Positions 1-24,110 of a stretch of 24,110 bases of DNA are shown here, one piece after another (position 1 is the first letter of the stretch; every line of letters begins with the position of its first letter). Source of the DNA: a virus (Duplodnaviria > Caudoviricetes); IMG/VR virus record IMGVR_UViG_3300021197_000579, positions 1 through 24,110 of that record; one strand, given 5' to 3'. The notes under the pieces were generated by a model. It had not been told where the DNA came from and did no database searches. It was given only the letters and a program-made list of their open reading frames with translations. The position numbers were made by a program, and so were the translations under genes.

Positions 1-151
1 TTTTATTCATGTGGTATCTGTTATTTTTACAAATAATGCAGTTACTATTTTTAACATATCTTTCATCTATATGACCATTAATGCAAGGCTTTCCAGTAAA
101 GTACATGCCTTGTTTTTTTGCGATTGCTTCTTTTCTGGTGATTATTTTCAT
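1..151 (-). CDS. Partial (runs off window) protein with phage Zn-binding N-terminal module, often found on HNH endonucleases
   Basis: Manual translation from ATG at 151: MKIITRKEAIAKKQGMYFTGKPCINGHIDERYVKNSNCIICK...; the YFTGKPCxxGH..R....CxxC motif is typical of phage HNH-associated domains. Not in the ORF track because it is truncated. Confidence 0.65.
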   Translation of the reverse strand, partial: MKIITRKEAIAKKQGMYFTGKPCINGHIDERYVKNSNCIICKNNRYHMNK

Positions 152-152
152 T

Positions 153-491
153 TTATTCGAAAACCTTTACATGTAATCCATTGCCATCAATGATGTCGTC
201 AATCAGTATATTAATAAGCATGGCTATGTTTTGATTCCTAAAAGATGATTCTTTATCATATATAATATAAGATGACTTTCCGTCTGTGTCGTCTGTAATA
301 ACAACTGATATAATCATTCTATCTTCGTCAAGGTCTGACAGAGATACAAATAACTGTCTGTAATCGGAATGTATTGTTGAGCCAGTTATCCATAAACAGT
401 CTTCGTATTGAGAAGATTCACCGCCAAATATTATTGCTCTATTGCATAACATTTTTTGTAATGCTTCGTTTGATAGCATTTGGTTATACAT
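153..491 (-). CDS. Hypothetical protein (112 aa)
   Basis: ORF in the tightly packed minus-strand operon; start overlaps the upstream stop (TAATG). Confidence 0.7.
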   Translation of the reverse strand: MYNQMLSNEALQKMLCNRAIIFGGESSQYEDCLWITGSTIHSDYRQLFVSLSDLDEDRMIISVVITDDTDGKSSYIIYDKESSFRNQNIAMLINILIDDIIDGNGLHVKVFE

Positions 492-709
492 TACTTCATC
501 TTTCTAGATAAATCTTTTGTTTCAAAGTGACTATCAAAGTTTGTAAAACCAGACCATTCATTATTATGGTAACAAGGACAGCATATGAATATATCACTAG
601 CAGTAATGACAAAACAGCCATCCCTGTTATTAATCATGTCTCCACAAACTCTACATTTATCAAATCTGACCAGATGCTTTGAGTTTGTTTTTGTTTGTTT
701 TGAAAGCAT
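491..709 (-). CDS. Small Zn-finger-like protein (CxxC...CxxC); start uncertain
   Basis: CRVC and ICCPC motifs; fills the gap between neighbouring genes. Confidence 0.55.
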   Translation of the reverse strand: MLSKQTKTNSKHLVRFDKCRVCGDMINNRDGCFVITASDIFICCPCYHNNEWSGFTNFDSHFETKDLSRKMK

Positions 710-1241
710 TTGTTACTCTGCCTTTTGCTACTTTGCCAAGCGTACCAATCGCCATTGAATGCTTACGCCACATAGCATCTATATCTTCGATTGATTCGCA
801 TTTATCAAAGTCTAATATAATATCAGAACCATCCTGATCATCCAAATCCATAGGCAAATCTTCTCCAGCATAAACATTAAGACCAAGGCCATGAAATGCG
901 ATAGCTTTTACAAGACAGCGTTGCAATGCTTTGTTAACAGCCCCACCATCAGGAAACTGTATAGCTTGATTTCTGTTATCCATAACGTAGTGTATTTCTT
1001 GGTGTGATATACCCTCGATGGTAACAGTCACGGCAACAAATGTATTACCTTTGGTATCACGCATAAATGGTAATGGATTGTCTTGATTGTCACGAAAGAT
1101 ATGTTTCTCAAAGGTAGAATCAGGATATTTCTCTTTTACAAAAGCCCATGCCCAAGCCCAAGATAAGTAATCAAACTTACCTTTCTGCTCTACCTCTTTT
1201 GATACATCAAAACGTGATAGTGTTTCCCATGCATTACTCAT
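660..1241 (-). CDS. Single-strand annealing protein, DUF1071/Sak (Rad52-like) family
   Basis: Motifs YLSWAWAW and NKALQRCLVKAIAFHGLGLNVYAGEDLP; in the same operon as a YqaJ-type exonuclease. Confidence 0.85.
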   Translation of the reverse strand: MSNAWETLSRFDVSKEVEQKGKFDYLSWAWAWAFVKEKYPDSTFEKHIFRDNQDNPLPFMRDTKGNTFVAVTVTIEGISHQEIHYVMDNRNQAIQFPDGGAVNKALQRCLVKAIAFHGLGLNVYAGEDLPMDLDDQDGSDIILDFDKCESIEDIDAMWRKHSMAIGTLGKVAKGRVTNAFKTNKNKLKASGQI

Positions 1242-1461
1242 CTTTCATATACTCCTTGAATTTATTTTTTAATTCCCACCCAATCCTGTCTAGATTTATT
1301 ATGTCATCTATAGAAGGGTGGTATAAATTGCTATAACACGATGTTATGGCTTGTATAGATTCAACTGTTCTCTCTAAACATTCTTTTTGAGATTGATTTA
1401 ATCCTATCCATACACCCTCGGTTTTTTGTTTAGTTATTTTTTTAGGTCTTCCTCTAGGCAT
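1234..1461 (-). CDS. Hypothetical protein with N-terminal AT-hook-like PRGRPKK
   Basis: Start reassigned to ATG at 1461, preceded by AAAGGAGAAGAAT. Confidence 0.65.
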   Translation of the reverse strand: MPRGRPKKITKQKTEGVWIGLNQSQKECLERTVESIQAITSCYSNLYHPSIDDIINLDRIGWELKNKFKEYMKDE

Positions 1462-1873
1462 ATTCTTCTCCTTTGAAAAATGCACTTCTGTAGTCTTCAT
1501 CAATAATATTGGCTTTGTTCATCTGAAATCTTAGGTCATTGACATTTCCTATAAATTTTATGTGAGTTGAAAATTCTTTATTTGAAATACTAGCTGGTAT
1601 ATTGTCTCCTTTATTATTTATTCCAACCAAAACACCTATTCCTGCAAGAGGCGTTGGATAGTTTTTGTGTATCCAAAAATGTTGATTTTCTGCATATATC
1701 CCTTCATCATCTATATATACTCCATCTCCATTTTCATAAAGTTGAACAAAAGTAAAAATACTACATTTTATTAGTTTGTTTACCCAAGAATAACCATCTT
1801 CAGTTGTTACATGCCTAACAGTTGATACTGACTTCATGTTTGGATTTATTATTGTTGATAAACTATCAATCAT
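1454..1873 (-). CDS. DUF3846-like protein
   Basis: Pattern IINP...DGVYIDDEG...PLAGIGVLVG resembles DUF3846 proteins of phages and ICEs. Confidence 0.6.
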   Translation of the reverse strand: MIDSLSTIINPNMKSVSTVRHVTTEDGYSWVNKLIKCSIFTFVQLYENGDGVYIDDEGIYAENQHFWIHKNYPTPLAGIGVLVGINNKGDNIPASISNKEFSTHIKFIGNVNDLRFQMNKANIIDEDYRSAFFKGEEYA

Positions 1874-2732
1874 CTTTGCCCTCCTTTGGTGCTATGTGTG
1901 AGCATGTTAGTGTGCCAGAACGTGAACGTGTTACACGAATCTTGTGTCCTTTAAGATTGCCGTCTAAGTCGTAATCCATTCTGCGACAATTTTTAGGTAT
2001 TTTGCTTTTGAATGCATCTTTACACTGCTCACTAAGAGTAACAGATTGCTTTGCTTCTATTATGTGTTGGGCTTGAAAACCAAACAGGTGGTCATCATCT
2101 TTTGTCCACCCATCTATGTCACGCATATTCATTACAAACATATCTGAATGACTCACAGGAGGCATTGCAAATCCAGCTTCTTCAGATACTCCGTTCTTGT
2201 AGAAGTTCCAAAAGCCAGAGCATTGTTCCATGTACATATTACACCAGCTTTCATCTTTTTTAAGCATACGCCATTCTATCCTGCAGCGGACACCAAACAA
2301 AGCAACGAAGTAGCATCTATCTGAGCCAGAGACTAGCATGTGGTGTTGGCATTGGGCTGAGTAGTAATCAGCAAGCTCATCAATATCTTTGAAACCAAAA
2401 TGTGCTTTGATTTCTAGAGGAGCATTGTCACCAACAACACGACCATCAAACGTAGAGTGCATAGGTATGTCATTGATAAGAGTTGTTTTACCACCACCAC
2501 GAAAGTTAACTTGTCGTTTGTTTGATTCAGCCCATTGGTCAATGATAAATGGCTCAAGATGATTACCTGCATCAAGTAATAGCTGTGTTTGTTTGTTGGG
2601 TTTCCATACTTCATCACCAGACTTTCGTTTAGAAAGTGTATTCCATTGGGCAATATCTCCTGAGGCGATAGCCTTAGCATCTGATGAGCCGATATAGGTG
2701 GCTCTTTCCTTGATTTGTGCTTGTGTTAGCAT
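1866..2732 (-). CDS. YqaJ-like viral recombinase / lambda-exonuclease family
   Basis: ERATYIGSSDA, GNHLEP, STFDG...LEIK and YSAQCQHHM motifs (PD-(D/E)xK). Confidence 0.88.
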   Translation of the reverse strand: MLTQAQIKERATYIGSSDAKAIASGDIAQWNTLSKRKSGDEVWKPNKQTQLLLDAGNHLEPFIIDQWAESNKRQVNFRGGGKTTLINDIPMHSTFDGRVVGDNAPLEIKAHFGFKDIDELADYYSAQCQHHMLVSGSDRCYFVALFGVRCRIEWRMLKKDESWCNMYMEQCSGFWNFYKNGVSEEAGFAMPPVSHSDMFVMNMRDIDGWTKDDDHLFGFQAQHIIEAKQSVTLSEQCKDAFKSKIPKNCRRMDYDLDGNLKGHKIRVTRSRSGTLTCSHIAPKEGKDD

Positions 2733-2833
2733 GGTGATTGCTCCTCTTGTTCATCAGTTTTACGATTGTAACATTCGCATTCACCATTTTTTACTTCTGC
2801 ATATCCGCAGTTTTCTGTACATTCTTCGTTCAT
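2726..2833 (-). CDS. Cys-rich microprotein (35 aa)
   Basis: Manual translation MNEECTENCGYAEVKNGECECYNRKTDEQEEQSPC; exactly fills the gap; AAGGA upstream. Confidence 0.5.
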   Translation of the reverse strand: MNEECTENCGYAEVKNGECECYNRKTDEQEEQSPC

Positions 2834-2834
2834 T

Positions 2835-3053
2835 TTAATTTTCCTTGTAATCGGCAAGCTTGTATAAGTCAGGCCCGCATTGTTCGGATTGATTATCTAT
2901 GTAAGCTGATTCAACAGCATCACGAAACTTGTATATATTGAAGTCGGTATTTCTGCTTATCTCCTTTACTTTTACAATGAATAATTCTTTGTTTGAAACT
3001 AGTGGCGATATTTCTTTAGCAAGCCACTCAAAGTGTTTTTTAGTCAATGCCAT
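2835..3053 (-). CDS. Hypothetical protein (MALTKKHF...)
   Basis: Strong RBS AGGAGGAG before ATG at 3053; first gene of a leftward operon divergent from the HTH gene. Confidence 0.75.
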   Translation of the reverse strand: MALTKKHFEWLAKEISPLVSNKELFIVKVKEISRNTDFNIYKFRDAVESAYIDNQSEQCGPDLYKLADYKEN

Positions 3054-3113
3054 TGTCTCCTCCTTGCATTGCAATTCACATTACCATATAGTTGGCTTAT
3101 GTGAAGGGTTTAA

Positions 3114-3347
3114 ATGATGAATGAAAAGCATTTTACTTCAGAATTAATTAAGCAATTTCAAAGACGTAGATACAAACTAGGTCTTACACAACCTGCTGTA
3201 GACCAGTTGATTGGTGTAGCCCCAGGACTTGTAGCTAAGTGGGAAAGTGGGAATAGAAAGCCAACATTGTTTAATGCGTATTGTTGGGCTGAGGCTTTAG
3301 ATTGCAAAATTAAACTGGAGATGGAAAATGATAATATGCGGAATTGA
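3114..3347 (+). CDS. XRE/Cro-family helix-turn-helix regulator
   Basis: RRYKLGLTQPAVDQLIGVAPGLVAKWESGNRKPT is a canonical HTH_3 pattern. Confidence 0.88.
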   Translation: MMNEKHFTSELIKQFQRRRYKLGLTQPAVDQLIGVAPGLVAKWESGNRKPTLFNAYCWAEALDCKIKLEMENDNMRN

Positions 3348-3810
3348 CCCTGGAATTACAGGGGGCATGACTTTCATACAAGATAACGAAACACACGTTG
3401 TTTGTGAGAGAGTTCCTACCGTTACATATAAAATAAATGGTAAGAACAAAAAGTTTTTAGATTTAATAAAAATAGTTAACAGATTAGATTTATATAAACC
3501 TTACAAAGTATTTATAGAAAAACAACAGTCTATGCCTAAACAAGGTGTTGCTAGTACATTTAAAACTGGTTTTAACTACGGAATTTACATTGGTTCGTTT
3601 GTTGCTTTGGGATTAGATTATAAAGAAGTAATACCAAGGCAATGGAAAAAAGACTTGGGGCTTAAAACATCTAGCAAAGATGAGGCAAGGGAAAAAGCTA
3701 GTGAGCTAATACCCTATGCCTCAGATAGTTGGAAACTTAAATGCGAAGATGGCGTAGCTGAATCAGCCCTTATAGCCTACTGGGGATTGTATCACTCCCA
3801 AACTCCGTAA
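3328..3810 (+). CDS. RuvC-like Holliday junction resolvase
   Basis: GIDPG, FIEKQ, F..G..YG, P..WKK and DGVAESALIA catalytic pattern. Confidence 0.85.
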   Translation: MIICGIDPGITGGMTFIQDNETHVVCERVPTVTYKINGKNKKFLDLIKIVNRLDLYKPYKVFIEKQQSMPKQGVASTFKTGFNYGIYIGSFVALGLDYKEVIPRQWKKDLGLKTSSKDEAREKASELIPYASDSWKLKCEDGVAESALIAYWGLYHSQTP

Positions 3811-5381
3811 GGGTCGAAGGTAGGGCTTTCGGTTAAGTGATTACAGAGCTTAGAAACTCTGTCTTTTTTAGACATATTAGGATAATCAATAGTAAATAGT
3901 TTTGTTTCTAATTGTCCGATTTGTTCTTTGGAGTATTTGTTGAGCCATTTTTCGTCTGGTCTAAACCATAAGGTTGGATTTGAATCGTCACCGATTGCTT
4001 TCTTGAGCGTCTCATCTTGAAGGTCATGTCTTGATATGCCTGTAAGACAACACGCAACAAATAAAGTATTGAGTTCTTCAGTGCTGAGAGCAAGGCAGTA
4101 ATGTAAAGGAGCTGTGCCATCATTGTTGTAAGCTTCAATAGCATTGTCACGATGCTTTGTAATAATTTGCTCGTAATTAGTAGTAAGGTTGTCATTGGGT
4201 TCACTCCCTGATGGAAAGTTTTTTTGGTTGTCTGCGTATATATGACCTACTCTGTTGATGTTTTCGTATGCACCATATCCTAGTTTTCTATGGCATAAAA
4301 GAGCCATCATAAGAGGGACGTTTTTAACATCCATCATACTACACTTAACTTCTTCTGCATAATAACCATTGAGTATATCACGTTGAGGCTTACTCATAAC
4401 TAATGGCGTAAGCTCTTCTGCTTCTTCCATAGATTCTTTGATTTGTTCGTTGTTATCAAATTCTTCTCTAACAACGTAGTCTTCAGCATTTAACATATAT
4501 CTGTATGTGCTGTAGGTAATAACCTTAATCATTTGGCTTTTATCATAATCAGAATCATTCCAAACTTTTTGAAGGTTTTTTGTTTCTGGATTATCAAATG
4601 CATATTCGTCTACCAAAAGTATTACATGATGATAGCCTTCTGTATAAAAGTCTTCTTTCATTTTGTTTAGATGAGCCATTTGCATACGCTCAAAGGCTTC
4701 AAAGTTTGTTATATATTCATTTTCTCCAAACAAATCTTTTTCAATAGCAAGTTCATCTATGTTTGATTTATCTACTTTGAATAAAGCAGAATCTAAATCA
4801 ATCTTTGATGATGTCATAAAGCGTTTTGCTGTATCTGCTGTGTAGTTTTCGTAATCATCTAGGTATTTGTCTTGTCTTTCTGTAGTACCTAGAGTCAAAG
4901 CTTTTGCTACACCAAGATTAAATTCATAGTTACGAAACTTTTCTTTAGCAAGTACAGATAGCTCTGATAAAGATATGCGTTGCTTTACCCAGTTTTCTGT
5001 TTGACCAAACCTTAATCCAACAGATGAGTAATCTTCTCCACCATCAGCTACTAAAGCTTGTATGACATCGCATTCATCAAGTGGGTGCATATCTTCACGC
5101 ATCATATTAGCATGCAAACCGACTTCCTTGTCATTTGAATCTAAGACGATGCAATTAACGGGGGTTGCTTTGTCTTTGTAAATTTTGTTCAAAGCATCAA
5201 GTCTTCTGTTGCCGTCAATAACGTTGAACCCTCTGCCGTTTTTAACAACGACCAAGTTGTGCAATAAGCCTTTAGATTTGATTGAGGCAGCAAGGCTGTC
5301 CAAAGATGAGTCTGAGGCTTTTACCTTACGCACATTGTCTGGCGAGTGCTTTAACTCTTTGAGTGGTATTTGATTTTGCAT
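3792..5381 (-). CDS. Long ParB/Srx-family protein resembling plasmid/ICE leading-region ParB-like proteins
   Basis: N-terminal ParB domain (SPDNVRK, LAASIKSKGLLHNLVV, IDGNRRLDAL, NMMREDMHP), an HTH segment and a C-terminal WFRP...LNKYSKEQI motif. Confidence 0.85.
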   Translation of the reverse strand: MQNQIPLKELKHSPDNVRKVKASDSSLDSLAASIKSKGLLHNLVVVKNGRGFNVIDGNRRLDALNKIYKDKATPVNCIVLDSNDKEVGLHANMMREDMHPLDECDVIQALVADGGEDYSSVGLRFGQTENWVKQRISLSELSVLAKEKFRNYEFNLGVAKALTLGTTERQDKYLDDYENYTADTAKRFMTSSKIDLDSALFKVDKSNIDELAIEKDLFGENEYITNFEAFERMQMAHLNKMKEDFYTEGYHHVILLVDEYAFDNPETKNLQKVWNDSDYDKSQMIKVITYSTYRYMLNAEDYVVREEFDNNEQIKESMEEAEELTPLVMSKPQRDILNGYYAEEVKCSMMDVKNVPLMMALLCHRKLGYGAYENINRVGHIYADNQKNFPSGSEPNDNLTTNYEQIITKHRDNAIEAYNNDGTAPLHYCLALSTEELNTLFVACCLTGISRHDLQDETLKKAIGDDSNPTLWFRPDEKWLNKYSKEQIGQLETKLFTIDYPNMSKKDRVSKLCNHLTESPTFDPYGVWE

Positions 5382-5596
5382 TAGTCTTCCTTATCCTCCA
5401 TTAAAATATATTTGTCACCGAAATCTAAACCATTGAAGAAATCGTATTTTGATTGATCAACATGAAAGTATATTTCATGAATTGCCATCATTTTTTTCTT
5501 AGAACGATACAATCTAAGAACAATGCATCCATCGTCTTCCATATCTAATTCTACTTTAGCTGGTTTCATAGATACACTTGACCTGTAATAAGACAT
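5381..5596 (-). CDS. Hypothetical protein (71 aa)
   Basis: GGAGG RBS; translationally coupled to neighbours. Confidence 0.7.
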   Translation of the reverse strand: MSYYRSSVSMKPAKVELDMEDDGCIVLRLYRSKKKMMAIHEIYFHVDQSKYDFFNGLDFGDKYILMEDKED

Positions 5597-5815
5597 TTAG
5601 TCCTCCATAATTTTGTCTGTGATGTATTTTGAGGCGAAAGCAACGCCAATCCATAATGGTGCGCCAATTACTGACACAAGTAATGTTGGGTTGATGCCCA
5701 CACCTATCAGCATTAGAAGTATTGTTGCTGATAGAAAAAGATGAACAGTTACAAACCAACCAATCCATCTTGTCTTGTTGTTTATAAAGCTTAGTTTGCG
5801 AATATAGTTTATCAT
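5597..5815 (-). CDS. Small membrane protein (2 predicted TM helices)
   Basis: Two hydrophobic stretches; coupled start and stop. Confidence 0.7.
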   Translation of the reverse strand: MINYIRKLSFINNKTRWIGWFVTVHLFLSATILLMLIGVGINPTLLVSVIGAPLWIGVAFASKYITDKIMED

Positions 5816-5973
5816 TATCCGTACTCTTTGATTTGATAGTCTATTGATGTTAGATAAGTAGATGGGTCTCTTGATATATAGTTTTCTGCTATTTCAGAGG
5901 CTTCATCTGGGTCTGAAGCACCCACAGTTACTAAATATGTGTGATAAAATTCTATAGTATATGACTTTTCCAT
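5815..5973 (-). CDS. Hypothetical protein (52 aa)
   Basis: Manual translation MEKSYTIEFYHTYLVTVGASDPDEASEIAENYISRDPSTYLTSIDYQIKEYG; RBS GGAGGAG; TAATG coupling at both ends. Confidence 0.7.
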   Translation of the reverse strand: MEKSYTIEFYHTYLVTVGASDPDEASEIAENYISRDPSTYLTSIDYQIKEYG

Positions 5974-6044
5974 TAGCTCCTCCATATAATTAAAAGCATT
6001 AAAAGCATAAAATAAAGCATTGATATAATGTATATTTCCATCAT
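5973..6044 (-). CDS. 23-aa single-TM microprotein
   Basis: MMEIYIISMLYFMLLMLLIIWRS; GGAGG 5 nt upstream; ATGA overlap upstream and TAATG overlap downstream. Confidence 0.6.
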   Translation of the reverse strand: MMEIYIISMLYFMLLMLLIIWRS

Positions 6045-6253
6045 TTATACCTCCCTATATTTTTGTCTAAGTATCTACCTTTGTTAATATTATTCTGTCT
6101 TATTTGTTTTTTTCTAATCATTAATTGACTAGGAGGCATTTTTCTTTTGTTTGGCTTTTTAATTCTTATTCCGTTGTCATTTATAGTGCCGTCAAAATAT
6201 ATAAGATTGTTCCAGAGGCGTTCTAATTCTTTTTTAAATTCTGTTAGTGTCAT
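6041..6253 (-). CDS. Hypothetical basic protein
   Basis: Start reassigned to ATG 6253 with GGAG upstream. Confidence 0.65.
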   Translation of the reverse strand: MTLTEFKKELERLWNNLIYFDGTINDNGIRIKKPNKRKMPPSQLMIRKKQIRQNNINKGRYLDKNIGRYK

Positions 6254-6277
6254 TTGTGAAATCTCCACAAGAATGTG

Positions 6278-6306
6278 AAAAGGAGGAAGAAAAGCCCCCT
6301 CCCTTT
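6278..6306 (-). terminator. Terminator-like hairpin after ssb
   Basis: Minus strand AAAGGGAGGGGG-CTTTT-CTTCCTCCTTTT, stem with G.U pairs, 10 nt after the ssb stop. Confidence 0.55.
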
Positions 6307-6315
6307 CTTAGATTA

Positions 6316-6732
6316 CTAGAACGGTATATCGTCCATTGTATCATTTGCAGAAGATGAGGGTTTAGGTGAATCACCGCCCTCTGATTTTCCTGCAAGTCTA
6401 AATGTAGAACCGGAACCAGCTAGTTTGATTTTGAATGAACGATGTTTTTGTCCATCCTTCTCATACTCTTCAATGATTGGAAAACCTTGAGCAAAAACGG
6501 TAGTACCCTTCTTGGCATAAGGTTCAATCACATTGGATACAAGACCCTTACCATTAGAACCATCCCAAGCTTCGAGGCGATACCAGTGGGTCTTCTCCAC
6601 TTTCTCTCCTGCTTTGTTGGTGTAGTTCTCATTGACTGCGACTGAGAGGTTAGCGACCTTAGTGCCATTAACATCCCGAATCTCAGGGTCAGAACCAATG
6701 TTACCAGATACTGTGATTTGTGCGAAGTTCAT
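6316..6732 (-). CDS. ssb: Single-stranded DNA-binding protein
   Basis: OB-fold motifs GNIGSDPEIR, VANLSVAVNE, THWYRLEAW, KG..VF..G and acidic C-terminus DDIPF; start reassigned to ATG 6732 after AAAGGAG. Confidence 0.95.
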   Translation of the reverse strand: MNFAQITVSGNIGSDPEIRDVNGTKVANLSVAVNENYTNKAGEKVEKTHWYRLEAWDGSNGKGLVSNVIEPYAKKGTTVFAQGFPIIEEYEKDGQKHRSFKIKLAGSGSTFRLAGKSEGGDSPKPSSSANDTMDDIPF

Positions 6733-6783
6733 GTCTTTTCTCCTTTTCGTTGACATGTTAAAGGTTGAGGCATCAGGTCTAGC

Positions 6784-6887
6784 CTCAGGTCGTAGCCTCG
6801 CCACTAGCTGTAAGTCAAAAGATAATAATTAAAACGTGTAATGCCATTCTAATTATCCATACAGCCTAAGTATCTACGTCCATTGAG
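6784..6887. promoter_or_regulatory. Long imperfect inverted repeat in the ssb upstream region
   Basis: Nested pairs CTCA/TGAG, CGTAG/CTACG, GCTGTA/TACAGC and GATAAT/ATTATC; a minus-strand TTGACT lies at 6818-6813. Confidence 0.5.
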
Positions 6888-6918
6888 CAAGTCATAGGAA
6901 TCCTTGCCCAAATTAAAA

Positions 6919-7197
6919 TTAGTTTACATCTTCCCATGTATAACCAAACTTTTTCCATTTTGGCTTTTTGTAACCTATAATCTTTTTAGAGGCGTAAAGA
7001 AAAGCGGACACGATGCATCCACCTATTACTGCCGCCATCATGCCTGCAAAAGTACCAGCAAACATAATAATAAGTAGGCAAGTAGAAATTATGTCGATAG
7101 GTATGTCAAGCCAAAGAACTTTTTTGAAGTCAAACTTGGCTAAAAGAAATATTATTGCGAACGCTGAAAACGTCCCTGCAACCATGTAGAAAACCAT
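6919..7197 (-). CDS. Membrane protein (about 3 TM)
   Basis: Hydrophobic ORF with AGGAGG RBS. Confidence 0.75.
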   Translation of the reverse strand: MVFYMVAGTFSAFAIIFLLAKFDFKKVLWLDIPIDIISTCLLIIMFAGTFAGMMAAVIGGCIVSAFLYASKKIIGYKKPKWKKFGYTWEDVN

Positions 7198-7403
7198 TTT
7201 GCCCTCCTAATAGATGATGCTGATAACTGAATTAAATCTACTGTCCAAATGTGAGCCATACCAAATAGAACTATTGCTAGAAGTTTTACAAATATTGCTA
7301 TTGCGGCAGGGATTCCTGATTTAAGCGCAACGTACATATAGAAGAGTATTAACAATGTAGCGCATGTATATTTAAACATTTTAGATGATGTAATCTTTTT
7401 CAT
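7152..7403 (-). CDS. Membrane protein (about 2 TM)
   Basis: Hydrophobic ORF; start reassigned to ATG 7403 after GGAG. Confidence 0.6.
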   Translation of the reverse strand: MKKITSSKMFKYTCATLLILFYMYVALKSGIPAAIAIFVKLLAIVLFGMAHIWTVDLIQLSASSIRRAKWFSTWLQGRFQRSQ

Positions 7404-7461
7404 TGGCTTACTCCGCATTTTGAGGCGTTATAAATTGTACAAGCTAGGCACACTGCTGAAG

Positions 7462-7544
7462 CTCCCCGTATTTGGTTGGTAAGGGTGGAGGGAAGGGTTC
7501 GGCTTCCCCCTGAAAGATTTCTCTCTCGATGAGAGAATCTTTCA
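7462..7544. promoter_or_regulatory. Hairpin cluster including a 14-bp stem with TCGAT loop
   Basis: TGAAAGATT(T)CTCTC-TCGAT-GAGAGAATCTTTCA (7511-7544); GGGAAG/CTTCCC; CTCC/GGAG. Confidence 0.55.
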
Positions 7545-7564
7545 AGATGATGTTAGTTGCACAT

Positions 7565-7606
7565 AAAAAAGTGATTCCAAGCCGAGCTTGCCGAGCCTGG
7601 AATCAC
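7565..7606 (-). terminator. Rho-independent terminator
   Basis: Minus strand GTGATTCCAGGC...GCTTGGAATCAC-TTTTTT, a 12-bp stem plus U-tract just after the stop at 7615. Confidence 0.85.
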
Positions 7607-7614
7607 GTTGTTAG

Positions 7615-8226
7615 TTACTCTGCGTATGAAGAATCAGCAGGCATCTCTACAAGACCTGACTCTCTGGCAAAGTCCCAGAAGTCATTCTTGTGTGCCTCGT
7701 ATGTCTCAACTGTAATCTGACCCTTCTTGGCTTGCATACGCTTGACCTTGGGTAAATCTTTGAGCGTAGTGTACTGCCCAAAGTTTACACCGCACTGTGA
7801 TATAACAGTAGGTCGTGTTGTGTATCTGCAAGTCTTGAATGCTTGATTGAGTATCCAATACTGCTGACGCAATCTATCGATATCTCTGTCAATGTCATCA
7901 ATCTTGTTCTGGGTAATCTCAATACCAACATCTGCTAGTACAGCATCTCTGCGTTCCCACTTCTTACGAGTGCCTGCAGCCGCTACTGTATCCATCATCT
8001 TCTCAAACATGCGTGTTACTTGGTCTGCAAGCTTGGCCTGTATGATAACGTCATTACCATCGTCAAAGTGATTGACAAGCTCCATCAAGATAGCATGAAG
8101 ACGTTTGTTCCAAACTGACTGATAGTCATCCTTGGGTAGCTTGTCCTTGCGAAGCTGTTTTGATATAGCTTTCATCACTTCTTCTGTTAGTTCCTGTGCT
8201 TCGTATTTAGTCTGTGTATTCTGCAT
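7615..8226 (-). CDS. Hypothetical helical/coiled-coil early protein (203 aa)
   Basis: Start reassigned to ATG 8226 (MQNTQ) with GGAGG RBS; followed by a terminator. Confidence 0.85.
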   Translation of the reverse strand: MQNTQTKYEAQELTEEVMKAISKQLRKDKLPKDDYQSVWNKRLHAILMELVNHFDDGNDVIIQAKLADQVTRMFEKMMDTVAAAGTRKKWERRDAVLADVGIEITQNKIDDIDRDIDRLRQQYWILNQAFKTCRYTTRPTVISQCGVNFGQYTTLKDLPKVKRMQAKKGQITVETYEAHKNDFWDFARESGLVEMPADSSYAE

Positions 8227-8398
8227 TGCTAACCTCCATAAGCTCGATAATCTGATTGTTATAATAAAGAAGTTCTTTAATATGAAATTCTGTAAGTCTT
8301 TCTGAAACAGTTGCGCTTCTAAGACCTTTTGCATGAACCTCTCTTGCTTGAATCAAGAAATGTAATTTCTGTTCTATTGTTCTGTATTCATCAGTCAT
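8207..8398 (-). CDS. Hypothetical protein (63 aa)
   Basis: Fills the operon; GGAG RBS; overlaps neighbours. Confidence 0.65.
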   Translation of the reverse strand: MTDEYRTIEQKLHFLIQAREVHAKGLRSATVSERLTEFHIKELLYYNNQIIELMEVSNAEYTD

Positions 8399-8588
8399 CT
8401 AAGTTCTCCCCTACAAGTACTTTGCACAGTTCTTCTTGGTATAAATTCCAACACTTAGGAAGTGTTTTGTCTAATATATCAAATGCAGTATCCATATCAT
8501 TTTCATCAACTGCATCTATAATTCTAGATGCCCAAAACCTAATAGTCTGTTTATGTGAATGCACTCTATTTTCATCAGTAAATATCAT
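8391..8588 (-). CDS. Hypothetical protein (65 aa)
   Basis: Start reassigned to ATG 8588 within the repeated leader CGTAAAGGAGAATCAAATG. Confidence 0.75.
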   Translation of the reverse strand: MIFTDENRVHSHKQTIRFWASRIIDAVDENDMDTAFDILDKTLPKCWNLYQEELCKVLVGENLDD

Positions 8589-8599
8589 TTGATTCTCCT

Positions 8600-8836
8600 T
8601 TACGCTAAGTGTGATAATTTTGGTTGGTAAGTACAATGTTTACCAAAGTATCTATAGTAATCTTCGTATGCTGATTTAATATCTTTATTGTAAAGACGCT
8701 TAATCATAAGAGAAAGTTCTTCTCTTTTTTTGTGCGAAGATGACCTTTCAATTCTTTGGCAAATCCAATCATATCTCTCCCACAACCAAATTATGTTATC
8801 TAAATAAAATTGTTCTTGTTTTTGAAACTCATTCAT
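8600..8836 (-). CDS. Hypothetical protein (78 aa)
   Basis: Leader AACGCAAAGGAGAATGAAATG. Confidence 0.75.
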   Translation of the reverse strand: MNEFQKQEQFYLDNIIWLWERYDWICQRIERSSSHKKREELSLMIKRLYNKDIKSAYEDYYRYFGKHCTYQPKLSHLA

Positions 8837-8856
8837 TTCATTCTCCTTTGCGTTAA

Positions 8857-8886
8857 AGGGTAGCTAATATAATTATCAACTACCCT
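8857..8886 (-). promoter_or_regulatory. 13-bp hairpin (attenuator, processing or stabilising stem)
   Basis: Minus strand AGGGTAGTTGATA-ATTA-TATTAGCTACCCT with two G.U pairs, followed by TTAACG and the RBS. Confidence 0.6.
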
Positions 8887-8894
8887 AAATTGGC

Positions 8895-9065
8895 TTACAT
8901 ATAACTATTAGAACCCTTGAGGTCTAAAAGTTGATTCACTCTTTTCAAGTCTCCCGACTCTAATGCTTGACGAATCTCAAACTCTTCATGTGATTCGTAT
9001 AGGTCAAGAACATCATCAATGGTTAGAGGTTCTACAATTTCAAATAGTTCTAGTTGATTCGACAT
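8895..9065 (-). CDS. First early gene, acidic hypothetical protein (56 aa)
   Basis: Start reassigned to ATG 9065 (MSNQLELFEIVEP...) after AACGTAAAGGAGAATCAA. Confidence 0.75.
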   Translation of the reverse strand: MSNQLELFEIVEPLTIDDVLDLYESHEEFEIRQALESGDLKRVNQLLDLKGSNSYM

Positions 9066-9137
9066 TTGATTCTCCTTTACGTTAGTTATGTCGCAAACAC
9101 AGACAAGATTTGTTCTGCGTCTATTGTCCACCCACCC

Positions 9138-9693
9138 ACACGATGAAAGGCAATAGTCAAGTGCAGAAGGGATGACCTTCTATCGGGAATCCCCTTGTCA
9201 AAAAAATTAGCTTTACACCCCTGACGAATACTTAATCACAAACGACAATGAGGAAGGGGTGTTCATGTCAAGCGCAAGCTTGACTCAATTATAATAATTA
9301 TTTTGATTCAATCTTTACTTTTGCCGTTTGCCTCGCAATTTATCGTGTAACCTGCAAGGATAATTGAACGACGTAGGGCCAATCATGTGTGTGTGTTCCA
9401 AAGTTGACGAACCCGCATTCGGGTGACAATCACGCCCCTCGATGGGGTGTGAGGGTCAAGTAAGTCGAGGACACGTCCCTTTGCTAGGAAGCTACAAAGC
9501 TAGGAAGAAAGTATGTAACGGAGCGATAGTAGACCGCAAGGGCTACAGCAGAGTGGAATGCTTTGTTCCGTATCTGCAAAGGAAACGGCTCACAGACTTA
9601 CACAACTAAATTATCATACGAGCAAGGCGAGACATGATTCAATAAGGTTCGTAAGAACAAGTTTGTCCACTTGACAAACTAGCGGAGTGCTAA
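9138..9693 (+). ncRNA. Large structured non-coding element (folded ssDNA promoter/origin or large ncRNA)
   Basis: More than 15 mutually compatible helices on the + strand, including long-range 9138-47/9339-48, 9198-209/9295-306, 9215-22/9255-62, 9381-88/9632-39, 9460-66/9595-601, 9478-84/9576-82 and 9518-26/9563-71; GCAA and GTAA tetraloops; no ORF of 60 aa or more. Confidence 0.7.
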
Positions 9694-9749
9694 CGAAGCC
9701 ACAAAAGAAAACAAGAGTTGAATACAAACAATGGGTTAGTTAAGGTGAC

Positions 9750-9780
9750 TTGACAACGAACGACACACCATGTGTATACT
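9750..9780 (+). promoter_or_regulatory. Candidate sigma70 promoter for terS/late operon with 19-bp spacer
   Basis: TTGACA (9750-55), N19, TATACT (9775-80); dyad ACACA-CCA-TGTGT in the spacer. Confidence 0.55.
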
Positions 9781-9807
9781 ACGTCAGTAAATAATCAGGT
9801 CTTGGAT

Positions 9808-10242
9808 ATGACGAAAGCAAACGAAAGCCAACAAGAGAAGTATAGAGGTGGTTTAGTTCCAATGGATGACATTGAGAAACATGCACCGATAGTGAAAGCA
9901 AGTAATGAAAAGATAACTGAAGCACAACAGGAATTAGTGCATGTTATCTTGCATGATGGTTGCAACCCAACAGAAGCATCAAAGAGACTAGGACGCAATA
10001 AGGCTTGGGCATTTAATACGCTTAGAAAACAACATGTTATCGAGTATAGACAACAGTTAGCTATGATGACTTTGGGATGGGACGCAACACAAGCGATGGC
10101 AACGATGAGAGAACTGTTGAATAGTAAGTCACAGTATGTAAGATTAGAAGCCGCTAGAGACTTGATGGACAGAGCAGGATTCAGACAAGACGTTAAGACA
10201 ACAACGAATACAGCAGTGCAGATTAATTTTAACGTAGACTGA
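9808..10242 (+). CDS. terS: Terminase small subunit (HTH)
   Basis: HTH (ITEAQQELV...PTEASKRLG) and RLEAARDLMDRAG...INFN C-terminus typical of TerS; upstream of TerL; start reassigned to ATG 9808. Confidence 0.75.
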   Translation: MTKANESQQEKYRGGLVPMDDIEKHAPIVKASNEKITEAQQELVHVILHDGCNPTEASKRLGRNKAWAFNTLRKQHVIEYRQQLAMMTLGWDATQAMATMRELLNSKSQYVRLEAARDLMDRAGFRQDVKTTTNTAVQINFNVD

Positions 10243-10383
10243 TAGGGGTCCCATAACATTAGTTAAGGTCTGTGAGTAACACGACTTAAAAAACTGACGG
10301 CATACTATATAAGGGTTAAACACATACACGATAGACTTATTAAACCTATTTCAAATTATATTTTTTTTCCTAGGAGGTGATTT

Positions 10384-10962
10384 ATGGGAGACGAAAGAAA
10401 GAAAGAGCCTAAAGACTTAAACCAGAGATTAACAGCATCTCAAGTAGAAGCTAAGAGAACTGGTATTGCTAATAGGCAGATAAGCAGAACATCTGCAATA
10501 AAAGAGCTGACTAAAAGAGAAGCTAACAAAACATCTGGTATTAAAATTTTAGGAAGAGAAATACCTAGCACTATATCTTCAATAGCATCTGGAATGGGAA
10601 GCTTTAGCAGAACAAAGATGATAGAAGGATTAAGAGCTGGGGGAACTGCTGTTAGAGATGAAAGCGGAATGGTGGTTGGCGTTGTTTCTGGTGATAGAGT
10701 TAAGACGTATACTGGCAGAAGTAATTTTAATCCTTTTGGCAAGACTAAGGGTTCTGTGTTTAATGCTGAATCGGGTAGCTATATTGCAGATAGACAAGGA
10801 TACACAGATACTGGAACTAAAGATGCTGAAATGATTGGAGGTCAACCTATTCAATCAGATTCCAGTAGTACAGTTAGTACAGATAATTCCGTTGCTGTTA
10901 GAAAAAGATTGATGCAGACTACCGCAGGGAATGAAGCTTTAAGAAGACGTTACTTAGGATAA
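10384..10962 (+). CDS. Hypothetical protein between terS and terL, possibly virion-associated
   Basis: AGGAGG RBS; G/S/T-rich; coupled to the terL start. Confidence 0.75.
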   Translation: MGDERKKEPKDLNQRLTASQVEAKRTGIANRQISRTSAIKELTKREANKTSGIKILGREIPSTISSIASGMGSFSRTKMIEGLRAGGTAVRDESGMVVGVVSGDRVKTYTGRSNFNPFGKTKGSVFNAESGSYIADRQGYTDTGTKDAEMIGGQPIQSDSSSTVSTDNSVAVRKRLMQTTAGNEALRRRYLG

Positions 10963-12503
10963 TGAATTTAGATTACAAACCCCCAGGACCGATAGCTAAA
11001 GCTTTCTTAAAAGATGAGTCTTTCTTAAGAGGTATTAGAGGGCCAGTTGGTTCTGGTAAATCTGTTACTTGTTGTATGGAGATTATGAGGAGAGCCGTAC
11101 AGCAAAAGCCTAATCAGAATAAAATACGCAGAACAAGATGGGCTGTCATCCGCAATACAAATCCTCAATTAAAAACTACCACCATTAAGACATGGAGAGA
11201 TTGGTTCTCCGATGATATTGGCAGATTCGTGTGGTCTCCTCCCTACACACATTATGTTAATTTTGCTCTTGGTGATGGTACTACTGTTGAACTTGAAGTC
11301 ATCTTTTTGGCTTTAGATAAACAGGAGGATGTGAAGAAACTACTGTCCCTAGAACTGACTGGTGCATTTATTAACGAGGCTAGAGAAATACCTAAGTCTA
11401 TAGTCGATGCTTGTACCATGCGTGTTGGTAGGTTTCCTTCTATGCGAGATGGCGGTCCTTCTTGGTTTGGGGTTATTATGGATACGAATGCTCCTGATGA
11501 AACACATTGGTGGGGCATTATGGCAGGTGAAGTTCCTCCTCCTGAGTATATGAGCCAAGAAGAAAAGATGCTTCTTGTTAAACCTGATGATTGGAGCTTT
11601 TTTAGACAAGAAGGCGCAATGGTAGAGAATCGTGATAGTAATGGTACTTTATTAGGTTACGAAAAGAACCCAAAGGCAGAGAATAAAGAGAATATACAGC
11701 CAGATTACTATGAGAAGATTATTCTTGGTAAAAGCCAACAATGGGTAAAGGTATATGTTCTTAATGAATACCAAGCATTATTAGATGGTAAGCCTGTTTA
11801 TCCGTCATTTAATAAAGAACAGCATGTAGCTAAGTCTCCGATAGAGCCAATAGAGAGCAGAGAGATAATTGTTGGTATAGATTTCGGCAGAACACCTTCT
11901 GCTGCTTTCTGTCAGCAACTTTATTCTGGTAAATGGGTCGTGTTTCATGAATTAGTGGGTCAGGACATGGGTGCAGGTAGGTTTGCAGACATATTGAAGA
12001 GAGATATCCACAAAAACGGATGGGATAAGTTTGAATTTAAATTTATAGGAGATCCAGCAGGGAATCAAATGGCTCAAACATCGGAACAAACGCCATTTAT
12101 GATACTTCGGGCTAATGGTATTAATGCATATCCAGCTCCGAGCAATGATACTATTATTAGAGTAGAGTCTGTTGAGTCCGTATTGAATAGAATGTCTGAT
12201 GGTTATCCATCTTTTACTATAAGCCCTACTTGTCAGGTATTAATATCAGGCTTTGAAGGTGGTTATCAATATAAACGCCAGTATCATATGGGGAATGAGC
12301 GTTATGAAGAGAAGCCAAGCAAGAACAGATTTTCTCATATTCACGATGCTTTGCAATATGCGTTCTTAGGAGGTGGTGAGGGTGTGAAAGTAACGCATGG
12401 TTTTGGACATCGAAGCCCCCATACAACCGTTAATAGGGCTGGAAGCCCATTTTCGAGACTTAAACAAAGACAAGGCAGAAAAAAAGGCTTTGCCAGACTA
12501 TGA
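10962..12503 (+). CDS. terL: Terminase large subunit
   Basis: Walker A GPVGSGKS, Walker B-like FINEARE, nuclease motifs GIDFGRTP and HIHDALQY. Confidence 0.95.
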   Translation: MNLDYKPPGPIAKAFLKDESFLRGIRGPVGSGKSVTCCMEIMRRAVQQKPNQNKIRRTRWAVIRNTNPQLKTTTIKTWRDWFSDDIGRFVWSPPYTHYVNFALGDGTTVELEVIFLALDKQEDVKKLLSLELTGAFINEAREIPKSIVDACTMRVGRFPSMRDGGPSWFGVIMDTNAPDETHWWGIMAGEVPPPEYMSQEEKMLLVKPDDWSFFRQEGAMVENRDSNGTLLGYEKNPKAENKENIQPDYYEKIILGKSQQWVKVYVLNEYQALLDGKPVYPSFNKEQHVAKSPIEPIESREIIVGIDFGRTPSAAFCQQLYSGKWVVFHELVGQDMGAGRFADILKRDIHKNGWDKFEFKFIGDPAGNQMAQTSEQTPFMILRANGINAYPAPSNDTIIRVESVESVLNRMSDGYPSFTISPTCQVLISGFEGGYQYKRQYHMGNERYEEKPSKNRFSHIHDALQYAFLGGGEGVKVTHGFGHRSPHTTVNRAGSPFSRLKQRQGRKKGFARL

Positions 12504-12895
12504 AATGGATATTCTGTTTTAGGGAAAGCCCTAACAGAGGACTGTGGAAACTATTTACTTTATTTAGACCTAACTTTGGGCATGTGTATTGTATAAGATT
12601 TGTACCAGAAGAAGGCTTTTGGTTATATATGGAGTGCGCTAGTCAAAGAATGATAGTAGAAGCACTAAGAGATAATGAAGCAGATGAAGTTGTATATGAC
12701 ATGATTAATAATTGTATTTGTGTTGAGATAGAACAACTTAAAGAAACTATACAAATACCACGTTGGCTTTATTGTGTTTCTTTTGCAACTCATGTAGCAG
12801 GTATAAGAGGAACATTTATTTACACACCTTATCAATTATATTGTGAATTGCTTAAAAAAGGCGGAAGTATAATCTTCCAAAAAGAAGGAGATTAG
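12500..12895 (+). CDS. Hypothetical protein (131 aa)
   Basis: ATGA overlap with terL; has FGHVY and YCV motifs (possible NlpC/P60-like His/Cys pair, unverified). Confidence 0.75.
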   Translation: MKWIFCFRESPNRGLWKLFTLFRPNFGHVYCIRFVPEEGFWLYMECASQRMIVEALRDNEADEVVYDMINNCICVEIEQLKETIQIPRWLYCVSFATHVAGIRGTFIYTPYQLYCELLKKGGSIIFQKEGD

Positions 12896-12897
12896 TT

Positions 12898-13128
12898 ATG
12901 GGATTTGGAAGAACACCATCACCAAGGGTAGATCCTGAGCTTGCAAAGCAAAGAGAAGCTGAACAAAAAAGATTGGCAGAAGAAGAAGCCAAAATTGCCG
13001 CTAGAAAAGAAGAATCAGAAAGAGTAAGAGTTGCAAACCTTAGAGGTCAGCAATCTTTGCAAAGTGAAGAGCTAGAAGGCTTTACTGGTTATAGAAGAAA
13101 ATCAATGGGAAAATCCATAAGGAGTTAA
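12898..13128 (+). CDS. Small coiled-coil virion/assembly protein upstream of the portal
   Basis: AGGAG RBS; positional analogue of small pre-portal genes in T7/BPP-1-like phages. Confidence 0.7.
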   Translation: MGFGRTPSPRVDPELAKQREAEQKRLAEEEAKIAARKEESERVRVANLRGQQSLQSEELEGFTGYRRKSMGKSIRS

Positions 13129-13129
13129 T

Positions 13130-14713
13130 ATGAGAGGTGGGGGTTCGCCAGACGGCAACTACGCTATTAGCGGTGATACAGGTGATGAAGCTGTATTCAA
13201 AAGAGTAATGGCGAGATACAACAAAGCTAAAGGTAGGTGGAACTCTTGGACTGACCTATGGGAAGAAATATATGATTATGTTTTACCTCATAGAGAAAGT
13301 TTCTTTCAGGAAAGTGCCGCAAGCAGAAGAACAGAAAACATCTATGATGAAACTGCTGTTGTGGGATTACCTAAGTTTGCGTCTAGATTACAGTTAGGTT
13401 TTTTCCCTCCTAATGGTAGGGCGTTTACGTTAATGCCCGGTCCTGAGTTTCCAAAGCAAGCGATAAATAAACAGTTACTTGAAGAGCTAGATAGAATAAC
13501 AGAGCTTCTGCATGAAGGTTTAAGGAACTCTAATTTTAATGCAGAGATGCATGAAGGCTTACAAGACCTTGGATTAGGCACAATGAATCTCCTGTGTGAG
13601 GAGGGCAGGTTTAATGGTGATTTGCATTTTACAGCAGTACCACCAACTAACCTTGCCCTACTTGCAGGAAACATGGATACAGTATCTGATTGGTTTAGGT
13701 GGAACAATGAAATGGACTTAACTGAGGTTAAGCATCGTTTTCCAAAAGCAAACTATACAGAACAAATGTTAAAGGAACAGAAAAAGAATCCTACACGCAA
13801 AACTAAAATCATCGAAGCCACAATGTATGATGAGACAGATAAGTTTAAGGATGAATACACTTATTACCTTTTATCCGAAACTGACAAAGCTGTTCTTTTA
13901 AAAGAAACACTGAAGGGTAAAGGCTCTACACCTTGGATAACAACAAGATGGTCTAAGTCTGGTTTTGAGGTTTGGGGTCGTGGCCCTGTTTTACAAGCAA
14001 TGCCTGCAATTAAAACATTAAACCTTACAGTACAGTTAATACTAGAAAACGCTGAAATGGCTATAGCAGGAAGTTATGTTTATGATGATGATGGTGTATT
14101 TAATCCAGATAATATAACTATACAGCCAGGAACTTTCATTCCTAGAAGTCCAGGTTCTAGCATTGATAGTTTGCAGAGTGCAGGACGTTTTGACGTTGCT
14201 CAACTAGTTTTAGATGACATGAGACGTAACGTAAGAAAAGCGTTATTTATAGATGAGCTAGACACAAGACCGAATGCAAGAACTCCATTGTCTGCTACAG
14301 AGGTATCTGAAAGACTTGCTGATGTTGCAAGAGACATGGGTGCTGTTGCAGGACGTATGCAAAAAGAATTTCTACAGCCGTTAGTAGAAAGAATTATCTA
14401 CATATATACCAAGCAAGGCATACTTGATATGCCTAAGGTAGATGGTAAAGAACTAAAGGTTGTTCCTGTTTCTCCATTATTAAGAGCGCAAGACCAACAA
14501 GATGTTGCAGACTTTGTAAGATTTCAACAAACTGTGGCAGGGACTTTTGGCCCAGAGATTACTCCAGCTCTTTACAACCAAGAAAAAGTAATCAAATATC
14601 TTGCTTCTAAATTTGGAATTATGGAAGACCTATTAGCTGATGAAAGCCAAGTACAAAATAATGTTGATATGATTCAACAATTAATGGCGGCACAGCAAGG
14701 ACAACCACAATGA
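13130..14713 (+). CDS. Portal (head-to-tail connector), T7 gp8-like
   Basis: WEEIYDYVLP, RW....EVWGRGP, SATEV..R and GR...EFLQPLVER motifs; size and position. Confidence 0.93.
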   Translation: MRGGGSPDGNYAISGDTGDEAVFKRVMARYNKAKGRWNSWTDLWEEIYDYVLPHRESFFQESAASRRTENIYDETAVVGLPKFASRLQLGFFPPNGRAFTLMPGPEFPKQAINKQLLEELDRITELLHEGLRNSNFNAEMHEGLQDLGLGTMNLLCEEGRFNGDLHFTAVPPTNLALLAGNMDTVSDWFRWNNEMDLTEVKHRFPKANYTEQMLKEQKKNPTRKTKIIEATMYDETDKFKDEYTYYLLSETDKAVLLKETLKGKGSTPWITTRWSKSGFEVWGRGPVLQAMPAIKTLNLTVQLILENAEMAIAGSYVYDDDGVFNPDNITIQPGTFIPRSPGSSIDSLQSAGRFDVAQLVLDDMRRNVRKALFIDELDTRPNARTPLSATEVSERLADVARDMGAVAGRMQKEFLQPLVERIIYIYTKQGILDMPKVDGKELKVVPVSPLLRAQDQQDVADFVRFQQTVAGTFGPEITPALYNQEKVIKYLASKFGIMEDLLADESQVQNNVDMIQQLMAAQQGQPQ

Positions 14714-14964
14714 AGGAGAAAATAAATGTTTCAATCGATGGGAGAGGATACAGTCAACAAGTTGATAAAGACCTTAATAGCAAAGCCTATGGTTTGTTCG
14801 GCTCAGGTATCGGAAAAGATTTTTTGTCGTACTTGGAATCTATCACAACGAATAACATCTATCCTGCAGGAGTGGGAATCGAAACTCTAGCACACGCTGA
14901 AGGAGCAAGATGGTTAGTAGCTATAATTAAAAAACGTACTGAGTTAGGAAGAAAAGATGGCTAA
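14710..14964 (+). CDS. Bbp19-like small protein
   Basis: F....GKDFLSYL...AHAEGARWLV pattern immediately after the portal. Confidence 0.7.
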   Translation: MKEKINVSIDGRGYSQQVDKDLNSKAYGLFGSGIGKDFLSYLESITTNNIYPAGVGIETLAHAEGARWLVAIIKKRTELGRKDG

Positions 14965-15094
14965 ACCTAAAAATCCAGAACTATACGCAAGAGCAAAAGC
15001 TATTGTTAAAGGAAGAGTTAAAAAATGGCCTTCAGCTTATGCATCAGGTCAGTTAGTACAGCAATATAAAAAGATGGGTGGTACATACGCATAA
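14957..15094 (+). CDS. Small basic protein (45 aa), resembling the N-terminal half of DUF5872-like proteins
   Basis: Manual translation MAKPKNPELYARAKAIVKGRVKKWPSAYASGQLVQQYKKMGGTYA. Confidence 0.7.
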   Translation: MAKPKNPELYARAKAIVKGRVKKWPSAYASGQLVQQYKKMGGTYA

Positions 15095-15324
15095 TGAGTC
15101 TTACTAAATGGTTTAATGAAGATTGGCGTGATATATCTACCAAGAAGGACGGCAAACATCCTAAATGTGGCAGAAAGATGGGAGATGGCAGAGGTTATCC
15201 CAAATGTGTCCCTGCATCAAAAGCTTCATCGATGACAAAAGCTGAAAAAAGAAAAGCAGTACAAAGAAAGAAATCTACCAACCCTAGTAGTGGGGGACAA
15301 AAGCCCACATATGCGAGGACATAA
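15094..15324 (+). CDS. Small basic protein, resembling the C-terminal half of DUF5872-like proteins
   Basis: LTKWFNEDW...CGR...YPKCVP motif. Confidence 0.75.
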   Translation: MSLTKWFNEDWRDISTKKDGKHPKCGRKMGDGRGYPKCVPASKASSMTKAEKRKAVQRKKSTNPSSGGQKPTYART

Positions 15325-15325
15325 T

Positions 15326-15598
15326 ATGAGCAAAGGACCAGCATGGCAACGCAAAGAGGGCAAGAATCCAGAAGGCGGTCTGAACGCCAAAGGCAGAGCA
15401 TCTTACAACAGGGAAACAGGAGGAAAGCTCAAGCCACCAGTTTCGAGAAAAGAAGCAAAGAAAAGTCCAGCGAAAGCTAAAAGACGTATAGCATTTTGTA
15501 AGCGAATGATGGGTATGAAAAAGAAACTTACAAGTAAAAAGACGGCTAATGACCCTAACAGTCGTATCAATAAAGCACTAAGGAAGTGGGATTGTTAA
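15326..15598 (+). CDS. Basic DUF6321-like protein
   Basis: PAWQRKEGKNPEGGLNAKGRAS...FCKRM...LRKWDC; start reassigned to ATG 15326 after GAGG. Confidence 0.75.
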   Translation: MSKGPAWQRKEGKNPEGGLNAKGRASYNRETGGKLKPPVSRKEAKKSPAKAKRRIAFCKRMMGMKKKLTSKKTANDPNSRINKALRKWDC

Positions 15599-16353
15599 TG
15601 AACGAAGAAGTAACTCAAGAAGCAGAAACCCAAGAGGTTCAGGCTCAAGAAACACAAGGGCAGGAGCAACCTCAAGAACAAGTAGCAGATAGACCTGATT
15701 GGCTTCCAGAGAAGTTTGAAAGACCAGAGGAACTAGCGAATAGCTACAAGGAACTTGAGAGAGCGTTTTATACAAGAAAAGAAGAGTTTAAAGAACAAAT
15801 ACTAGGTGAAATAAACCAAGAAGTTGCACAAGGTCGTCCAACAAGCCCTGCTGATTATGAAGTTAATATACAGCAACCAGAAGGGATGGAACTTAGTATA
15901 AATGAAGATGATCCATTATTAGGTTGGTTTAGAGATACTGCTCATAACTATGGTCTTAATCAAGATGAGTTTAATGAGTTAGTTAATGAGTGGGCGCAAA
16001 TGGATGCTCAACGTGGGCCTGATTGGAATCAAGAGTCTGAAATACTAGGTGAGTATGCAGAAAGAAGATTAGAGCGTGTAGATACATGGGCTAGTAAGAA
16101 TCTATCTGATAACGCTTATGATGTATTTTCAAATGTTCCTGCCTCTTCTGGTATGGTTCAGTTGTTTGAAGAGCTTATGGAACTCAATGGACAGCCACAA
16201 TTCAACATGGTTTCCAATACGGAGTTTCAAGAAAGAATATCTATCGAAGAGTTAAGGTCAATGCAAAATGACCCTAAATATTGGAAAGATAAAGACCCAG
16301 CATTTATTTCTAAAGTCAGAGCAGGTTTTGCTGCTTATGATAGAAGTAAGTAA
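15598..16353 (+). CDS. Capsid scaffolding/assembly protein
   Basis: Acidic; RPDWLPEKF...LANSYKELE and DPKYW motifs; directly upstream of the capsid gene. Confidence 0.85.
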   Translation: MNEEVTQEAETQEVQAQETQGQEQPQEQVADRPDWLPEKFERPEELANSYKELERAFYTRKEEFKEQILGEINQEVAQGRPTSPADYEVNIQQPEGMELSINEDDPLLGWFRDTAHNYGLNQDEFNELVNEWAQMDAQRGPDWNQESEILGEYAERRLERVDTWASKNLSDNAYDVFSNVPASSGMVQLFEELMELNGQPQFNMVSNTEFQERISIEELRSMQNDPKYWKDKDPAFISKVRAGFAAYDRSK

Positions 16354-16400
16354 TGTGAATTAACCGCAAGTGATTTGTATGTCACTTTAGCCTTGCAGGA

Positions 16401-16448
16401 GTCCCTGATGCAAAGGATAACCATTTGGCCCAGAGCAAAAGGATAAAC
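16401..16448 (+). repeat. Tandem imperfect repeat in the capsid leader
   Basis: GTCCCTGATGCAAAGGATAACC (16401-22) and GGCCCAGAGCAAAAGGATAAAC (16427-48). Confidence 0.55.
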
Positions 16449-16488
16449 GGATTGCATATTGTAAACTCAATTAGAAGGAGGATGTAGT

Positions 16489-17313
16489 ATGGCTACACCT
16501 ACAATCAGTACCTCCTTTATCGAGGAGTTTGAATCTGGCGTTCATATGGCGTATCAGCGTCAGGGTTCAAAACTGCGTAATACTATTCGTACAGCTAATG
16601 GCGTAAAGAATAAGACTACGTTCCAAGTTCTCGGTAAGGGCTTCGCTACAACAAAGGCAAGACATGGTAATGTCGCACCTATGAATCTAGAACACACAAA
16701 TGTAAACGTAACTGTAGAAGATTACTTTGCAGGAGAGTGGATTGATGATTTAGATCAACTACGCATTAACCATGATGAAATGATGGTCGCTCAACAGTCA
16801 GGTGCATATGCACTTGGACGTAAAACTGACGAGCTAATTCTTTCAGCTATGGATGCAACAACAAATAATCACAATGAGACAAGTAATGGTATTACCCTTG
16901 CATGGGCATTAGGTCTTATGGAATTATTTGGTAATGGCGATGTTCCAGATGACGGAAGACGTTATGTTGCAGTTGGTTGGGAAAACTGGTCACAACTATT
17001 AGACTTAGATGAGTTCTCTCGTTCTGAGTATGTTGGCCCAGAACAACTACCATTTGCTAATGCTATGACAGCTAAAAACTGGCTTGGCTTTATGTGGTTT
17101 CCGTTCTCAGGTCTTGATTCAATAAATTCAGATGCAGATCGCAAATGTTTTGCTTGGCATCAAGATTCTGTTGGTCACGCTATTGGTGCAGATGTTTCAT
17201 CAAACATGCAGTACCATAACGACAAAGATAGCTATTTTGTTCTTAATAAGATGCAGATGAACTCTGTTCTTATTGACGCAAATGGCTGTTATGAACTACA
17301 ACTGAAGAAATAG
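16489..17313 (+). CDS. Major capsid protein (HK97 fold, BPP-1-like family)
   Basis: YQRQGSKLRNT, AYALGRKTDELI, VPDDGRRY and WLGF motifs; AGGAGG RBS. Confidence 0.92.
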   Translation: MATPTISTSFIEEFESGVHMAYQRQGSKLRNTIRTANGVKNKTTFQVLGKGFATTKARHGNVAPMNLEHTNVNVTVEDYFAGEWIDDLDQLRINHDEMMVAQQSGAYALGRKTDELILSAMDATTNNHNETSNGITLAWALGLMELFGNGDVPDDGRRYVAVGWENWSQLLDLDEFSRSEYVGPEQLPFANAMTAKNWLGFMWFPFSGLDSINSDADRKCFAWHQDSVGHAIGADVSSNMQYHNDKDSYFVLNKMQMNSVLIDANGCYELQLKK

Positions 17314-17325
17314 AGGAGATAGAAA

Positions 17326-17586
17326 ATGGCACTAGTTTTAGCAGACCTTTCTCTTGTAAATTACTCAGGAAATGGTTTTCATATTTGGCATTATAAATCT
17401 ACTGGAGATGCATTAAATACTATTGATGCGGCTGGTTATTTTAATAATGCTTCTAGCGAAATGAATGTTGGCGATGTTGTATTTGTAAATGCATCCAACG
17501 GTTTTGGTATTGCTACAGTAGTATCAAATTCTGGTGGTGTTGTGGATACAGGTGACATTGTTAGCATGACGACAGATAGTCGATAA
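17326..17586 (+). CDS. Putative capsid decoration/cement protein
   Basis: Small beta-rich protein right after the MCP; strong RBS GAGGAG. Confidence 0.65.
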   Translation: MALVLADLSLVNYSGNGFHIWHYKSTGDALNTIDAAGYFNNASSEMNVGDVVFVNASNGFGIATVVSNSGGVVDTGDIVSMTTDSR

Positions 17587-17718
17587 ATGGCTAAGCAACC
17601 ATCTAAAAAAGGAGCGGCTAAAAAAGCCGTTCCTACTTCAGAGTCAACTGTTATTAAACGCAGAAACATGACAGTTACGTTTGGTAAAAACGCAAAAATT
17701 GGGAGTAAATCACAATGA
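17587..17718 (+). CDS. Small basic protein (43 aa)
   Basis: Manual translation MAKQPSKKGAAKKAVPTSESTVIKRRNMTVTFGKNAKIGSKSQ; abuts both neighbours. Confidence 0.6.
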   Translation: MAKQPSKKGAAKKAVPTSESTVIKRRNMTVTFGKNAKIGSKSQ

Positions 17719-17828
17719 AAACATGTGAAACATGTCCGTTTCCAGGAAAATGCAGAGCCGCAGGTAAATGCTTAGCAGGTAAAAAAGATTCTAAAAAAAT
17801 GGGTAAAGGCAAAGGTTATAAAGGCTAA
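17715..17828 (+). CDS. Four-Cys basic microprotein (37 aa)
   Basis: MKTCETCPFPGKCRAAGKCLAGKKDSKKMGKGKGYKG; GGAG RBS; ATGA and TAATG coupling. Confidence 0.6.
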   Translation: MKTCETCPFPGKCRAAGKCLAGKKDSKKMGKGKGYKG

Positions 17829-18454
17829 TGCCAACAACACCATCAACAGATATTGAAGTTGCACAGAAAGCAATGGTTCTAATTGGGTTAGAGCCATTAA
17901 CTTCTTTTACCGACAATACTGATGAAGCTTTAGTTGCTAATACAATATTTGAGGATATCGTAACTGATTGTTTAGGTTCTCATAATTGGAACTTTGCAAC
18001 AGGTCAAAAAGTAATGTCTAGGCTTACAGATGTTCCTGTTGATAGATGGGAAGCTGCATATGCTCTTCCTTCTGTTCCAGAAGTAATACAAGTCTTAACT
18101 GTTACGATAGATGATACACCTCAGCAATATGATATATATGAAAGATATGTTTATATAAATGCATCAGAAAACGATAATGTCGTATTGAATTACATATTTA
18201 GACCTGAGACACAATATTGGCCTCCTGCATTTACAATGTGGGTAATATTTAGATTAGCTTCTGTTCTCGGATTATCTGTTACAAGAAAAGCAGACGTAGC
18301 GTCATCTTACACTACGTTAGCTGAAGCCCAGTTTAGAAAAGCAAAATCAAGAGATAGCCAACAGGTCACAACGCAAGGTTTGAAGTTAAGTAGATTTCAC
18401 AGAGCTAGATTAGGTAATGGCATATACCAAGAAGTAGAAGGCACAACAACTTAA
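17828..18454 (+). CDS. Tail tubular protein A (adaptor, T7 gp11-like)
   Basis: HNWNFAT and AYALP motifs; size and position. Confidence 0.85.
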   Translation: MPTTPSTDIEVAQKAMVLIGLEPLTSFTDNTDEALVANTIFEDIVTDCLGSHNWNFATGQKVMSRLTDVPVDRWEAAYALPSVPEVIQVLTVTIDDTPQQYDIYERYVYINASENDNVVLNYIFRPETQYWPPAFTMWVIFRLASVLGLSVTRKADVASSYTTLAEAQFRKAKSRDSQQVTTQGLKLSRFHRARLGNGIYQEVEGTTT

Positions 18455-18470
18455 TAAGAAGAAATAATGA

Positions 18471-20402
18471 ATGGCTCTCTTAAGACAATTCTATACAAAC
18501 TTTACGGCAGGAGAAATAACTCCACTGCTTTCTTCTAGGGTAGATACTGACGCTTATAAGAACGGTGTTAAAACTCTTAGAAACTTTAGAATATTGTCTC
18601 AAGGTGGGATTAGAAGAAGAGGTGGATTTAGATATCTTCAATCTCTTTCAAATATAGCATATCAAACAGAACCCTATATTTACGATGAAGATGAAGCTTA
18701 TATAGTTTTGTTTTCTAATGCTAGAGTAGATATAGTTGATGTTACAGATCCGACCAATGTAGCTGATAGCATTACATCATGTCCTTGGACTACAGCTATG
18801 ATAGGAGAGCTAAAGGTTGCTCAGTCTGGCGATACAATGATTGTTGTTCATCCTGATATGGCAATGCAAAAACTAACTCGTACTGCTGTAGATACTTTTA
18901 GCCGTGAAGCGTTTTCTTTTGATACATCTAATAACTTTACTCATCAGCCTTATCATAGGTTTGCAGCATCCAGTATTACATTACAGCCTCAAAATACAAG
19001 CACTAGCAATCAAACGATAACTGCTAGTTCTGCAATATTTAGCTCAGATTGGGTTGGTGAAGAAATAGAATTTACTGATTCAAATGGAGATATTCATCAT
19101 GTTGAAGTAATAGCTTATTTATCAGCAACAACAATAACAGGTAAATTTGATACAGCACCCCATAATTCAAGTGCTGTTTCTACTTGGAAAGAACAAGTAT
19201 TTTCTACAAGAAAAGGATTTGCAAGAACAGTTATGTTCCATGACCAAAGGCTAATATTTGGTGGTTCTAGAGATTTGCCAAATCACATTTTCTTTTCTAA
19301 AACAGCAGAGTTTTTTAACTTTGATGTTGGTACAGGATTGGATAATGAATCTATACAAGTGCAGATTGCAGAAAATCAGGTATCGGAGATTAAGTCATTA
19401 TCTTCTTTAAGACACTTATCTATCTTTACATCTGAAAAAGAATTATTTGTTCCTACAGTTGACGATAGGCCATTGACACCATCTACAATATCTATAAAGA
19501 CACAGACATCTTTTGGTAGCAGTGAAGTTTCCCCAGTAGAATTTGATGGTGCTACTATATTTCTTACAAAGTCTAAAGGCAGTATAAGAGAGTTTGTGTT
19601 TAGCGATTTAAGCCAAGCATATAATTCTGATGCACTAACTTTGTTGTCTCCCCATCTTATTGGCACTCCAACTAATATGGAATCTCAAAGAGAAGCCTCA
19701 GACCAAGTAGAGTCTTATCTTTATGTAGTTAACTCATCTGGTAAAATGCCTGTCTTTATGAGTATTAGAAAAGAAAAGCTACAAGGTTGGGGAGAATATT
19801 CTACAGTAGGAAGTTTTAAGAATGTAGTTAATGTTAATAGAAAAGTTTATGCTGTTTGCGAAAGAACAATAAATAGTTCTACTCTTACAACATTAGAATT
19901 ACTAGATAATGAGTATCATACAGATAGTTCATTAAAGCTAACTAATGGTAGCCCTACTACAAGCTGGACAATAGGACATCTGCCAAATACAGAAGTTGTT
20001 GTTAAGTCTGGAAATTATTCTTTGGGAACTTACACAACAAATGGTAGTGGAGTTATTACAGTAAGTGATGCTGTTAGTTCAGTTGAAATTGGCTTAAACT
20101 ATACTCCAACCTTAACTACACTTCCCCCAGAGTTTCAATTACAAGATGGAATATCTGTAGGTCAAAAAAGAAGAGTAGTGAGAGTTGTTATGGACTTAAA
20201 TGAATCTCTTAATGTAAAAGCAAAAGGAACTAATCTCTTGATAAGAAGGGTTACTGATGATTTTTCTTTAGAACCATCTTCTGTTACAGAGAGAAAAGAA
20301 CTTTATTTGCTAGGATGGGGCAAAGAAGGTACTGTTACAATAACGCAAGATGAGCCGTTACCCCTTACTCTTAACGGTGTTATGCTAGAGGTAGAAGTAT
20401 AA
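18471..20402 (+). CDS. Tail tubular protein B (nozzle, T7 gp12-like)
   Basis: NFTAGEITP, GGIRRRGG, QSGDTM, FHDQRL.FGG and QDEPLPLT motifs. Confidence 0.9.
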   Translation: MALLRQFYTNFTAGEITPLLSSRVDTDAYKNGVKTLRNFRILSQGGIRRRGGFRYLQSLSNIAYQTEPYIYDEDEAYIVLFSNARVDIVDVTDPTNVADSITSCPWTTAMIGELKVAQSGDTMIVVHPDMAMQKLTRTAVDTFSREAFSFDTSNNFTHQPYHRFAASSITLQPQNTSTSNQTITASSAIFSSDWVGEEIEFTDSNGDIHHVEVIAYLSATTITGKFDTAPHNSSAVSTWKEQVFSTRKGFARTVMFHDQRLIFGGSRDLPNHIFFSKTAEFFNFDVGTGLDNESIQVQIAENQVSEIKSLSSLRHLSIFTSEKELFVPTVDDRPLTPSTISIKTQTSFGSSEVSPVEFDGATIFLTKSKGSIREFVFSDLSQAYNSDALTLLSPHLIGTPTNMESQREASDQVESYLYVVNSSGKMPVFMSIRKEKLQGWGEYSTVGSFKNVVNVNRKVYAVCERTINSSTLTTLELLDNEYHTDSSLKLTNGSPTTSWTIGHLPNTEVVVKSGNYSLGTYTTNGSGVITVSDAVSSVEIGLNYTPTLTTLPPEFQLQDGISVGQKRRVVRVVMDLNESLNVKAKGTNLLIRRVTDDFSLEPSSVTERKELYLLGWGKEGTVTITQDEPLPLTLNGVMLEVEV

Positions 20403-20818
20403 TGGGTGTAGAAATGCAAGTAGCCTCAGCCTTTGTAGGTTTGATGGCGGCAAACAAAGCAAAATCAGCTTATGAGATGGAAGCCCAGTCTTATGAAGAA
20501 GCTAGAAAAATGGAGTCTATTAAAACAAGCCAACAGGTAGTAGAAAGAGACAGAAGGCTTAGAGCGCAATTAGCTTCTCTTGATTCATCTATGGCGGCTC
20601 AAGGCATTACTATTGGAACAAGTGCTTCCATTTCTGCTTTAGAAAATGATGAGAAAAAATTAGCCGCTGCTGACATAAGTTCAATAAAGCTTATGGGTGC
20701 TTCTAATAGAAGAAAGTATGGTCTAAGCGCACAATCATCAAAAATTAAAGGAGAATCAGCAGTTCTTGGTAGTTACGCTAAGACTGCTGCTATTGGTTAT
20801 GATATTGCTACAGGTTAA
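20402..20818 (+). CDS. Internal virion (ejection) protein, gp14-like
   Basis: Ala/Ser-rich, about 140 aa, after the nozzle gene. Confidence 0.7.
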   Translation: MGVEMQVASAFVGLMAANKAKSAYEMEAQSYEEARKMESIKTSQQVVERDRRLRAQLASLDSSMAAQGITIGTSASISALENDEKKLAAADISSIKLMGASNRRKYGLSAQSSKIKGESAVLGSYAKTAAIGYDIATG

Positions 20819-20829
20819 GGAAATTAATT

Positions 20830-23800
20830 ATGGCGTTTAAAAAAACAGGTGGAAGAAGTGTTTTTGTTCAGCCTACAGGTATGCCAGATTTAAGTGGTTT
20901 CCAAAGTTTGGCAAAAACATATGATGATATAGCAGGGATTGTTTTTGATATTGGTTCAGACATAAGGGAAAATAAACTAAATGATTTGATTATAGAGGCT
21001 GAAGCAGAAGGAAAAACAGCTGGTGCTACATACGATGCTGAGGGTAATTTAGTTCCCCTTACTAATTTAAGTATTTCAGATAGTATAGATTCTCAGGTTA
21101 TAGGCTCTAATGAAAAGAAGTCTTTGAAAAAGTCCTATACAGATGCGGCTATAAAAACATATACAGCAAATATATCTAATGAAGCTTACCTATCAGCTCA
21201 GGATGTTTTGTCAAATAATCCAAACGACCCAGATGCAATAAGAGGTGCTTTAGCAGGCTTTTTAGATGGATTAGAAAATGTACCAGAAAACGTAAAACAA
21301 TCTGTTTTGCCATCTATAACAAGTCATTTTGTAAGTGCTGAATCTCAAGCTAATGCAGGAATGATTGCAGAAAGCAGAAAACAAACAGAAGAAACTAATC
21401 TTGAGAACTTACGAATAATAGAACAAAGGCTTGTTGCTTTATCCGTAAAAGGTAATGATTCTGGAAACCCATCTCAACTTGCTGGTTCTAAAAAAATGAG
21501 AGAAGAACTCATGCAAGATGCAGAAGGTTCTTTTGAAGCATTAAGAAGTTTAGATTATTCAGAAACCAAAATAGATGCGCTTAAGTCTAGTATTGCCTTA
21601 TCTCAAGTCGTAGGAGCGTCAAAGGCTAATGTGACAAGGTCTTATGGAATAAATGGATTTTCATCTACCCTTCAGATGATAGCTGATACACGAAAGAGTT
21701 TACTTGATAATCCTGATATTGATGGTGATATAGTAGCAGATACTATGACTCAAGAGCTTAGTCGTTTAGAGCAAATAGACAGAGCTTTAAAAACAGAAAC
21801 ATCAGAAACTCAAACTAAAAATTATGCTCAGGCTTTAAATAACATTGAAATGAGAAAGCTAAATAGTGTTGAGGATGTTATTAAACTCGATGTCTCTGTA
21901 AGTCAGGAAACCAGTCTTATTCAAGCATTAAGAAATAGAATATCTGGTGAAAAATCTACTCAAGCAAGTATCGCTAAAAAAATAAAAGATGGTCATAAAG
22001 AAGATTTTGATACAGCAATGTTGCCTTTTTATGATGAATTTTCAAGCGAAGATGAAAGATATGAAAGTTCTATTTCTATAAATAATCAGTGGAAAAATGG
22101 TTTGATAGATGCAAGCAGTTACAGAACTTTTCAAACTCAAAGTAATTCATTCTTTGTTAAAAAATTTAAAGAAGCTGGTGATAAGTCTGTTGCTCAACTT
22201 GAATCTTATATGTCTAATTTTTCAATAACACCAGAAGCTTTACAAGCAATAACTCCTGACCTCGAAAGTTCTGGTTTTGTTGGAACTGGAAAAACAGCTA
22301 CATTTACAAGAACACAATGGGCAAAAAGAATAGCAACCTACTCTGATGATTTAGCAAAAGAAAGAGAAAGAGTAACTGAATTAATAGATGCTAGAAATGC
22401 TTTAATATCAGGAACAGCAGATAGCTCACAAATAGATTTAGTTGCTAATCAAGATGCTTATTCTCTTACAAGAGATGATAATGGTCAAACATTGTTTAGC
22501 CTTGATCCAGATATCCAAGAAGAAAACTTCGAAACTGTTACAACATTTGCAATGCAATATGGTGTATTACACCCAGAAGCAAAGAAAGCCCTTGGGGGTT
22601 TGGATAATCCTGCTATAGAGCAAGATGTTTTTGATTCTAAAATACAATTATATTTTAAAATTAGAGACTCTTTGAGTAACGGAACTACATTAGGCGGTGT
22701 CACCGATTTAGCTATGGGTGATTTACATGCTGAAAAGATAATGTTTGATAATGGTATTGACCCTTTAGATTTTGAAACTGCGGCTGTTGTTGGTATGCAA
22801 AGATTTCAAGATTTAAAAACAGCAGATACAACAAATCCTCAAAGACGTTTAACTGGCGTAGATGTCGGTAACTTATTAGACGAAAACTTTAGTAATGCTG
22901 TTAAGAAAGAAGAATTTACTTCCTTTATAACAAGAATGTTTACTGGTCAAAAAGATGCTTTGGCTAGAGAAAGAAAGATAATAGAAAACCTTTTTAATTC
23001 AGCACCATCTATTTCAGGTAACTATAGTGATGTTGTTATTGGTGATGAAAGAATGAGAAGAGCAATAGAGTTATCTTTAGCTAATAAAATATCTACTGGT
23101 GCAGTTGTTCCTAAAAACTTAGATTCAGTTATAAGTGGTATAAGAAATTCTTTAATTGAAGTATCTTCTGATGTAGGTGTAAGCGTTGATTCTGATGGGA
23201 ATGGTTATCTTACATTTGGCCCTTGGCATTCACAAGCATCTCAAGAAATAGGTGATGTTCCTTTAGGAATGAGTACAGAAGAGGCTGTGTTTGAAGATGT
23301 TAGATTTAGAGTTTTATCTCCAGATTCATTTATTAACCAAGACTTAAGAGAGCTTGTAGAATCTGGTGATGGCATTATTACTCTAGAAGCTAATAGTGGT
23401 TATGGGGTTAACCAAACTTACACTGTTCAAATCACAGACCCAGATACTGAAAGAAGATATAACGCTATTTCTGATTACAGATTTGATTTTAGCTCAAGTC
23501 ATTTGAACAAAGTATATGACCTTGCGTTGAAAAGAGTACAGAACAAAACTATTACTACTTTTATGGATAATTTTGCTTTTATGAAAAAGGGAATAATCAA
23601 AAGAAGAATCCAATCAATAGTAGGCGACTTAAATAATGATGCTAACTGGTACGATTTTGACCAGAAAGAAAATGATTTTGTTGCTTTGATGGAGCTTATG
23701 CAAAGTATTAACTCAAGCATAAATCCTTTTGCAGGAATTGAAGCAGATAAAAAATTTGACGCTAGAGATGTCGTTGTTTTGAGAGATTTTTTAAGAGGCG

Positions 23801-23856
23801 ACTTAAAACAAGAAGAATACACAAAGCAAATCAATGAAATTTATGGGAATAAATAA
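20830..23856 (+). CDS. Large internal virion (ejection) protein, gp15-like
   Basis: 1008 aa, helical; position in the ejectosome cluster; no catalytic motif recognised. Confidence 0.7.
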   Translation: MAFKKTGGRSVFVQPTGMPDLSGFQSLAKTYDDIAGIVFDIGSDIRENKLNDLIIEAEAEGKTAGATYDAEGNLVPLTNLSISDSIDSQVIGSNEKKSLKKSYTDAAIKTYTANISNEAYLSAQDVLSNNPNDPDAIRGALAGFLDGLENVPENVKQSVLPSITSHFVSAESQANAGMIAESRKQTEETNLENLRIIEQRLVALSVKGNDSGNPSQLAGSKKMREELMQDAEGSFEALRSLDYSETKIDALKSSIALSQVVGASKANVTRSYGINGFSSTLQMIADTRKSLLDNPDIDGDIVADTMTQELSRLEQIDRALKTETSETQTKNYAQALNNIEMRKLNSVEDVIKLDVSVSQETSLIQALRNRISGEKSTQASIAKKIKDGHKEDFDTAMLPFYDEFSSEDERYESSISINNQWKNGLIDASSYRTFQTQSNSFFVKKFKEAGDKSVAQLESYMSNFSITPEALQAITPDLESSGFVGTGKTATFTRTQWAKRIATYSDDLAKERERVTELIDARNALISGTADSSQIDLVANQDAYSLTRDDNGQTLFSLDPDIQEENFETVTTFAMQYGVLHPEAKKALGGLDNPAIEQDVFDSKIQLYFKIRDSLSNGTTLGGVTDLAMGDLHAEKIMFDNGIDPLDFETAAVVGMQRFQDLKTADTTNPQRRLTGVDVGNLLDENFSNAVKKEEFTSFITRMFTGQKDALARERKIIENLFNSAPSISGNYSDVVIGDERMRRAIELSLANKISTGAVVPKNLDSVISGIRNSLIEVSSDVGVSVDSDGNGYLTFGPWHSQASQEIGDVPLGMSTEEAVFEDVRFRVLSPDSFINQDLRELVESGDGIITLEANSGYGVNQTYTVQITDPDTERRYNAISDYRFDFSSSHLNKVYDLALKRVQNKTITTFMDNFAFMKKGIIKRRIQSIVGDLNNDANWYDFDQKENDFVALMELMQSINSSINPFAGIEADKKFDARDVVVLRDFLRGDLKQEEYTKQINEIYGNK

Positions 23857-24110
23857 TGGCTAATATTGATTGGAATTTCATAGGCGACTTAGAAGGCGAA
23901 CGTCTTATAGGTTACGTTCCTAATGCAGAAGGCTCAAAGTCTGGTGTTACTATTGCTACTGGATTTGATTTAGGAGCAAGAAACGAATCAGATATAAAAG
24001 ATTTACCTATAGAATTACAGAATAAGCTTAAACCTTATCTTGGCTTAAAAGGGGATGCCGCAAAAGCTTTAGCTAGTAAACTTAGAATAAATTCTGATGA
24101 AGCTAAAATT
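23856..24110 (+). CDS. Partial protein with N-terminal pesticin-like muramidase domain
   Basis: Manual translation MANIDWNFIGDLEGERLIGYVPNAEGSKSGVTIATGFDLG...; the LEG...GYVP...SGVTIATGFDLG signature. Confidence 0.85.
   Translation, partial: MANIDWNFIGDLEGERLIGYVPNAEGSKSGVTIATGFDLGARNESDIKDLPIELQNKLKPYLGLKGDAAKALASKLRINSDEAKI

Follow-up and report, generated by a model that had tools for sequence, protein, structure and literature searches.

The early/late junction of the 24,110-nt stretch of tailed-phage DNA analysed here (IMG/VR record IMGVR_UViG_3300021197_000579; hereafter, the window) carries on its + strand a long fold-back that, in our models, is predicted to act as an Frpo-like single-strand promoter of the σ70 type, serving the first early genes and active only while the + strand is single-stranded (probability about 0.56). 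Conservation of the structure, strand bias, promoter motifs, position, and the absence of a conserved duplex alternative together favour a single-strand promoter. The original prediction, a fold-dependent σ70 promoter directed at the early genes, is supported, in particular by covariation of the two arms, by A at −11 and mostly T at −7, by a bias toward G·T pairs, and by the lack of a conserved duplex early promoter.

The fold and its genomic setting

The window genome is of podovirus type. From 9808 rightward it carries terS, terL, and the genes for portal, capsid, tail, and internal virion proteins; from 9065 leftward lie small genes together with those for SSB, a ParB-like protein, a RecE-like exonuclease, and Sak. 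Judged by terL, its nearest isolate is Pelagibacter phage EXVC031P Hodr (58%), a cultured relative on Pelagibacter HTCC1062; scans of host genomes gave no usable prophage tying the window phage to a host. The ParB-like protein (3792–5381) has 529 aa, and no ParA or integrase was found in the phage. A 1008-aa protein lies near T7 gp15-like clusters in the Atlas (0.87; a lead only), and a 1335-aa internal virion protein of a relative (L083 12790–16794) has an N-terminal lysozyme-like domain of the Pesticin family. The elements of the junction, in window coordinates, are as follows:

8895–9065, − strand: first early gene; its product, acidic and 56 aa long, belongs to a conserved unnamed family with an E-x3-A-x3-GD-x2-R core
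9072–9076, − strand: RBS AGGAG of the first early gene, inside a motif repeated before other early genes (from sequence)
9097–9129, + strand: closing (downstream) stem, template arm
9130–9137, + strand: template strand of the bubble, C-rich (unpaired 0.76–0.99)
9138–9153, + strand: fork stem and spacer helix, template arm (covariation)
9155–9160, − strand: −35 hexamer TTGACT (template strand AGTCAA on +)
9161–9313, + strand: upstream part with side hairpins, A/T-tract stem, and exchangeable apical hairpins; length varies among relatives
9314–9319, + strand: non-template −35 TTTACT, paired with 9155–9160 save one C·T mismatch (p 0.79–0.93)
9328–9338, + strand: side hairpin extruded from the non-template spacer
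9339–9348, + strand: fork stem, non-template arm (covariation)
9348–9357, + strand: −10 hexamer TAACCT (9348–9353) and non-template bubble strand
9358–9396, + strand: closing stem, non-template arm, with a near-invariant (TG)n run at its end (9386–9396)
9398–9750, + strand: second structured zone, built as a mosaic of hairpin modules (DNA z −3.99, RNA z −4.49)
9750–9780, + strand: duplex late promoter TTGACA-19-TATACT before terS, conserved in relatives
9808–10242, + strand: terminase small subunit (terS), the anchor used to find relatives

Folding the + strand as DNA, a check proposed with the original prediction, gives a structure with z −4.25, better than all 200 shuffles. By these models, the fold is genuine and larger than first described, occupying 9097–9394; the closing stem reaches 9394, beyond the limits of 9090–9360 first given for the element. 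The prediction comprises a closing stem and a fork stem, separated by an 8/9-nt bubble, and a −35 that is paired. In particular, the bubble comprises 8 template and 9 non-template bases and is closed by pairing of 9097–9129 with 9358–9394, and the modelled overall shape is that of an open promoter: upstream duplex, fork at −12/−11, bubble, and downstream duplex.

Much of the local geometry originally described holds. Specifically, TTGACT is present on the minus strand at 9160–9155, the spacer on the template is 16 nt, T9348 of TAACCT pairs with A9138 (p 0.93), and the bases following the stem are unpaired (9349–9357, 0.71–0.99). The minus strand also lacks a duplex −10, as had been claimed, because the template strand of the bubble is C-rich; the hexamer downstream of TTGACT is the G-rich TGGGTG. 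Two of the proposed pairings fail. TTGCCG (9321–9326) had been set opposite the −35 template, a register with a probability of ≤0.002; both the DNA fold and covariation place TTTACT (9314–9319) opposite AGTCAA, and GGCAA (9149–9153) pairs with 9321–9325. Forcing the earlier spacer pairs costs 4.7 kcal/mol. A leader hairpin assigned to 9096–9121 is absent from the + strand (p < 0.01), since that stretch pairs with 9358–9394 as the closing stem.

If the fold is a promoter, the left arm would be the template and would give the −35 and the spacer, and the right arm would give the non-template −35 and the −10, with the −12 base closing the stem and bases −11 to −7 held off the template. Holoenzyme would bind this structure and start leftward at 9125–9127, a site predicted from the position of the −10. 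The 30-bp closing stem would act as the downstream duplex, such that RNA polymerase would make a displaced mRNA and not only a primer, and the A/T-tract stem (9195–9209/9295–9311) is probably UP-element-like. In the window, neither arm appears from its sequence to be a duplex promoter, because the left arm has no −10 and the right arm's own duplex spacing, set by the hairpin at 9328–9338, is 28 nt. Once the duplex is restored, the early promoter would be switched off and the duplex late promoter would remain.

The first early gene starts at 9065 (56 aa) and not at GTG 9131. The product of the window gene matched no Pfam or PHROG family. Its own family consists of conserved acidic proteins of 54–73 aa: 10/41 have an N-terminal motif resembling the clamp-binding motif, 14/41 have an acidic-aromatic C-terminal tail similar to the one on the SSB encoded in the window, and one has a weak UVR-motif match (E 0.18). 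As a lead, the first gene product may touch the host replisome. The motif around the RBS is repeated at 8586–8610, 8834–8855, and 9063–9084, before several early genes, and TACGTT (9078–9083) was ruled out as a + strand −10, the motif recurring before other early RBSs. One sequencing run contains a joint (8398–8832) that skips genes near these repeats, which may serve gene exchange.

Conservation of fold and promoter motifs among relatives

A terS search gathered 80 loci, and a second terS search gave nearly the same loci. The element precedes the first early gene in 68/80; the other 12 contigs stop short of it, no more than 742 nt from terS. Removal of near-duplicates left 43 loci, and dropping L066, which has the same element as L067, gave 42 copies of a branched element of 220–480 nt. 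Covariation was scored on 14 alignable copies, picked by similarity to the window, using a consensus structure from RNAalifold on the same 14-sequence alignment, which favours that structure somewhat. Covariation of the two arms, a check put forward with the original prediction, is evident: 97.1% of 417 cells are paired, double-sided changes occur at 16/30 pairs, and the score of 0.449 (versus 0.177 in shuffled alignments) is reached by 0/500 shuffles. Slid controls score ≤0.164, with paired cells down to 19–55%. Specifically, double-sided changes occur at 8/10 pairs of the fork stem (98.6% of cells paired) and at 4/5 pairs of the spacer helix, and the side hairpin at 9328–9338 has 100% of cells paired and double changes at 2/4 pairs.

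A strand-neutral alignment of the arms of the 42 copies shows 93 G·T versus 12 A·C on the + strand, with 37 elements favouring the + strand, 0 the opposite strand, and 5 ties, and the + strand folds more stably than the minus strand in 41/42. The bias and the better folding indicate selection for folding on a single strand, the one that serves as template for the early genes. The right arm ends in the near-invariant (TG)n run and the left arm varies through wobble pairs; an 8-nt TG run is present in 38/42 right arms and its complement in 2/42 left arms. This run may mark the 3′ end of the fold as a signal recognised by its sequence, with a putative Chi-like or RecA-loading role. A whole-genome repeat scan ranked the junctions of Hodr, G003, and G005 first and not those of the window and G001, so simple repeat scans miss branched forms. 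A blastn search of the element against phage isolates gave no match.

The promoter motifs recur across the 42 copies, and folding restores a −35 and a −10 spaced as in a promoter, which is also the case in the Frpo/ssi ssDNA promoters. The template −35 is TTGAC plus any base in 30 copies, TGGACT in 3, TTGCAA in 2, and TTGAGC in 1, with a degenerate or mis-set anchor in 6. The template spacer is 16–19 nt in 34/42 (overall range 14–20), and the fork lies 41–64 nt from the RBS in 42/42. The stem-base hexamer is CATCAT in 21 copies, CACAAT in 4, CAAACT in 1, and TA-type in 16. The TAnnnT expected at the stem base is therefore kept in part: −11 is A (fixed by the pattern used for the −10 picks) and −7 is T in 32/42, but −12 is C in 26/42. 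Loss of the −7T is common in alphaproteobacterial promoters, according to the accessible part of PMC7703639. Pattern-free −10 callers recovered the site in part only, 15/40 by one caller and with several wrong picks by another. Mean pairing to the left arm is 0.70 at −12 and 0.14–0.21 at −11 to −7 across the 42 copies; for copies of the CATCAT subtype, the models place the −10 inside a local hairpin.

An out-of-sample search with the right-arm pattern alone, in which the −35 was not used, gave 153 matches, 111 with terS downstream (122 had at least 700 nt there). Among the 27 new non-redundant matches, 15 were of phage type; their left arms carry TTGAC[TA] in 9, TTGCA[AC] in 2, a misplaced match in 1, and no match in 3, and a duplex −10 was found in none.

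As judged from sequence, there is no conserved duplex early promoter: nAnnnT occurs 16–18 nt after the left-arm −35 in 0/42 copies, and minus-strand duplex promoter matches between the RBS and terS occur in 13/42 versus 14.9 by chance. On the right arm, 38 copies could be called: the third base of the non-template −35 is T 22 times and G 12 times, and the arm's own spacing is 26–148 nt through insertions in 21/38 and 15–20 nt in 17/38. Both the T-for-G −35 and the lengthened spacing seem tailored to prevent right-arm activity in duplex; in the 17/38 with 15–20-nt spacing, a weak rightward duplex promoter is possible. The late promoter has the form TTGACA-19-TATA[AC]T in 38/42, with a 17-nt spacer in Hodr; a near-consensus promoter with a 19-nt spacer suggests control by topology or an activator.

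In the Hodr-type clade, 16/27 non-redundant early/late junctions, that of the cultured Hodr among them, also bear long fold-backs, unrelated in sequence. These fold-backs often mirror the RBS; in the near-perfect examples of Hodr (L081 12036–12363) and L169-L216, the mirrored part takes in the RBS of the first early gene and in some cases its start codon as well. An automatic promoter test was passed by 7/16, 3 of which also have a duplex −10. The fold of L174 yields TTGACA-17-TACATT across a template bulge of 5 nt, and its right-arm spacing is 31 nt. No such fold-back was found in HTVC010P or Skadi-1. IMG/VR stretches matching the Hodr terL query number an estimated ~2,400.

Alternative readings and the source of single-stranded DNA

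The same fold, recognised by polymerase, could have as its main job the priming of minus-strand synthesis on a displaced + strand, as a single-strand origin with early mRNA secondary. We consider this unlikely. A long closing stem favours displacement of the RNA over priming by RNA polymerase, the early operon would be left without a conserved promoter, and the distance to the RBS is fixed. Cumulative GC skew turns at the element, as an origin would have it, but the turn, at the early/late junction, coincides with the coding-strand switch. Priming is favoured by the clamp-like and SSB-tail-like motifs in the first gene product of some relatives and by the gene content: no RNA or DNA polymerase, primase, helicase, or integrase family was found among 38 window proteins and 50 + 27 queries mostly from the relatives G001 and G003 (part of the ORFs, not every one), both treated as complete; G001 (34 kb) looks complete from its overlapping contig ends. 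Frpo is likewise reported to prime (PMC12672017, accessible part). Among the proteins scanned (window, G001, G003), several early ones lack an assignment, and no rolling-circle Rep family was found; relaxase and transfer families were also absent from the proteins scanned, the gene set being that of a podovirus. An early protein of ~203–239 aa (window 7615–8334), present in G001 and G003 and without a family, is a candidate for a missing replication function; the 239-aa protein had no Atlas match.

A slightly less probable reading is that the fold belongs to a + strand RNA, acting as a phage 6S-like decoy for the host σ70 holoenzyme or forming one segment of a longer structured RNA that extends to 9750. 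As described in the accessible part of PMC8876501, 6S RNA (RF00013) has a closing stem, a central bubble with a −10-like 3′ strand, and a −35-like apical arm, with its 5′ strand as template; the phage fold is likewise a rod with a closing stem and central bubble, and its apical stem and 3′-bubble hairpin also fit this layout. The + strand folds well as RNA (z −4.88), the G·T bias suits RNA equally, and the neighbouring zone 9398–9750 folds too, with the + strand more stable in 17/21; the hairpin modules of this zone are shuffled among relatives. Unlike 6S RNA, the element is 220–480 nt, branched, and carries a literal TTGAC hexamer, which on the template arm suggests readout of DNA bases. An Rfam search of the element gave nothing above chance and no 6S match, and no conserved + strand promoter (2/42 at 9/12) or terminator (U-tract 2/42) flanks it. 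An RNA would also leave the early genes without a promoter, against a fork–RBS distance of 41–64 nt in every copy.

RNA-type tetraloops are few: among 74 hairpins of the window's clade, 3 have GNRA and 0 UNCG loops. A loop test of DNA versus RNA types favoured neither in this clade, where none of the 74 is a GNA triloop with a 5-bp stem, and gave 7 versus 1 in Hodr-type fold-backs and 3 versus 4 in a coding control. By eye, short GNA hairpins follow 10/16 TA-type −10s. The consensus side hairpin is recovered better with DNA energies (0.73) than with RNA energies (0.53), and the energy models mildly favour DNA over RNA. In the RNA run X20 (share 0.05), the only full-length records lie at 9325–9473 and 9501–9651 (151 nt each); they look like about one fragment, cross the element's 3′ end, and are too little to weigh for the RNA reading or to gauge expression.

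Far less probable is that the promoter is one arm of a cruciform extruded from a supercoiled circular duplex, a route that had been part of the original prediction. Extrusion would make a single-stranded phase unnecessary, and the Hodr-type repeats are closer to perfect. By a rough estimate, however, it costs ~+305 kcal/mol (duplex −394, two folds −89) versus 94–204 gained by relaxation, and the minus-strand fold is the weaker in 41/42. Back-to-back duplex promoters arising by inverted duplication, with arms kept alike by conversion or inversion and no folded function, would fit the 15–20-nt right-arm spacing in 17/38 and the mirrored RBS of the Hodr-type repeats, but are scarcely credible given the excess of G·T (93) over A·C (12), the conserved bubble and covarying side hairpin, the lack of a left-arm −10 in 42/42, and the absence of strand-changing joints in four sequencing runs.

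Returning to the single-strand promoter, the element shows no drop in depth in DNA runs (depth taken per contig, from libraries of unrecorded type), and one viral-fraction contig runs across the junction, so virion DNA seems to be duplex there. With a cruciform unlikely and virion DNA seemingly duplex, exposure in the cell, at entry or during replication, is left. Our guess is that the + strand would be bared at the first-entering genome end by 5′-to-3′ resection or unwinding, because the element lies 0.4–0.7 kb from terS and the 3′ end of the + strand is on that side; displacement during replication would be an alternative source. Contig ends did not reveal a genome terminus: 14/80 end ≤1 kb upstream of terS versus 4 ≤1 kb downstream, and the rate is equally high further upstream. 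Raw-read runs X21 and X22 showed no start pile-up among 12 and 9 reads. Contigs of two different phages, L037 and L050, share their first base, which lies in the late promoter spacer 50 nt ahead of terS; this common start may be chance or a terminus. The fuller scenario, to which we give somewhat less than even odds, is that a large clade of tailed dsDNA marine phages opens infection via an obligatory single-stranded step, in which the first-entering 0.7 kb of the + strand is bared, folds into a host σ70 promoter, drives production of a first protein that interacts with the replisome, and falls silent once the duplex is restored.

Relation to known systems and meaning

Early transcription from single-stranded hairpin templates is established in the tailed phage N4, where it is carried out by an injected virion RNA polymerase; in contrast, the 34-kb genomes show no polymerase of their own among the proteins scanned, and the element has a host-type −35 and −10. 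In the M13/f1 minus origin and in ssoA/ssoU, folded ssDNA is read by σ70 holoenzyme, in elements without their own primase. By analogy, the phage element would also be folded ssDNA for σ70 holoenzyme, with a primase putatively lacking, but it differs from the sso origins in its long closing stem, in the fixed RBS downstream, and in that no rolling-circle Rep was found.

The closest parallels are Frpo1/Frpo2 of the F plasmid, ssi of ColIb-P9, and the class 2/3 ssDNA promoters of pESBL, which, as set out in the accessible parts of PMC9849209, PMC11541004, and PMC12672017, are long imperfect fold-backs that rebuild −35 and −10 for host RNA polymerase, precede first-expressed small genes with SSB in the operon, and are silent in duplex. 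The phage element likewise folds back, rebuilds −35 and −10, and precedes the first small genes, with SSB in the operon. Unlike them, it resides in a tailed phage with terminase and portal, lacks conjugative ssDNA transfer and a leading region, and is present in one copy per genome, at the early/late junction, with predicted activity. A blastn search (E 0.1) of the element against 72,556 plasmid records gave no match, to Frpo/ssi or otherwise. The element would thus work like the Frpo/pESBL promoters, yet appears to be no member of that group, having neither sequence similarity nor conjugative context.

The literature covered, mainly open-access and in part, contains no account of a tailed phage with a 6S mimic or with an ssDNA promoter used by the host polymerase. 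HTVC010P-type phages are described as lacking polymerases, with no such element mentioned in the accessible parts of PMC8477408 and PMC10504331; the accessible part of PMC12753301 concerns other phage types.

The known setting of single-strand promoters for host RNA polymerase is conjugative plasmids and replicons of the ssDNA or rolling-circle kind. Among abundant marine tailed phages, one family likely carries a fold-back promoter of ~300 bases that is absent from the double helix, and likely starts infection via a single-stranded step. If true, this would reveal an unrecognised single-stranded stage, at entry or replication, in terminase-packaged dsDNA phages; it would explain the timing of genes in polymerase-less podoviruses; and it would mean that their early-to-late switch is set by strandedness, as in conjugative plasmids.

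Follow-up and report, generated by a model that had tools for sequence, protein, structure and literature searches.

A Conserved, Strand-Specific Fold Beside the Leftward Operon of a Marine Podovirus: A Candidate Single-Stranded DNA Promoter in a Tailed Phage

Introduction

Between the divergent gene arms of a marine tailed phage lies a long intergenic region that is rich in hairpins, raising the questions of which of its strands folds, whether it acts as DNA or as RNA, and what the fold is for. The window, by which we mean the whole 24,110-nt stretch of IMG/VR record IMGVR_UViG_3300021197_000579 that was analyzed, is a fragment of a marine podovirus in which the right arm encodes TerS, TerL, portal and capsid, and the left arm encodes small orphans, an SSB, a 529-aa ParB-like protein, a RecE-like exonuclease and Sak, with an XRE/RuvC pair encoded opposite in strand to the rest of the left arm. 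An initial annotation had placed a single structured element of about 560 nt (9138-9700) between these arms, acting either as a large non-coding RNA, possibly a packaging RNA, or as a compound single-stranded DNA (ssDNA) origin or promoter. The last of these options is now the better supported, and a promoter anatomy can be assigned to it. We consider it probable, with modest confidence, that the locus harbors an ssDNA promoter like the Frpo elements of the F plasmid, perhaps also serving as a primer origin, in a tailed phage that lacks recognizable replication genes.

Gene Arms and Relatives of the Phage

The leftward operon begins with a gene for an acidic protein of 56 aa (8895..9065, - strand, start codon at 9065), with similar products of 56-65 aa in 6/7 relatives listed and no match in Pfam or Atlas; as a conserved small acidic first early protein, it is a candidate host-takeover or anti-defence protein. 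The ribosome-binding site of the operon (9070..9077, -) is likewise kept in relatives. Further along the arm are the SSB (6316..6804, -; PF00436, phrog_44), the long ParB-like protein (3792..5381, -; PF02195) and, by profile match, a RecE/YqaJ-like exonuclease (1866-2732, -) and the annealase Sak (660-1241, -). The ParB-like protein matches 796 plasmid records (538 conjugative) versus 5 phage records; the matches listed cover part of the protein at 26-33% identity. A 203-aa all-helical orphan (7615-8226, -) is conserved, with 37 homologues, one of them named from a Pelagibacter MAG; a fold search with it found no match, and it was rejected as a Rep, not being recognizable as one. On the other side of the intergenic region, the terminase small subunit is encoded at 9808..10242 (+; phrog_2538, E 3.4e-07).

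A search with TerS recovered 80 loci, of which 67 had enough upstream DNA and were reduced to 40 representatives, referred to here as the window's clade. The nearest cultured relative is Pelagibacter phage EXVC031P Hodr (OQ414635.1; capsid 48%, TerS 35%), and a search with the Hodr TerS gave 80 further loci and 54 representatives, the Hodr clade; an estimated ~1,400 viral stretches match Hodr-type TerS patterns. The relatives compared are not independent samples. A host search in genome contigs returned five loci, none giving a credible host, and ARAGORN found nothing in the window.

Among the relatives are five genomes (G001-G005) that are 34-38.6 kb long and 98-100% complete. A scan of 89 of their ORFs (43 from G005, 29 from G004, 11 from G001 and 3 each from G003 and G002), which left out opposite-strand overlaps and most repeated structural genes, found no polymerase, primase, helicase or Rep family. 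Nickase or relaxase families and RNA polymerase families were likewise without a match in the window and the scanned ORFs, as were rolling-circle initiator families in the 89 ORFs together with 30 ORFs of the window, some of these ORFs being orphans. The largest ORFs encode internal virion or tail proteins. One of the five near-complete relatives, G005, carries a tyrosine-type integrase and a repressor (L086:703-1770), indicating that some members may be temperate.

Two Modules between the Arms

Among the 40 representatives the intergenic sequence is a mosaic and its layout is fixed, running from the left start codon through the ribosome site, an AC-rich arm, a variable middle, a GT run and a second hairpin block to the terS promoter. 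All of the helices listed in the initial annotation occur in the sequence, and in the RNA minimum free energy and/or centroid fold of 9138-9700. The strand-specificity proposed for them is borne out as well, the + strand of 9138-9700 folding as RNA with a z of -5.22 (0/100 shuffles as good) and the - strand with a z of -2.22 (2/100). The structure of the proposed 560-nt element is thus upheld; its unity is not, as the element is two separable modules.

Domain 1 is a rod spanning 9096-9397 in DNA folds of the window. The initial annotation had set it at 9138-9348, which captured the internal helices and missed the closing outer stem, in which 9096-9129 pairs with 9358-9397. From its 5' end, the rod consists on the + strand of an outer 5' arm (9096..9129, seen in folds and covariation), the predicted template of a downstream duplex; a spacer stem together with the template copy of a -35 box (9138..9160, with AGTCAA at 9155-9160), placed by covariation and anchor positions; a branched apex (9161..9313) that holds the internal helices described earlier and diverges among relatives; and an outer 3' arm (9358..9397) with the conserved GT run at its end. 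Leftward, the 5' arm is followed directly by the ribosome site and then the start codon of the operon. When DNA folds are computed for the stretch that begins at the left ATG and ends with the GT run, most of those listed show a single rod, L077 excepted.

The fold of domain 1, which is + strand-specific and borders directly on the ribosome site and ATG of the left operon, is conserved with compensatory changes in marine podovirus relatives. Across eight hand-picked relatives of one subtype, with the structure taken from the same alignment, 92.9% of cells are paired and 17/48 pairs carry two-sided changes; none of 500 shuffles scores as high, and slid controls reach 32-52%. The spacer helix (9138-9160 arm) carries two-sided changes in 6/10 pairs. 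The conserved stem is probably other than the AATCATGT/ACATGATT stem of the initial annotation: the GT-rich arm pairs better leftward in 34/40 relatives and rightward in 1/40, and among six close relatives, ACATGATT is changed or absent in five, and AATCATGT is invariant.

Domain 2 (9398..9745, +) is a swappable multi-hairpin cassette, as judged by folding z, covariation and exchange between relatives. On its own, its + strand has a z of -5.43 as DNA and -5.44 as RNA, against -2.00 for the - strand as RNA, and two-sided changes are found in 11/79 pairs (four sequences). Its length among relatives ranges from 152 to 558 nt, and in L182/L185 it is replaced whole right after the GT run, with the arms of domain 1 retained. 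It is likely an accessory ssDNA hairpin cassette, serving as a priming signal or roadblock; RNA made from domain 2 alone is possible. Given this wholesale swapping, the range of lengths and the absence of the c(UUCG)g loop (0 in 45,402 nt of these intergenic regions), a single large non-coding RNA of 560 nt is unlikely. The c(TCGAT)g loop of domain 2 recurs in another hairpin cluster of the early arm (7490-7620), which is not strand-specific (z -2.3 on + and -2.8 on -).

Genome scans gave a mixed picture. A genome-wide 240-nt folding scan ranked the element first in the window, yet at a z of -2.8, and missed the hairpin of Hodr, and is uninformative. In an inverted-repeat scan, Hodr and G002-G004 have the element as their top match, with a score of 156 against a median of 28.5 in Hodr; it ranks third in the window (46) and fourth in G001, and falls outside the top four in G005. 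The same scan of MEP301, K411 and SI2 showed no outlier. Searches of the element by blastn against phages and plasmids found no match.

As the element adjoins terS in the window, it might be a packaging RNA or a pac-site structure tied to that gene, and 13/80 loci (L001-L080) end within 700 nt upstream of terS, which would fit such a role. These contig breaks may equally stem from hypervariability, there is no Rfam match, and in L120, of the Hodr clade, the hairpin is found at the start of the leftward gene, about 500 nt from terS. The L120 hairpin thus tracks the leftward gene rather than terS, and this packaging role, also suggested initially, is extremely improbable. The 13/80 contig ends may reflect assembly breaks in a mosaic region or a nearby genome end.

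The Folding Strand, and DNA versus RNA

Selection for single-strand folding of the + strand, as the initial annotation had proposed, is supported by a G.T bias as well as by the covariation of the rod and of domain 2. When isolated arm mismatches were counted on a strand-neutral alignment, G.T outnumbered A.C by 61:2 in the window's clade, upholding the G.T wobbles noted on the + strand of the window across 40 relatives (35/40 sequences show the bias, 0 reversed), and by 40:4 in the Hodr clade (17/27 sequences, one reversed). A cruder mismatch count gave 191:161 in the window's clade, which is weak, and 137:62 in the Hodr clade. The + strand is the folding strand.

Folding of the + strand might take place in RNA, with domain 2 transcribed rightward from an extended -10, or with the whole rod acting as a 6S-like decoy of polymerase. 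Consistent with this, an extended -10 lies just ahead of the GT run in 23/40 relatives, domain 2 covaries and carries c(GNRA)g loops, and the RNA folding z is -4.9 to -5.4. The c(GNRA)g loops number 25 on + versus 1 on -; GNRA loops with other closures are not in excess (12 versus ~12 expected), so that enrichment is seen only under C-G closure, and c(UUCG)g is missing altogether. G.A mismatches are almost as frequent as G.T (34 versus 61 in the window's clade and 34 versus 40 in the Hodr clade), which also argues against RNA. Stable DNA loops include c(TTTA)g and c(GNNNA)g. The motif GCGNAGC is found 22 times on + versus once on - in the Hodr clade, with no + bias in the window's clade (7 versus 12). 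Hairpins of the GCGNAGC/GCGNNAGC type are described as far more stable in their DNA than in their RNA form, and as occurring at G4, ssiA and N4 sites (PMC13037366). Taken as a whole, the loop types lean towards DNA rather than RNA.

At gathering score, Rfam gave no matches in the window or in 10 related loci, and at E 10 the best E-value in the window was 0.55. The large non-coding RNAs in Rfam include ROOL, GOLLD, IMES, 6S and pRNA. Two 151-nt contigs of metatranscriptome run X1 do fall inside the element (9325-9473 and 9501-9651, depth ~6), out of three contigs placed; no other close match turned up across 20 kb of this genome. The two contigs are not predicted by an ssDNA promoter. As run X1 was picked by matching this very stretch, and its contigs are strandless and may be DNA, with uncovered parts being uninformative, they are only a weak hint of RNA. 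To the left of the rod, no + strand promoter is conserved, one with at least 10/12 matches being seen in 1/40 relatives; the modules are freely swapped, and an RNA does not account for the fixed distance to the left ATG. An RNA role for the + structure is therefore, on the evidence named here, unlikely.

Base composition differs between the arms, third-position C being lower in late than in early genes in 7/7 genomes (G001-G005, the window and Hodr; 0.085 versus 0.162 in the window) and about half in 6/7, by strand-biased mutation or codon selection. This skew was not used as evidence, since the mirror deficit of G is absent and codon selection confounds it.

Promoter-Like Anatomy of the Rod

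Since the left operon lies on the - strand, the + strand is its template, and folding would present the rod as both template and non-template arm of a promoter. A -35-like hexamer, TTTACT (9314..9319, +), lies in the non-template arm and pairs with 9155-9160. A -10-like hexamer, TAACCT (9348-9353), belongs to the non-template side of a predicted bubble (9348..9357, +; from folds and geometry), with its T paired and AACCT unpaired, facing an unpaired 8-nt template loop (9130..9137, +). Between the two boxes, an 11-nt hairpin (9328..9338, +; conserved helix 4) reduces the -35/-10 distance, once extruded, from 28 nt in linear to 17 nt in folded DNA, as also in L002, L003 and L064. In the folded rod, 16-17 steps separate the -35-like duplex from the bubble, which opens with an unpaired A, reminiscent of an open sigma70 complex; for open complexes, a paired -12 and flipped-out -11A and -7T are described (PMC4496690). 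From the geometry of the -10, transcription is predicted to begin opposite T9127, at 62 nt from the ATG.

In the window itself, the two boxes agree with the consensus at only 4/6 and 3/6 positions. Across the 40 sequences, a template-strand -35-like hexamer is found 31 times at 75-100 nt from the left ATG, compared with 2-16 in other 25-nt bins, with search patterns that were chosen after the data had been viewed. The partner of the -35 anchor reads TT[TG]ACN in 22/40 relatives, and is exactly TTGACA in 9/54 Hodr-clade loci. A bubble was called in all but 12/40 of the window's clade and 22/41 of the Hodr clade, and lies 17-20 nt from the -35 anchor in 15/26 relatives with a bubble call. With the bubble as the anchor, -35 matches of 4/6 or better are found at 16-20 nt in 16/28 of the window's clade (control windows 4, 11, 2 and 1, the highest, 11/28, being the 9-13 nt window) and in 11/19 of the Hodr clade (controls 5, 4, 3 and 1). 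On the non-template side, unpairing begins with an A in 18/28 and, in the Hodr clade, 8/19. L120 has no good -35, and has an unpaired ATAAT after a TG.

A conventional source of leftward transcription was sought as well. A leftward double-stranded (dsDNA) promoter of at least 9/12 matches within 130 nt of the left ATG is found in only 1/40 relatives; by contrast, the terS dsDNA promoter is found in 40/40. This late promoter (9750..9780, +; TTGACA, 19 nt, TATACT) has at least 10/12 consensus matches in 40/40 and a 19-nt spacer in 37/40. Spacers of 19 nt are typical of activator-dependent MerR-type promoters, and the late promoter may require a phage activator, for example the XRE protein. In one subtype of relatives, the -35 and -10 are 16-19 nt apart even in unfolded DNA; together with the extended -10, this makes a rightward dsDNA promoter possible there.

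When the folded 3' arm was scanned blind with the consensus, a score of at least 8 was reached in 8/40, and controls were not beaten (5/40 for the folded - strand and 17/40 for the linear - strand). This negative outcome would fit a different explanation, in which primase, PriA or a phage protein binds the rod as a single-strand replication or recombination signal, and its likeness to promoter boxes is a coincidence. That no replication genes were found in the scanned ORFs is in keeping with it, as is the + bias of CGAAG (54:14 and 40:10 in the two clades), given that CCGAAGG is reported to cap the ssiA primase signal (PMC13037366), and that function of sso origins can depend on structure over sequence (PMC4595007). 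Such a signal would nevertheless leave unexplained why a -35-like duplex is kept at a fixed distance from bubble and ATG, and why no other leftward promoter is present, and we regard it as improbable.

Comparison with Known Single-Stranded Promoters and Origins

An ssDNA promoter, the reading preferred here, has precedents on plasmids. Frpo1 and Frpo2 of the F plasmid are described as folding on the transferred strand and rebuilding -35 and -10 boxes, driving ssb and the ParB-like yfjB, and being switched off by conversion to dsDNA, which they can also prime (PMC11541004, PMC9849209, 10.64898/2026.01.09.698686, PMC13370423). As in the leading regions with Frpo1/Frpo2 (ssp1) and in that of ColIb-P9, the phage has a stem-loop on one strand, upstream of genes for an SSB and a ParB-like protein. 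Shared with Frpo/ssp are a stable stem-loop on one specific DNA strand, in folds of the window and in relatives, and a folding strand that templates the downstream genes in the absence of a dsDNA promoter (at least 9/12 in 1/40). The left-arm gene context parallels plasmid leading regions (SSB and ParB-like protein, to which Hodr adds ArdC). Unlike Frpo, the phage element is larger and branched, with a pre-formed bubble and a second cassette, and the genome around it is that of a tailed phage, encoding terminase, portal and capsid, in which no relaxase was found; a blastn search against 72,556 plasmids at E 0.1 found no match. The phage element probably works like Frpo/ssp but is no family member by location or sequence. 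Promoters on ssDNA for host polymerase are known mainly from conjugative plasmids, and the reports cited here describe them for conjugative elements. Titles and abstracts of the literature, with most subscription journals not covered, reported no such promoter in a tailed phage.

Single-strand origins offer a second comparison. The M13 minus-strand origin and plasmid ssoA are primed by RNA polymerase. Together with sso1 of ICEBs1 (PMC4595007), they are orientation-specific multi-hairpin DNA in which structure prevails over sequence, as here. These sso origins serve rolling-circle replicons with a Rep or relaxase, none of which was found in the phage, and the phage element, unlike them, points into an operon with a ribosome site. 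6S RNA, a rod whose central bubble mimics an open promoter, shares the overall shape; unlike 6S RNA, the phage element has no Rfam match, a template arm that runs into a gene, and DNA-leaning loops.

Hairpin promoters in a tailed dsDNA phage are described for the early genes of coliphage N4, with GNA triloops and a link to SSB (PMC13037366). There, a 5-bp stem serves the virion's own polymerase, as opposed to the 300-nt rod with sigma70-like boxes of a phage without a phage polymerase. With N4 comes the alternative that supercoiled dsDNA extrudes the rod as a cruciform, giving the same promoter mimic without any prolonged single-stranded phase. Its GNA-capped early promoters (PMC13037366) speak for such a route, as do the SSB encoded by the phage and the near-perfect long arms of rods in the Hodr clade (fold z -6.4 for the Hodr rod and -20.5 for the L120 rod). 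Extrusion of a 300-nt rod with many bulges and a branched apex would probably be costly, and there is no phage RNA polymerase match, making extrusion a quite unlikely route.

Proposed Mechanism

In the Frpo-like model that we favor, 9096-9397 would fold, once the + strand is single-stranded, into a rod that resembles a sigma70 promoter in its open state; the RNA polymerase of the host would then copy the 5' arm of the rod leftward from ~9127 into the operon for SSB, the ParB-like protein, the RecE-like exonuclease and Sak. The -35/-10 reading and the start near 9127 are inferred; the promoter would presumably shut off once the DNA is double-stranded, and the transcript may double as a primer for the - strand in a phage without recognizable primase, helicase or polymerase. 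Candidate sources of the single strand are end resection after injection, displacement in recombination-driven replication, and single-strand delivery. If this is true, these marine tailed phages use single-stranded DNA to turn on their first genes, and common ocean phages have an unrecognized single-stranded phase that times early gene expression, which may explain replication without polymerase, primase or helicase.

Hodr and Its Clade

Hodr has the same divergent layout as the window, with a long hairpin at the start of the leftward gene that is unannotated in OQ414635.1, has no blastn-detectable sequence in common with the window, and reaches into the coding region. Many Hodr-clade loci have such rods at the start of the leftward gene, longer and of unrelated sequence. 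An anchor matching the -35 pattern is lacking in 27/54 loci, and the long inverted repeat in 3/6 loci checked (L106, L112, L151), so that the rod is not established clade-wide. Hodr encodes ArdC, which is not diagnostic since a T7-like pelagiphage is reported to carry it too (10.1101/410191), and an HTH-DnaT protein that could be an initiator. No paper on Hodr was found among titles and abstracts, most subscription journals not being covered.

A broader, doubtful possibility is that in this widespread marine podovirus family, which includes Hodr, the early arm is single-stranded at entry, either delivered in that form or stripped of one strand at once. A hairpin promoter for host polymerase would then start both transcription and second-strand synthesis, launching a plasmid-style leading-region program (SSB, ParB-like protein, ArdC) with no replication enzymes of the phage's own.

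Two strong inverted repeats are also present downstream of terL in L175, a related contig binned in a MAG, near 2775 and 4475 (scores 102 and 98, median 26.5). In two Hodr-clade loci (L091:12037-12480 and L120:1560-1990), the 3' arm of the rod copies the ribosome site, the ATG and ~60-90 nt of first-gene coding sequence.
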